From positions 1,600,001-1,664,000 of the forward strand of contig CBDCJV010000002.1 in assembly GCA_965217895.1 (NCBI GenBank): a stretch of 64,000 nucleotides of DNA, read 5' to 3'. The notes below the pieces were generated by a model, which was not told the DNA's origin, did not search any database, and saw only the letters and a program-made list of their open reading frames with translations. Positions 1 to 64,000 of the stretch are shown here, in pieces. Source of the stretch: Waterburya sp. (GTDB taxonomy: Bacteria; Cyanobacteriota; Cyanobacteriia; Cyanobacteriales; Xenococcaceae). The position numbers and the translations under genes are program-made. Position 1 is the stretch's first letter; every line of letters begins with the position of its first letter.

Positions 1-142
1 TTTGGGCGATCGCCTTGGCGACAAGGTGGCTCAGTTTAACACTGTTCGCTACACTCAGTTAAATCCTGCGATCTGTGAGAATTTTTGGCTCGATTAACAA
101 GTATGCTGACTATTGCTGTGTTTTTTGAGGAAATTAACGCTC

Positions 143-288
143 GTGCCAACTGTAGCGGAAACCGCCTACCCGCGACTTAAAAATCAGGTTAGAGAAAAAG
201 AGCTAACTAAAATTTATACTCCTACTCTTGAAGAGTTAAATTTAGCCAGTCAACACACTAGAAAAGGAGCAATCAAGCTAGGATTTTT
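143..288 (+). pseudogene. Tn3-family transposase N-terminal fragment (DUF4158-like)
   Basis: A GTG start after GAGG gives (M)PTVAETAYPRLK...ELTKIYTPTLEEL...LGFLVML, typical of Tn3-family TnpA N-termini. It is cut off by the IS6 remnant. Confidence 0.7.
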
Positions 289-793
289 GGTAATGTTGCC
301 AGAAATTGAAGAAGCAACATAGTAGTATATATTTACTGTCTAAAACTCAACATTAATGAATTCAAAATCCCCCTTCAAATGGCGACATTTTCTACTGTAG
401 TAAGAGTGATTAATACAGACAAGGCGAAAGCTTATCCCAAAGCAATCGAAGAGCTAAAAGAATCTGACTTATTACCTGAATCGGTTGAACATCGAGCAGT
501 TAAATACCTGAATAATTTAATTGAACAAGATCATAGATATACGAAACTGCGGGTTATAACCAGTCAAAACTTTAGGAATTTTTGGACTGCTGGTCGTACC
601 ATCGCAGGATATGAATCGATGAACATGATTCGTAAAGGACAAATCAAAAATGTAAGACGAGATGAATTTTTAGGTCAGATTAGGTTTATTCATTCTCTAT
701 TTGGGATAACTGTGTAAATTTGAGAGAAAATCAAATTAATTTAAAGTTTACCTTTATTTTTATTCTTTTGTTTTTTCTTTTCGCAACACTGCC
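289..793 (+). mobile_element. Internally deleted IS6-family element
   Basis: ATG at 356 gives MNSKSPFKWRHF (IS6 transposase N-terminus), followed out of frame by the C-terminal part RVINTDKAKAYP...HRAVKYLNNLIEQDHR (to 717). The right IR TTTCGCAACACTGCC ends at 793. A degenerate left IR GGTAATGTTGCCAGA starts at 289. Confidence 0.8.
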
Positions 794-2309
794 TCTTTTA
801 GATAAGCTAGAACAAGATCCTAATTGGCAAGGGCTAATTAACTGGTCACAGGTAGGAGTATTGGGTCATTCTCTTGGAGGAACTACCGCCTTATTGCTTG
901 GGGGTGCTTCCTTGAACTGGAACAGAATTCAGGCTGTATGTCAGGGCGATCGCTTTATTTTTAATGTTTCAATTTTCTTACAGTGTCGGGCTAAGAATCT
1001 ACCCCCAGGAAACTATAATTTGCGCGATTCTCGGATTAAAGGAGTAGTAGCATTAAATCCTGTTGGTAGCCTGCTTTTGGGTCAAGAAGGTATGGGAGAA
1101 ATAGAAATTCCGACTTTAATGGCTGGAGGAACTCAAGACTTTATTGCACCCTTTGTAGACGAACAGGTGCATCCTTTTTTATGGCTAAATACCAAGCATA
1201 AATATTTGGCTACGTTAGTTGGTGGCAATCATGTTTCTAGCACCAGTGAAAATAACTTGGCTGGGGTTGGCGATATGTTCCAAAGTTCTTCGGATCTAGA
1301 TAAAAGCTATTTTAAGGCACTTAGTTTAGGCTTTTTGCAAGCTCATATTCGCAACCGCTCTCAAGATCGATCTTACTTGAAGGCAGCCTATGCCCGTGAA
1401 ATCAGTAAACCAGAACTACCACTACATTTAGTTAACTCCTTGACTCCAGAACAGTTAGAACTAGCCTATGGCGATAAACCTCCCATAGCACCCATTCCTG
1501 AAACTATCGTTACTAGCACTACACGAGAACGTAACGTCCTGGCTGAAATTGAACAGACAGGAGTATTAAAGGTGGCAATGAGAACTGATGCAGCACCGTT
1601 TAGCTATTACCAAGATAATAACTGGGCTGGTTATTGTGCCGACTACGCTGATGCTTTGGGCAAGCAGTTGACAGAACAATTAGATACAAATTCCCCCATT
1701 AAAGCGATCATAATACCTTCATCTTTATCAAATAGATTTGAATTAGTCGAACAAGAAATAGTTCATTTTGAATGTGGTTCAAACTCGATAGACAGCGATC
1801 GCCAAGAAGTTAGCTTTTCCGATCCTATTTTCGCCAGTGGCACTCGTCTTTTGGTTAACAGCAGTAGTATCGATAAATTCGACCTCGATAGTAATTTAGT
1901 AGGATTGAAATTAGGGGTTTTAGACAAAACTACTACCAAACAATTCTTAGAAGAAAACTATCCCGATGCTGAAATAACTAGCTTTGACGGTACGCAAGGT
2001 CGAAGTGAAGGAATACGAGAAATTTACAATGGTCAATTGGATGCTTTCGTAAGCGATGAAGTGCTATTGACAGGGGAATTAGATCGTCAGAATCTTAACT
2101 CAGAAAACTATCAAACCATACCTAAAGATCCTTTAACTTGTGAGTACTATGGCATGATTTTGCCTCCGAACGATCCTCAATGGCGCAATACCATAAATGG
2201 TTTTATTCGCGATCGCAATTCTCGGCAGGTTTTTGATAAGTGGCTAGCAAGTCATTATGCCCAAGCTATTTCTGATTTAGATTACTGCCAAAATCGGCGC
2301 GGTTTATAG
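794..2309 (+). pseudogene. 5'-truncated alpha/beta hydrolase fused to an amino-acid ABC-type solute-binding domain
   Basis: GHSLGG nucleophile elbow and the cyanobacterial dienelactone-hydrolase-like motif LQCRA..L...NYNLRDSRIKGVVALNP. The C-terminal GVLKVAMRTDAAPFSY...CEYYGMILP is an SBP family 3 domain. The ORF-track start at 720 lies inside the IS6 end. Confidence 0.7.
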
Positions 2310-2310
2310 A

Positions 2311-2470
2311 TATATCAAAGGTTATAAATTTTCAGACACCAAAAACAGCTCGATTTCAAGTGTCCGAAAAGTCGTTTTTGGACACTTACAAGAGATCTCA
2401 TATATTGTTCAATAAAACGTCCGTATAGTTGAACTTTGTACTATATTAATTAGTATAAAAATGAGCGGAC
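2311..2470. other. Candidate serine-resolvase res site (orphan)
   Basis: Dyad AAGTGTCCGAAAA-GTCG-TTTTTGGACACTT (2358-2387), a half-site TTATAAATTTTCAGACAC just upstream, and GTCCG...CGGAC downstream. These resemble the Tn3/gamma-delta TGTCCGATA half-sites. Confidence 0.45.
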
Positions 2471-2676
2471 TCTAAAACCATGATCGCATCTCAGATTTCT
2501 AATTTTTCATTTTGCAGATTTTGTTCATTATTGTGGTTTAGTCAATCAAAGTCCAAAATATTATCTTTTAGATGAGATTACTGTACTCAACCAAAAATTA
2601 TAAAGATTTTTGTCTGATATTATTAGTGGGGCGAAAACAAGTCATCCAAACCAGGACGAATTGCTGAAAGATACTC

Positions 2677-3399
2677 GTGGTCAGTGATGTAGGGGGATAT
2701 GGGAGTAAAATTCACGAATCGTTGCCATCCCCCGACTTGTCCGAACAGATTTCAATGGCGGGGAAAGAAGCATCGGGTACGGGTAACATGAAGTTTGCCC
2801 TCAACGGTGGACTAATTATCGGTACTCTTGACGGGGCAAATGTAGAGATTCGCCAGGAAGTAGGAGAGGAGAATTTCTTTTTGTTTGGCTTAAGAAGCGA
2901 TGAAGTAGACGAACTAAAAGCCCAGGGCTACCAACCCTACCAATATTATGAAAATAATAGCGAATTAAAAGCGGTAATAGATTCTCTAGCTGCGGGAGAT
3001 TTCTCTAGAAATAATAAAGAACTATTTCAACCTCTAGTAAATAAACTGCTACATCAAGATCCCTTTTTGTTGCTAGCTGACTATCAATCCTATATCGAAT
3101 GCCAAGAGCGAGTAGATCTGGCGTTCAAAGACCAAAAGAATTGGACGCAAATGTCTATTCTTAATGTAGCGCGGATGGGTAAGTTTTCAAGAGATCGCTC
3201 TATCCGCGAATATTGCCAAGACATCTGGAATACTAGAGCAGTACCAATTAAATTAGCTGAATATTCTCAAAATATCTCCCTTAGAAAACAAGGTAGCAAT
3301 TGGTCAAAAGTCAACAAAGAATATGTAGGTAAATTGCAACAGGCTGGATTAATTCATCAATCAGGTTGGCAAAAAATTGAACAAGCTAAAAAAGATTAA
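2677..3399 (+). pseudogene. glgP: Glycogen phosphorylase C-terminal fragment with a YdeI/OmdA-like tail
   Basis: [25 protein letters not shown] (PLP-lysine motif), [10 protein letters not shown] and MGKFS.DRSIREY. Only about 200 aa are present, against roughly 800 for a full enzyme. Confidence 0.85.
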
Positions 3400-3427
3400 T
3401 CAACATATCAACCGTTCGACATATCGA

Positions 3428-3991
3428 TTACTCCAACAACCACCCGAATAATTCCCCTAAAGTTAATTGAAACGATTTAGCAAAATCGGGAACAGGTAAA
3501 ACATCCTTGGCATCCTCAAAAAATGCTAGTTGTTTTGTGGGATAGTAAGCAAAGATAGACTGTTCGCTAGGATCGATGAGCCATCCTAACTGTGTCCCAT
3601 TATCCAAACAGTGCAGAATATTTTTGGTCACTCTGGTATGATTTTGTTCGGGTGATAAAATCTCAATTGTCCAATCAGGTGCAATTTTGAAAGCGTTAGC
3701 GATACTTCCATCATCATCGCGAGGTATTCTATCCCAGGTAAACACAGCTACATCTGGTACAGTCGAACGCCCACCAAAAGTACATCTTAATTCAGAGAAG
3801 GCACGAGCAGTTTTTGACGGTTTTAAAGCAGCATTTATAGCAGTTGATAGTTCTGTTTGAATTGTGCTGTGTTTTCCTTTCGGCATAGGTTTCTGAAATA
3901 TTTTCCCGTCTATATATTCGCTGGCTGGCTTAGTTTCTGGCAATGCCAAAAACTCTTCTAGGGTAATAAGTTTTGACGGTGTTGTAACCAT
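3428..3991 (-). CDS. Uma2 family endonuclease (DUF820)
   Basis: TLEEFLALPETKPASEYIDG...PDVAV...APDWTIEILSP...GTQLGWLIDP. Confidence 0.9.
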   Translation of the reverse strand: MVTTPSKLITLEEFLALPETKPASEYIDGKIFQKPMPKGKHSTIQTELSTAINAALKPSKTARAFSELRCTFGGRSTVPDVAVFTWDRIPRDDDGSIANAFKIAPDWTIEILSPEQNHTRVTKNILHCLDNGTQLGWLIDPSEQSIFAYYPTKQLAFFEDAKDVLPVPDFAKSFQLTLGELFGWLLE

Positions 3992-4196
3992 AATTAGATT
4001 TGGTTAGAGAATACTTCAATGCTTAGTTGTATTTTAAGGTAGATGTTTGAAAGTTTGGAACGAGCGATCGCTTTTAAGAGAAAAAATATCTCATTTCAAC
4101 CACAGCAGTATGTCTGAGTTAGTGTATTTGCTAAAGTTCTATTAACTTTGGACTAATAAATTCAAAATTAAACAATCGCAATCACTACTGCAAATA

Positions 4197-4811
4197 ATGA
4201 CACTTAACATTTATTTCCTTCGACATGGTGAAACTGTTGCTAGCAAGACAGACGAATTTTGCGGATCTTCTGATGTTGAGCTGACCACAGAAGGAATAGT
4301 TATGGCAAAAGACTTTGCCGTAGCATATCAATCTGTAGCTTGGAAGGCTGTCTATTGTAGCCCAATGCGTCGCACTATTGCTACTGCCAAACCTTTATGC
4401 GATTTGCTAGGAATAGAAATGCTGCTGAGAAAGGACTTGAAAGAAATAGACTTTGGCAAATGGGAAGGTAAATCCCAGGCAGATGTTAATCGCCAATTTC
4501 ATGATGATTATCTACGCTGGCAGTCAGAACCTGGTTGGAATGCGCCTCCAGGAGGAGAAAGAGCAATCGATATTGCTCGCCGTAGTTCAGAAGTAATTAA
4601 AGAAATAGAGCAAACTTACCAGAGTGGAAATATATTGATCGTCTCACACAAAGCCACAATTCGGATTATGTTATGTTCTTTATTAGGAATTGATGTCGGA
4701 CATTACCGCGATCGCCTCGATATGCCTGTAGCGGCAGTTAGCGTGGTTGAGCTTACCGCCCACGGTCCATTGCTTAAGAAGTTAGGCGATCGCTCTCATT
4801 TAAATCATTGA
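4197..4811 (+). CDS. Histidine phosphatase (phosphoglycerate mutase) family protein
   Basis: LRHGET motif, SPMRRT, EIDFGKWEG and IVSH. Confidence 0.9.
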   Translation: MTLNIYFLRHGETVASKTDEFCGSSDVELTTEGIVMAKDFAVAYQSVAWKAVYCSPMRRTIATAKPLCDLLGIEMLLRKDLKEIDFGKWEGKSQADVNRQFHDDYLRWQSEPGWNAPPGGERAIDIARRSSEVIKEIEQTYQSGNILIVSHKATIRIMLCSLLGIDVGHYRDRLDMPVAAVSVVELTAHGPLLKKLGDRSHLNH

Positions 4812-4828
4812 ACATTTATCAATCAGTA

Positions 4829-4893
4829 GTAGGGTGGGCAATAAGGCAAATTACAATCTTGCAAAACATCTTGCTGATGCCCTGATGCTCACC
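4829..4893. repeat. Degenerate GTAG-type REP-like inverted repeat
   Basis: GTAGGGTGGGCAATAAGGCA ... TGCCCTGATGCTCACC, 12/16 complementary, in the intergenic gap. Confidence 0.45.
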
Positions 4894-4921
4894 ATTGGTA
4901 TTTATTAGTAATCATCTAATC

Positions 4922-6157
4922 ATGCTTGTTTTAGTTTTCAATGCGGGTTCTAGCAGCCAGAAAAGTTGTCTTTACGATTTTGCTGAATCTATTCCAGAAG
5001 ATCCTTTGCAACCCTTATGGGAGGCTGATATTGACTGGACAGGATCAGAACAAGGGGGCATTCTTACCGTTGAAAGTAACAACGTCAAACAAGAAATTAA
5101 GCTACAAGAGCGAGATACGGCTTTAAAAGTCCTTTTGAATACTTTAATTGAAGGAGAAACCAAGGTTATAGACAGTCTTGATAAGATCGATGTGGTTGGT
5201 CATCGAGTAGTTCACGGTGGGGCAAAATATAGCCAGCCTGTAATTATAGATAATGATGTCAAAAATGCGATCGCCGATCTAATTCCGCTTGCCCCCAGCC
5301 ATAATCCTGCTAATCTTGAAGGAATTAATACCATTGAGAAAATATTACCCGAAATACTCCAGGTAGCAGTTTTTGATACGGCTTTTCATACTACAATTCC
5401 CGAACCTGCTAAAGTTTACCCGATACCCTATAAATATTATGAACAGGGCATTCAACGCTACGGCTTTCACGGTATATCCCATCAGTATTGCGCCCAGCGT
5501 ACAGCCCGAATCTTACAACAGCCCTTAGATTCTCTCAAAATAGTTACCTGTCACTTAGGCAATGGCTGTTCTTTGGCTGCTATTAAAGATGGGGTTTGTA
5601 TTGATACCACGATGGGATTTTCTCCCTTGGAAGGATTAATGATGGGTACGCGCTGCGGTTCAATCGATCCGCAAATTATTATCTATATGATGCAGGAATA
5701 TGGAATGGATGTAGAGGAAATTAACCAAGTACTTAATAAAGAGTCTGGTTTAAAGGGAGTAAGTGGCGTATCCAACGACTTAAGAGCGATCGCCAAAGCA
5801 ATGAGTAACGGTAATATTCAAGCACGGTTGGCTTACGACATTTATCTTCATCGCCTTAAAAAAGCTATAGGTGCAATGGTTGCCAGTCTTAACGGCTTAA
5901 ATGCCTTGGTATTTACAGCGGGGGCAGGAGAAAATCAGAGTTTGCTGCGCTCAAAAACCTGTGAGAGGTTATCTTATTTGGGCTTGCAGCTAGATTTGAC
6001 TAAAAACAATGCCGATCCTGTCGATACTAATATCGCTACTGAAAATTCTCAGGTACAAATACTAGTAATTCATACTCAAGAAGATTGGGCGATCGCTACC
6101 GCAGCTAAAAAAGTAATGTCAAAAGAGGCGATCGCAGCTAGGGGACTAGGGGACTAG
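4922..6157 (+). CDS. ackA: Acetate kinase
   Basis: LVFNAGSSS.K, VGHRVVHGG, FDTAFH, RYGFHG.SH and HLGNG. ATG 4922 is preferred to TTG 4895. Confidence 0.95.
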   Translation: MLVLVFNAGSSSQKSCLYDFAESIPEDPLQPLWEADIDWTGSEQGGILTVESNNVKQEIKLQERDTALKVLLNTLIEGETKVIDSLDKIDVVGHRVVHGGAKYSQPVIIDNDVKNAIADLIPLAPSHNPANLEGINTIEKILPEILQVAVFDTAFHTTIPEPAKVYPIPYKYYEQGIQRYGFHGISHQYCAQRTARILQQPLDSLKIVTCHLGNGCSLAAIKDGVCIDTTMGFSPLEGLMMGTRCGSIDPQIIIYMMQEYGMDVEEINQVLNKESGLKGVSGVSNDLRAIAKAMSNGNIQARLAYDIYLHRLKKAIGAMVASLNGLNALVFTAGAGENQSLLRSKTCERLSYLGLQLDLTKNNADPVDTNIATENSQVQILVIHTQEDWAIATAAKKVMSKEAIAARGLGD

Positions 6158-6187
6158 GGGACTAGGGGACTAGGGGACTAGGGGACT
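6138..6187 (+). repeat. Tandem 8-mer repeat (GGGGACTA, about 6 copies)
   Basis: Directly visible. It overlaps the ackA stop codon. Confidence 0.95.
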
Positions 6188-6308
6188 GGAGGAACGTTTA
6201 TTTGTATTATTCTTTCTTGGATTTCATATAAACATCCAGTACCGCAGTAGTATAACCGTATAAAGAGCGATTGCTGAGGATGGAATGAGTATAACTCATA
6301 CGCTTGCG

Positions 6309-7397
6309 TTACTTTTTTGATAATCTATTTTTTGCTTTTAATTTGTGAGGAATAAAGCTATTTCTATCTGATTCTGGCTGCCAGCGATCTAAGATATCCT
6401 TAACCATTATTTCTTTGAGCCAAACTTGAGCCACCACAGTAATCGGCAAAGCCAAAAACAAGCCTAAAATACCAAAAAATACAGCAAAAGCTACTTGAGA
6501 AAGTAAAGTAATTGCAGGCAATAAAGATACCTGTTTCTTCATCACAATAGGAGTAAGAATATTGCTTTCAACTTGCTGAATAACAATATAAAGAATAACT
6601 ACGGCTAATGCTTTCCAGGGCGCATCTAATAAAGCCATTGCTGTTGGAGGAACAACACTTAAAACAGGTCCTAAGTTAGGTATAAAGGTTAACATTCCTG
6701 CTAATAGACAGTTTGCCAAAGGTAGCCTAACTCCTAATGCCCATAGTCCAATGCCACTTAGAATAGCAATAACCGCCATGTTAAACAAGATGCCGATTGA
6801 CCAACCTCCCAAATTTTTTTCACACTTTTTTAAAATAGTTTGAATTCGGCGACGATAAAAAGCAGGAAACATCAATAAGAAAATCTGCTTATAAGGAGTA
6901 GGATCGGACAGGAACATAATCGTTACTACTATTACTAGTAATGAATTAAGAACTACTGTTAATGTGCCAGAAAATAGATCGAAGAAATTACTAATTAAGC
7001 CATTTATCCAGGATCTAAGATTTTGAGTTAAAGCTTCTATACCCTGAAAATCTTCAATGAACCTACCTGGTAGTAAATCACGCAGCCATTCATTCCAACC
7101 ATTAAGCTTTTCCAAACCATCAGGAACTAAAGTAACTAGCTCTTTAAATTGTTCGATAAAAGGCGGTATAACTAAAGCTATAAAGCCAATAATAAAGATT
7201 AAAACTCCACCTACGGAAATCGCGATCGCAGTTTTGCGGTTTAACTTAAATTTTGCTTGTAATAGTTTGACAAGTTGATTAATTGCCGTAGCAAATATCA
7301 CCGCAGCAAAAGCTAGTAGCAAAACCTGTTTAATTCGCCACAAAATATAAAGAGCAATTAAAATAGCTAAAAAGCCGACTAAAGTTCCCAAACGCAT
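6309..7397 (-). CDS. AI-2E family transporter
   Basis: Multi-TM protein with FIPNLGP and IQQVESNILTP.VM motifs. Confidence 0.9.
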   Translation of the reverse strand: MRLGTLVGFLAILIALYILWRIKQVLLLAFAAVIFATAINQLVKLLQAKFKLNRKTAIAISVGGVLIFIIGFIALVIPPFIEQFKELVTLVPDGLEKLNGWNEWLRDLLPGRFIEDFQGIEALTQNLRSWINGLISNFFDLFSGTLTVVLNSLLVIVVTIMFLSDPTPYKQIFLLMFPAFYRRRIQTILKKCEKNLGGWSIGILFNMAVIAILSGIGLWALGVRLPLANCLLAGMLTFIPNLGPVLSVVPPTAMALLDAPWKALAVVILYIVIQQVESNILTPIVMKKQVSLLPAITLLSQVAFAVFFGILGLFLALPITVVAQVWLKEIMVKDILDRWQPESDRNSFIPHKLKAKNRLSKK

Positions 7398-7686
7398 AAG
7401 ATAAATTTATTAATACAAGGTTATTGTAATTGAATATAGTTGTCGCCTAATAAACTGTTGTCTTTCTTTAGATTGTCTTTTTTGTCTTGCCAATAAAGCT
7501 TTACAAAGCCAAGCGAGGTTTTAAAACTATGCCAATTTTTGCTAAAGATTATTGCCAAAAGTTATCTGGCTAAAGATATATATTTCTGTAGGCAAAATAA
7601 TTAGATAGATGTAATGATAGAGCCTGTATTAATTTCTCTAATGAGAATAAATGCAGGTACATATTTGAATTTAACTGAATTATTTT

Positions 7687-8790
7687 ATGAACTTAGATTT
7701 TCTCTCCTGGGAATTATTAAACAACAAGCTGGGAGACTATTTACTAGCTCTAGCAATCTTCTTATCCAGTATTATTGTCATTAGAGTATTCAAGCTTTGG
7801 GCATTTAAAAGCTTGAGAAAATGGGCAGCTAAAACTGAAAATATTTATGACGATGCCATCATCAGAATTTTAGAAAAAAATTTCATTCCGATTACTTATA
7901 TTGGTGGTATTTATTTAGCCATTAGCAATTTAACTTTACACCCGATTTTAAGTCGCGTGGTTGAAGTCTTAGTAATTCTCGCCTCAACAATATTGGCTAT
8001 TAAATTACTAACGGCGATCGCCGAATATGCTGTCAAATTATATTGGATTACCTATCACCATGACAATGCCAATATAGAAAGTAGTATTAATGCTTTAGTT
8101 CCCGCAATTAAAGTTGTTGTTTGGTTGATTGGAATTATATTTTTATTAGATAATTTAGGCTTTGATATCTCGGCGGTAGTAGCTAGTTTAGGAATTGGCG
8201 GTGTAGCGATCGCTCTTGCTTCTCAAGGCGTATTACAGGATCTATTTAGCTACTTTTCAATTCTTTTAGATCGCCCTTTTGAGTTAGGAGATTTTATTAT
8301 TGTGGGCGATTATTTGGGTACAGTCGATTATGTGGGTATCAAAACTACAAGGCTAAAAAGCATTAGTGGCGAAGAAATAGTTATTGCTAATACAGATTTA
8401 ACTGGTTCTCGAATTCGCAATTTTAAGCGGATGCGTCAACGTCGAATAGTATTTAAGTTGGGCGTAGTCTACGAAACCAGTACAGAGCAATTAAAGCAAA
8501 TTCCTGCTGTATTAGAGCAAATTGTTAATCGAACTCAACATACAGTTTTCGATCGCACCCACTTTTCGGGCTATGGAGAATATAGCTTAGATTTTGAAGT
8601 AGTCTACTTTATTGATAGTAATGATTACAGCATCTATATGGATGCTCAACAGCAAATTAATTTAGGCATTAAATCTGAATTTGCCAAACGCAAAATTGAG
8701 TTTGCCTATCCAACTCAAACAAATTACTTGGATAGTTTACTTACAGATTTACAAGAAATTGAGTCAGAAATCAAGCAAGTACAAACTTAA
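7687..8790 (+). CDS. mscS: Small-conductance mechanosensitive channel family protein
   Basis: ASLGIGGVAIALASQ..L.DLF, DRPFELGDFI, GIKTTRL and IEFAYPT. Confidence 0.9.
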   Translation: MNLDFLSWELLNNKLGDYLLALAIFLSSIIVIRVFKLWAFKSLRKWAAKTENIYDDAIIRILEKNFIPITYIGGIYLAISNLTLHPILSRVVEVLVILASTILAIKLLTAIAEYAVKLYWITYHHDNANIESSINALVPAIKVVVWLIGIIFLLDNLGFDISAVVASLGIGGVAIALASQGVLQDLFSYFSILLDRPFELGDFIIVGDYLGTVDYVGIKTTRLKSISGEEIVIANTDLTGSRIRNFKRMRQRRIVFKLGVVYETSTEQLKQIPAVLEQIVNRTQHTVFDRTHFSGYGEYSLDFEVVYFIDSNDYSIYMDAQQQINLGIKSEFAKRKIEFAYPTQTNYLDSLLTDLQEIESEIKQVQT

Positions 8791-8890
8791 GATCTTAGTA
8801 TAAGGCGATCGCCCAAAATCGTTTTGAGGAGTATATTCATTCCAATTAATTTCCTTATGGTAGTTTTGTATTGATTGTCAGGTTGAATAT

Positions 8891-8923
8891 TATTTGCTAC
8901 TTGCTATTTGCTACTTGCTACTT
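8891..8923. repeat. Short tandem heptamer repeat (TA[C/T]TTGC, about 4.5 copies)
   Basis: tatttgc tacttgc tatttgc tacttgc tactt between convergent genes; STRR-like. Confidence 0.8.
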
Positions 8924-9020
8924 TCTTCAAAGACAATCTGGTTGCTATTTAAAATGACTATAAGTGGGGTATTGGGGTGTTTGGGGCGGTGAAGTTTCTA
9001 CTCCATTGTCTAATCTGAAC

Positions 9021-9054
9021 AAAAAAGAGGCAATCTAATCAAAGATTTGCCTCT
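9021..9054 (-). terminator. Rho-independent terminator of groEL2
   Basis: Hairpin AGAGGCAATCT...AGATTTGCCTCT with an A6 run on the + strand (U-tract on the - strand), about 60 bp past the stop. Confidence 0.7.
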
Positions 9055-9116
9055 GAGTTGTAAATTATTTTACTAAGTGCATCATGAGCTAGAAAATGAT
9101 ATCTAGCAAGCAAGGG

Positions 9117-10796
<1,680 letters not shown>

Positions 10797-10833
10797 TTAT
10801 TCGTTAATTCCGCTACATATTCCACTTGCCAAT

Positions 10834-10860
10834 TTAGCACTCATCGAGGACGAGTGCTAA
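10834..10860. promoter_or_regulatory. CIRCE element (HrcA operator)
   Basis: Perfect TTAGCACTC-N9-GAGTGCTAA, 43 bp upstream of groEL. Confidence 0.97.
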
Positions 10861-10895
10861 GCTATATTATCTAAATTTTTGAATTGGTTAGTCTT

Positions 10896-10911
10896 GTAGT
10901 GATTACCGAAA
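10896..10911 (-). promoter_or_regulatory. Possible K-box heat/light activation element
   Basis: Minus-strand TTTCGG-TAAT-CACTAC against the consensus GTTCGG-NNAN-CCNNAC (2 mismatches), upstream of CIRCE. Confidence 0.45.
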
Positions 10912-10942
10912 CATTTACAAGTTTTAAAATGACTATAAAACT

Positions 10943-13900
10943 TCAGGGAATTAGCTTATTTGTTAAAGCTACGGCACTGCTGATAATTTTTGCCAAAGCT
11001 GAGGGGGCTTCTAGAGGGAGATTGTGACCACCAGAAACTACAACTTTGGTAGCATTGGGCATAGCTTCGTGCTGTTGGTTTAAGTCTTCTATGCGGTTAA
11101 AGCTACTTTTGTCACCGTAAACCAGCGTAATCGGTACTTTGATTTTTTTCAACAGCTTTAGATAGCGCGATCGCCCGATCCCATTTAAGCTAATACCAGC
11201 CCTAGTCCGCAATAAGGGTTCCCAACGCCATCTTACCCCGCCTTCACAAGGTTCGGTAATTCTTTCGGCTAAGATCATTGCCAAAGAATGAGTAATAGCT
11301 GGAGTGGCTTTTCTCAAACGTTTGGCTGCTGCTTCAACATTAGGAAACACTGGATGTTCTGGAGGTGCAGCCATAGAGTCTAGCTGATTAGTTAAGCTAG
11401 CTGTAGGATCATCATCTTCGTTGGCTGTAGGTAATATTGTTTCAACTAGCACAATATTTTTGATCCTTTGGGGTCTAATAGTGGCAAATATAGCTCCTAA
11501 GACCGAACCTAGAGAATGCCCCACCAAAATAAAGGCTCTACCTGCTAAATTTTCGACAACAGCGTCAATATCTCCCAAAAAGTCAATCAGATTATAAGAT
11601 CCGCCCTTGCCAACGCGATCGCTTCTGCCATGTCCTCGTAAATCTGGGGCAATTACCCGATAGCCTTTTTGCGCCAAGCGAATTGCTACTTCTGACCAAG
11701 CTGCACCCTGTTCTAAAATACCGTGTAGGCAAAGAACCAAAGGTCCTTCTTCTGGCCCCCAGGTACAGAGACATATTTTTAAGCCTCTAATAGTGATCAG
11801 AGTTTCCTCCATCAATAAATCTACTACGTCAGCATTCGCTTCTTGAGGCAGTTCGTATTTGAGTTGCTTGGCAAGTTGCCCTGAGTATGTACCTAACATA
11901 GAAGGCAATTTTATTTCTCGCCAAGTTTCGGCTAGTTCGGCATCAATCTTTTGGTGATTGAGAAAATTAGGATCGCCCAAAGACATTGCGGTATCGTTAA
12001 CTCCATCGGTCAGGCGATCGCCTTGGTAAGGAGTTAATACAGCCTCATGATAGGGAACTTCTAAGAAATTACAAATCTGGGTCATCACTGCTTGAGGCTT
12101 GCTTACCAAGTCTTCGTAATAGACTAAATGGTATCGTTCAGGGTCAATATCTTGGGCAAAGTCGAGGATATTTTGATTACTGTCGCGCCAAATTAATTCC
12201 GCAAGCTGATAGGCATCCCCATCGACCGCTCCCACCAGCTTATCCATCCGCATTCGTGCAAAGGATTCTATAACTGCGTAGGGATGACGGACTAAATGGA
12301 TATACTTGGCATTGTTAAAGATAGTTTCTGCTTTGGCTAAAGTCTCTCGGTTGCTGGCGTAGGTAGGAGATTTATCAATCAAAAGGCGATCGCCTGCTAG
12401 CTGCTGAAGCATCTGATAAGCCTCTGCTACAGAAAGATTTTCTTGGGTTAATTCTGCGACTAATGCTTGGCTTTCGGCTGCACTAATACCTTTAAGTGCC
12501 ATAAAGGCGCGTTTTAGTCCTTCCCCTAGTTGAGAAACTCCCAATTGCGCTTCTCTCTCTGCCATGTTTTCAAAAGGAAGTAAATGCAGTTCTGGAGGAG
12601 AAAATAATCCAGAATGTCCTGCTAACATGACTCTTAACAAAGTTGAACCAGAACGAGGACTAGAGAGGATAAAGGCCGCAGGGGGTAATTTAGCTTTTAA
12701 GAGATTTAATTTTGGTTGCGAACGAACTTCACTAGTTGGCTTAACTTCTTCCTCATGGGTTTTAGTAAATTCCCCAGCTAAATATTCAGCTAGATCGACA
12801 ATTTGGGGGCGTTCATAAAATTCTCTAGGATAGAGAATCAACCGTAAGTCGGTTTTTAACTGGTTGATAGCTTCCATCACCATCAATGAATCCATGCCAA
12901 TATCCAGCAGACTTGAGTTAACAGAAAGATCATCTGCCTCAATCTGAAGTATTTCGGCGAGAGCCTTTTGCAAATATTGAGTTAAATATTCTGGTCGTAG
13001 ATCGGCTTTGGTTGCCAACAATTCTGGGAAAATCAGGTTATCTGCTGGCTGATTATTATCCTTGGACTGACTAACTAATTGCGAAAAATAATTGGACTCA
13101 TTTAAATGAGCGAACTTTTGACTTAACTGCTGCCAATCTGCGCTGATAACACCCACCTGAGTTAACTCAGTAGTTAATAACTCTTCTAAAGCTGCTAATC
13201 CCGCCTGAGGATTAATCAAATCCAAGCCTTTAATCTCAACTCCTTGCTTAACCGCCATTCCGCTTTCTCCCCAAGCACCCCAATTGATGCTCAAAGCTGG
13301 TAAATTCTGACTTTGACGATAACGAGCGATCGCATCTAAGCCTGCGTTTGCCACAGTATAATTACCTTGTCCTGGTGAACCAATCAAAGAAGCAACAGAA
13401 GAGAATAAAACCAAGAAATCTAGCTCAATATCTTTGGTACAGCGATGTAGATTCCAAGCACCAGTAACTTTGGGCGCAATTACCCTATCAAATCTTGCCC
13501 AAGTTTGTCCTTGTAACAAGCCATCATCTAATATTCCCGCAGCGTGAATTACACCCTTTATTGACGACTGAGAAAAAATGTCTTTTAGTGCCTTATAGTC
13601 TGTAATATCAACCTGGACAACATTAACCTTAACCCCCTGTTTCTCTAATTCACTTATTTCCTGTTGAGCAAATTCTGATGGTTTGCTTCTACCGATTAGT
13701 AATAGATTTTTCGCTCCTTTATCTACTAGCCACTGAGCAACCTGTAATCCTAATGAACCCAAACCGCCTGTAATTAAATAAGCAGCGTCATCTTTAATTT
13801 CTAAAGTTTGCGTCGGTTTAATATTTGCTGTTTTACTTAGACGGGGTACATAAATATTTTCTTGTCGTAAAGCCAAACGATCTTCTTTATTCTTATTAGT

Positions 13901-16900
13901 AATAACCGCAAGCAAACTATCAACTTCATGAGCTTCAGGTTCGATAGCCAAGTCAACAATTCCACCCCAATATTCAGGATGTTCTATAGCGATCGCATTA
14001 GCCAATCCCCAAAGACAGCTTGATGCCAAGGCGTTACTTTGGATATTATTAGCAATATTTTGATTTCCTCTAGTAGCTAACCAAATAGGTGCAATAATCG
14101 AGTTTTGACTCAAAGCCTGAAGTAAATTTAAAATATTAGTACAGTGCTGCTGTTGATAATTATTAATTTCCTTAATAGTTGACAACTCAGGATTATCTAA
14201 GCCTGTCAAATAAATAATTCCTGCTAGTTCTTGATACTGTGTAAATAGCTGAGTAAGATTATCAGAATCGAGATGGCGATCGCTAATTAAAATACTATTT
14301 TGTTTTAACTGTGCTGCTGTTTTTGCACCTAAACCATTTGTATCTGCAAAAATTAACCAAGGTTGATTGCTTTCTTGAGCAATAACTTTGGTATTTAAAC
14401 TATTTTCATAAACTTGCCAATCTATCTGATAAAAATCAGGCTGCTTAGACTTAGACTTATCTCTAGATGGTAAAAATACCTCGACTTTACTATTAGCAGA
14501 TGTTGCTTTTTTCGTTAACCAATAGCTCTGTCTTTGGAAAGGATAAGTAGGTAAGCTAACTTTTTGTCTGCTATTTCCCCGCTCAAAACTGTGCCAGTCT
14601 ATCTCTATTCCTTTGACATATAAAGAACCTAAACTTTGTAGTATTTGCTGCCAATCTTCTTTGCGTGGACGTAAACTAGGCAACCAAAAAGTTTCAGTTT
14701 GACCCTGAGTTGATACTGAACGCCCCATTCCCAATAAGATAGGTTTTGAGCCAATTTCTAAAAAGATATTACATTCTTGCTGCAATATTTCCATTCCCTC
14801 AGCAAACCTTACTGGTGCGAGTATATGATCTATCCAGTATTGCGCCGTAGAAATTTCCGCTGTTGCTGCTTTGCCTGTAATATTAGAAATTAATTTAGTG
14901 TGAGGCAGATGATATTCAATCGACTCAGCAACCTTAGCAAAATTTTCTAAGATAGGATTCATTAAGGGCGAATGAAAAGCATGAGAAACTTTTAATTGCT
15001 TGCTCTTGATCCCTTGGGTATTAAATTTACTAATTATTGAGCGTATTGCGGTTTCTTCACCAGAAATAACAACGCTTTGATGGCTATTAATAGCTGCGAT
15101 CGCAACTTGCTCTCGAAAGGATTTGATTACTGATTTAACCGTAGTCTCATCAGCAAAAACTGCATACATCTCCCCGACTTGGGATAAGCTTTGCATTAAT
15201 TTACCCCGCGTAGCCAACAGCTTGAGTCCATCAGCCAAACTAAATACTCCAGCAACCGTAGCAGCAACGTATTCACCCACGCTATGTCCAAGTAAGGCTG
15301 ATGGTTTAATTCTCCAGTCCATCCACATCTGCGTCAAGGCGTATTCTATGGCAAAAATTGCTGGCTGAGTATAAACAGTTTCGTTAAGTAAGGATGAGGG
15401 ATGTTCGGGATATAAGACTTCAAGTAGAGGTTTTTCTAGATAGGAATCAAGAATTTCGGCACATCGATTGAGGGCTTTTTTGAATACTGGTTGGGTCTGA
15501 TATAGCTGATAACCCATGTTCACATATTGCGAACCTTGTCCTGTAAATAGAAAAGCTACCTGATTTTGATTGCTATTGCTGGTTTCACCGTAAGCAATAC
15601 CTTTAAATTGTCCTGCGGTAAAGTTAGCTAATTTATCCTGAAGCTGAGTTTTAGATTTGACAGCGATCGCCAAACGATGATTAAAATGGCTACGTCCATT
15701 ATTAGCAGTATGGCAAATATCAGCCAAAGCTATATCAGGGTTTTCTACTAGATAATCTTTATAACTTAAAACTAGATCGTTTAAAGCAGATTTGCTTTTT
15801 GCTGAAAGGGTTAATAGATGTAAAGTACGTTCAGATAATATTTCTTTCTCTCTATTCCCCACGTCCTCTAAGTCATTATCTTTTTTACTGACATCAAGTA
15901 CATCTCCTACAATTAGATGGGCATTTGTGCCACCAAAGCCAAAAGAGCTTACTCCAGCATATTTTGTGTCGCCCGAAGTTATCCACGGCTGTAACTGCTG
16001 AGGAATAGTCATGCCTGTATCAGCTAAATCTATTAAAGGATTTAGCTGCTTAAAGTGGAGATTAGGGGGAATAGCATGATGTTGCAGACAAAGTACTGTC
16101 TTAATCAAGCTAGCAATTCCTGCTGCTGATTCTAAATGTCCAATATTGGTTTTGAGTGAACCAAGATAACAAGATCGATCCTTTTCTTGACCTAAGACAG
16201 CCTTGAGAGAATTAACCTCAATCGGATCGCCCAAAGATGTCCCTGTACCGTGAGACTCCACATAGCTAATCTCGGCAGGGGAAACATTAGCATTAGCCAA
16301 AGCCTGACGAATTACCGCCTGTTGAGATAGTCCGTTAGGGGCGGTCAAACCATTGCTACGTCCATCCTGGTTAATAGCCGAACCCTTGATAACTGCTAAA
16401 ATGCGATCGCCATCTCGTTGAGCATCTGCTAACCGCTTAAGAATAACTACGCCACAGCCTTCACCACGCACATAGCCATCCGCGTCCGCATCAAAGGTTT
16501 TACAGCGTCCATCTTCTGCCATCATGCCAGCGACCGTAAAGGTTTGAGTCAGTTCAGGAGATAGCATCAAGTTAACTCCGCCTGCGATCGCCAGATTGCA
16601 TTCTCCTGTTTTTAAGCTTTGACTAGCAAGATGGAGCGCTACTAGAGACGAAGAACAAGCCGTATCTACCGCCATCGAAGGCCCTTTTAGGTCAAACAGA
16701 TAGGAAAGACGGTTTGCAGCAATGCTATGGGCATTTCCTGTGCCTACATAGGCATCAACATCTAAGTCGTAATGAAAGCGTAACTGAGAATAATCACTGC
16801 TGCTAATGCCGATAAATACGCCCGTATTGCTACCTGCTAAATTCTTATTGGCGACTCCTGCATCTTCTAAAGCTGACCAGCTAACCTCTAGTAAGAGTCT

Positions 16901-19237
16901 TTGTTGTGGATCGATACTTTGTGCCTCACGGGGAGTAATGCCAAAAAACTGCGGGTCAAACTGGTCTACATTCTCAATAAAGCCACCCCAGCTTGAATCT
17001 GACCAGCGATTGCTTTTGGCGATCGCGTCTTTGCCATCTCGCAACATTTGCCAGAATTGAGCGGGATTATTCGCCCCAGGAAAACGACAGCCAATACCTA
17101 TAATAGCTATTTCAGATTGGGTATTAGATATTCCGTAGGGTCGAACGGCTGTTTGCCCAGTTAAAATCGGGGTTGAAATATTTTCAGTTTGATTATTTGT
17201 TAGATAAACAGCAAGTTCAGCAATATTGGGATAGTCGTAAACAATAGTGGGGGACAGCTTTATATCCAGCCAGTCTTCCAACTCTGCCGATAGGCTAACT
17301 GCTGCAAGTGAACTTAAACCAGAACTGGCAAAGGGTTCATAAATGTCTATCTTTGATGCAGCTATGCCTAATTGCTGTGCCAGATTTTCAATTAACCAAT
17401 TTTGAATTTGATCCTGTTTTCGATCAAACCCCGTAGGGGCGAACGGCTGTTCGCCCCTACCATTATTTGGTTGTGATAAACGACCGTCTTCTGCCAGCGA
17501 TTTATATTCCCCAACAACATCCAAACTGCCATCTAAATATCGAGCTTTACAAGCATGACGCTGTATCTTTCCGCTAGAAGTTTTAGGGATACCGCCTGTT
17601 TTGAGCAATATGATAGCGTGGATTTGTAGTTCATGATTTTGAGCTACTGCTTGCAGAATTGCCTTAGTAACCTCATCTACATCAAGCTTACGCAGATAAG
17701 TCCGTTTAATTTCTGCGGTGACAACTAGCTTTTCTTCTCCTGCAACTTCCACAGCAAAAGCGGCTACATTACCTGCTCGAATTGCTTCATGGGCAAGATC
17801 TAAAGTTAGTTCAATGTCTTGAGGATAATAATTGCGTCCACGAATAATAATTAAATCTTTCAAACGCCCTGTAACAAATAGCTCTCCTGCTTGTAAAAAG
17901 CCTAAATCTCCTGTACGTAACCATCCTGATTCTTGAGTGTCGGCTAATACTGCATTAAAGCTAGTAGCTGTAAGTTCATCTAGACCCCAGTAGCCTTGGG
18001 CTATACTATCGCTTTTTGCCCAAATTTCTCCAATTTCGACCTCTGAACATTTTGTTAGAGTCTGGGGATTAACAATAACCAGTCTTTGTCCTGGAAGATT
18101 GCGCCCACTACTAACCAAAGTAGTTTTATTTTCTGCATTGCTAGTAGCAACGGCGAGGTTTTCTTCAAGTTTTTGAGTGTCAAAGCTGGCGGTAACTGGC
18201 TTTTGATGCTTATCTCCTGCTGTAATCAGGAGAGTAGATTCTGCCATGCCATAGCTAGGATAAAAAGCTGCCGTGCGAAAACCACAGTCGCGAAAGTATT
18301 CACTAAAACGCTCAATAGTTTCGGCTCTGACTGGCTCTGCACCTGAAAAAGCTAGTTCCCAGCAACTTAAATCTAGGTTGGCTTTTTGTTCGGCAGTAAT
18401 GCGATCGACACAAAGATCGTAGGCAAAATTAGGCCCTCCATTAGTTACCCCTCTATAACGAGAAATTGCCTGTAACCAACGGTAAGGACGCTGTAAAAAG
18501 GTTACAGGAGCCATTAAATACATCGATAACCCAACATACATTGGTTGGACAATACAGCCAATTAAACCCAAGTCATGGTATGGAGGCAGCCAAGAAACGG
18601 CAGTGTGTTTCCGTTCATTTTGGAAACAATGATTGATTGTGGCGGAGTTAGCCATTAAATTGCCATGACTGACCATCACGCCCTTAGGTCTACCTGTTGA
18701 ACCACTGGTATATTGCAAAAAAGCTAAATTTTTTGGGGTGATCTCTGGATGCTGCCAAGCTGAAGATAGATTAAGTTCAAAAGTATCAGTGGCGATAAAT
18801 CTTACTTTTGAACTAGCATTGTGATTAGCAAACTTGCTAGCAACTTGCTCCCGAATCAATTTGGTCGTTAAAGCAAAACTTGCCTCCGCATCGGTAACGA
18901 TCGCTATTAAACGTTCAAGCGAACGATTGGCACGGGGTGGATAAACGGGAACAGCTACCACTCCCGCGTATAAGCAACCCAAGAAAGCCGTAATAAAATC
19001 TAATCCTGGCTGGTATAGCAACAATGCTCTTTGCCCCTGAGCATTATGGCTTTGCAACACAGAAGCGATCGCCTTAGCTTTTTCATTCAATTGTTGATAT
19101 GTGAGACTATCTATTTCAGTCTCACCATCGGCTAAAAAAGTAAACGCCCTTTTATTAGGCTGAATACTCGCTTGTTCTTGTAATCGTTGTACCAGGGTTA
19201 TTTGCTTGCTCAATCGTTTCCTCTCTTTGCCACCCAC
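10943..19237 (-). CDS. ols: Olefin synthase (1-alkene-forming type I PKS): FAAL-ACP-KS-AT-KR-ACP-sulfotransferase-thioesterase
   Basis: QYTSGSTGRPKG (FAAL); GLSSL and GMDSL (ACPs); DTACSSS/HGTGT/NIGH (KS); GHSVG and HAFH (malonyl AT); GGLGSLG and LDD (KR); SSPRSGSTLLR (PAPS binding); GHSLG (TE). The GTG start is uncertain. Confidence 0.93.
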   Translation of the reverse strand: MGGKERKRLSKQITLVQRLQEQASIQPNKRAFTFLADGETEIDSLTYQQLNEKAKAIASVLQSHNAQGQRALLLYQPGLDFITAFLGCLYAGVVAVPVYPPRANRSLERLIAIVTDAEASFALTTKLIREQVASKFANHNASSKVRFIATDTFELNLSSAWQHPEITPKNLAFLQYTSGSTGRPKGVMVSHGNLMANSATINHCFQNERKHTAVSWLPPYHDLGLIGCIVQPMYVGLSMYLMAPVTFLQRPYRWLQAISRYRGVTNGGPNFAYDLCVDRITAEQKANLDLSCWELAFSGAEPVRAETIERFSEYFRDCGFRTAAFYPSYGMAESTLLITAGDKHQKPVTASFDTQKLEENLAVATSNAENKTTLVSSGRNLPGQRLVIVNPQTLTKCSEVEIGEIWAKSDSIAQGYWGLDELTATSFNAVLADTQESGWLRTGDLGFLQAGELFVTGRLKDLIIIRGRNYYPQDIELTLDLAHEAIRAGNVAAFAVEVAGEEKLVVTAEIKRTYLRKLDVDEVTKAILQAVAQNHELQIHAIILLKTGGIPKTSSGKIQRHACKARYLDGSLDVVGEYKSLAEDGRLSQPNNGRGEQPFAPTGFDRKQDQIQNWLIENLAQQLGIAASKIDIYEPFASSGLSSLAAVSLSAELEDWLDIKLSPTIVYDYPNIAELAVYLTNNQTENISTPILTGQTAVRPYGISNTQSEIAIIGIGCRFPGANNPAQFWQMLRDGKDAIAKSNRWSDSSWGGFIENVDQFDPQFFGITPREAQSIDPQQRLLLEVSWSALEDAGVANKNLAGSNTGVFIGISSSDYSQLRFHYDLDVDAYVGTGNAHSIAANRLSYLFDLKGPSMAVDTACSSSLVALHLASQSLKTGECNLAIAGGVNLMLSPELTQTFTVAGMMAEDGRCKTFDADADGYVRGEGCGVVILKRLADAQRDGDRILAVIKGSAINQDGRSNGLTAPNGLSQQAVIRQALANANVSPAEISYVESHGTGTSLGDPIEVNSLKAVLGQEKDRSCYLGSLKTNIGHLESAAGIASLIKTVLCLQHHAIPPNLHFKQLNPLIDLADTGMTIPQQLQPWITSGDTKYAGVSSFGFGGTNAHLIVGDVLDVSKKDNDLEDVGNREKEILSERTLHLLTLSAKSKSALNDLVLSYKDYLVENPDIALADICHTANNGRSHFNHRLAIAVKSKTQLQDKLANFTAGQFKGIAYGETSNSNQNQVAFLFTGQGSQYVNMGYQLYQTQPVFKKALNRCAEILDSYLEKPLLEVLYPEHPSSLLNETVYTQPAIFAIEYALTQMWMDWRIKPSALLGHSVGEYVAATVAGVFSLADGLKLLATRGKLMQSLSQVGEMYAVFADETTVKSVIKSFREQVAIAAINSHQSVVISGEETAIRSIISKFNTQGIKSKQLKVSHAFHSPLMNPILENFAKVAESIEYHLPHTKLISNITGKAATAEISTAQYWIDHILAPVRFAEGMEILQQECNIFLEIGSKPILLGMGRSVSTQGQTETFWLPSLRPRKEDWQQILQSLGSLYVKGIEIDWHSFERGNSRQKVSLPTYPFQRQSYWLTKKATSANSKVEVFLPSRDKSKSKQPDFYQIDWQVYENSLNTKVIAQESNQPWLIFADTNGLGAKTAAQLKQNSILISDRHLDSDNLTQLFTQYQELAGIIYLTGLDNPELSTIKEINNYQQQHCTNILNLLQALSQNSIIAPIWLATRGNQNIANNIQSNALASSCLWGLANAIAIEHPEYWGGIVDLAIEPEAHEVDSLLAVITNKNKEDRLALRQENIYVPRLSKTANIKPTQTLEIKDDAAYLITGGLGSLGLQVAQWLVDKGAKNLLLIGRSKPSEFAQQEISELEKQGVKVNVVQVDITDYKALKDIFSQSSIKGVIHAAGILDDGLLQGQTWARFDRVIAPKVTGAWNLHRCTKDIELDFLVLFSSVASLIGSPGQGNYTVANAGLDAIARYRQSQNLPALSINWGAWGESGMAVKQGVEIKGLDLINPQAGLAALEELLTTELTQVGVISADWQQLSQKFAHLNESNYFSQLVSQSKDNNQPADNLIFPELLATKADLRPEYLTQYLQKALAEILQIEADDLSVNSSLLDIGMDSLMVMEAINQLKTDLRLILYPREFYERPQIVDLAEYLAGEFTKTHEEEVKPTSEVRSQPKLNLLKAKLPPAAFILSSPRSGSTLLRVMLAGHSGLFSPPELHLLPFENMAEREAQLGVSQLGEGLKRAFMALKGISAAESQALVAELTQENLSVAEAYQMLQQLAGDRLLIDKSPTYASNRETLAKAETIFNNAKYIHLVRHPYAVIESFARMRMDKLVGAVDGDAYQLAELIWRDSNQNILDFAQDIDPERYHLVYYEDLVSKPQAVMTQICNFLEVPYHEAVLTPYQGDRLTDGVNDTAMSLGDPNFLNHQKIDAELAETWREIKLPSMLGTYSGQLAKQLKYELPQEANADVVDLLMEETLITIRGLKICLCTWGPEEGPLVLCLHGILEQGAAWSEVAIRLAQKGYRVIAPDLRGHGRSDRVGKGGSYNLIDFLGDIDAVVENLAGRAFILVGHSLGSVLGAIFATIRPQRIKNIVLVETILPTANEDDDPTASLTNQLDSMAAPPEHPVFPNVEAAAKRLRKATPAITHSLAMILAERITEPCEGGVRWRWEPLLRTRAGISLNGIGRSRYLKLLKKIKVPITLVYGDKSSFNRIEDLNQQHEAMPNATKVVVSGGHNLPLEAPSALAKIISSAVALTNKLIP
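17135..17162. repeat. Degenerate GTAG REP-like palindrome inside ols
   Basis: GTAGGGTCGAAC-GGCT-GTTTGCCCAGTT. Confidence 0.75.
17433..17460. repeat. Perfect GTAG REP-like palindrome inside ols
   Basis: GTAGGGGCGAAC-GGCT-GTTCGCCCCTAC, with perfect 12-bp arms. Confidence 0.9.
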
Positions 19238-19372
19238 GAAGCTAGGTATATATCTAGCTTATCCAAAAGCGAGAGATGTTTGTTAATCTCGCTGATGAAT
19301 TAAATATTCTCAGACAAAGAATAACCGATAAAGGTATAAAAACATAGTAAGACTTTAAAGGTTAGTCTTATT

Positions 19373-19546
19373 TCACGCCAAGACGCAAAGGCGCAGAGAA
19401 AGAACGCAGAAGATTTGAAAAATATAGAGAATAGCGATCGCTTTATTATGTAGAGAGGAGAAAAGCGATCGCGTTTTTGAAGGTAAGGAGCTATTTAGTT
19501 TTTATCTCTCGCACCAGACGCAGAGGCGCAAAGAAAGACACAGAAC
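19373..19546 (+). repeat. Two ~40-bp direct repeats built of 9-mer units (ACGCAAAGG/GCGCAGAGA)
   Basis: 19373-19412 TCACGCCAAGACGCAAAGGCGCAGAGAAAGAACGCAGAAG and 19507-19546 TCTCGCACCAGACGCAGAGGCGCAAAGAAAGACACAGAAC. Confidence 0.8.
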
Positions 19547-19551
19547 AGAGA

Positions 19552-19890
19552 TTAAAGGTTATTTGCTATGCGAGTAATACCGTTTTTGATTAAGTCGGTG
19601 TTGAAGTTGATTAATAAACCCAAACGTTTGTTAGTCAGACGGAGATAAGTTAATAGTTGCTTCTTATGAACTGGGGCGATATGTTCTACAGACTTTAACT
19701 CAACAATTACCAGATTTTCTACAATAAAATCTGCCCTAAAACCTTCCCCCAAGTGCATTCCTTCATACACCACAGGAATAGGCTTTTGCCGTTCAAACCT
19801 CAACCCTCGCTTTTGCAACTCATAAGCCATTACCGCTTCATACACCGACTCCAACAAACCTGCACCCAATCTTGTATGGATAGCGATCGC
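19552..19890 (-). pseudogene. GxxExxY protein (PD-(D/E)XK nuclease-like), N-terminally truncated
   Basis: AIAIHTRLGAGLLESVYE, RADFIVE..VIVELKS, QLLTYL and GLLINFN. An in-frame TAA lies just upstream of the HIP1 site at 19883-19890. Confidence 0.85.
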
Positions 19891-19961
19891 TAATTAAAGA
19901 AAGGTGATTGAATCTTCCCTTTCAACTGACCTTGGGCAATTACCCAATTACCATATGTGCC

Positions 19962-20021
19962 TTTTAACGCTTGAGTTAATCGACTCTGCAAGGCGATGTC
20001 GGCTTGGATGAATTGTTAGAT
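19962..20021 (-). other. Integron attC site (60 bp, classic 59-base-element type)
   Basis: Minus strand ATCTAAC-AATTCATCCAAGCCGACATCGCCTTGCAGAGTCGATTAACTCAAGC-GTTAAAA. It has R''/R' boxes and an L''/L' dyad, and closely resembles the aadA/Xanthomonas-type attC. Confidence 0.9.
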
Positions 20022-20332
20022 GCACTCGACGCGCTGCCAGAACGCCAAGTCTTAATCGCAGCAATGACACGCGCCCCGTGCGATGAAGAAAGATCCCGAT
20101 CTTTAAATATCGACTGGCTAGCTATGAGGATCGGCGCACTGTTCTGAATCTGCTGAGCCAGCCAAGTTAGGTAGCTTCTACCAGTCTGACCATACTCCCG
20201 TATCTCTTCAGAGCTAAGTTCGATTAGGAAACTGTAGTCAACCATGCTAAGACTGCAATTTGTATCAAGGAGCAGTGAATCGGCATCGCGAAGCAGAAAC
20301 CATGTATGTGGTTCATGGTCAAGAACATTCAT
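19976..20332 (-). CDS. Hypothetical protein, integron cassette 2
   Basis: 118-aa ORF with AGGAG 7 nt upstream, visibly higher GC than the host. Its C-terminus SNNSSKPTSP is the translated attC. Confidence 0.75.
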   Translation of the reverse strand: MNVLDHEPHTWFLLRDADSLLLDTNCSLSMVDYSFLIELSSEEIREYGQTGRSYLTWLAQQIQNSAPILIASQSIFKDRDLSSSHGARVIAAIKTWRSGSASSASNNSSKPTSPCRVD

Positions 20333-20447
20333 TACTGCGCTCCTAATTATTCCACAATAGTTCCATTATCTATTATATGGTTTTGTCAGTCACAATCAGC
20401 ACCAACGGATAACTTTCAGGCTACTATCTTAACCCAGAAACGAAGCC

Positions 20448-20519
20448 AGCTAACGAACAAACTCACCAGCGGTAAGGAAGCGTAGCGGAATTGCCGTCTA
20501 GTGCAGTGTCTTGTTAGCC
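20448..20519 (-). other. Integron attC site (72 bp)
   Basis: Minus strand GGCTAAC-AAGACACTGCACTAGACGGCAATTCCGCTACGCTTCCTTACCGCTGGTGAGTTTGTTC-GTTAGCT. The methyltransferase stop TAA lies inside R''. Confidence 0.9.
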
Positions 20520-21146
20520 TGTTTTTCTGCACTCAACCCCAAGACAATTTTCCCATCTGTCTTTGTCTTCTACTGTTTGAAAAAATGGATCAGATGAATC
20601 TCCGAAATAAGCTCTTCTTATTTCAATATAACCCGCATCTTCAAGTTCTCGTGCAATTGACTTGAAATCCCACATCCAAAGGTGCTGCGAATTCCCAAGC
20701 CATGTGCTAAGAATACCTTTTAGCCCCCTCGCTCGTCTTTCATGACCAAGGCAGGTCTCTCCCATAAACTCCAAAGCTGCGCTATTTGAGGGATTATCCT
20801 TATATTTTCTGATTGAATATTCCAAATCTGGCAACACGAAGCGAAACACTCCACTAGCCCTTAAAATTCTTTTTGTTTTACGTAACGCTATTCTAAAATC
20901 ATTAAGAGAAAGATGCTCAAGAACGTGAGAACAATAAACTCCTTCACATGAATCTGGCACTATTGGTAAGCCTTTGACAATATCACCGTACTCCACATTG
21001 TTTGGGAATCGAGATTCATTTTTCGTATACAGACCACCTATGAGTGGTAATCTTTCGAAACGTAGTGCAGGAGAGGCATCGAAATTTCGCCACTGGTTAG
21101 GTGCAGACCATCCACACCCATATTGAACATACTTACTCTCTCTCAT
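20514..21146 (-). CDS. SAM-dependent methyltransferase (type 11-like), integron cassette 1
   Basis: YVQYGCG....WRNFD, YGDIVKGLP, VYCSHVLEHL, R.VLPDL and H.WMWD. Confidence 0.8.
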   Translation of the reverse strand: MRESKYVQYGCGWSAPNQWRNFDASPALRFERLPLIGGLYTKNESRFPNNVEYGDIVKGLPIVPDSCEGVYCSHVLEHLSLNDFRIALRKTKRILRASGVFRFVLPDLEYSIRKYKDNPSNSAALEFMGETCLGHERRARGLKGILSTWLGNSQHLWMWDFKSIARELEDAGYIEIRRAYFGDSSDPFFQTVEDKDRWENCLGVECRKTG

Positions 21147-21705
21147 CCTGTTGGTTTCCTTGTTTGAAGGCTAGTTATTTATTCGGAAACTTTCTGAATA
21201 TCAACCCTATGTGGGACAAGAAACAGGAACTTGCCATATATTTACCCTGTACATGGTGATATCGTGAAACTTTCGGTATATTCGTCAATGATATGCCGAC
21301 TTTTTCTGGATGTCATTTGTTTTTAATCGTGTGGGTAGAGGCGTAAGAAGTCCTCTCAATCCTTGAAAATTTTAATTAGAAGGATTGAAGAGATCGTAAA
21401 CGAAGCAGAAATATCAAGAGTCTTTAATTAGAGATTAGCGAGATAACGATGTTTTTTCAATTTTTATTTTATATTCTCTCCTGTATCATAAAGAGATCGC
21501 CCCAAAGCCCATAGCCAATTCAAGTAAAGTAGCTGTGCAGCAATTTCTTTAATTTTTTCTTTTATGGCTGGGGTCAAATCATCGAGAGTCATGGCGACAT
21601 TTCAAGGGAACTAGATTAATTTTAACGACTCACATAAACATTTTTTGTAACAGACTTTTTGTCTTTTAGTATTGTTTTCTATTTGCTCGATAGCTAGATT
21701 CTTTA

Positions 21706-21860
21706 GTAAACGGTAAAGTCAAATAATGAACTACTCACACTAAATCAAAGATTTAGAATGAGTTTCTAGCTTCGCTGGGTGCTGCCTTACCTTGGTCTTT
21801 CGACCCCGATCTGGTCTTACGCTCCCTTCACTAGCAGAGACGGCTGTTCCATCCGTCTTT
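21706..21860 (-). ncRNA. Predicted TnpB omegaRNA (scaffold overlapping the tnpB 3' end plus flanking guide)
   Basis: TnpB omegaRNAs are known to derive from the element right end. The 3' segment GGAACAGCCGTCTCTGCTAG...GCTAGAAACTC...GAGTAGTTCAT is self-complementary. The 5' boundary is a guess. Confidence 0.55.
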
Positions 21861-22966
21861 ATTATCCTGATGCCTTCTGCTCTGATATTTCGACTTGCAG
21901 CTTCATCCCGATCATGAGTTTTACCGCATGAAGTATTCAAACAAGTCCATTCTCTAATACTCAGATCCATCTTTGGAGTTTGAGTTAGACAATCAGGACA
22001 GATATGAGATGAGGGAAACCATCTGTCTATCTCAACCAGGCGTTTATCTTCCCGCTCTAATTTATAGTCTAGAAAGTTTACGAACATTCCCCACCCAACA
22101 TCAGATATAGCTTTGGCTAATTTGTGGTTACGCACCATGCCTTTCACATTGATATTTTCTATCACAATGACTTTGCTTTCGTTTGTCAATTTTCTACTCA
22201 ACTTGTGTAAGAAATCTTGACGGGCATTACTTATGCGTGCATGAACCTTAGCTACTAATTTTTTGGCTTTTTGTCTGGTTTTACTACCCTTCTGCTTTCT
22301 AGATAATTTTTGTTGTTTACGAGCCAGATTTTTCTCATGCTTTTTAAAGTGTCTAGGATTAGCATACTTGCTAGTCTTAGTCCCATCATGAGCTATACAA
22401 AAATCCTTGATTCCTAGATCTAAGCCAATTATCTTGTCACCGTTGCCAGATACAAAGCAAGCTTCTAGTTCATAGAGAATCGAAGCAAAATATCGATCTG
22501 AACTATCTTTGGTTATAGTTACAGTCTTGATTGTGCCAACATAGCGACGGTCAAATACTGCTTTAACTAATCCAATTTTAGGTAACTTAATCCAGCCTCC
22601 ATCAATTTTTACTGACTGAGGGAAACCAACAGACTGCTTACCATGCTTAGATTTGTATCTAGGAAATCTAGCTCGTTTTTCAAAGAAATTGATAAAAGCA
22701 CGAGACAGATTGAGTGATGTCTGTTGCAGTGATTGAGAATAAACTTCTGTTCTCAACCATTCATGTTCTTTTTTTAGATTAGGCAGCAAAGCATTTAGTC
22801 CTGCACGAGATAGTCCTTTGCCTGTCTCTTTGTAGGTTTCAATACTTTTATTGAGAGCAAAATTCCACCACCAACGAGAACAACCCATAGCACCTGCTAA
22901 TTGCTGTTTTTGCTCGTCAGTCGGATAAATTCGTACTTTCTGTGCTTGTCTAATCATGTCTACCAT
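21740..22966 (-). CDS. tnpB: RNA-guided endonuclease TnpB
   Basis: N-terminal RIYPT..Q HTH, RuvC GLDLG / IVIEN / HDRD, and a CPDC...C.NTSC zinc finger. Confidence 0.95.
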   Translation of the reverse strand: MVDMIRQAQKVRIYPTDEQKQQLAGAMGCSRWWWNFALNKSIETYKETGKGLSRAGLNALLPNLKKEHEWLRTEVYSQSLQQTSLNLSRAFINFFEKRARFPRYKSKHGKQSVGFPQSVKIDGGWIKLPKIGLVKAVFDRRYVGTIKTVTITKDSSDRYFASILYELEACFVSGNGDKIIGLDLGIKDFCIAHDGTKTSKYANPRHFKKHEKNLARKQQKLSRKQKGSKTRQKAKKLVAKVHARISNARQDFLHKLSRKLTNESKVIVIENINVKGMVRNHKLAKAISDVGWGMFVNFLDYKLEREDKRLVEIDRWFPSSHICPDCLTQTPKMDLSIREWTCLNTSCGKTHDRDEAASRNIRAEGIRIIKTDGTAVSASEGSVRPDRGRKTKVRQHPAKLETHSKSLI

Positions 22967-23009
22967 TATATAATAAAGTGATAGAACTGCGCTAGATAAT
23001 TAATTCTGC

Positions 23010-23054
23010 GACGCACTCTGGTCTTGGCGGTTTCCGCCGAGGAAGAAGTGCGTC
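23010..23054. repeat. Small dispersed hairpin repeat
   Basis: GACGCACT...AGTGCGTC outer arms with an inner GGCGG-TTT-CCGCC hairpin; a GC-rich island in AT-rich DNA. Confidence 0.65.
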
Positions 23055-23183
23055 AAGAAGCTTAGTGTCTAGCTCGATTCATCTCCTCCTAAATTCCCAT
23101 CCTTTAAACTTAGAAGGAGAATTCTCTCACAATCCGTTAAAATCAATAAAAATTTTAGCTATTGTTTTGAATTTATCGACATA

Positions 23184-23669
23184 ATGAAGCAGAAATACCA
23201 AGACTTTGTAGTCAGAGATTGGCAGAAAAGCGATCGCACCGCAGCAGCAGAAGTAATTAGAACGGTATTAGAGGAATATGGTTTGCCTTGGCAGCCACAA
23301 TTGGCAGACCTCGATGTGATTGAAGTTGAGTCGGCTTATTTAGAAACTGGAGGGGAATTTTGGGTAGTTGAGAAAAATTCGACTATAGTAGGCACGGCAG
23401 CATATCAACCCATAAGTAGAGGACAAAAGGCTGTTGAAATTCGCAAAATGTACTTATTACCAAAGGTTAGAGGCAAGGGATTGGGTAAATATTTATTGCG
23501 GGAGTTAGAAAAAGCGATCGCTATTAAAGATTATCAAGAAATTTGGCTGGAAACTGCATCTATATTAAAAGAGGCAGTAATATTATACGAACGCAGTGGC
23601 TATCAACCTGTCAATGATGTGGAAACAGAAAGATGTGATTTAGCTTATCTTAAAAAAATACATCCTTAG
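23184..23669 (+). CDS. GNAT family N-acetyltransferase
   Basis: EIRKMYLLPKVRGKGLG, LET...LKEA..LYE..GY. Confidence 0.9.
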   Translation: MKQKYQDFVVRDWQKSDRTAAAEVIRTVLEEYGLPWQPQLADLDVIEVESAYLETGGEFWVVEKNSTIVGTAAYQPISRGQKAVEIRKMYLLPKVRGKGLGKYLLRELEKAIAIKDYQEIWLETASILKEAVILYERSGYQPVNDVETERCDLAYLKKIHP

Positions 23670-23694
23670 ATATATAAATAGAAGCAAATAAGAT

Positions 23695-24735
23695 ATGTTT
23701 TTATTAGCTGGAGATATTGGCGGAACCAAGACTATTTTACGTTTAGTAGAGGTCACTGAAGTCACGTTGACAGAAAAGACTTTTAAAACGGTCAAGGATA
23801 CACAATACATTAGTGCTAGTTTTCCTGATTTAGTGCCGATGGTGCGGGAGTTTTTGGCACAGGATAAATATATTAAACCGCAAATAGCCTGTTTTGCGAT
23901 CGCTGGCCCAGTTGTTAATAATACCTGTAGCCTCACTAACCTTAACTGGGTTTTGGATACACAACGGCTAGAAATAGAATTAGACATACCCCAAATTAGC
24001 CTGATCAATGATTTTGCTGCCAATAGCTTCGGCATTTTGGGCTTAAAAGATTTTGATGTCCATACTCTACAGGCAGGAGAAGCCAGAGAAGATGCTCCTA
24101 TCGCCGTAATTGGTGCAGGAACGGGATTAGGGGAAGCTTTTCTAATTCCTCAAGGGAAAAAATATAAAATTTTTGCCAGCGAAGGAGGACACGCAGATTT
24201 TGCCCCTCGCAATGACTTGGAAATCAAGCTGCTGAAATATTTGCGGAATAAATTGAAAGTCGAACATATTTCAGTAGAAAGAGTAGTTTCTGGACAGGGA
24301 ATTGCCTCGATTTATCAGTTTTTGCGGGATACTAAATTTGCCAGCGAATCGCCTGAAATTGGCGATCGCATCAGGGCTTGGGAAAGAGAACCGAAAAAAA
24401 CTATCGATCCTGCTGCAATTATTGCTCAAGCAGCATTTAAACAAAGCGATCGCCTTTGTGAGAAAACCATGACCATATTTATTGAAGCTTATGGCGCAGA
24501 GACGGGTAATCTAGCTTTAAAACTGCTTTCCTATGGTGGAATTTACATTGCAGGAGGTATTGCAGCCAAAATTTTACCTTTAATGCAGGAAGGTAGATTC
24601 CTAAATACTTTCAAGGACAAGGGTAGAGTCAGTACTCTGATCCAAGAAATTCCTGTCCATATTGTTTTAAATCCCCAGGTAGGTCTAGTTGGTTCGGTAC
24701 TTTATGGATTGCAGCACCAAGAGATAGATCGTTGA
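23695..24735 (+). CDS. glk: Glucokinase
   Basis: LAGDIGGTKT, AIAGPV, LINDF, GAGTGLG, SEGGH and ERVVSG. Confidence 0.95.
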   Translation: MFLLAGDIGGTKTILRLVEVTEVTLTEKTFKTVKDTQYISASFPDLVPMVREFLAQDKYIKPQIACFAIAGPVVNNTCSLTNLNWVLDTQRLEIELDIPQISLINDFAANSFGILGLKDFDVHTLQAGEAREDAPIAVIGAGTGLGEAFLIPQGKKYKIFASEGGHADFAPRNDLEIKLLKYLRNKLKVEHISVERVVSGQGIASIYQFLRDTKFASESPEIGDRIRAWEREPKKTIDPAAIIAQAAFKQSDRLCEKTMTIFIEAYGAETGNLALKLLSYGGIYIAGGIAAKILPLMQEGRFLNTFKDKGRVSTLIQEIPVHIVLNPQVGLVGSVLYGLQHQEIDR

Positions 24736-24795
24736 ACTTTAGCCAAATTAGTTAAACTCAAGTTTATTCTTAACTTGTCAGCTTTTTTGTCTTAA

Positions 24796-26547
24796 ATGTT
24801 GAAACAAATTAAAGATCGTCATAACAACAGCAGTAATTGGCTGCATCTACTGTTATTATTAGGCTGGCTAGTAGTTGGGATGGCTCTAAGATTCGCCAAT
24901 TTAGATGCTAAACCTGCTTCCTCGATTGAAATTGCGACTATGGGTTTTAGTTTGGGTCATGGTTTTGCCCAAATTCCCCTAGATCGAGTTATTTCCGAAT
25001 CAACTTTGCTATCTCCCTTGAGATTTGATGCAGCAGTTAGTTATGGTGATATAGTCAATCACTTGATGACGGAAAGTACTCATCCACCACTCTATTTTTG
25101 GCTAACCTTTTGGTGGACAAAGTTATTTTCCAGTAATGGAGAAATAGATGCTTCTTTAGAGATTGGGCGATCGCTAAGTGCTATTTTCGGTAGTTTAGCA
25201 ATTCCCGCTATCTTTGGTTTGAGTTGGGTAGCTTTTCGTTCTCGGTTAGTAGCTCACCTAGCAGCTTTACTGATGGCTATTTCTCCCTATGGTATTTATC
25301 TTGCTCAAGAAGCTCGTCACTATACCTTGAGCATCTTATGGATTATTGCTTCACTCACCTGTCTAATGGTGGCTACTCAGTGTATAAATCGGCGAACTAA
25401 GCTGCCAATTTGGGTAGGCTGCGTTTGGGTATTAGTTAATAGTCTTGGTATGGCTACTCATTATTTCTTCTGTTTGGCTTTAGGGGCAGAAGCTTTGGTA
25501 ATAATGGGACTATGGTATTGGGACTTTAACAGTCAAGAAAGAGCTTCGTTTAGCTTTAGTTATTGGTGGCGTATTGGTGCGGTGGGTTTAGGAACTTTAG
25601 TCGGCTGTTTGGTATGGCTACCTGTAGCTAGCGGTGTTTCTGATAACGAATTAACTGATTGGATTCAAACCAGCTATGACTTAGATGATATTTGGCAGCC
25701 CATTCCTCGTCTACTGGCTTGGTTAATTACGATGGTGATGCTGTTGCCCATTGAAGGTACGCCGACGGCAGTAATAGTCATCTCAGCTTTGGTAGTTGTG
25801 CTGGTTTTAGTCTGGCTGATACCAGCTTTAATTCGAGGCGGTAAATCATCACTGGATAGCCAATTTGGTCTGCCTCTCAAAGTTTTAATCGGTTATTGGC
25901 TAGGAGCAATCCTAATCTATTTAGTGGTTATCTATGGATTGGGTAAAGACATTTCTTTAGCTGCTCGCTATCATTTTGTTTATTTTCCAGTAGTTATAGT
26001 TTTGATTGCTGTGGCTTTGGCTAATCGGTGGCAAGTTAAAGCATCGATAAGTACTAAACGCCATTGGTTTTATGGAGAGGGAAAAAGAGTAGCTGTAATT
26101 GTTCTCTTGATGGGATTTATTGGCTCTCTAACTGTGATTAATAATTATGGGTTTCAAAAATCTCGACACTCAGATAGTCTAGCGGGTCATATTTTAGCTA
26201 CTTCAACAGTTCCCGCTTTAGTTACCACGACCTATGAAACCTCTTCTCAACTGCGAGAATTAATCGCTCTGGCACTCTCTTTTGAGCGTGTAGGTCAGAC
26301 TAAATTTTTGTCTCGTAAGCCGAAATTTCCTCAATTTTTATTAGTTCGACAGAAAGATACGAATAACCAAGATGTAAGCTTTTCTACCTTAAGTAAAATT
26401 TTGGCATCCCAGCCCAAGCCATTAGATTTATGGGGTATAAATTTAAAAATAGATTCAGAGAATTTAAGTCAGCTTAACTGTATTGAAGATAGTGAATCTC
26501 AATTATCAGATAGTGGTTATCAAAATCATTTGTATCATTGTCGCTAG
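24796..26547 (+). CDS. GT-C fold membrane glycosyltransferase (family 39-like)
   Basis: Multi-TM protein with ESTHPPLYF and AQEARHY motifs. Confidence 0.8.
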   Translation: MLKQIKDRHNNSSNWLHLLLLLGWLVVGMALRFANLDAKPASSIEIATMGFSLGHGFAQIPLDRVISESTLLSPLRFDAAVSYGDIVNHLMTESTHPPLYFWLTFWWTKLFSSNGEIDASLEIGRSLSAIFGSLAIPAIFGLSWVAFRSRLVAHLAALLMAISPYGIYLAQEARHYTLSILWIIASLTCLMVATQCINRRTKLPIWVGCVWVLVNSLGMATHYFFCLALGAEALVIMGLWYWDFNSQERASFSFSYWWRIGAVGLGTLVGCLVWLPVASGVSDNELTDWIQTSYDLDDIWQPIPRLLAWLITMVMLLPIEGTPTAVIVISALVVVLVLVWLIPALIRGGKSSLDSQFGLPLKVLIGYWLGAILIYLVVIYGLGKDISLAARYHFVYFPVVIVLIAVALANRWQVKASISTKRHWFYGEGKRVAVIVLLMGFIGSLTVINNYGFQKSRHSDSLAGHILATSTVPALVTTTYETSSQLRELIALALSFERVGQTKFLSRKPKFPQFLLVRQKDTNNQDVSFSTLSKILASQPKPLDLWGINLKIDSENLSQLNCIEDSESQLSDSGYQNHLYHCR

Positions 26548-26658
26548 ATTATCCAAAATAGTTTTGGCGATTTTACTACGCACTGCTGCTTTTAATCTTG
26601 CAAACTTCTTGACATTTATGTTTTATGTTCCAAGAATTTAGTTTAATAAATAATCTGC

Positions 26659-28290
26659 ATGAAACAAGAGCGATATCTTTATTTAACTCTGGCGATCGCC
26701 TTAATCTTACTACTGATTAACCTCAATAGTTGGGGTGTTATCGAAGCTAGCGAAGCCCGCTATGCAGAAATTAGCCGTGAAATGTTTCGTTCTGGCAATT
26801 TACTTCAGCCGACGCTGCTTAATATTTTTCACTTTCATAAGCCACCTGTAACCTTTTGGCTGACAGATTTAGGGTTTGAATTATTTGGCATAAATGCCTT
26901 TGGAGCAAGATTTTTTTTGCAGTTTTCCCTAATTTTGCAGGGTATACTAATCTATCTCATTAGCCAGCGATTGTTTGCAGTGCGGGTTAGATCGATTTTA
27001 GCTGTTATGATCTATCTTTCTTTTCCCCTCAGCATAATGTCGGCTCGCAATCTAACTACCGATAATTTTCTAACTACGTTAACGTTAGCGGTTATCTATG
27101 CCATGACGGTTTACTATTGTCAGAGGCAGATATGGGGTATTTATGCTGCTGCCTTATTTATTGGCATCGGCTTTTTGACTAAAGGACCAGCAATTTTTGT
27201 CGTACCTTTTTTCTATTGGTTTTATTTGCTAATTGCGCGTCGGCTGAACTACCGAGTGCCAATTAAGCATCTAATAATTTCCTTGGTTTTGTGTCTGACT
27301 TTGGGGCTTTCCTGGTATGTGGTGGTTGCTCAACAGCTACCATCCCTCACCGATTATTTTCTAGGAAGACAACTGGCAGATAGGGTACTAGACGCAGAGA
27401 CTTTCCATCGAACCGAACCAGGATGGTATTACCTGCTTGTTTTTAGTACCACTACTCTACCCTGGTTTCTCGTTTATATTGCTAGCTTATTTCGTCCAGG
27501 CTACAGGCTAGTAAAAAATGTTGATGCTTGTCAACTTTCTCTTTATTGGCTGCTGCTGCCATTTATCATTTTCAGCTTAACCAGTTCAAAACTAATGATG
27601 TACCTGTTGCCAATCTATCCAGGGTTGGCGATGATTTTGGCTGGTTTGATTACCGAGATGAATAACTCCGACCTCAAATGGTTTACCAGAATATTCATTG
27701 GGTTTTACTGGCTGTTAGGAGCGATCGCTTTGTTTGCTCCATTTTTCATCAGCGTCTCAGGAGCAGATTTGACAATAACTTGGCAAATGATAATTTCAGC
27801 ACTGCTTATATTTGCCTTACCAATATCAATCTATCGATTAGTGAAACATGATTCTAGATTGCGACTGAGTGCGATCGCTTTATTTTCTATGCTGACTTTC
27901 ATTATCTACGGTGGCTATTTAATCGGCGCAAATGAGCTATCGTTTGGGGGAACTCGTCCGATTGCCAAATTTATTGAGGCTAAAGGGCTAGAAGATGAAC
28001 CTGTTCTAGTTTATAACAAGCTCTTGCCATCTCTAGCTTTCAATCTTGACCGCAATATTATTACTCTCAACGACGGTGGCGTAGAGCGCGAAACTCAATT
28101 TCAAACTAACGATCAATGGAAAAAATTTTGGATAGACATCCGTGAGCCAACTTCAGCAGAACCTTTGAGAAATCTTGTCAAATCGCCTTCGGTTTTAGTG
28201 ACGAAAAAAAAGCTGCCTGACGAGTGGAGTTGGCTTACACAAAGCTACGATCGGTCTGAATTCTTGGGCAAATGGACTATCTACTATTAA
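26659..28290 (+). CDS. ArnT-like membrane glycosyltransferase
   Basis: EARYAEISREM, HKPP..FW, FLTKGP and SK...YLLP. Confidence 0.85.
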   Translation: MKQERYLYLTLAIALILLLINLNSWGVIEASEARYAEISREMFRSGNLLQPTLLNIFHFHKPPVTFWLTDLGFELFGINAFGARFFLQFSLILQGILIYLISQRLFAVRVRSILAVMIYLSFPLSIMSARNLTTDNFLTTLTLAVIYAMTVYYCQRQIWGIYAAALFIGIGFLTKGPAIFVVPFFYWFYLLIARRLNYRVPIKHLIISLVLCLTLGLSWYVVVAQQLPSLTDYFLGRQLADRVLDAETFHRTEPGWYYLLVFSTTTLPWFLVYIASLFRPGYRLVKNVDACQLSLYWLLLPFIIFSLTSSKLMMYLLPIYPGLAMILAGLITEMNNSDLKWFTRIFIGFYWLLGAIALFAPFFISVSGADLTITWQMIISALLIFALPISIYRLVKHDSRLRLSAIALFSMLTFIIYGGYLIGANELSFGGTRPIAKFIEAKGLEDEPVLVYNKLLPSLAFNLDRNIITLNDGGVERETQFQTNDQWKKFWIDIREPTSAEPLRNLVKSPSVLVTKKKLPDEWSWLTQSYDRSEFLGKWTIYY

Positions 28291-28313
28291 CCTTAAATTT
28301 CTAAGTTACTAAA

Positions 28314-28979
28314 TTGAAGATTAATTTTAATCATCCTTGGGTCAAAACCGTAGCCGAAGCTAAGGAAATTCAGGAGCAATTAAGACATCAGGTAATTACC
28401 ACAGACTCTTTGGGAGAAGTTAAATATGTAGCTGGGGTAGATATTGGCTTTGAAGCTAACTATACTATTTCCAAAGCAGCAGTAGTAATATTGAGTTATC
28501 CAGAATTAGAGTTAGTCGAAAAAGCGATCGCTCGTATTCCTACAGCCTTTCCTTATGTGCCTGGATATCTTTCTTTTCGCGAAATTCCTGCAATTTTGGC
28601 AGCCTTTCCGCAGTTGAATACTCTTCCTGACCTTATTCTATGTGATGGTCAAGGTTTGGCTCATCCTCGTCGCCTTGGGTTGGCATCTCATTTAGGAGTG
28701 CTGTTAGATATTCCCACTATTGGAGTAGCAAAATCCTTGTTTATTGGTAAACACGAAGAAGTTGCTTTAGCCAAAGGTAGCCAGCAGCCTTTAATAGATA
28801 AGGATGAAACTATTGGCATGGTATTGCGATCGCGCACTAAAGTAAAACCTATTTATGTATCAATTGGACACAAGATCAGTTTGCCCACGGCGATCGAATA
28901 TGTGATGGGCTGTTTGACAAAATACCGTTTGCCTGAAACTACTAGATGGGCGGATAAATTGGCTTCTCAAAAGCAATGA
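28314..28979 (+). CDS. nfi: Endonuclease V
   Basis: VAGVD, FPYVPGYLSFRE, CDGQGLAHPRRLGLA and RLPETTRWAD. Confidence 0.95.
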   Translation: MKINFNHPWVKTVAEAKEIQEQLRHQVITTDSLGEVKYVAGVDIGFEANYTISKAAVVILSYPELELVEKAIARIPTAFPYVPGYLSFREIPAILAAFPQLNTLPDLILCDGQGLAHPRRLGLASHLGVLLDIPTIGVAKSLFIGKHEEVALAKGSQQPLIDKDETIGMVLRSRTKVKPIYVSIGHKISLPTAIEYVMGCLTKYRLPETTRWADKLASQKQ

Positions 28980-29028
28980 TATTACAGCAGTTTTCATGCT
29001 TGATGGACTACGCTTTTAATTAACTGGT

Positions 29029-29063
29029 TTTTAGCTTTTAGCTTTTAGCTTTTAGCTTTTTAG
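29029..29063. repeat. Short tandem heptamer repeat (TTTTAGC, 4-5 copies)
   Basis: Directly visible between convergent genes. Confidence 0.85.
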
Positions 29064-29069
29064 ATAAAG

Positions 29070-29303
29070 TTACAAGTTAGCTCTTCTTCTTCTAGAAAAT
29101 AATAAGGGAATGAACCAGCCAATAATTATGCCTGCTGCACCACAAAAAGTTAACAAGACTCCTACAGGTATGTTAATAGATTGAAATGTCAGAAACTTAA
29201 GGGATACAGGTTTAATATTTTGAATTGAGAAAATGGCGATCGCTGCAATATAACCTGCCCACATCGAAGAATTTAATAGACCTACAAATGCTTTCATGAG
29301 CAA
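29070..29303 (-). CDS. Small membrane protein, LapA/DUF1049-like
   Basis: AIAIFSIQN..PVSLKFL.F.SI.IP.G and two TM helices. Confidence 0.7.
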   Translation of the reverse strand: MLMKAFVGLLNSSMWAGYIAAIAIFSIQNIKPVSLKFLTFQSINIPVGVLLTFCGAAGIIIGWFIPLLFSRRRRANL

Positions 29304-29311
29304 TAAAAAAG

Positions 29312-29878
29312 TTAAAACAATAAAAGTTGATCTAGGGCAATTTCCAGATCGGGAAAAGCCAAAGGAGAAATTGAACCATCAGTATATTCTGTTATTTTAG
29401 AATAGCTATTGTTTTGAGGATGAATATGAACAATTAGCTTTTTATTGACCAAATCTATTACCCAATACTCTTGAATGTTGTTACTAGCATAAATGATACT
29501 TTTTTCTGCTAAATCTTTACTTAAAGTTTTGTTAGAAACCTCGATCAACCAATAAATATCTTCAGGATATGGATGATGCTCAGTATAAATAGTCTTAGGT
29601 AATCTAACTACTGCAATATCTGGTTCTGGTTCGCTTGCCTTAAAAGAGAGGGAATTGTTTAAAGTAATTGGATGAGATTCACGTATTTTAGCTAATCCTT
29701 TGAGTTTTGTTCGTAGTAGCTCTGCCACATCATCATTAGTATAGCTATGTTCTTCTCGTTCTGGACTCATTTCAACTATTTCACCATCTAACAACTCAAC
29801 AGATTTTCCTTCTAATAGTCCAGATTCAATTAGCAGGTGATATTCTTCAATTGACCATTTATAAGTAGTTATAGTCAT
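29312..29878 (-). CDS. Uma2 family endonuclease
   Basis: KWSIEEYH, VELLDGEIVEMSP, EPEPDIAV, WLIEVS and EYWVIDL. Confidence 0.9.
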   Translation of the reverse strand: MTITTYKWSIEEYHLLIESGLLEGKSVELLDGEIVEMSPEREEHSYTNDDVAELLRTKLKGLAKIRESHPITLNNSLSFKASEPEPDIAVVRLPKTIYTEHHPYPEDIYWLIEVSNKTLSKDLAEKSIIYASNNIQEYWVIDLVNKKLIVHIHPQNNSYSKITEYTDGSISPLAFPDLEIALDQLLLF

Positions 29879-29948
29879 AATTTCAACTTATAATTCAAGC
29901 AAATTTTTTCTTCATTCCTTATCCCTTATCCCTTATCCCTCAAAAATC

Positions 29949-30662
29949 CTACTGCACACCGATAGACTGACCTCCAGGAAGTTCAGAACCGAGTATAGTA
30001 CGGATTTTTATCGGCGCGTTTTGAGCTTGGGGTTCCCAACCTACCTGATACCCAGCATCCCAAGCTTGTTTTCTAGCTGCGCGAAAAGTCTCAAAGCTAT
30101 CTGGTCTAACAATAAATACCAAATAGTCTTGATTGGGTTTATGTTGAGACAAAACTTCTTTAAACTGAGAATCTGCTGCTGCTAGCTGGCTGTTTGTCTC
30201 CCCTACCTCTTCAGATATTGGTCTGAAGAGCAAAGATACACCTTCGTCTACGGCTTGAACCTCATAGTTTTTGGTGCTAGTTCTAAAGTTGCTTTGACGA
30301 CCCAAAACGCTTAGTAAACAAGACTGGTAATTACTTAGACTCGCAGGTGAATCTAAGCCGTTTGCTGGTTTATTGCAGTTAGGCAGGTTCTCTGTCAATT
30401 CCAGTTCTTTTTCTCTTACTTGACGTAGGTTTAGGTAGATTACTTTGTTGTTTTTTATTTCAAACCACAGAGACTCTTTTTTGGTTGGAGAGGATAAAGG
30501 AGTCTGAATTGTTACCGTAGTTTTAGGATTACTACCAGTGGCGATCAAAGTTACAAACAAACTAATAAACATCAATACGCCAACAGTGTTTGTCAGAATA
30601 TCTAAAAAAGAATCTAAATTTTGGCTGGCATAATTGGTTTTTCGCCTTGCTCTGCTTCTCAT
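29949..30662 (-). CDS. ExbD/TolR-like single-pass protein (Asp-containing TM)
   Basis: Basic N-terminus, TM LDSFLDILTNTVGVL and C-terminal FIVRPDS...VGWEP; in an operon with the MotA/ExbB gene. Confidence 0.6.
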   Translation of the reverse strand: MRSRARRKTNYASQNLDSFLDILTNTVGVLMFISLFVTLIATGSNPKTTVTIQTPLSSPTKKESLWFEIKNNKVIYLNLRQVREKELELTENLPNCNKPANGLDSPASLSNYQSCLLSVLGRQSNFRTSTKNYEVQAVDEGVSLLFRPISEEVGETNSQLAAADSQFKEVLSQHKPNQDYLVFIVRPDSFETFRAARKQAWDAGYQVGWEPQAQNAPIKIRTILGSELPGGQSIGVQ

Positions 30663-30703
30663 TAATAATTTTAGTTTTTAAATTTTAGTTTATTTTGTTA
30701 GTT

Positions 30704-31168
30704 TTAACTTTCTATTTTTAGTTCCAAGCCAAATTCTAACGGCTCATAACCAATATCAATTCCTTCTTTGTCTACGAGTGCGCGCAGTTTATCAAACATT
30801 TCCAAACCATCGGGACGCAAAATAACAATTAAATACTGTTTATCTTTGTTAGCTTTTAACTTGGCAATTGTTTTTCTTAAGGGAGATTTTGGATCGTATA
30901 TATCGGCTCTAGGAGCAAATTCTTTGCTGGGATGAATTATAAAACCATCTTGACGACATTCAATATAAAGAGGAGTTTTGTTTTTATTAATACCATTACC
31001 ATCCTTTTCAGCTTTAGCAACTACAACAGCCTCTTGGGGTTTTAAAGCTTGGGTAGTTAAAACGATAATTAATAAAATTAAAGTACCAATGGTACAGGCA
31101 AGAACAGAGAGAAAGGGAAATAGCTCTACCTCTGCCTGCTTTTTGCGATAAATATTACGCCTTGACAT
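30704..31168 (-). CDS. ExbD/TolR-like single-pass protein (TM lacks the Asp)
   Basis: TM LFPFLSVLACTIGTL and C-terminal ILRPDG...IGYEP; paralogous to the downstream gene. Confidence 0.6.
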   Translation of the reverse strand: MSRRNIYRKKQAEVELFPFLSVLACTIGTLILLIIVLTTQALKPQEAVVVAKAEKDGNGINKNKTPLYIECRQDGFIIHPSKEFAPRADIYDPKSPLRKTIAKLKANKDKQYLIVILRPDGLEMFDKLRALVDKEGIDIGYEPLEFGLELKIES

Positions 31169-31190
31169 AAAAAATGCTGTCTAGTTTTAC

Positions 31191-32615
31191 TTAAGAATTA
31201 TTACCATTGTCTTGTTCGACAAAAGTGATGCGACGAGGCTTATTTAGCTGTTGGAGAATAGGCTGAAGTAGGGATAAGTTATCTTTGACACCTGCTAGAA
31301 CATTTTCTAGTTGAGCAGTTTTTTCTAAGGAAGCAAAACTTCTTTCTAAACCCTGCTGTATCTGCTGAAAATCAGTCATTTTCTGAGTGGCGGTTTCTAA
31401 AGAACCGACTCTACTTTCCAAAACTTGAGCAGCTTTTTCTAGCTGCTGGCTAATTCCTAGGGTTTGAGCATTGAGATCGTTGGCAACTGCCATATTTTTA
31501 CTTCTAATCTCGTCTAAAATTGCGCGAATTTGCACAACTAACTCTTGGTTTGCTTGCTGTTGCTCGGCAAAAAAGCTTAAAAACTCATGGCGATCGCGAT
31601 CTGCCATTTTTCTGACTTCGGCAACTTGAGCAATGACCTGAGAGCTAACGTCTTGAACCTTACCTATTTCCAATAAAAATCCTTTAGATAGTCTTTTGGC
31701 AGCTTGTTCAGCGTAGGCATTGGCTGGCTGGATCAAGTCTTGAGGTTGAGGAAAATATTCTTTGATTGCACCTTCTACAGCTCGATCGATAGTTTCTGGA
31801 TCTAGCTGTTCATTTTTCTTTTTTAATCGAGGTAACAATTTATCGTTGATAAAGACATCAATTCCCAAAAGTAATTTAGACTCGTACTTTTCAACTATCA
31901 CTAAGGGAATCATCACCAAGACACTCAGAAACAGTGCTAACAAAGTAGTATCAAACGCAACCCCTAAACCTTGTGTTACTGCTCCAATTCCCGCTTTAAT
32001 TTTTTCGATGTCTCCCGCAGTGTTTAAAAGACCAGAAAAATTATTAACCGCGCTACTAATACCAACAACCGTACCAATAAAGCCTAATAGAGGAATTGCC
32101 CAAACCAAAATACGAGGCACAGAGTAAGAAGATTCTGAGGCACTCAGATAGAAAGAAGAATCATCTAGAGCAAACTCATTAGCCACAGTGCGATCGCCAC
32201 TTTTTACGTAGGCTTTCAAGATTCGTCCACATCTTAGTGCGATTAAGTTCCTGTCTTTCATCAACCGCTGCTGAAAATAGTCTACCTCATGAGCCTCAGG
32301 CTGATCTAAAGGTATGTGATCGGCAATCCATATTTTGCTCAAGGCAGTATATTCTTTTCTCAGCAGCAAAAATTTCAAGATCGAAGTTGCCAACACTATC
32401 GCCGACAATGCAACTACCAAGTATTGAATAGGACCTCTTTCAAATAGTAATACTCCAACATAAGATTGCCTAAATGGTGGCACAATGCCGATTACACCAT
32501 AGGTGACTAGAAAAATTGCTAATGCCAATAACAATAGAAAGATCGGGTCAACTTCTAATTCCTGACGTTTGGAGTTTCGACTACGGGCTTTAGGCTTAAG
32601 GCTTAACTTACTCAT
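31191..32615 (-). CDS. MotA/TolQ/ExbB proton-channel family protein with a long C-terminal coiled coil
   Basis: WAIPLLGFIGTVVGI and GLGVAFDTTLLAL helices, then a ~230-aa Q/E/L-rich helical tail. ATG 32615 is preferred. Confidence 0.85.
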   Translation of the reverse strand: MSKLSLKPKARSRNSKRQELEVDPIFLLLLALAIFLVTYGVIGIVPPFRQSYVGVLLFERGPIQYLVVALSAIVLATSILKFLLLRKEYTALSKIWIADHIPLDQPEAHEVDYFQQRLMKDRNLIALRCGRILKAYVKSGDRTVANEFALDDSSFYLSASESSYSVPRILVWAIPLLGFIGTVVGISSAVNNFSGLLNTAGDIEKIKAGIGAVTQGLGVAFDTTLLALFLSVLVMIPLVIVEKYESKLLLGIDVFINDKLLPRLKKKNEQLDPETIDRAVEGAIKEYFPQPQDLIQPANAYAEQAAKRLSKGFLLEIGKVQDVSSQVIAQVAEVRKMADRDRHEFLSFFAEQQQANQELVVQIRAILDEIRSKNMAVANDLNAQTLGISQQLEKAAQVLESRVGSLETATQKMTDFQQIQQGLERSFASLEKTAQLENVLAGVKDNLSLLQPILQQLNKPRRITFVEQDNGNNS

Positions 32616-32841
32616 ACTGGTTTTCAATTATGATTTTATGACTATTACAGCTTAGAGGTTCTATGTTTGTTAGTAATAGCTTATGAATTACTTCCTAGTC
32701 AATCTACTATCTTAGTCTAGGGAGCTATATGATTACGATGTACTTGATTTTCCTCCTTAGAAAACCAAATTCAAGTAAAAAAAACGGATACAACAAAAAA
32801 GCGATCGCTAGTTATTTTTATACAGCGATCGCCTTTTACAA

Positions 32842-33162
32842 TTAAACGGAACTAGATTCTTTAATTAACAATGGTTCTAACTGTCCTTGAGCATCTAAAT
32901 CATAAAGATCATCACAGCCACCTAAATGCTGATTATTAACAAAGATCTGGGGTACACTTTTTTTGCCATTAGCCCGTTGAGCCATTTGCGCTCTAGCTTG
33001 TTCGTCGCCGTCTATTTTATATTCGGTAAATTCAACTCCTTTCCACCACATTAGTAGCTTGGCACGGATGCAAAAAGGACAGGTAGTCCAAGTATACATT
33101 TCCACATCAGCCTTATATTTTTCTGGGTGACGATTTAATAAAGGGTTTAGAAAATCAAGCAT
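32842..33162 (-). CDS. grxC: Glutaredoxin 3
   Basis: CPFC, SVPQIF and GGCDDL. ATG 33162 (MLDFLNP) is preferred to the longer ORF. Confidence 0.92.
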   Translation of the reverse strand: MLDFLNPLLNRHPEKYKADVEMYTWTTCPFCIRAKLLMWWKGVEFTEYKIDGDEQARAQMAQRANGKKSVPQIFVNNQHLGGCDDLYDLDAQGQLEPLLIKESSSV

Positions 33163-33244
33163 CTTATTAACTGGTATATATTTGGATGAATTATAACGAT
33201 TATTATCACTTATATTTGTTCGCAGGCGAAAGCGATCGCACTTT

Positions 33245-33958
33245 TCAACTATTAAGCTCAAATTTACGATATTTATCTAGCCTCTCATAAGCTGCGTAAT
33301 CAATAGGTAAGCTTTCGTAGGTAACTAAATAATCGTCACTCCATTTCTGTAGATAATTATTAAACCAAATGTTATTTGGAATGAGATCGTGAGTATCTGC
33401 TTTTCCTGCATTATGACTCAGATGAATTGCCCCCACTGAATCAGAATTAAGCAAATTCAGACAAGTCTCTTTAGTTGCAGTGGTATTACTCTGATACCAA
33501 ATGTTTACATGAGAGACATCGAGTAATAAAGGAAAATCAATTAGAGTTTGGATGCTAGAACACCAATACTTATCCGAAGGCATCACTTCCAAATACACAG
33601 GTACTTGTAATGCTTTCTGCATTTTTATCATTGCCACTTCTAATTCTTTTTGACTGCAATGACTTCTTAGTGGTGGATGAAGAGATACGGCTAAAACTTT
33701 ATGACTGGTGGTGAAATCAGCGTAAGTTTTCCAGGACGATGGTTGTAAAGGATCTAGTTTATAGCGAAAATAGCGATCGTATAAACAAGAATCGTGGAGG
33801 ATCAAAGGAATATCTGGATAGTCGCGATCAATCTCGCATTTACTGCCAATCGCTAATTCCAGATAATCTAATTTTAAAGGTAACTTTAGAGTGTGAAAAA
33901 TATCCATACACTCATCAAAACCTCTCAAGCCTATAGCCGTTATACTTAATCCTTTCAT
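33245..33958 (-). CDS. Hypothetical protein, probable metal-binding TIM barrel (xylose isomerase/AP endonuclease 2-like)
   Basis: SLHPP, YLEVM, LLDVSH, IHLSHN...DTH and TYE, in the spacing typical of the fold. Confidence 0.55.
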   Translation of the reverse strand: MKGLSITAIGLRGFDECMDIFHTLKLPLKLDYLELAIGSKCEIDRDYPDIPLILHDSCLYDRYFRYKLDPLQPSSWKTYADFTTSHKVLAVSLHPPLRSHCSQKELEVAMIKMQKALQVPVYLEVMPSDKYWCSSIQTLIDFPLLLDVSHVNIWYQSNTTATKETCLNLLNSDSVGAIHLSHNAGKADTHDLIPNNIWFNNYLQKWSDDYLVTYESLPIDYAAYERLDKYRKFELNS

Positions 33959-33987
33959 TTGATAAATAATTTTTTATAGTGAAATTT

Positions 33988-36578
33988 TTAAAAAGGAATT
34001 TCGTCCCAATCAAGATATTGCAGTACTTTTCGTGCTTTTGATTTAGATTCAGCCTGTGTTTTGCTATTTTCTAATATTTCGACTAATAAGTTGCCTGCTG
34101 CTTCCCGATATTCTTTTGATACCGCAAATAAATTACTGGCTTCAGCTTGACTATGTAATTCTTCGCCGATTTTTATGTATACTTTTTGCAGCACAATTTC
34201 TTCTTTAATAAATGCAAAATGACCTATACCGTCTTTCCAAAACTTACTTAACAGCTTAATATTTTCGGGCAAATCTAGATAATCAATTAATTTTGCATAA
34301 TTTTCCCAATTATCTAAATTGCGCTCATATTCAATCTGATTGTCATCACACCAAGTATCGATATGTTTCGGATGATATATGCACCGACTCCTTCTAAAAC
34401 TATCTGATAACTTATCATCCATCCAGATGATATCTTTGATTGCCCATACTATTTGATAATCACTCAAATTATCCCATTCACTTTTATACGGAAAATTATT
34501 AGCAATACACCATTGTTTTGCATCAAAATTTGGATTTTCTTTTCGCCATTCAAAGCCGATTTTTGTTTCTTTGATTAGTTGTCGATGTAAAGCCTCTGCT
34601 GCTGCTTCTGCTTGTTGTTTATTCGTATAACAATATATGCGTTGGCTCTGTTCTACGCGATCTCTTATATCATTTTCTTTCAACTGGCAACGAAGTTGCT
34701 CAGGATAATCAACATAATCCCAAAGAGCTTGAAGAGATTCATCTGTGTAGCATCTTCCTGCTTGATAGATGCTATATATCTTATCTCCAGGGTTGAGTCT
34801 TACTCCTTGACAAATAGCCTGTTGCGCGTTTTCTGATTTAATTCCCTGCAACAATTGATAAGCAAGGTTTCTAATTTCTAACTGAGAACTATTGAGTGCT
34901 GCTAATAGTGAATTTGTCTCTGATTCTTCTGAAGATAATGATAATTCTTCTACATCTTGACCATAAGAATATCTATATGTGTCTTTATATCCTACGATCT
35001 GAGAATAATATGGATCAATACTTAAATAAGTAGTTTTATCAAAAACTACTTTAGTGACAAATGCGAAGCTGCCTACTAAATCTTGCCAAAGCCAATTTAA
35101 TAAATCTAAGTTTTTGCTGGATTTTAAGTAACTTTCGACAGTTGACCAATAGATATAGTCTTGAGAATCTGATATACCGTAGATTTTACGCCATCTATCC
35201 AAACCTTGTTTTAGATCTTTTTCTTTTTGAAGATCATTGACTGCTTGTGTTATGCCATAGCAATCGCACCACTGTTTAATTGTTTCTCTATCGTCCTTAA
35301 GATCGAATTCTGTAATGCTTACTTTAGATATTCTTTTATTGTGTAATGATTCTGCCGATAATTTTGCTTGCTGATAATTAATAAAGTATGGAGCAAAAGT
35401 AATTATATAAGCTGCTTTATCAAATCTGATGATTTTATAATTTTGATTGATATAGTCATTGTAGGTAATTAAATGTCTTTCTTTATCTACATTTGAGGGC
35501 TGATGTAACCTATAACAATGATCGTCAAACCACATTGTGCTTTTTCTAACATAAAAAATTTTATCCCCAGGGTTAAATAAAAGTCCTGGAGCGATCGCAT
35601 CCTGCACCTTATCTGACTCTATATCTCCCAAGAGTTTATATGCTGTTGCTCTAATTTCTAATTCGGGATCTTCAAGACATTGGATCAGAAAGTCTATGCC
35701 TGATTTTCCATATTTCAAAAATTTGGGTAGTAAATAAGTTTTGCTGCGATCGCTTTCCCAAGCTCTAACAAGAAAGTCAAAAGACTTTTGTTTATAATCT
35801 TTTGGTCTGGCAATAAATTCTGCCACCATGTTTTCTTCAAATGTTCTTTGAGTCAGCTTTTCTTCAATTCTTAACTGAACCTTTTGCTGAATAAATTCTT
35901 CTTGGACAAAGGCAAAACGTCCTATACCATCTTTCCAAAACTTACTAAGTAACTCAATATTTTCTGGTAAGTAAAGGTAATCTAATACATCGCTTTTACT
36001 CTTCCAATTATTTTCATCGTAATCAATATTATTTTCGATACACCACTGCTCAAAACTTGAATCTTTTTGTTCCCATTCAAAACCAAGACCACCAATTTTT
36101 TTTTTTGAATAAGTTCTCTATGTAAAGCTTCTGCTTTTTCTTCTGCTTCTTGTTGGTTCAAATAGCAAAACAATCGTTTACTCTTACAAAATTCTTCTTC
36201 CTCATGAAAGTGAAAGTACTCTTCCCCATAAACGAGAACATCAAGCTCCTCTAAATAAGCAACATGGTCATTGATAGAATATCCATCGTCATTAAATGAA
36301 GTACCAGATTGATAAACGCTGTAGACTTTATCTCCTGGATTGAGCATTAGTCCTAATGCGATCGCTCTTTGTGCTTTCTCCGACTCAACATCTTGTAAAA
36401 GATTATAAGCTTTTGCTCTAATTTCCAGTTCAGAATCACTGAGGCGGTCGATTAAGAAATTAATCCCCGAATCTCCGTACTCTAACGCTTGGGGTAACAA
36501 AGATACTTGCTGTTCAATACTGCTGTTAGCGATGCCTTTGGCTAGCTTCGCAATCGCCTTAAGCAATTTTTCCATCAC
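33988..36578 (-). pseudogene. Three-repeat hypothetical protein split by a frameshift in an A11 run (36096-36106)
   Basis: Adding one A joins the 198-aa and 613-aa ORFs into one open frame of about 863 aa. It has three copies of L..L...ELEIR..AY.LL...SE..Q.AI..G..LNPGDK.Y. Confidence 0.8.
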
Positions 36579-36673
36579 TAATTACCGACTCTCATTCAGA
36601 CGCAAAATGATTATAAAATTAACTTGATTAATAAATCAAGAGCAAAATAGTTGGTTGCGAAATTTCCCTGACT

Positions 36674-39079
36674 CTATTTAAGATGCACTATCGTTACTCC
36701 CGAACCACCTTCTTTTTGTTCGGCTAGTTCAAACTTATCTACCTGTGAGTGACGCTTGAGAAACTCATGCACGCCATTGCGTAAACGTCCCGTACCCTTG
36801 CCGTGAATTATCCAGAGTACTCCTGATTCTATAGCACGGGCGATCGCATTATCTATTTCAATTTCCGCACTATCTACTCGTTGACCACGAATATCTAAAG
36901 TGTTCTTAGAAGTTCTTACCATCACCGCAGGTTTTTTTGGCTGGGCTTGTGTCAGAGGTTTTTTCGTAGCTTGGGTTTTAGGCTTGACTTCGGCTTTTTG
37001 TCCGTCGAGAGACTCAATCTCTGCCAAGCCGACATTCATTTTCATGATGCCAAATCGTACCGATAGCTGTTCCGTATCTTCGTCAAAGCTAAGTACGTCT
37101 GCTGTTTGATTGAGGCGAGGAATTCTAATTTTTTCACCCACTTTCGGCTTGTAACCTGGCTTTTTGGCTTTTGGTGTTTGAGTTTTCGCTAATTCTTTAG
37201 CTGTAATTCTGTCTAAAGCCTCTGTCGCCTGTTGGGTTTTTTGCATGGTTCGATCTCCCTGCTGTAGCCGATGAATAACTTTTGCCACTTCTTTTTTGGC
37301 TTGAGCGATCGCATCTTGTACCGTCTGTTCCTGGTAAGCTTTTAGTGCCTGTTCTCTTTCTTGAAGAGAAGCCGCCTTGGCTGATACTTCAGCATAAAAA
37401 CGCTCGGTTTGTTCTAATAGCTTTCCTGCTTCTTGGGCTTTAGCTTCTTGTTCTCGCCTTTGTGCTTCTAAAGCCGCAATTACCTGATTTACATCTTCGT
37501 CTGAACCTGTACCCACTAGAGATTGGGCTTGTTCAATAATCTCGCTGTTTAAGCCTAGACGCTGGGCTATAGTCAGGGCATTAGAACGCCCAGGAATCCC
37601 CCACAGCAGGCGATAAGTAGGCTGAAGAGTGCTGTCGTCAAACTCTACCGAGGCATTTTCAAACCGAGAATCTTCATACTTAAGGGCTTTTAGTTCCCCG
37701 TAGTGAGTTGTGGCAATAGTTAACAAGCCGTGTTCTGCTAAGTATTTTAACAGGGCGATCGCCAAAGCACTTCCTTCGACGGGATCTGTTCCTGCACCAA
37801 CTTCATCTAACAGGATCAGAGAGTTGGCAGCATTATCTTTTAAAGCAGCAATTATGCGACTAATACGGCGTATATGCCCTGAAAATGTTGACAAGCTCTG
37901 TTGTAAAGACTGTTCATCGCCAATATCTGCTAAAACTACATCAAACCAAGGTAATTCTACAGGCACTTGCGCGGGGACAAACATTCCTGCTTTCGCCATC
38001 AGCGCAGCTAAGCCTATTGTCTTAAGGGTAACGGTTTTGCCTCCCGTATTTGGTCCTGTGATCGCTACAACTTTTGTTTCGGGCTTTACTAGAACATCAA
38101 TGGGAACTACCTCTATTCCTGATTCGTGACGTTGTTGCCAAACCAATAAGGGATGACGCAGGCGACGTAAAGTTGTAGTTTCGCTTTTAGCCGTATCAAT
38201 AAACCTGGGAGGATTAGCTTCTAACCATAAGCCATATCGCGCCCTAGCTGTAGCTAAATCTAACATGGTGGCTACAGCTAAAACTTGCTCTAAATCTGAC
38301 TGCACCTCTCCTACCTTTTCTGATAGAGCTTTTAAGATTATTTCTTCTTCTCGCTTTTCCTGGCGTTCTTTTTGCCGTAACTGATTACCTAGTTCCACTA
38401 TGGCATTTGGCTCGATGTAATAGGTTGAACCTGTACTAGAAACATCATGAACAATACCTTTAATTGTCTCCTTGGAAGCTGGCTTAACTGGTAAGACAAA
38501 GCGATCGCCCCTTTGAGTAATTACGGCTTCTTGGATTGCCGTAGAGTTACGCTGCATAATGCCTTGCAGCACTTTATAAATGCGACTACGCAAGTTTTTA
38601 ATTTCGCTGCGAATTTCTGCTAGTTTAGGGTTAGCGCGATCGGCTATTTCGACGCGATCGTCGATACAGTGATGAATTTCTTTTTCAATTTCGGGATAGG
38701 TGCGTACATCAGCAACTAATTCAACCAGAGTAGGTAACTCTTCGCTTTTACCATCAATTAAACGGCGTAAATAGCGCATTCCAGCTAGGGTAGTAGCTAT
38801 GTCTAAAAGCTCTTGTGCCAATAGTACCCCGCCGATGCCAACTCTTTCTAAAGCTGCACCTACATCCTTTATTCCTTTAAAAGTCCAGCCAGAATCTAAC
38901 TCTTGTTCTAAGCTATATATCTCTTTTGTTTGGGCTAATAGTCTTTCGCTTTCTGCCTGAGTATTCGGCAATTTCAACTGACGCGCTGCCACAACCCCCA
39001 GTTTCGTTGCGGCAAAAGTGGATAAATTCTGGCATAGGCGATGCCATTCTAATAAATCTAAAGTCTCTGTAGTAATCAC
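36674..39079 (-). CDS. mutS2: Endonuclease MutS2
   Basis: ITGPNTGGKT, DIGDEQS..QSLSTFSGH, LLDE.G.GTDP and a C-terminal Smr domain (IIHGKGTG). Confidence 0.96.
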   Translation of the reverse strand: MITTETLDLLEWHRLCQNLSTFAATKLGVVAARQLKLPNTQAESERLLAQTKEIYSLEQELDSGWTFKGIKDVGAALERVGIGGVLLAQELLDIATTLAGMRYLRRLIDGKSEELPTLVELVADVRTYPEIEKEIHHCIDDRVEIADRANPKLAEIRSEIKNLRSRIYKVLQGIMQRNSTAIQEAVITQRGDRFVLPVKPASKETIKGIVHDVSSTGSTYYIEPNAIVELGNQLRQKERQEKREEEIILKALSEKVGEVQSDLEQVLAVATMLDLATARARYGLWLEANPPRFIDTAKSETTTLRRLRHPLLVWQQRHESGIEVVPIDVLVKPETKVVAITGPNTGGKTVTLKTIGLAALMAKAGMFVPAQVPVELPWFDVVLADIGDEQSLQQSLSTFSGHIRRISRIIAALKDNAANSLILLDEVGAGTDPVEGSALAIALLKYLAEHGLLTIATTHYGELKALKYEDSRFENASVEFDDSTLQPTYRLLWGIPGRSNALTIAQRLGLNSEIIEQAQSLVGTGSDEDVNQVIAALEAQRREQEAKAQEAGKLLEQTERFYAEVSAKAASLQEREQALKAYQEQTVQDAIAQAKKEVAKVIHRLQQGDRTMQKTQQATEALDRITAKELAKTQTPKAKKPGYKPKVGEKIRIPRLNQTADVLSFDEDTEQLSVRFGIMKMNVGLAEIESLDGQKAEVKPKTQATKKPLTQAQPKKPAVMVRTSKNTLDIRGQRVDSAEIEIDNAIARAIESGVLWIIHGKGTGRLRNGVHEFLKRHSQVDKFELAEQKEGGSGVTIVHLK

Positions 39080-39287
39080 GCTCAGTCTATCTTGTTTATA
39101 TTGCCGGTCTTAATAATTAAATTAGCCTGTAGCGGTATGCTTTGTCTTCACTCCAGGGTTAGAGGATAGGTTTTAGGCGATTAAAGAAATTAAATCTCTT
39201 TAATCCATGCTTAGGAAGCTAAAAGTTTTTGTCAGAGCAGTTTTATTATCTAAAGTATAAGTATATTGCAACGCTTTATGTAAAAAA

Positions 39288-39305
39288 GTTACACTTAGTT
39301 AAGAA
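39288..39305 (+). promoter_or_regulatory. Possible HLR1 (RpaB-binding) direct repeat upstream of hliP
   Basis: GTTACACT-TA-GTTAAGAA against the consensus (G/T)TTACA(T/A)(T/A)-N2 repeat. Confidence 0.45.
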
Positions 39306-39356
39306 TAGTTGACCAACGGTCACAGCAGTTCTCTGCAACTACAGGAGTAATTAATT

Positions 39357-39500
39357 ATGCAAAAGAAAGAAGGCAAGTTTGGCTTTACCAATTACGCAGA
39401 AATCTGGAATGGTCGTTTAGCGATGATTGGTTTCGTTACCGCCATTATTGTAGAAATGAATACTGGACATGGAGTTTTGGCTCAGTTGGGTCTGATGTAA
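39357..39500 (+). CDS. hli: High light inducible protein (HLIP/SCP), 47 aa, missed by the ORF track
   Basis: [47 protein letters not shown], with the ExxNGR chlorophyll-binding motif and an AGGAG RBS. Confidence 0.95.
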
Positions 39501-39513
39501 CTTGTAACTCTAA

Positions 39514-39676
39514 GTACAGGACAAAAATTGCAATGAGTCAAAAAATTCAGCTTGTTTGAAATCCAAATCAGTAAGAATCAAACGTAAATAATCTAAACCA
39601 GTAGGGAAGATGCTTTTAGCTAATCTTCCATTTTTCTGCTTATTTGCAAGTTTATAGTTTATTTTTTGTCCTGTAC
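39514..39676. mobile_element. Candidate MITE (163 bp)
   Basis: Perfect 14-bp terminal inverted repeats GTACAGGACAAAAA / TTTTTGTCCTGTAC around a non-coding interior. Confidence 0.6.
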
Positions 39677-39898
39677 AAAGATTCAGTACTTATGAAAATA
39701 CCACCACCATTAAACCTAGCCGTATTACCACTAATAGTTATGTGTATTCTTTAATTTGTGGCTAAATTAAAATCTAAACTTTATCGCCTCAAAGATCGAG
39801 AAGATGGAAACTGGATAATGCTGCGATCGCGACTGTTAGGGACAAGTAAGCCAAGACAAACTACACTATCGTTTGGCGGTACTTGAAAAGCAAAGAAA

Positions 39899-40943
39899 GT
39901 GATTTTAAAGTTTATTGTTCGAGTTAAAAAGTTAATTTTTCTATTCGCTATTGGTGTTACCGTCTTCTTTTTTCTAGGTCTTTTGACTACTGCACCAAGC
40001 CATACGCCACAAAAATCTGAGTCGATCAAAGGCATCTGGCTAAGTCATTTTGGCAATGCTTTTCTAACTTATACAAACCTGACAGACAATGCTTTTCATC
40101 AACTATCTCGTCTTAATTACAACCGAGTTTATATTGATGTCTACAATAACGGGACAGCTTATTCTAGCAAGTATGCTCCCAGAAACTATCTCGTATCTTT
40201 GCCTTTTATTAATCCTTTAAAAACTGCTATTAAAGAAGGAAAACGCCAAGGTTTAAAAGTATATGCTTGGTATGAACATGGAATGATGACTTTTCCTAAT
40301 TCAGAGTTAGCTAGGCAACATCCAGATTGGATTTTGGTCACTAGTCAAGGCGAAAAGTTAATCGATCATCATTGGTGGTTAGATCCAGCTAACCCTGAGG
40401 TACAGCAATACTTTGTAAATTTATTTACTGAAGTTGCAGCGTCCTATTCTCGATCTTTACGGTATTTAAATTGACGATCATTGGAGTATACCAATTCAGT
40501 TTGGCGACAAAACTGTTGAGATGACACAGTTAACCCACAAGGTAGTAAAAGCGATCAGAAAAATTAGACCAGACTTAGTTATTTCTCTTTCTCCTCATCC
40601 TTTAGGATTTTCCCTAAATAAATATTCACAAGATTGGCTAGCTTGGATTAAAGAGGGACTAATCGATGAATTAGTGATGCAGCTTTATCGTCAAACTAGC
40701 CAAGAAGTCGCACTGTCAATCGATAACTCTATTTTACCTGAAGTAAAAAACTATGCAGATGTGGCAGTTGGTATTTATGCAGGTGGTTTGACAAATCAAA
40801 AGCCCTTAGCCGAGATCCAACAACAAATGAATATAGTTAAACAATATGACTATGGCTACGCAATTTTTTCCTGGGAAGCTTCATTTGGCTTATTGCGTTG
40901 GAGTAATCGTCAGCAAAAAGAAAACTTTCTCAAGGCAATTTAG
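39899..40943 (+). pseudogene. Glycoside hydrolase-like family 10 (DUF187) pseudogene
   Basis: IKGIWL, VYAWYE.G and WLDPANPEVQ. Near 40450 a frameshift and an in-frame TAA break the D.YGI(Q)IDDH motif. Confidence 0.8.
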
Positions 40944-40988
40944 CTGTTGCTTATTAATAACTATCTTCATTCAGGATATTCTTAATAA

Positions 40989-42350
40989 ATGAATCAAAAA
41001 TTACAGCAGGGTCAAACAGTTGAATTAGAAATAACTGACCTTAATACTAGCGGGGAAGGAGTAGGGAGGCATGAAGGTAGAGTTGTTTTTGTGCCAAATA
41101 CAGTTACTGGCGATCGCGTTTGCGCTAAAATAATTCAGTCTAGAGCTAAATTTGCCAGAGGAAGAGTTGAGCGATTATTGGCAACCTCGACCCACCGTAT
41201 ACGCCCTAATTGTATAGTGGCTGACAAATGTGGTGGTTGTCACTGGCAGCATATCGATCCCGTCTATCAAAGAGAAGCCAAGCTTCAGCAAGTAATTCAG
41301 GCTTTTCAACGTATTGGGGGTTTGTCAGACATTGAGGTACAGCCAATTTTGCATACATCAAATGTTCTCAACTATCGTAATAAGTCTACTTATCCCCTAG
41401 CTAGATCGACTACAGGACAAGTTCAAGCTGGCTATTATCGACAGGGTAGTCATAAATTGGTCAATCTAAATCAGTGTCCTGTGCAGGATGAGCGTTTGCA
41501 TCCATTACTTAGAGAAGTTAAGCAAGATATTCAAGAAAGAGGTTGGTCAATCTACAATGAAGCCAGCCATCAAGGGAAGTTACGTCATCTTTCTCTGAGA
41601 ATTGGTAGCAATACAGGAGAAATGTTACTCACTCTAGTAACGACAGACCAAAATCTTTTGAGTATAAAAGAACAGGCGCAAATCTGGCTAGATAAATATC
41701 CTGGACTCGCGGGTGTATGCTTAAATATTAATAGCGATCGCACTAATGCTATTTTAGGCAAAGAAACTATTACCGTGGCAGGTAAATCTTATCTACGAGA
41801 AATTTTTGCAGGAGTAGAGCTAGAGATTGCTGCGGACACTTTTTTTCAAATTAATACTAATGCAGCCGAATTGTTATTTCAGGCAATTATCGAGCAGTTG
41901 AACCTTACAGGGAATGAAACTGTTATCGATGCTTACTGTGGCATTGGTACGTTTAGCCTACCCTTGGCACAGAGAGTAAGGCAGGTTACGGGCATAGAAG
42001 TTAGTGCTGCTTCTATTCAACAGGCTCAAAACAATGCTCTACTTAACCACATTAATAACGTTACTTTCTGCATAGGCAAAGTCAAAAACGTAATCGAGCA
42101 AATTGAGCCACAGCCAGATATTTTTATTCTCGATCCTCCTCGAAAAGGATGCGATCTTCAGGTAATTAAGGCATTACTTAATTTACAGCCATCTAAAATT
42201 GTTTACATTAGCTGTAAACCTGCAACCTTGGCTAGAGATATTAAATTATTGTCTCAATCAGGTATTTATCAACCTGTATATGTTCAACCTGCTGACTTTT
42301 TTCCTCAGACTACTCATGTTGAGTGTTTTGCCATTTTAAGCAGGACATAA
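40989..42350 (+). CDS. rlmD: 23S rRNA (uracil-C5)-methyltransferase RlmD
   Basis: TRAM domain, C..ADKCGGC, FFQIN, DAYCGIG, LDPPRKG, YISCKPATLARD and FFPQTTHVE. Confidence 0.95.
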   Translation: MNQKLQQGQTVELEITDLNTSGEGVGRHEGRVVFVPNTVTGDRVCAKIIQSRAKFARGRVERLLATSTHRIRPNCIVADKCGGCHWQHIDPVYQREAKLQQVIQAFQRIGGLSDIEVQPILHTSNVLNYRNKSTYPLARSTTGQVQAGYYRQGSHKLVNLNQCPVQDERLHPLLREVKQDIQERGWSIYNEASHQGKLRHLSLRIGSNTGEMLLTLVTTDQNLLSIKEQAQIWLDKYPGLAGVCLNINSDRTNAILGKETITVAGKSYLREIFAGVELEIAADTFFQINTNAAELLFQAIIEQLNLTGNETVIDAYCGIGTFSLPLAQRVRQVTGIEVSAASIQQAQNNALLNHINNVTFCIGKVKNVIEQIEPQPDIFILDPPRKGCDLQVIKALLNLQPSKIVYISCKPATLARDIKLLSQSGIYQPVYVQPADFFPQTTHVECFAILSRT

Positions 42351-42482
42351 ACAACAACTTAAGGGGGTGGAGAAGTGGTGAAGATGGTGAGGTGGTGAAG
42401 ATGGAGTAGAAACTTCACTACCCCAATTACCCCTGTTTGCAATAGTTCTACTCTTTCATGCGAACTCACGTTATCTTGGAAG

Positions 42483-43451
42483 TTAATGATTAAACACAAT
42501 CCATTCTCCTGAGACTTGGGCGATCGCTCCTCCTGGTAAGCTAGAGGTACGGCTTTTGTTGGGCGCGGATATTAGCTGCACTACTGCTTCTATTTGAGCA
42601 AAATTTGGCTGTTTAGAGATTATAGCGGGCAAAAATTGACGGACTGCTCGACGTTGAATTGCAATCGGTGCAGAGCGTAAACCTAGGCGATTTAATTGAT
42701 TATCTTGCTTTACTTTCTGTAATAGTTTTTTGGCTTCAGCTTCTAAGCATTCTATATCTGCTCGTAATAATTCTGCGGTTTGTGCTAGAGAATTTTCCAC
42801 CTGGGGATTAAAATTCTCTTGAAGATAAGGAATCAACTCGCTACGGATGCGATTACGGGCATATTTATTATTTTCGTTAACTGCATCAAACCAAATAGGT
42901 AAGTCATATTGCTGACAAAATTCTAGAGTTTGGCGACGATACAGGTTCATAATTGGACGCACCAAGATTATCTCTGGTGTCAAAGGACGTTGCCAGCTTA
43001 ATGCACCCAAGCCATCAGCCCCCGCACCACGAATCAGGTTGTATAAAAATGTTTCAGCGCGATCGCTTTTTGTATGTCCCGTAACAATATACTCAAACCC
43101 TTTTTCTTCAGCAATTTCCACTAGAGCCTGATAACGCCACTTTCTAGCAGCAGCTTCGGTTTCTGGGAGAAGATTAGCAATTTTGAGATAAAAAGGCAGT
43201 TGCCAAATATGAGCCACATCCCTTACTCTTTGGGCAATTCCTTTGTCTGTTGACCATTGATGATCGCAGTGAGCGATCGCTAATTGCCAATCCCATTTTA
43301 GGCATAGATCCAGCAACAACTTGCCTAAACATAATGAATCTTGACCTCCTGATATAGCAATTAGAATTTTGGCTTTTTTGGGCAAAAGCGATCGTTTTCG
43401 CAGATTTTTATGCACTTTTGTCTGAATTTGAGTCCAATTTGCTTGAGGCAT
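42483..43451 (-). CDS. tilS: tRNA(Ile)-lysidine synthetase
   Basis: SGGQDS PP-loop, EAAAR..RY, GHT.SD.AET and RNRIR. Confidence 0.95.
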   Translation of the reverse strand: MPQANWTQIQTKVHKNLRKRSLLPKKAKILIAISGGQDSLCLGKLLLDLCLKWDWQLAIAHCDHQWSTDKGIAQRVRDVAHIWQLPFYLKIANLLPETEAAARKWRYQALVEIAEEKGFEYIVTGHTKSDRAETFLYNLIRGAGADGLGALSWQRPLTPEIILVRPIMNLYRRQTLEFCQQYDLPIWFDAVNENNKYARNRIRSELIPYLQENFNPQVENSLAQTAELLRADIECLEAEAKKLLQKVKQDNQLNRLGLRSAPIAIQRRAVRQFLPAIISKQPNFAQIEAVVQLISAPNKSRTSSLPGGAIAQVSGEWIVFNH

Positions 43452-43888
43452 ATTTTAAGAATATCTAAAAATTGGCAATAAAATTAATTATTATTAATCT
43501 GGTTTCAAACTTCTAAAAAATAATTGTGATTAAATTCTCAACTTATCATCTCGAAATTGATTAATCTTCTTTTTAAACAGCAGAATTAGTAAGTTAATTG
43601 GTATTATTACTTAGACAAAACCTACTTATTTGAGCGATTTACGCTTGATTTTATCTAATTCATCTCTTAATTGAACTAAGTCATGTTCATTAAATTTGTA
43701 ATCTATAAATAACTAATTGCTGTATGAAGGGCAGCTTAATACAGCAATAAAGATTAAGTAAAGGAATTTACATTTGAAAAAATCATAAGTAATTATGTAT
43801 AAGTAATAGCTAGTACCAATAAATACTGATAAAAACTTGGTTTCTTGGTTCAAAGTGAAGTTCTTTTGTAAGTTCAAAATATTTGATT

Positions 43889-44971
43889 ATGATTCGTATA
43901 TTACTGGTTGATGACCAAAAAATGGTTATAGAAGCCCTGAAAATCTCTTTAGAACCTGAGCAAGATTTGCAAATTGTGGGAACTGCCGATAATGGTATTT
44001 CTGCTATTGAACAAGTTGAAGCACTGCAACCCGATATTGTGGTCATGAATATGGAGATGCCTATCTTAGATGGGGCTAGTGCTACCAAAAAAATCACAAG
44101 TCAATTTGTGAACACCAAAGTTTTGATACTTACTTCCTATGACAGTGATGAATATATTACTAAATCGTTGGCAATGGGAGCTAGAGGTTATTTATTAAAA
44201 AATACAGACTCACAAGACATTGCTGGAGCTATTCGCAATGTTCACAAAGGCTATACACAGATATCTCCTGGGTTATTAGAAAAGCTACTAGTGTATACAG
44301 ATTCAGGAGTAATAATAAGTAAGCTAAAAAATCCTGTAACTGCACCTCAACAGGGCAACATCTCTACACGGCAAGTTGTGGGTAAATCGCAAAAAACTGC
44401 TGCTGTTTTGCAGCTTGCTTATCGCCAACAACAAGAAGAAATTGTCAAATTGAGGCAAAGTCTGAACGAAAATCAACAGGAATTGCCAAAAATCAAGCGA
44501 AATCTCTCTAGCAATAACAAATTAGTCTGGATGATTGCGGTATTAGGGCTGCTGTCCATAGCAGCAATTAGCTTGGCTTTGTTTAAGCTTTACAACAAGA
44601 CAAATACTATTCAAGCCAAAGCTGAAAGTATTCAAGCCAATATTATTCCCATGGAAAGAGTTGGTTTATATGGAGAATTTAGTCTTAGTGGACTTGCTGA
44701 AAGAGTAGCAAAATCCTACAAGAATGATTCATCGCTGGCTAATATTTCTACTGTTTATGTGGCACAAGAGGATGACGCTATCGTTTTGAAAGGGAAAATT
44801 CCTAATGCTGCGCTGCTTAGCAAAATGGAAAATCTTGCCAAGCAAGTTCCTGGAGTAAACAAGGTTTATACTAGTCAGGTTTCAATCCAACAAGTCTCAG
44901 GCGAAAATGTCCTGGGTTCGCAGGCAGTAGATGTTTTAATGGAATCAACAATCCCAGTGAAAAATGAATAA
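43889..44971 (+). CDS. NarL-type receiver domain - coiled coil - TM helix - BON domain protein
   Basis: IRILLVDD...GYLLK receiver, TM LVWMIAVLGLLSIAAISLALF and C-terminal VYVAQ...IVLKG.I......A..VPGV..V (BON-like). Confidence 0.75.
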   Translation: MIRILLVDDQKMVIEALKISLEPEQDLQIVGTADNGISAIEQVEALQPDIVVMNMEMPILDGASATKKITSQFVNTKVLILTSYDSDEYITKSLAMGARGYLLKNTDSQDIAGAIRNVHKGYTQISPGLLEKLLVYTDSGVIISKLKNPVTAPQQGNISTRQVVGKSQKTAAVLQLAYRQQQEEIVKLRQSLNENQQELPKIKRNLSSNNKLVWMIAVLGLLSIAAISLALFKLYNKTNTIQAKAESIQANIIPMERVGLYGEFSLSGLAERVAKSYKNDSSLANISTVYVAQEDDAIVLKGKIPNAALLSKMENLAKQVPGVNKVYTSQVSIQQVSGENVLGSQAVDVLMESTIPVKNE

Positions 44972-45000
44972 TAATTGATGAATTACAATTCCAAAACTGC

Positions 45001-45057
45001 GTCCCTCTGGTAAAAAGACAGCATCGTATTGATTAGGATCGATGTCTTCGATCGCCT
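45001..45057. repeat. 57-bp copy of an internal segment of the DJ-1/PfpI gene (47799-47855)
   Basis: 55/57 identical direct repeat. Confidence 0.95.
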
Positions 45058-45063
45058 TTTCTC

Positions 45064-45303
45064 TTAATTTATAAACTGTGGCGAATTTTTTCTTTGGTTT
45101 ACTTCTTTAGCAAATTCTTTTTCTAAGGAGGGTGATTTTCTATGCCACCAGCGAATTGAATAAGAAATCAATATAGAAAAAAGGATAATCGGTGAGAAAG
45201 CAAGGCAAGTAGGAACAACAATCGTCAGGATAAAGGCTGGATGTAGTTCGCTCAGATTTCTCAATTTAAATTCAGCGGTTAAATGATTTTGTACTCTTGA
45301 CAT
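45064..45303 (-). CDS. Small hypothetical membrane protein
   Basis: ATG 45303 with a GGAG RBS and a hydrophobic central segment; divergent from a LysR gene. Confidence 0.45.
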   Translation of the reverse strand: MSRVQNHLTAEFKLRNLSELHPAFILTIVVPTCLAFSPIILFSILISYSIRWWHRKSPSLEKEFAKEVNQRKNSPQFIN

Positions 45304-45481
45304 TGTAAGTTTTTCTCCAGACAGCCTATTGTTATCAAAACTCAGTATAGATAGACAATAAATAGTAATCAAACAGGGACGCTAATTAATTTGTATGAGT
45401 AAAACTAATAAATATTAAATAGCTTTAATGTATGATGTTAGGCTAATTAAAACAGCCTATTCTTTTGGTTGCAGATGTAGC

Positions 45482-46405
45482 ATGAAACTTTCCCAACTAC
45501 GCTCACTAGTTGCTGTCGCCGATACTCTCAACTTTGGCAAAGCTTCTCAGTATTTAGAAGTTTCTCAATCAGCAATCAGTCATGCGATCGCTGCATTAGA
45601 AGCAGATCTAGGCATTGTTTTGTTAAGGCGAGGACGATACGGCGCTCGTCTGACTCCAGTAGGCGATCGCATCGTCAACCTCGCCCGTCAGATGCTTGCC
45701 TTGTCTGAAGCAATAGAACAAGAGGCTATAGTTGCTAGAGGAATTGAGGGTGGACAGGTTCGGATTGCCACCTTTCGCAGTTTGGCAACTCATATTTTGC
45801 CAAAAGTGATGGTTCAGTTTCAACAAGCTTTTCCTGCTATTAAAGTCACAATTTCTGAGTATTTCAATCAAGCTGAAGCAGAACTAGCATTGCGTCGCGG
45901 AGAAGCTGACGTTGGACTTCTTCACGTGCCGATAGATGAAGAATTCGAGAGTTGGAAGCTGTTTGAGGATGAATATTTGGCTCTCCTGCCTCCAAATTCC
46001 ACGATAACGAATCAATCCTTAACCTGGTCAGACTTTACAATGTATCCCCTAATTTTGCCATCAGAAATTGACGTTTGTGGAGCTTTGATTCGCCAATATT
46101 TTGCCGAGCATCAACAAAAGCTCGAAATTGCTTACGAAATTAAAGAGCCGTCTACGATTGTCAGTATGGTCGAACAAGGACTAGGAGCGACAGTAATGGC
46201 TCGACTTGTCGCTGAGCCTATTTCCCCTAGAATCCGTTTGCATAGCTTACCTGTCCCTTTACAACGATCGGTTGGGGTAATGATTCTCTCAGAAGCGTTA
46301 TATCCTCCAGCAGTTTTCGTTTTTCTCGATCTGATTAAAAAGATGAATTTTCAGGGCTGCCAAAAGTTAATTCCAGAAGATTTAAGTTTGAGATCGTTGG
46401 GGTAG
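45482..46405 (+). CDS. LysR family transcriptional regulator
   Basis: MKLSQLR...NF.KA...L.VSQSAISHAI..LE HTH plus a substrate-binding domain. Confidence 0.92.
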   Translation: MKLSQLRSLVAVADTLNFGKASQYLEVSQSAISHAIAALEADLGIVLLRRGRYGARLTPVGDRIVNLARQMLALSEAIEQEAIVARGIEGGQVRIATFRSLATHILPKVMVQFQQAFPAIKVTISEYFNQAEAELALRRGEADVGLLHVPIDEEFESWKLFEDEYLALLPPNSTITNQSLTWSDFTMYPLILPSEIDVCGALIRQYFAEHQQKLEIAYEIKEPSTIVSMVEQGLGATVMARLVAEPISPRIRLHSLPVPLQRSVGVMILSEALYPPAVFVFLDLIKKMNFQGCQKLIPEDLSLRSLG

Positions 46406-46491
46406 CCAAAGATTTCGGAGACTGCTTTTCTTTTTACAGCCAGAACTACTTCTGCACATTCTCTCAGTCGCGCACCGAGAACGGGATGATA
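46375..46491 (-). pseudogene. DUF1810-family internal fragment
   Basis: YHPVLGARLRECAEVVLAV...EIFGYPNDLKLKSS. Confidence 0.65.
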
Positions 46492-46492
46492 T

Positions 46493-47284
46493 TTATATAG
46501 AGCGAATGATGCCACCATCGACACGCTGTGCCGCCCCATTAATGGCAGAAGCATTTTCAGAGCAGAGAAAAACAACTAGATCGGCAATTTCATTGACGGT
46601 AGCAAATCGTTGCAACAAAGATGTAACCCCATCAGCCTTGAAGTAATCAGTTTTCATTGCCTCAACTGTTGTGCCAGAAGATTGAGCAATTTTGTCCAGA
46701 AATACTTCTACCCCTTCAGTCCAGGTTGGGGCGACGAGTGCTGAATTTACCGTAACTCCTGTACCTTTAGTCATTTCTGCCAAGCCACGGGCTAAGGCAA
46801 TCTGGGTAGTTTTGGTGACTGAATAGTGAATCATTTCTGGGTTTGGTTTCACTCCCGCTTCGCTGGCAATGAAGACAATTCTGCCCCAATTGCGATCGAG
46901 CATTCCAGGCATCAAAGCACGTGTTAGCCGTACACCACTCATCACGTTGAGATCGAATAATTTTAACCAATCGTTATCTGTCACGCTAAAGAAAGGCTTA
47001 AACTCGAAAAATCCCACGTTGTTTACCAAAATATCAACCGAACCAATGTCAGTGACGGCACGAGCTAACTGTTCCGCACCCGTTGCTGTAGCAATATCTG
47101 CCACGACTCCATAAATTTCGCCGCGATCGCCCAGTTCACTAATCGTTGCATCGACCCGATCTTGAGAGCGACCGTTAATAATGACAGTTGCTCCCTCACG
47201 CAGTAATATAGATGCAACTTCTTTACCAATACCCTGGGTCGATCCAGTAACCAGAGCAAGTTTATTGCCGAGATGTAAATCCAT
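46493..47284 (-). CDS. SDR family oxidoreductase
   Basis: TGSTQGIG, LVNNVG and YSVTK. Confidence 0.92.
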   Translation of the reverse strand: MDLHLGNKLALVTGSTQGIGKEVASILLREGATVIINGRSQDRVDATISELGDRGEIYGVVADIATATGAEQLARAVTDIGSVDILVNNVGFFEFKPFFSVTDNDWLKLFDLNVMSGVRLTRALMPGMLDRNWGRIVFIASEAGVKPNPEMIHYSVTKTTQIALARGLAEMTKGTGVTVNSALVAPTWTEGVEVFLDKIAQSSGTTVEAMKTDYFKADGVTSLLQRFATVNEIADLVVFLCSENASAINGAAQRVDGGIIRSI

Positions 47285-47406
47285 TGTCTTGTATTCTCCT
47301 AAGTTGTAAAATCTTTAATGTTTCACATTATTACTTGCCATCATTAGCAATCCAGCCGAGAGTAAAAATGCTAATTTCGAGACATTCTGGCGGTTCAAAT
47401 TCCCGT

Positions 47407-48117
47407 CTATTTCTGCACTGGAACTTTAGCTTGTAGAGCTTCTAAAAGCTTATTTGCTACTAGTCCAGAAGAAGCAGGATTTTGACCAGTGATTAAATTA
47501 CCGCTTTTAATAGCAAAAGGTTCAAAATTGGCAACTCCTTGAAAATCTGCGCCCAACTCTCGTAGTTTAGTTTCCAGCATAAAAGGTACGGTATTAGAAA
47601 GCCCGACAGCATCCTCTTCTGCATTGGTAAAAGAACTAATTTGTAGCCCGTTGACCAAAGGACTACCATCGGAATTAGTCGCACTAATTAAACCCGCAGC
47701 ACCGTGACATACAGCAGCAACTAGCTTATCTTGAGCATAAACTTGAGAAACAAGCTTTGCTAATGGTTCACTATTAGGCAAGTCCCACATCGTACCGTGT
47801 CCCCCTGGTAAAAAGACAGCATCGTATTGATTAGGATCGATGTCTTTGATCGCCTGAGTATTATTAGTTGCAGCTACAGCAGATTTGTCTTGTAAAAAGC
47901 GATCGACACTTTCGGCATTTTCTCCTAAAGGCTTCTTACTCTCTGGGGCAATAGGTATTGCACCACCTTTGATAGAGGCTATTGTTACAGATGTACCCGC
48001 ATCGACAAAAGCATAATAGGGCGTGGTTAATTCTTCTAACCATAAGCCAGTAGGTTCAACCGTATTACCCATAACTGCGTGGGAGGTAACAACGATCAAT
48101 ATTTTTAAGGAATTCAT
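47407..48117 (-). CDS. DJ-1/PfpI family (glyoxalase III-like) protein
   Basis: TGLWLEEL..PY, FLPGGHG.MWDL, AVCHG and ITGQNPAS. Confidence 0.92.
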   Translation of the reverse strand: MNSLKILIVVTSHAVMGNTVEPTGLWLEELTTPYYAFVDAGTSVTIASIKGGAIPIAPESKKPLGENAESVDRFLQDKSAVAATNNTQAIKDIDPNQYDAVFLPGGHGTMWDLPNSEPLAKLVSQVYAQDKLVAAVCHGAAGLISATNSDGSPLVNGLQISSFTNAEEDAVGLSNTVPFMLETKLRELGADFQGVANFEPFAIKSGNLITGQNPASSGLVANKLLEALQAKVPVQK

Positions 48118-48188
48118 TTTTTTAACAGTCCAATAATGTTTTACTTTTCTTTACCGTAATGTAGCTTGAACGAAAAGAGTACTTATAG

Positions 48189-48207
48189 TTATGGCTTTCA
48201 GCCATAA
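48189..48207. promoter_or_regulatory. LysR-type binding dyad in the divergent promoter
   Basis: Perfect inverted repeat TTATGGCT-TTC-AGCCATAA containing T-N11-A. Confidence 0.65.
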
Positions 48208-48221
48208 TTATTTTTATAGCT

Positions 48222-49103
48222 ATGAGTTATCTACCCCAGCTACGTACTTTCCTTGAAGCCTATCGCACTGGTTCAATTACCAAAGCTGCCGATCGCCTGC
48301 ACTTGACCCAGCCAGCAGCATCAGCACATATCAAATCTTTAGAGGCGTTAATGGAGAAGAAGCTGTTTGTCCGCCATGCTAGAGGAATAAAACCTACGGC
48401 GATCGCCGATGATTTAGCCAGATCGATTGCCCCTCATTTAGAACAGATCGAAACTAAGTTTAATGCGGTACGATCGCGTATTGCGACCGTTGCCGGTACA
48501 ATTCATTTAGCTGCCCCAGCCGAATTTTTAGATGCTAAAGTATTACCCGCGATCGCATCTTTATTGGCTCACGATCTCAAAGTCAGAATTCATTTAGGTG
48601 GAAAAGAACGCATTTATCAACTATTGGATGATGGCACAGTAGATCTGGCAATTACCGCATCTCAACCTCAAAGTAAAGCTTTAGATTATGCTGAAATTGA
48701 GCAGGAGACTTTGATTTTAGTTGCTGCTGCTGATTGGGAAAAGCAACATTTAATTAAACCATTCGATCCACGGCAATTATTGAGTTTGCCTTTGATCGCC
48801 TACGATGAAGATTTACCATTAGTTCGTCAATATTTTGCCGAGGTATTTCAAATTCAACTAGATATTCAGGCGACGGTGACTGTTGCCGATTTAAGAATAG
48901 TGCGATCGCTTGTATCTTTTAGTCAAGGTTATACTGTTTTACCAAAATATCTGTGTGAACAAAAGCTACAGACTGGCAATCTCCGTCTTTTACATCAGAC
49001 AGAATTTTATCCTCGTAACAATCTTTATCTAGTTTGGAATAAAGGAAACTTAAGACATCCGAGAGTAGTGTACACGCGAGATCATTTGTTAGAAATTCTC
49101 TAA
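48222..49103 (+). CDS. LysR family transcriptional regulator
   Basis: LRTFLEAYRTGSITKAADRLHLTQPAAS.HIK.LE. Confidence 0.92.
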   Translation: MSYLPQLRTFLEAYRTGSITKAADRLHLTQPAASAHIKSLEALMEKKLFVRHARGIKPTAIADDLARSIAPHLEQIETKFNAVRSRIATVAGTIHLAAPAEFLDAKVLPAIASLLAHDLKVRIHLGGKERIYQLLDDGTVDLAITASQPQSKALDYAEIEQETLILVAAADWEKQHLIKPFDPRQLLSLPLIAYDEDLPLVRQYFAEVFQIQLDIQATVTVADLRIVRSLVSFSQGYTVLPKYLCEQKLQTGNLRLLHQTEFYPRNNLYLVWNKGNLRHPRVVYTRDHLLEIL

Positions 49104-49105
49104 TT

Positions 49106-49230
49106 AACCTGAGTTCGGGTTAGGCAGATTGAGGTAAAAGCCAATCAAGACGCAGACTAGGTTTTTTTGGTTGATGACAATAAGCGATTAATCCACAGAG
49201 AACATTGACGCAAAAATTGACTGGCGATCT
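49106..49230 (-). mobile_element. IS982-family transposase 3' remnant with terminal inverted repeat
   Basis: Minus strand [26 protein letters not shown]...* followed by ACCCGAACTCAGGTT. A similar solo end, GCGAACTCACGTT, lies at about 42460. Confidence 0.75.
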
Positions 49231-49414
49231 CGTTTACTAAATTCATAAGCTAAAATCCTCGTTAATGTTCCATGTATAAGATTACAAAAAAACTTATGAG
49301 TTAGAAAAAAATCTCAGAAGTATTGGTGATGGTCGATGAGATACTTTAGGCGATTTTCAAAAAGTTGTTTAGAAGACGGAAACTGGGATAATAGAGTTCG
49401 CTAAAGAAAAAAGA

Positions 49415-49546
49415 GCGATCGCGCTAACGGCTTATGCAGGGAAAATAGATCGGTAAAGTACTTTTAATGCTGGATATCAAAAGCATATTGCTAAACCAAT
49501 CGATCTTCCAGAGTTAATAAATACTATCGTGCAATTAATTCAGTAA
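49415..49546 (+). pseudogene. Receiver-domain C-terminal remnant of a hybrid kinase
   Basis: AIALTAYAGKIDR*STFNAGYQKHIAKPID; it begins exactly at a HIP1 site. Confidence 0.75.
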
Positions 49547-49798
49547 ACAAATGTCAAGAGTTAAAGGAAAAAACTTAGATTTCCAAACTGTTTAACTGCC
49601 TGTTTAAATATGTATTTGTCGATTCCCATTGATTACAAGCAAAGATAGATTATTTTAAGTCTGAGAAAAAATAGCATTGAATTATAGACTAAATAGACTG
49701 AACTGCTAAAGATAAAAAGAATAACATCAAGGTTATATTGATGGCTGCGCTTCAAGTCTGCTTTACAACCATGTAATTTAAAACTCAGTCATATCGAA

Positions 49799-49975
49799 AT
49801 GAATACCTGTTGTTGCTGTCGCGATCGACTACTTCGGCATTTAAGTCATAACAAAGCCTATTGGTTTTGTCCGACTTGTTATCAAGAAATGCCTAATTTA
49901 AGTCAAATGTTTTCTGCTTCTATATTAAAAACTCATCAGAGTAAATCATCTCAAACTTTAGTTTTCACTAGCTGA
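49799..49975 (+). CDS. Small Cys-rich (zinc-ribbon-like) protein, 58 aa, missed by the ORF track
   Basis: MNTCCCCRDRLLRHLSHNKAYWFCPTCYQEMP..., with two CxxC pairs. Confidence 0.7.
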   Translation: MNTCCCCRDRLLRHLSHNKAYWFCPTCYQEMPNLSQMFSASILKTHQSKSSQTLVFTS

Positions 49976-50004
49976 AGCTTTCTAATAATTTGCTGGTTTT
50001 AGAC

Positions 50005-50376
50005 ATGGAACAATTAAAATCGACTTCCTCCCTCAGCATAGATACAATTTTTAGTTGGATTTCAAACGAGCATTCTATTGAGTGCAAATGCCGTCTGAGA
50101 ATTTTCAATCTTTCTCTAGGACTATTTTTAGTAATTATTTCTGCTACACCCGACTATCCAGGCGCATCATTTACTCAATCACTACGGCAGGTTATCCATC
50201 AAGTTAGTTATAGCTTCAATTTGCCCTTAAATAAAACCATGTGGATTGAACATTACCCTGCATTCAATTCAAGTGACATTGATTATTACTATCATTTATT
50301 ATTAGCTAGGCATCAGGTGTCTTGGCATCAAATTGAGCTAGCTAAATTAAAATTTATTCTAAAACAAGCAAGTTAA
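50005..50376 (+). CDS. Hypothetical protein
   Basis: Open frame with C.LRIF and WIEHYP motifs; ATG 50005. Confidence 0.55.
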   Translation: MEQLKSTSSLSIDTIFSWISNEHSIECKCRLRIFNLSLGLFLVIISATPDYPGASFTQSLRQVIHQVSYSFNLPLNKTMWIEHYPAFNSSDIDYYYHLLLARHQVSWHQIELAKLKFILKQAS

Positions 50377-50513
50377 AAACAAAATTTTGCTTTTGTTTAT
50401 TAGGTTATGAATTAAAAGACAGTTCAAAAGCACCTCACAAGCGCGTCTAGTAAATCGTTTTAGTGGTACTAGTAAATACCACTGTCTACAAAAAAGCGAT
50501 CGCCTAAACATCT

Positions 50514-51188
50514 TCATTTATTTCTCTTAGAAGTGTAATGACCAACCAAAATAGCGATTAATGTAGAAGGATACAGTTGCCCGATAATTGCTTCTAGATT
50601 AGTAAGCATGGTAGCTAATGGACTTACAGGAACAATATCACCATAACCAAGAGTCGTCAAAGTCTTAAAGCTAAAGTGAATTGCTCTACCATAAAATTTG
50701 GCTTCACTAGCTGCTTGAGAAGAAGCTCTCTCGTCGAAACTAGCAACAATAGTATACAGTAAAGCCCAGAAAAAACCGATGAGGAGATAGGCACAAATAC
50801 CGCCACGAATTGTGTCGGCTGTTATATGTTGACACAACAAGATATCTCTTAAAATCAGGAATACAGCTACACCTAAGTACAGGGTATATACGCTTTGAAT
50901 GAAAAAATAAATGAATGCTGTTTTAAAACTGTACCAATCAAACAGAGCAACAGTCTCTAAGCCAAATGTTAAACAAGCAATTCCTAGATAGAGTCGGAAT
51001 AGTTTCTGGTGACGGGAAAAAGTTTTAACAATGATAATAATGGCAGATAGCAAAATTGCCGAACTAAATAATCTTCCAATAATGCCGTAAAGAAAAGGAG
51101 CAAGTACGAAGTTTGTCACTAAAATAACTAGCAAATTAGTATCTTTGTTCTTAGGTAATGTTTTAGATGGGAAAACTGGTTTAATCAC
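50514..51188 (-). CDS. Potassium channel family protein (ion channel 2)
   Basis: TLTTLGYGDIVP selectivity filter and EAIIGQLY. Confidence 0.85.
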   Translation of the reverse strand: MIKPVFPSKTLPKNKDTNLLVILVTNFVLAPFLYGIIGRLFSSAILLSAIIIIVKTFSRHQKLFRLYLGIACLTFGLETVALFDWYSFKTAFIYFFIQSVYTLYLGVAVFLILRDILLCQHITADTIRGGICAYLLIGFFWALLYTIVASFDERASSQAASEAKFYGRAIHFSFKTLTTLGYGDIVPVSPLATMLTNLEAIIGQLYPSTLIAILVGHYTSKRNK

Positions 51189-51370
51189 CTTTGAGCAATC
51201 TTAGTCACAATTTTTACAAGCGCGTTACACCTGCTATACGGCTCAATCGCTTGTAATTGGCTTTTATCTTTTCTATCATTGATTATAGTATCGGTGCTGA
51301 TAAACGAGACACTTCAGCAGATAGCCCAAGCATATTCATTTAGTTTTCTCAAAAGTATAATTACCAGAGT

Positions 51371-51947
51371 CTAAAGCCAGTGTTTAGGATAAGGTCTACC
51401 CTCAACTAAATTACTAAAAATTACAGTAACTAAAACAATAATAATTGACCCTCCCAAGGCTGGAGTCAAAATAAAGTGCCAATCTGCATTACTCAAAACT
51501 CCAACTAAAGCAACTGCTCCTCAAGAGTGGATGCACTGTTCTGGTTAGTTGCGTTAATTTAATGGTAGTAGCTACCGCCAGAGCCATAACCCAAGGGGCT
51601 GTACCAAATAAATATACTAAAAATACGCAGGTCAATGCACCTATTGTATTACCTACAATAACATTGCATGGTTGAGCTAAAGGACTATCAGGCACACCGA
51701 AAACTAATACCGCAGTTGCTCCAAAAGGTGCAGCAATCAAAGGATAAGAGCTATAAACCGAAAGGTAAGCTAGAATTGCTATCCCGATAAAACTACCAAC
51801 ATAAGAAAGCAAAATATGTTGCCAGGAAAATTTTGGTTGGTGTTTGTGGCTTTGCTGCAAAGCGTAAAATTTACGTCTCCAACGCCTAACAAAAGAGCGA
51901 TTAATTGGTTTGTTAGCAGCAGTAGAGGTCTTTTGAGAATGTCGCAT
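51371..51947 (-). pseudogene. HPP family protein (NitM-like nitrite transporter), frameshifted
   Basis: APFGATAVLVFG.P.SPLAQP.N. The frame breaks at the HPP motif (about 51522) and resumes GAVALVGV...YPKHWL*. Confidence 0.85.
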
Positions 51948-52069
51948 TAGTTACAAGAGCGATAAGTAATTGAAGGCTATGCCACGCATCGTTATTAGAT
52001 TTAGCAAAAATAATTTAAATACAGCTAATTATGCTTTATAGTCAATATATCATGACAAAACCGCATAAA

Positions 52070-52083
52070 GTATCTTTAGATAC
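52070..52083. promoter_or_regulatory. NtcA box
   Basis: GTA-TCTTTAGA-TAC (GTA-N8-TAC) between the divergent HPP and Sua5-like genes. Confidence 0.7.
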
Positions 52084-52214
52084 AGAAATATTTAATGACC
52101 AGTCAAACTTTTGCTTATAAAAGCGATCGCACTGTAGTTACAATTTCAAACTCTAATTAACTTTGCAAAACAACGCACTGTTACCGATAAAAATTCTGTA
52201 ATTATCTACAAGTC

Positions 52215-52850
52215 ATGAATAGTCAAGTTGTCAAGCTCAATCGAAATTTAATACCTGAAATCAAAAGTCGCCTCCAAGCAGGGGAAGTCATTATTCTTCC
52301 TACAGATACTGTCTATGCATTAGTCGCTAAAGGCAACGATACAGAGGCTGTAACTCGACTCAGACAAATCAAAGCCTTTTCTTCTGCCCAACCTTTAGGC
52401 GTATTTACCTGCAAAGAAAAAGCAGAGCAAGTGGTGGAAATTGATCGAGTCGCTCTACAAATGATGAATCATTTTCCCTATCCCGTGACGATGATTATGC
52501 GGGCAAAACCTACTTTATCCGAGGCGGTAACCAACGGATTTAAAAATGTTTTTGTCACCTGTCCAGATCGATTTATTTACGATCTAGTTATGGAAATACC
52601 TTTTCCCATTGTGGCAACTTCTGCTGCTTTTGCAGGCATTCAAGCAACTAATGCCGATCTAGCGGTCAAGTTTTATGGCGACAAAGTTTCTTTAATTGCC
52701 GATGGTGGTGAGAGTAAACACGGCAGAAGTGGCACTTTAGTAGATTTTACAGTGGAATTGCCAACTATTATGACCTATGGCACAGTTTCTCTAGACGATC
52801 TTAGACCTTTAATTCCTAACATTGTTCTTCCTGCCCACATGAGGAAATAA
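52215..52850 (+). CDS. Sua5/YciO/YrdC family protein (divergent TsaC paralogue)
   Basis: GEVIILPTDTVYAL, PYPVTMI, VATSA and GTLVDFT. Confidence 0.8.
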   Translation: MNSQVVKLNRNLIPEIKSRLQAGEVIILPTDTVYALVAKGNDTEAVTRLRQIKAFSSAQPLGVFTCKEKAEQVVEIDRVALQMMNHFPYPVTMIMRAKPTLSEAVTNGFKNVFVTCPDRFIYDLVMEIPFPIVATSAAFAGIQATNADLAVKFYGDKVSLIADGGESKHGRSGTLVDFTVELPTIMTYGTVSLDDLRPLIPNIVLPAHMRK

Positions 52851-52942
52851 AAATGAAGAGTTAACAGTTTTCTGAACATTCGTCTCAAGCATGGCTTAAT
52901 TAAGTTATGAAACGTTAACTTGACCAAGGTACGGATAATTTT

Positions 52943-52956
52943 GTATCTTTGAATAC
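52943..52956. promoter_or_regulatory. NtcA box
   Basis: (T)GTA-TCTTTGAA-TAC(A), 56 bp upstream of the next ORF. Confidence 0.7.
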
Positions 52957-53012
52957 AGAAAGTATTTTTAATTTATGATGTTACGTGCTTTAAAATAATT
53001 TAGGAAAGAACG

Positions 53013-53279
53013 ATGAAGCTCCAAAAACCAAGCGAACAAAATTCGGCAGTGCAATGGTGTTCGATTCCTCTGAATCGGACTCAAGAAAAAACAGCTATGC
53101 CCCAACCCCAACCAGATACTTGGGTGCAACTGTTAGAACCAGAATCATTTAGTTCTCTTTGCGACGACGAAGCTTTGCTGCTTTGTCAAATATCAAACTG
53201 GGAGTGGGCTGCTTGGATTCCTAGCCACGGTGAAGCAGTGATTAATATCGAGCAGTTTTGTTTTCCTGTAAACATTTAG
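53013..53279 (+). CDS. Small hypothetical protein
   Basis: 88-aa ORF with WVQLL.P...DEALLLCQ...W.AWIP.HGE; follows an NtcA box. Confidence 0.6.
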   Translation: MKLQKPSEQNSAVQWCSIPLNRTQEKTAMPQPQPDTWVQLLEPESFSSLCDDEALLLCQISNWEWAAWIPSHGEAVINIEQFCFPVNI

Positions 53280-53500
53280 TTTTAATTGTTACTGCCTCAC
53301 TGTTTATTTTTGGTAAATACCTAATCAGCTCGTATTTAGGTAAAAATAGCCTGGGTTCAGCCTGTGATGCTGCTGGTTCTTTGATTGTCTTTTTAGCTTG
53401 GGTATTTACTCGGCTCAGATTTTATTATTTGGTGCAGAGCTTACTCAAGTTTACACTCGCAGATATGGCAGTAAAATTCGCCCCAATAGTCATGCAGTAA
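53279..53500 (+). pseudogene. YihY/BrkB family C-terminal fragment
   Basis: TASLFIFGKYLI..YLG...AAGSLIVFLAWVF, then a frameshift, then SAQILLFGAELTQVY. Confidence 0.75.
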
Positions 53501-53575
53501 TGATTGACTCTTCTAAGGATAGATCTGATTGACAGTTATTCTCATAATTGTTCATTCAAAGTTGAGAAGTATCAA

Positions 53576-53734
53576 TTAGTTTCCACGATAGGTACTGTAG
53601 CCGTAGGGACTAACAATTACTGGCACATGATAATGTTCTTCAGGATCTTCTACGTCAAAAACTACGTTAATTTCTGGAAAAAAGGTTTCTCCATCTTCTG
53701 ACATATCAAAAGTAAGTTTGTAAACACCTTTTTC
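53576..53734 (-). pseudogene. uraH: 5-hydroxyisourate hydrolase (transthyretin-like) C-terminal fragment
   Basis: KGVYKLTFD...FFPEINVVF...[19 protein letters not shown]. Confidence 0.85.
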
Positions 53735-54158
53735 GACCATACCCAGCTTTTTTCATCTCAGGAGCGCATAGTTGCGATAACCGCCAGGCACTAAATACAT
53801 TTAGTTGAAAAGTTCGAGCAAAGTCATCTACCGAAATATCTGAGGGGCTTTCTTTTCCAGCACCACCACCGCCAACGTTGTTGACTAAAATATTTATACT
53901 GCCAAACTCATCAATTGTACGCTTGACTAAATTGCTTAGATCTTCGTCTTTAGTTACGTTACAGGATACGGCGATCGCTTTTCCGCCTTTCTGTTTAATT
54001 TCATCGGCTACTTTTTGAGCATCTTCTGTTTTTAAATCTGCCACGATGATATTAGCACCAGAATTAGAAAGCATAAGACAGCATCCTTTGCCAATACCGT
54101 TTCCACCTCCTGTAACGATCGCAGTTTTACCTTCTAGGTTAAATAGTTCTGTATTCAT
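53735..54158 (-). pseudogene. SDR oxidoreductase 5' half (truncated before the catalytic YxxxK)
   Basis: TGGGNGIG and LVNNVGG; it ends at KKAGYG, where the uraH fragment begins out of frame. Confidence 0.85.
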
Positions 54159-54306
54159 GATCTTTGTTGTTTGTGGTTAATTTTGTTTAATCGAAACGCC
54201 TTACTAAATCTAGGTATGATTCTCAGTAATTTTAAATCTCAATCGAGTTGTAGCTATCAGCTAATAGCTAATAGCTACGAGAAGAAGTACTCTGTAAGTT
54301 ATACGT

Positions 54307-55677
54307 TCAATTACCAGCGTCGATTAAATAGTCAGCTACGGCTTGATAGGCTGGTAGGGAATAAGGGTCGTTGGCAGAATTAGCGGCAACGGGATGAGAA
54401 GCAAAACGCACGATAACCATCTCGGCCGTAGGATCGATATAGATAGTTTGTCCGTGTATGCCCCGTGCAGCAAATGCACCGTTTTCATTATTGGTAATCC
54501 ACCACAGATCTCGGTAAGACCAACCTTTCAATTCATCATGATCTGACTTCGCAAATTTCTCTTTACTTCCGCCTTGTTGAATATCTTCGATGGCACTTTG
54601 AGGAATAATCTGTTCGCCCTGCCAATTTCCTTTACGGCGAATCAGTTCTCCAAAACGCCCCAAATCGCGTAAACCTGCATTGAATCCGCCTCCCGCCGAA
54701 GGAGTCCCTAATTCATCTACTGAATAATAGCCATCCTGTTCCATACCAAGGGGCTGCCATATTTTTTCAGATAGCAACTGCGCTACTGATTTTTCCGTCA
54801 CTTTAGAAACGATCCAACCCAAAGCATCGGCGTTTACAGTTTTGTAGCCAAAAGCTTCACCATGTTCGCCATCCTTTTGTACCGTTTGCAGATATTCATA
54901 ATAGCCAACAGGTCCATTGTAATCTTTGGGCTTGGGAAGGGGAGTTCCCGCGATCGCATATTGCCAAACTTCAGCGTTGGGATCGGCATAATCTTCGCTG
55001 TAATCTAAGGCGGTAGTCATATCCATTACTTGCCTGACGGTAGCATCGCCAAAAGCCGAATTTTGTAGTTCAGATACGTATTCAACTACGGTTTTGTTTT
55101 CATCCAGCAATCCTTCGGCAGCTAACATAGCACCTAACGTTCCCGTAAACGATTTAGTCAGGGACATGACCGCGTGTTTCCCAACCTCGTCTAAGGCAGC
55201 AAAATACCTTTCATAAACAATTTTGCCTTGATGTAGGATCAGTATGCCATCGGTATAATTCTTCCCTAGAGAAGCTGCCCAAGTCATTTCTTCTTCCGAA
55301 TTCCCAGGAACAAAAGTTAGCGTGTCGATATTTTCATCTAAATCGTATTCAAAGGGAATTGTTGCTTTGGTTATGCCACGGGAAACATCAACTGTAGGCA
55401 TAAACTGCCTCATGTGCGCCACACTATAGCGTAAAGCGGGAAATTTGAAAAAAGAGCCATCGGCAAGCTTTAAGCGTTTATCTTCTGGAGGTGGGAAGCC
55501 CTGCATCCAGCCCATTTTTATCGGGTCGCTTTCCCCAGCCGAGAGATATTGCTTTTCTTGGTTATTTTGGGCAGATGAATTCACGGTGATAAAAAATACA
55601 GCAAAAAGTACAGTTGTGAGTCCTAAGATATTTTTGGAAATACGAGAAAATGATAGAAAATGATTTTTACGCTTCAT
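54307..55677 (-). CDS. Secreted serine hydrolase, beta-lactamase/6-aminohexanoate-dimer hydrolase family
   Basis: Signal peptide, SLTK (SxxK), FGYKTVN and ARGIHGQ.IYIDP. Confidence 0.88.
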   Translation of the reverse strand: MKRKNHFLSFSRISKNILGLTTVLFAVFFITVNSSAQNNQEKQYLSAGESDPIKMGWMQGFPPPEDKRLKLADGSFFKFPALRYSVAHMRQFMPTVDVSRGITKATIPFEYDLDENIDTLTFVPGNSEEEMTWAASLGKNYTDGILILHQGKIVYERYFAALDEVGKHAVMSLTKSFTGTLGAMLAAEGLLDENKTVVEYVSELQNSAFGDATVRQVMDMTTALDYSEDYADPNAEVWQYAIAGTPLPKPKDYNGPVGYYEYLQTVQKDGEHGEAFGYKTVNADALGWIVSKVTEKSVAQLLSEKIWQPLGMEQDGYYSVDELGTPSAGGGFNAGLRDLGRFGELIRRKGNWQGEQIIPQSAIEDIQQGGSKEKFAKSDHDELKGWSYRDLWWITNNENGAFAARGIHGQTIYIDPTAEMVIVRFASHPVAANSANDPYSLPAYQAVADYLIDAGN

Positions 55678-55716
55678 TGAGTTTTGTTTTCATGTGTCTT
55701 TAGTAGATTATCTAAA

Positions 55717-56004
55717 TTAAGTGTCGTCGCCTCCGAAGCTAATATTTCCACCAATACCTAGATATCTGCTAGATGGATTAGCTTCTCTATTTACAACTTC
55801 TACTACATCTACTTCTACATTTTCTCGCTCAAATTGAGCAAGCTTTTTGGCATTTGATTTTACGATCAAAGATCCTAGACTTTTTGCATTAGAAACGCCT
55901 GACTGTTCAGTCGCCTGAGCATTAGCAGCTAACGGTTTAAGCAATAGTAATATTGTGGCAAAGCCGAAGAATAGACAAGTTGATTTGGTTTTTAAAGAAA
56001 ACAT
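55717..56004 (-). pseudogene. Exported protein 5' fragment, probably a truncated outer-membrane beta-barrel
   Basis: Signal peptide (…PLAANA), ending abruptly after YLGIGGNISFGGD. Confidence 0.5.
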
Positions 56005-56145
56005 TAAATTTGTACTCCTATCAATGTATCGAGTTGTGTAAAAACCCCTAGCAATATTTTTTGACCACATCTTGTGGTGTACCTCTGACTCGGTTGAGAT
56101 ACTTTTGAGCTATTGCTTTATTTATAACCAGAAGTTTTGAGGAAC

Positions 56146-56715
56146 TTATAGAGTTGCACCTCCGCTGAGTATCCAATCTGCCTTTGATAGTCCCAAGCCA
56201 ACTACACAAACTGGTGGCATCAATGCTACAGCGATCGCCGTACCAGCTAAACTGGAAGAGGTTTTCGGCTCTACTTTGGCAAAACCAGCGATCGCCCCCG
56301 CTGCAATCGCTATTCCTAAATCGATTATAGTCGGTTGCGATCGCGATGTTATCTCGCTACCAAATTGAGGAATTGCCACCATAAATCCTAACAGCCAAGC
56401 TAAAGCAATTGAGATCGCTGTTCCTACGGCAATTGCCTTAAATGACTTATGAAACAAAGCCACGTCGCCAGCCAAGGCTGCAAAGGCTAAGGATCTGATC
56501 GGCAGCATCAAAGGAGCAACAATCATAGCACCAATAATCACAGCAGCACTATTTGAGAGTAGTCCGAAAGTAGCAATGGCACAAGAACCTATAGTCAATG
56601 CTAGATAGTAGACATCCAAGTTTGATTCTTCTGATAAACCTGAATGCATTTCCTGTATCTCGGCTGGATGAAGTTTTCTAGCACCTAATTTTTTAAAATG
56701 GCTGCGAAGACTCAC
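56146..56715 (-). pseudogene. DUF389 membrane protein, 3'-truncated
   Basis: IATFGLLSNSAAVIIGAMIVAPLM and GTAIAVALMPP; it stops before the remaining TM helices. Confidence 0.75.
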
Positions 56716-56748
56716 TTAATGACCTTTGTTCTTGTATTTATTTATAAT

Positions 56749-57105
56749 TCATGCAAAATTAAAAAAAGTAGTAGGATCGAAAGGCTTATTAATAAATCCT
56801 TGGATTCCAGAAGCATAGAAGCGACGACGATCTGCTTTTTGAGCTTTAGCAGTCAAAAAAATTACGGGAATATGCTTAACTTGAGGATTACCCTGTAGCT
56901 GCTTGAGAGTTGCCAATCCGTCCATTTCGGGCATCATTACATCCATTACGATCGCATCTGGCTGTTCGGTTTCGGCTTTAGCGATGCACTCCTGTTCTGA
57001 AGCTGCGGTAAACACCGTCCATCCTTCTCGTTTTAAACCGACACGAGCCACTGCTAAAATTGAAGCTTCGTCATCTACAAGCAAAATGCGTTTATCATTC
57101 ATCAT
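56749..57105 (-). CDS. Single-domain response regulator (last helix apparently clipped)
   Basis: ILLVDDE, MDVMMPEMDG, FLTAK and KPFDP. Confidence 0.85.
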   Translation of the reverse strand: MMNDKRILLVDDEASILAVARVGLKREGWTVFTAASEQECIAKAETEQPDAIVMDVMMPEMDGLATLKQLQGNPQVKHIPVIFLTAKAQKADRRRFYASGIQGFINKPFDPTTFFNFA

Positions 57106-57156
57106 TTATCATTTAGCTAGCTGGTCAATGTTCAATGTTCAATGTTCAATGATTGG

Positions 57157-59193
57157 TCATAGAGGCAACTTTTCTGACGATTCTAAGTTAAGTTTAGGCA
57201 GAGTAAAATAAAACGTGCTTCCCTTACCAAACTCACTTTCAGCCCAGATGCGACCTCCGTGTTCTGAGATAATTTTGTAACAGATGGGCAGACCCAAGCC
57301 AGTACCTCCTTTGTCTCGCGAGTCGGAAGCATCTACCTGTTTAAATCGCTCAAAAATGCTGCCTAATATATCTGCGGGAATTCCGCGCCCTGTATCGCTA
57401 ACTTTAAATAAAACCTTGCGTTCTAAGTTTTCAACTGTAACCTGAACCGAGCTATTAGGTGGGGAAAATTTGATCGCGTTGCTGAGTAAATTGGTTAGAG
57501 TTTGGTAGATATGATCGCGATCGATATTAATGATGATTGAGATAGGTTTTGCTACCAAAGTAATATTTTCAGCTTTTGCCATTGGTTGCATGACTTTGAT
57601 CGCTTCGCGAATTAAAACGACAGCATCACACGACTGTTTAACCATTTTTACTTTGCCTGATGCAATTCTCTCTAAGTCAAGCACATCATTTACCAGACGC
57701 ACTAAGCGATCCGTATTGGTTACGGCAATATTTAGCATTTCGCGGTCTTCTTGGGATAATCCACTTTGAGGATTGGTTACAATCAATTTTAAAGCACCGT
57801 ATATAGAGGTTAAGGAGGTGCGTAATTCATGACTAACTACCGAAATAAATTCATCCTTCATCTGTTCGGTAGCTTTGCGATCGCTGATATCGTTAATTAA
57901 ACTAAAAAATCCTTCTACTTTTCCTTCTGAGTTGAAATCGGGAATATAGGTAACATTAACCCAACGTGAGGAGCGATCGCTTGATAAGATTTCATTTTCA
58001 TAGTTTACTATCTGCCCTGACAAGGCTAATTCTACATACTGTTTGATTTGCTGGTAATTCACCTCGCCCAGAATCTCTCGAAGATGGCTGCCAATAACTT
58101 CAGTACTGGGTTTTTTGTGCCAATCTTCATAAGTCTGATTGACAAATTGATAGCACTGGTGACAATCGACATAAGCGATTAATGCGGGTAAGGCATCTGT
58201 GATTAAACGAAGCTGTGTTTCACTTTGCTGCATTGCAGCTCTAGATTGTTTTTTTTCGGTAATATCTAAGATAATTCCATCTAACCACTGAAGTTTGCCA
58301 TCAGGGTCGAAGATTCCTTGTCCTTTATCCTCGATCCAAATAATTGCTCTATCTGAGCGAGTAATTCGATACTCAACCGTATAAGATTTTTTCTTGGCGA
58401 TCGCTTTATGAACTTCTCCAAAAACGCGATCGCGGTCTTCTGGATAAATAATGCTGTTAAAAGATCGACCTTGATTGTAGACAAAATCGCTAGCTGCATA
58501 ACCAGAGATTGTCGTAATTTTATCGTTCAAGAATTCCATCGTCCAATAAATATCGTCGGCACAACGGTATATTGCGCCTGGAACATTAGCGACTAGAGTT
58601 TTGAATCGTTCTTTTACATACTGGTAATCTTGTTCTATTTTGTGGGCGCTTATCTTTGACTGCCATCCCCGCTTCTCGATCTGGCGTACATTATCAACTT
58701 CGGCTAACACGGAAAGATATTGCTGCAAATGTAATAGTTCATCATCTGAAACCAGTCCTTCAAATGGCAAAACACGCACTAAATTTCCATACTGCCGATA
58801 AAGTTTCTCAGGCGAATCATCGATCGCAATTATCTTCTCTAATGCGTATCCACATCTTTTCACCTTCTTCAAATCTTTGATCCAATATGAGGCGTAGCGT
58901 TTGTAATCGAATTTACGGACGCATCGCTCTTGTGACCAGAGAAACGCTAAATCTTCTTTTTTGCTGCCAAATAAATTCAAACTTATCTCTTCGGCATAGT
59001 CTTTTGAGGAAGATGTCCAAACGGCTACCGCCGAAAAAGATGCAAAGCAAAAATCGATAAACGAACGAGCATGAGGACGCACGTATACAAAATATGGTCC
59101 AACAACAAAATCCTGGACTCGCTCTAGAGGCTTTTCTGCTGCATGGATTAATGTTTCATCAAGATCTAGAATGATTATTTTATCAAATGTCAT
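57157..59193 (-). CDS. FCP1/NIF-type HAD phosphatase - PAS - PAS - histidine kinase fusion
   Basis: LDLDETLIH, VYVRPH, VWTSS..YA, IKDLKK and IDDSPEK (NIF); two PAS/PAC domains; SHELRT, NLLSNAIKF, DTGRGI and GGTGLGL. Confidence 0.85.
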   Translation of the reverse strand: MTFDKIIILDLDETLIHAAEKPLERVQDFVVGPYFVYVRPHARSFIDFCFASFSAVAVWTSSSKDYAEEISLNLFGSKKEDLAFLWSQERCVRKFDYKRYASYWIKDLKKVKRCGYALEKIIAIDDSPEKLYRQYGNLVRVLPFEGLVSDDELLHLQQYLSVLAEVDNVRQIEKRGWQSKISAHKIEQDYQYVKERFKTLVANVPGAIYRCADDIYWTMEFLNDKITTISGYAASDFVYNQGRSFNSIIYPEDRDRVFGEVHKAIAKKKSYTVEYRITRSDRAIIWIEDKGQGIFDPDGKLQWLDGIILDITEKKQSRAAMQQSETQLRLITDALPALIAYVDCHQCYQFVNQTYEDWHKKPSTEVIGSHLREILGEVNYQQIKQYVELALSGQIVNYENEILSSDRSSRWVNVTYIPDFNSEGKVEGFFSLINDISDRKATEQMKDEFISVVSHELRTSLTSIYGALKLIVTNPQSGLSQEDREMLNIAVTNTDRLVRLVNDVLDLERIASGKVKMVKQSCDAVVLIREAIKVMQPMAKAENITLVAKPISIIINIDRDHIYQTLTNLLSNAIKFSPPNSSVQVTVENLERKVLFKVSDTGRGIPADILGSIFERFKQVDASDSRDKGGTGLGLPICYKIISEHGGRIWAESEFGKGSTFYFTLPKLNLESSEKLPL

Positions 59194-59227
59194 TGAACCA
59201 AAATCAGATGATTTATTTCTATCTTAC

Positions 59228-60646
59228 TTAAGATTGATATTTAACAGGATTCTTTCGCAAGCGATCGGCTTCTTCCACAATTTCGTCAAATCCTCCTTGG
59301 GCAATTTTAGCAACGTAATTAATTTTAATTTCTTCTAACATATCTACTAGTAGAGACTCAATATCCCGAAGATTATTTTTCTTTTGTAGTTCTAGTTTCA
59401 AAGCATCACGAAAATTTGTTAGCAAACGTTCAGATAATTGGGCTGCAACAGGATCTTTGACACCTTTGACTATATTGTTATAAGCCGTTTGAGAAAAATC
59501 TTTTGCTAACTGTTCGCCAAATTGAGCGGGTAATTCCTGAAAACCAGGAATATTTTGCAATCTTTGGTAGATAGGCGATCGCTCAATAGTACTTGCGATC
59601 GCATGATGCAATAAAGCTTCCAAATCTGGTTGAACTTGAGGAAGAACGTCGTGGACACTTATATTTACTAAACGAGTCGCAATTGCTTTAACTTCATGGC
59701 GATTATTAACCCGGACATAAGAACGATGTTCGGGATGAAGCAGCCGATGTGCCACCTCACCTCTTTTAATAGACTTCTGCACCTGATTGATAATTTGAAT
59801 GCCTAGAAGTTCGGCAATTTCTTCAATAAAACCAAGAATAAAACCATAGTTAAGCTGCTTACGTAAAGGCTTTAGATTTAATAAATTGGCTTGATATAGA
59901 CGAACCGTTACAGGAATAATTCGTAGGAATCGCCATAAGGGAAGTATTAAAGGGAAGTCATACCAACGGCGTAATAGTGCCTCCCACCAGCTTAAATGGG
60001 AATTACGACGGCTAATATAGAAGGTACGAATTAATATATCTAGGGCAAATATAATTATAAAAGGTAAATCGATTAACCAGAAATAGTCAACGAATTTGCC
60101 GAACTTACCCAGATCTCGATAGTAATTAGTAGCAATTAGCGGTTTAATTTCTTTGTCAAAAAAACTAATTTCCGATTGCCAACCTGCTTCATCAAGATAA
60201 GCCTGACTCCAAAAAGTAGCAAAAGTATTGCCAGGGTCGTTTTGACCTAGGCGATCGCTAAGTTCGTGCTTAATTTTTTCTAAAGTACCGCTTTTGCCAA
60301 TCGCTGCAAAGGGATTATCTTCCAGCAGGCGATCGCTTGTGATTCGCAATTTTATCAGTTCTTCTTGGGCTTGAGGTTTATCTAATTCCTCTGTTGAAAA
60401 CTCTTTTAAGGTATTAAATTGTTCTAAATAGTCTTCCGTTATCGGCTGGGGTTCAATTCCTTTAACTGGGTCATAAAATTGGGTCAAGGGTGGGGAAGCT
60501 TGCAGGTAAAAATCGCGCCAGGGTACGTAACTATAATCGAATAAGACTATAGCAAAATTTACCAGAGCCAGAATTGCCACTAGCTTCGTAATCCAATTCT
60601 TTTTCTGGGACTTTTTGGCGATCGCAGATTGAGATAAAATATTCAA
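59228..60646 (-). CDS. Hypothetical membrane protein
   Basis: 472-aa open frame with three or more hydrophobic segments and a helical C-terminus. Confidence 0.75.
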   Translation of the reverse strand: MNILSQSAIAKKSQKKNWITKLVAILALVNFAIVLFDYSYVPWRDFYLQASPPLTQFYDPVKGIEPQPITEDYLEQFNTLKEFSTEELDKPQAQEELIKLRITSDRLLEDNPFAAIGKSGTLEKIKHELSDRLGQNDPGNTFATFWSQAYLDEAGWQSEISFFDKEIKPLIATNYYRDLGKFGKFVDYFWLIDLPFIIIFALDILIRTFYISRRNSHLSWWEALLRRWYDFPLILPLWRFLRIIPVTVRLYQANLLNLKPLRKQLNYGFILGFIEEIAELLGIQIINQVQKSIKRGEVAHRLLHPEHRSYVRVNNRHEVKAIATRLVNISVHDVLPQVQPDLEALLHHAIASTIERSPIYQRLQNIPGFQELPAQFGEQLAKDFSQTAYNNIVKGVKDPVAAQLSERLLTNFRDALKLELQKKNNLRDIESLLVDMLEEIKINYVAKIAQGGFDEIVEEADRLRKNPVKYQS

Positions 60647-61364
60647 AAAACTACCTTATTCTCCAAATTTTATTAAAAAGCTTTAAGCTGCAAACTAATA
60701 AGTTTGAGGTAAAGCCAATATCCATTAAGCGTTAAATATTTTACAAAACAATCACTAAAAAGGCAGATAATGCTAAAGCAAAAAGAAGTGCTTTTTCCAT
60801 TTGTTTACTAAGCATTTTTTAGCAAAGCTAATAGTTAATAGCTACCGCAAAGCGGTTTTTGAATTTACTTCGATGAATGGTAACGATTGAAGATTTCATC
60901 GGTAATCCACTGAGTAGCTCTTGAAAAATTTTTTCTGGGAACAAAGCGATCGCGATAATTATTCGTGTAATCGACTCTGTTGAGCTTTGTGCGAGATATA
61001 TATGCAGCGAAATCAATTTAAAAGATAGCTTTTAATAAATATGGTCAAAAGGGAGACAAATTCTTTGACTTTCCTCACAAGTTACTCATAACTTTTGCTT
61101 AGTTTAGATAAAACTGAAAAAGACAAAAAGAGAATTTTAAATATTTATCCAACTAAAGTTAGATTTTTTTTATGCCTTTAGCTAGAAGTAAATAAGGGTA
61201 CTCAATCTTTAAGGTAGAGGCAGAAAAACAAACAGAATGCTCAACCTATTGCTTATTTATGGTCAGAATTGAGATGATCTTTTCAATCGTAATTCTCTAC
61301 CGTAATAACTGTTCAAGAGGGTCACAGAACAAGATCGCCAACTAATACAACTAAAGCTTCTGCT

Positions 61365-64000
61365 ATGAATGAAACTGCCCTTGAACAATTTTGGGAATTG
61401 CTAGGATGGGTTCTGGCTCTAAAATCAGAGGCTTTCGCACAAATAAATACTTTACCCAATGGTTCGGCGATCGCAATCGCCGTAGTTATGGCTGCTGGGC
61501 TATCTCAAGCTGCTGCCCACAGCGTTATCTTATTTGTCAATCGTGTCAAACCAATACGCTTCATTTTTGGCTTAATTGTGGGAGGAATTCTGTTTGCCTT
61601 TGGCTATCTATTTTTAGTAGCTAGTACCTGGGCAATTAGCTTCGCTCTTACTTTTGAAGTTCCTTTTGGTGACTTGGCACGTACCCTGGCGTTTGGTTAC
61701 GCACCATTAATATTTAGTCTTTTTGGGGCAATGCCCTATTTTGGAGAACCAATCCTCTTACTTTTATCACTGTGGCAGTTGTTGGCGATGGTAGCAGGGG
61801 TTGCGGATGTAAGCAATACTAATGTCTGGCAGGCATTTGGCACAGTAGCATTAGGTTGGATTACCTTAGAAATATTACAGCGAACCATCGGACAGCCTAT
61901 TGCTCAATTCGGTCATTGGATTGCTTGTAAAACTACAGGTGTAAAGTTAGTTACTAAACGCAAACGGTTTAGGTCATTGGCACAGGGATTACGTTTGGAT
62001 TCTCTTGCTAATCCTACAGAAGTCGGTCTACCAAATGTAAAGAATACAGTTACCTCATCTAAGGTAAAACAAGATAAACCAAGCAAACCGAGACAACAGC
62101 ACGTAAACTTGTACGAGCAATCGCGCTTCTCTATTGCCTTTACTACAAGCAATGCTGTTACAAATACAACAGCTAGAAATCGTCGTTATAAATTAAGTCC
62201 AGTAGCTAAACAGTTACGCAGTTTGGCAATACTAGCTGGTGTTACCTTTGTAGCGGTTGTCCTCCTGTCTCCAATTCGCTATTGGTGGTTTGCTTGGTAC
62301 GGAAACCTAGACGAGCCTTTTAAGTTAATCTTTAATCTAGTCTGGATTGGGATAATTGCCTTAGTTGCTGCTGCAATACTATCACCCCTAGAAACATTAG
62401 GCTGGTGGGCAGGTTGGTATGGCGATCTCTCAAAAAGTGGTGCTGCTCCAAAAGAAATGCGATCGACTTCACATCAGAAACCGAATCACTATGTAATTTA
62501 CCTCGATGGTATCAGTCAATCAAAATTTGAATTTACGCCTGATATTCAAGATTTTTTTGCTGCTTTAGAACCCGCCTTACCAAAAAACATAGAGCTAATT
62601 AAAGAAATTATGGTTTATTCAGTTCGTGATAAACCACTAACCGCTAATCGTCCTCTATCATTCTTATGGCGTATGGCTGACTCGTTTAGATTTAAAAACC
62701 CAGCTAGCTTGTTTGGTTTGTTAGTTAATGTTCGCAATTCTCTAATAGTGGCGGTTTCTGCGGATAAACGCTATGGACCAATTTATAACTTCGGAATTGC
62801 GCGACTAATGTATCAAGCCCTGATGCTGCATGGCTATCAGCCCGATAGCAGAACACCCATTACTTTGATTGGCTTTAGCGGTGGCGGACAGATGGCAGTA
62901 GCAGCAGCCCCTTTCTTACAACGAGCCTTAAATGCGCCTATTGATGTTATTTCTTTGGGCGGAGTGATTAGCGGTAACGTAAACACCTTGAGACTAGAGC
63001 ATCTCTATCATTTATCTGGTGAAAAAGATGTGGTTGAACGTATTGGTCCTGTGATGTTCCCCCGACGTTGGGATATTTTTTTTCTATCATATTGGAATCG
63101 TGCCAAGCGTATGGGAAAAGTAAGTCTAATTTCTTTAGGACCAGTGGGGCATCAAGTACCAGGAGGAATAATGGACTCCCAACAGCGTCTACCTGACGGT
63201 CGTACTCACCTACAGCAAACTATTGATTGGATAGTAAAAATATTACAGGGTATTGCCGAACCCGAAGATCGCACAACTAGCAGCAAATTAAGTGATTACG
63301 AACGATTTCGCTCAAGAGCGTTTAATCGCTCCGAATCTTATCCAATCGAGCAATCTTTATCACCAGAATATTATCAGGCGATCGCGCCCTGGATGGGACG
63401 ATTAATTCTACCTGCTAAAGATCGGCGACAAGCAGTTCGAGGCGTGTTGTTTGAAGTCCATCATGCTCCTGAAAAATACAAACATCTAGTAGGACAAGTG
63501 GTAATCCTTCGCCTGGGCGACAACTTAGAAACCCGCTCTTATGTTCGAGCTGTAACGAAAGATGTGCATTTTAGTCCCCAAGCTGAGCATAGTTCCAAAC
63601 AGGGCAATATTCATCCAACTCGACTTAATCACTGGCGACAGGTCAACCCTTTAGAATCCTTGGCAGGTTCTCATCCCGTAGATGATGTAACAGTAATGTT
63701 ACCCGAACCTGTTATCGTGCATTCACAAGATAAAAATGTTATATCACATATCCTGTATATTTCTCACGACCCAGTGCAGATTACGGGACGCTACTATGCT
63801 CTAGTAAAATTCCTACAGCCAGTCCCAGACAGTGAACTGTTTAAAGTAATTCACTATAATCGAGCTTCAAAACAATTTGACGGGATAGAAGAAACCGTCA
63901 GAATGCCTCCCGTAGTACCCAATCGTAATAATACTTGTCCTTCTACTACCAAAAATATCGAACAATCTTACCTTAATAAAACAGGATGGTATCTTTACGG
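61365..64000 (+). CDS. Large membrane protein with a central alpha/beta-hydrolase-like domain (partial, runs off the window)
   Basis: MNETALEQFWELLGWVLAL..., a multi-TM N-terminus, YLDGISQ, LIGFSGGGQ (GxSxG) and GPVGH. No stop was found before the window end, consistent with its absence from the ORF track. Confidence 0.8.
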   Translation, partial: MNETALEQFWELLGWVLALKSEAFAQINTLPNGSAIAIAVVMAAGLSQAAAHSVILFVNRVKPIRFIFGLIVGGILFAFGYLFLVASTWAISFALTFEVPFGDLARTLAFGYAPLIFSLFGAMPYFGEPILLLLSLWQLLAMVAGVADVSNTNVWQAFGTVALGWITLEILQRTIGQPIAQFGHWIACKTTGVKLVTKRKRFRSLAQGLRLDSLANPTEVGLPNVKNTVTSSKVKQDKPSKPRQQHVNLYEQSRFSIAFTTSNAVTNTTARNRRYKLSPVAKQLRSLAILAGVTFVAVVLLSPIRYWWFAWYGNLDEPFKLIFNLVWIGIIALVAAAILSPLETLGWWAGWYGDLSKSGAAPKEMRSTSHQKPNHYVIYLDGISQSKFEFTPDIQDFFAALEPALPKNIELIKEIMVYSVRDKPLTANRPLSFLWRMADSFRFKNPASLFGLLVNVRNSLIVAVSADKRYGPIYNFGIARLMYQALMLHGYQPDSRTPITLIGFSGGGQMAVAAAPFLQRALNAPIDVISLGGVISGNVNTLRLEHLYHLSGEKDVVERIGPVMFPRRWDIFFLSYWNRAKRMGKVSLISLGPVGHQVPGGIMDSQQRLPDGRTHLQQTIDWIVKILQGIAEPEDRTTSSKLSDYERFRSRAFNRSESYPIEQSLSPEYYQAIAPWMGRLILPAKDRRQAVRGVLFEVHHAPEKYKHLVGQVVILRLGDNLETRSYVRAVTKDVHFSPQAEHSSKQGNIHPTRLNHWRQVNPLESLAGSHPVDDVTVMLPEPVIVHSQDKNVISHILYISHDPVQITGRYYALVKFLQPVPDSELFKVIHYNRASKQFDGIEETVRMPPVVPNRNNTCPSTTKNIEQSYLNKTGWYLY

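Follow-up and report, generated by a model that had tools for sequence, protein, structure and literature searches.

Probable remnant of a native chromosomal integron that lost its integrase gene by deletion in Waterburya sp.

Integrons and integrase-less attC clusters (CALINs) are already known in cyanobacteria (PMC4889954, PMC8618304). The supplement of PMC4889954 lists CALINs in Acaryochloris, Cyanothece, Stanieria and Synechococcus, together with an In0 and a complete integron in Pleurocapsa. A model of cyanobacterial attC sites also exists (PMC8352920, PMC9176274), and loss of intI through deletion is known in Xanthomonas (10.1101/2025.06.18.660453). Literature searches that did not extend to subscription journals or to the supplements of preprints turned up neither an account of a cyanobacterial attI nor one of its palindrome array.

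The window, a stretch of 64,000 nucleotides from the Waterburya genome designated G000, contains a locus that is very probably the dead remnant of a complete native chromosomal integron belonging to a cyanobacterial IntI clade and frozen after the deletion of intI. Its features are listed in Table 1, and its layout is the usual divergent one, with the cassettes leading away from attI on one side and intI on the other. An earlier sequence-only reading of this DNA recognised a pair of cassettes whose attCs belong to different families, in operational terms a CALIN. This is borne out, as at least two attCs are clustered with no profile-detected intI nearby. Its statement that no integrase lies nearby is correct for an intact gene, none of which stands beside the array, but an intI stump and attI adjoin the array and are located 25-220 bp upstream of ORF1.

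Table 1. Features of the integron remnant and its flanks (positions in the window)
Feature	Position	Strand	Description
GxxExxY (PD-(D/E)XK) gene	19552..19882	-	5' end short by ~16 codons; flank, outside the array
HIP1 octamer, left junction	19883..19890		Absent here in 10 intact GxxExxY genes
Short stub past last crossover	19891..19961	-	Start of a lost cassette or old distal flank
attC B	19962..20021	-	60 bp; aadA/Xanthomonadales-like; decayed
Cassette 2	19968..20453	-	486 bp; possibly cyanobacterial-type leader fused to foreign ORF and attC
ORF2	19976..20332	-	118 aa, uncharacterised family; tail reads through attC B
attC A	20448..20519	-	72 bp; folds; family of the attCs of cyanobacterial methyltransferase cassettes
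Cassette 1	20454..21174	-	721 bp; first in array
ORF1	20514..21146	-	210 aa, class I SAM-dependent methyltransferase; PF08241 above cut-off
attI simple site	21169..21186	-	Damaged; R box ACTAGCC instead of GTTAGCC; L box minus 3 bp
25-bp palindrome array	21178..21314		In the attI-intI spacer; matrix matches at 21178, 21258, 21290; spacings 80, 32
intI stump	21310..21366	+	Deletion junction, last ~16 codons and stop; reads ...NRVGRGVRSPLNP and stop
Decayed extra GNAT copy	21399..21450	+	First 50 bp of the gene; 79% to 23183-23234
tnpB element, IS200/IS605-family	21726..23136	-	ORF 21740-22966; Pfam OrfB_IS605
Host GNAT acetyltransferase	23184..23669	+	Followed by glucokinase; probable integron anchor in lineage

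Both attC palindromes lie where the sequence-only reading had placed them, each ending a minus-strand ORF and carrying the cores RYYYAAC...GTTRRR. Also as it described, the stop codon of ORF1 falls within R'' of attC A, ORF2 runs through attC B as SNNSSKPT, and the cores GTTAGCT and GTTAGAT agree at 6 of 7 positions. A heuristic attC scan found attC A, missed attC B and returned false matches, and covariance models were used instead. These are two custom models, R1 and R2, distinct from IntegronFinder attc_4 and from the published Cyanobacteria-type attC-taxa model (cut-off 61 bits, PMC8352920), for which R2 serves as a stand-in. R1 was built from 16 attCs outside the window and G000, 10 from plasmids and 6 from genus relatives. 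It gave 6 matches in all, attC A with 38.6 bits (E 1e-7), attC B with 29.4 bits (E 3e-5) and a third-best of 11.7 bits, and is partly circular for attC B because its 10 plasmid sites were found by BLAST with the region. R2, built from 28 cyanobacterial matches that include one site of attC A's family, gave 47.6 bits for attC A and just 13.9 bits (E 0.72) for attC B; its training alignment, which was fitted to structure, covaries, with 50 doubly changed cells against 20.7 after shuffling. Both sites thus score far above background and are real attCs. A search of Rfam returned nothing relevant.

That the palindromes arose by chance, or are terminators behind vertically inherited genes, would be in keeping with the terminator-like score of attC A and with weak folding z-scores, no strand of either attC being clearly better than its shuffles (z -0.9 to -1.8, an uninformative range). 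Against it stand the covariance-model matches and the distribution of the genes: neither ORF has a match in 40 relatives, and among 400 other genomes of the phylum, 5 carry ORF1 and 1 carries ORF2. The conservation of cassette 1 together with its attC in G184, a cyanobacterium of another family, refutes this explanation, to which we give practically no credence.

Folding of the bottom strands, a check proposed with the original reading, succeeds for attC A and fails for attC B. In attC A, which folds canonically, the R-box pair probability is about 0.92, and 6 of 7 pairs in R and 6 of 7 in L are Watson-Crick. In attC B the values are 0.25 for the R box and 0 for the L box, so that no recombinogenic hairpin is predicted; the controls reach 0.96-0.98 for the R box (aadA1, qacF) and 0.62-1.0 for the L box (aadA1). 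The assignment of attC B to the aadA type is therefore upheld in sequence, with 46/60 identical positions to the aadA1 attC and also 46/60 to that of qacF, but not in structure, since the canonical fold is lost. The attCs of aadA and qacF are placed in a Xanthomonadales-like group by PMC8352920, and attC B fits there. The sole site here that still looks usable is attC A, which is identical to the attC of G158 at 58/72 positions and is found as the same site in G184.

ORF1 has 4736 relatives, the best of them 82% identical. The counterpart of cassette 1 in G184 shows 78% DNA identity, attC included; it starts with GTTAGCC and is preceded by an attI-like site. In G158, the first cassette of an intact integron encodes a methyltransferase 31% identical to ORF1. 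The GC3 of ORF1 is host-like (0.31 vs 0.32). Cassette 1 evidently circulates among cyanobacterial integrons, and with its host-like GC3 this speaks against the foreign origin formerly proposed for it. Homologues flanked by attC, which that proposal had called for, are provided by the ORF1 cassette of G184 but not by distant homologues of either ORF. Of 80 metagenome loci with ORF1 homologues, 0 are cassettes, as are 0 of 20 when filters are switched off and 0 of 4 loci among cyanobacterial homologues of 47-54% identity; attC is absent at 3 of 3 loci of ORF2 homologues. In G184 the methyltransferase cassette is broken by a foreign insertion (locus L124). ORF1 has no PADLOC match.

The leader of cassette 2, GTTAGCTGGCT(T/C)C, recurs at 6 other loci. 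In the three leader-sharing cyanobacterial cassettes whose own attC was read, R'' is CCAGCTAAC (3/3), and cassette 2 differs. Because its leader is of cyanobacterial type and its R'' is unlike that of the leader-sharing cassettes, cassette 2 may be a fusion of such a leader with a foreign ORF and attC. ORF2 has 264 relatives, mostly in Pseudomonadota and at best about 50% identical, and its GC3 of 0.46 lies in the top 0.9% of the genome. Members of this family measure roughly 98-107 aa, against 118 aa in ORF2, and R'' of attC B holds a stop codon out of the ORF2 frame; from these two features the read-through may be a late frameshift. The Atlas clusters of ORF2 are annotated as hypothetical, no match was obtained in Pfam, NCBIfam or PADLOC, and a word-indexed search recovered ORF2 alone. 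Its predicted model is confident (pLDDT 93.6), Foldseek gives nothing at E <= 0.001 and the best VIA Z is 4.2; weak matches to a predicted model are not evidence of a new fold. ORF2 and attC B are the sole parts of the array that look foreign in their sequence.

Upstream of cassette 1 lies the attI/promoter module (21171-21316), which shares 83% identity with the DNA that immediately precedes the intact intI of G048, a genus relative. Alignment with 17 other loci gives the consensus CCGCATAATAAATAG/TT. Homology between loci stops at ATAG/TT, which is also the boundary of cassette 1, and beyond it each locus continues with cassette DNA of its own, which identifies this point as attI. On a profile built solely from relatives the window site reaches 111 bits, so that the attI expected of a complete integron is present, with a mutated core. 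A promoter scan for Pc gave 3 promoter-like sites, against 3.3 by chance. In relatives such as L097 and L068, the L box of attI overlaps a conserved TATAAT/CATAAT, preceded in L097 by TTGACA 16 bp upstream; attI may thus contain a built-in cassette promoter in relatives, broken in the window. In G041 (L075), the attI crossover is interrupted by a foreign insertion.

On the module's opposite side, 21318-21369 is 83% identical to the last codons and stop of the intact G048 intI. Between the module and this stump the gene lacks about 960 bp, and residues 320-336 alone remain. As a protein match the stump is weak (tblastn E 1.1), and the case for it is accordingly made by DNA identity (E 1.5e-8) and position. 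The intact intI contains a 6-bp direct repeat, its copies 961 bp apart, that brackets the segment missing in the window; the deletion junction in the window fits this repeat at just 5 of 6 positions and has 2 extra bases. A single 3833-bp Logan contig, probably from the same sample, covers 19415-23247 with zero differences, and the deletion is hence real in the DNA and no assembly gap. With the array still on its own attI beside the stump of a cyanobacterial-clade intI, the derivation of both cassettes from a foreign pool does not hold.

The genome-wide search for IntI suggested with the first interpretation confirms that G000 has no intact intI: TIGR02249 gives 7 matches over the genome (99.9% complete), none of them in the window and none above the cut-off. 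The IntI of G048 scores 472 bits on the same profile (cut-off 265); it shows the catalytic motifs as well as an ALERKY stretch, which we take to be the IntI-specific insertion. Judged from relatives such as G048, the lost enzyme was a true IntI. Of the three fates offered for the integrase, loss is retained, while an IntI acting in trans from this genome and an enzyme other than IntI are both dismissed. An array that is still live, served in trans by another recombinase of the cell or by an incoming IntI, would agree with the canonical fold retained by attC A and with the capacity of CALINs for mobilisation in trans (10.1101/2025.06.18.660453). We regard this as very unlikely, however, since G000 has no intact IntI, since the damage to the attI core and attC B leaves neither cassette flanked by two good sites, and since no joints were seen in two runs, in which contigs drop rare variants.

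TIGR02249 matches above the cut-off occur in 4 of 39 genus genomes and in 22 of 401 phylum genomes. In a tree restricted to the 29 rows in which over 250 residues are aligned, 14 cyanobacterial IntIs, those of G048 and G015 included, form a clade (98/94 support) that excludes IntI1; long branches meet outside this clade. Seven TIGR02249-positive proteins of a distant class (L110-L116, L119) form a separate clade, and both the attI module and attC are absent from their fetched flanks. The attI module is matched in 21 of the 39 genus genomes, and attCs, mostly 84-90 bp long, are found in 26. The 34 loci examined, a biased set chosen by similarity, with some short contigs and with a profile trained on part of the set, include 31 with the module, 2 of which have an intact intI beside it. 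At the remaining module loci intI is frameshifted, truncated or affected by end-retaining deletions like that in the window. Deletions of this kind fuse residues 1-38 to 319-336 in G044, and residues 6-26 to 247-336 in G049.

The spacer between intI and attI carries 2-5 palindromes of 25 bp in 11 of 13 clade loci examined, with the consensus GATATACGGAAAnnTTCTGnnTAAn. These arrays span 130-180 bp, 22 of 29 palindrome spacings are 39-41 bp, and in all 11 palindrome-bearing loci the last palindrome is followed by GTT 4-6 bp further on. The weight matrix rests on 41 sites from loci with intact intI, and L109, whose 5' end is disrupted, was excluded from the count. As each half of a palindrome resembles an IntI box, we infer that the palindromes are accessory IntI-binding sites.

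The genome of the window contains four attI modules and zero intact intI. Of the 8 attCs found in it, 5 lie behind an attI module and 2 stand alone; the remaining one adjoins an intI stump. The two strong solitary sites (contig C2, 283746-283831 and 3262053-3262138) have no attI module nearby and may be insertions at secondary sites. A second remnant (L045, C2:1074.4-1078.3 kb) has an intact attI core and two cassettes, and continues with another ORF, an intI 3' stump with a GNAT 5' piece, and a third cassette. We assume that its cassettes are glyoxalase-like and that the ORF is IS630-like. The whole looks like two stacked integron units, and the order in G020 resembles it, with the same third gene. 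At L082 (C2:3673-3675 kb), an attI module with one cassette and attC directly follows what is presumably a clpB-like gene; then come a decayed duplicate of the 3' end of that gene and a pair that we take to be BrnT/BrnA-like. At L057 (C2:1692.6 kb, ~29 kb beyond the window end), an attI module without intI remains precedes a presumed BrnT/BrnA-like toxin-antitoxin pair, and no attC was called.

At the left end of the array, the GxxExxY gene matches TIGR04256 positions 17-115 of 116, and its homology with the copies of 10 of 10 relatives ends at 19881. The piece beyond attC B had been thought the stub of a third cassette, a description it does not support: it contains no ORF of at least 60 aa and no attC, and runs for ~70 bp to the HIP1 junction. 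Elsewhere this stub has just short HIP1-anchored matches; one to the DNA upstream of GNAT in G019 and G023 was rejected as short and mapping elsewhere in G000. The gap in HIP1 octamers pointed out at the outset is real, but weak as evidence of foreign origin (0 in 1285 bp vs 1.4 expected); HIP1 gaps at least as long hold 11.6% of the chromosome, and the absence is not significant as proof of such an origin. Further left lies a FAAL/type I PKS gene (10943-19237, 2764 aa), which we take to be ols. At the threshold of the search, 37 of 39 genus genomes have a match to it, and its upstream neighbours differ in close relatives.

Insertion of the cassettes upstream of ols, as first described, is contradicted by the three closest relatives, G019, G020 and G023, in which ols and the GNAT-glucokinase locus are far apart; the adjacency to ols is a rearrangement. 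These genomes also bear on the idea that an integrase in trans, or one passing through, put foreign cassettes into a secondary site of the attG type that lay upstream of ols. Such a route is described (10.1101/2022.09.11.507474), ORF2 and attC B have a proteobacterial look, and G000 has the attCs at 283.7 kb and 3262 kb without a module nearby. Yet the entry point here is not away from attI but is the attI adjoining the intI stump, cassette 1 is one circulating in cyanobacteria, and ols is unlinked to the locus in those relatives, which makes this account highly improbable.

To the right of the stump, the combination of stump and GNAT piece recurs at C2:1077.4 kb of G000 and in G020. The tnpB element is a separate insertion, as G023 joins 21725 straight to 23137. 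In G020 the true GNAT gene is directly preceded by pieces of intI and by a gene that resembles a cassette. In a second strain of the sample (run X1), a loose contig end is found at window position 23183, the start of the true GNAT gene, and its 30 visible letters resemble an intI-stop flank.

The main rival to the preferred reading shares its anatomy and differs in history. Modules of attI and intI with their cassettes would be acquired repeatedly from other cyanobacteria, natural transformation anchored by host genes or HIP1 being one conceivable route; the segment would have arrived ready-made, and the integron would never have worked here. This is a substantial possibility, although we do not think it the likely course. 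The modules of G000 are no more alike within genomes (77% identity, 14 pairs) than between them (74%, 364 pairs), and a recent duplication of the module within G000 is unsupported. Flanks mostly differ, 9 of 34 loci sharing one with another locus; this is no proof of mobility, because the genomes are heavily rearranged. Modules are flanked by duplicated ends of host genes (GNAT 5' here, clpB 3' at 3673 kb), and the intI stop has a HIP1 octamer beginning no more than 45 bp away at 11 of 28 clade loci, which include kin and are hence not independent, against 6.1% of long ORFs in G000. Long residence is indicated, on the other hand, by what is left of intI upstream of the same GNAT gene in G020 and by the loose contig end at 23183. 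The simplest course of events has the integron anchored at GNAT in this lineage.

For this native integron the following course is proposed. On the evidence of the sequence, an IntI placed the cassettes at attI, the methyltransferase cassette last, after which a deletion removed ~960 bp of intI but spared the upstream module and the last codons. The deletion may have run between the 6-bp direct repeats, and may have been tolerated or favoured since an unregulated integrase would be costly, as argued in PMC3108266. The array is frozen, as its attI core and attC B have decayed. The palindromes would provide additional boxes for IntI to bind; these would organise the synapse at attI and may repress the promoter of intI. 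The distal end of the array was probably removed by a rearrangement at a HIP1 site that brought ols alongside. HIP1 may have a role at such junctions; its function is unresolved according to PMC5861425.

The locus is ordinary in kind, a dead integron, and the part that may be undescribed is the attI design of its clade. Tentatively, and with doubt as to the whole being right together, we suggest that cyanobacteria possess an integron class of their own, with an undescribed attI made of phased palindromes of IntI-type boxes with a period of ~40 bp, the last of which would supply the L box. Because the array overlaps the start of intI, IntI could keep its own gene repressed with no LexA box of the E. 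coli type. The attI-intI module would be acquired repeatedly, often with its end at HIP1, and would then shed intI and leave orphan attI landing pads. If so, many cyanobacterial CALINs without an intI pseudogene would be remnants of this type, detectable by the attI profile. The present locus is a readable case of the birth of a small CALIN through a deletion that leaves too little of the gene for the usual pseudogene test, and the profile makes the question of CALIN origin countable in Cyanobacteriota. It also gives a sequence definition of a cyanobacterial attI; intact IntI-attI pairs exist in relatives, and such a pair might become a native integration tool.

Among the described systems, the CALINs of PMC4889954 resemble this locus in having two attCs and no detectable intI, and loss of intI is route iii of that paper; the difference is that the origin of the window locus can be read. 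Since the pseudogene test of PMC4889954 demands more than 50% of the profile, which a stump of 17 residues fails, the locus would be counted there with the 95% that have no intI pseudogene close by. In Xanthomonas, repeated lineage-specific inactivation of intI, large deletions included, has likewise frozen arrays (10.1101/2025.06.18.660453). The Xanthomonas intI, however, sits at one locus (ilvD), whereas the cyanobacterial modules number 1-4 per genome, mostly in different contexts, and the attI design of the Xanthomonas integron differs from that of this clade. The SALIN/attG insertions (10.1101/2022.09.11.507474) are also small integrase-less arrays, and such insertions may account for both solitary attCs of G000, but the array in the window lies at attI instead. 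The attCs of the genus, in their length, are in line with the Cyanobacteria-type attC (51 sites, model length 87; PMC8352920), and the window sites, at 72 and 60 bp, are shorter. Class 1 attI1, like the attI of the clade, has a simple site of L and R boxes with crossover at GTT, and upstream of it accessory repeats (PMC4792948), these being two direct repeats within ~65 bp in attI1 and 2-5 palindromes over 130-180 bp in the clade. The class 1 locus L060 is unmatched by the clade attI profile and the locus in the window lacks the marks of a class 1 mobile integron, while IntI1 is 51% identical to the IntI of the clade and is placed outside it.
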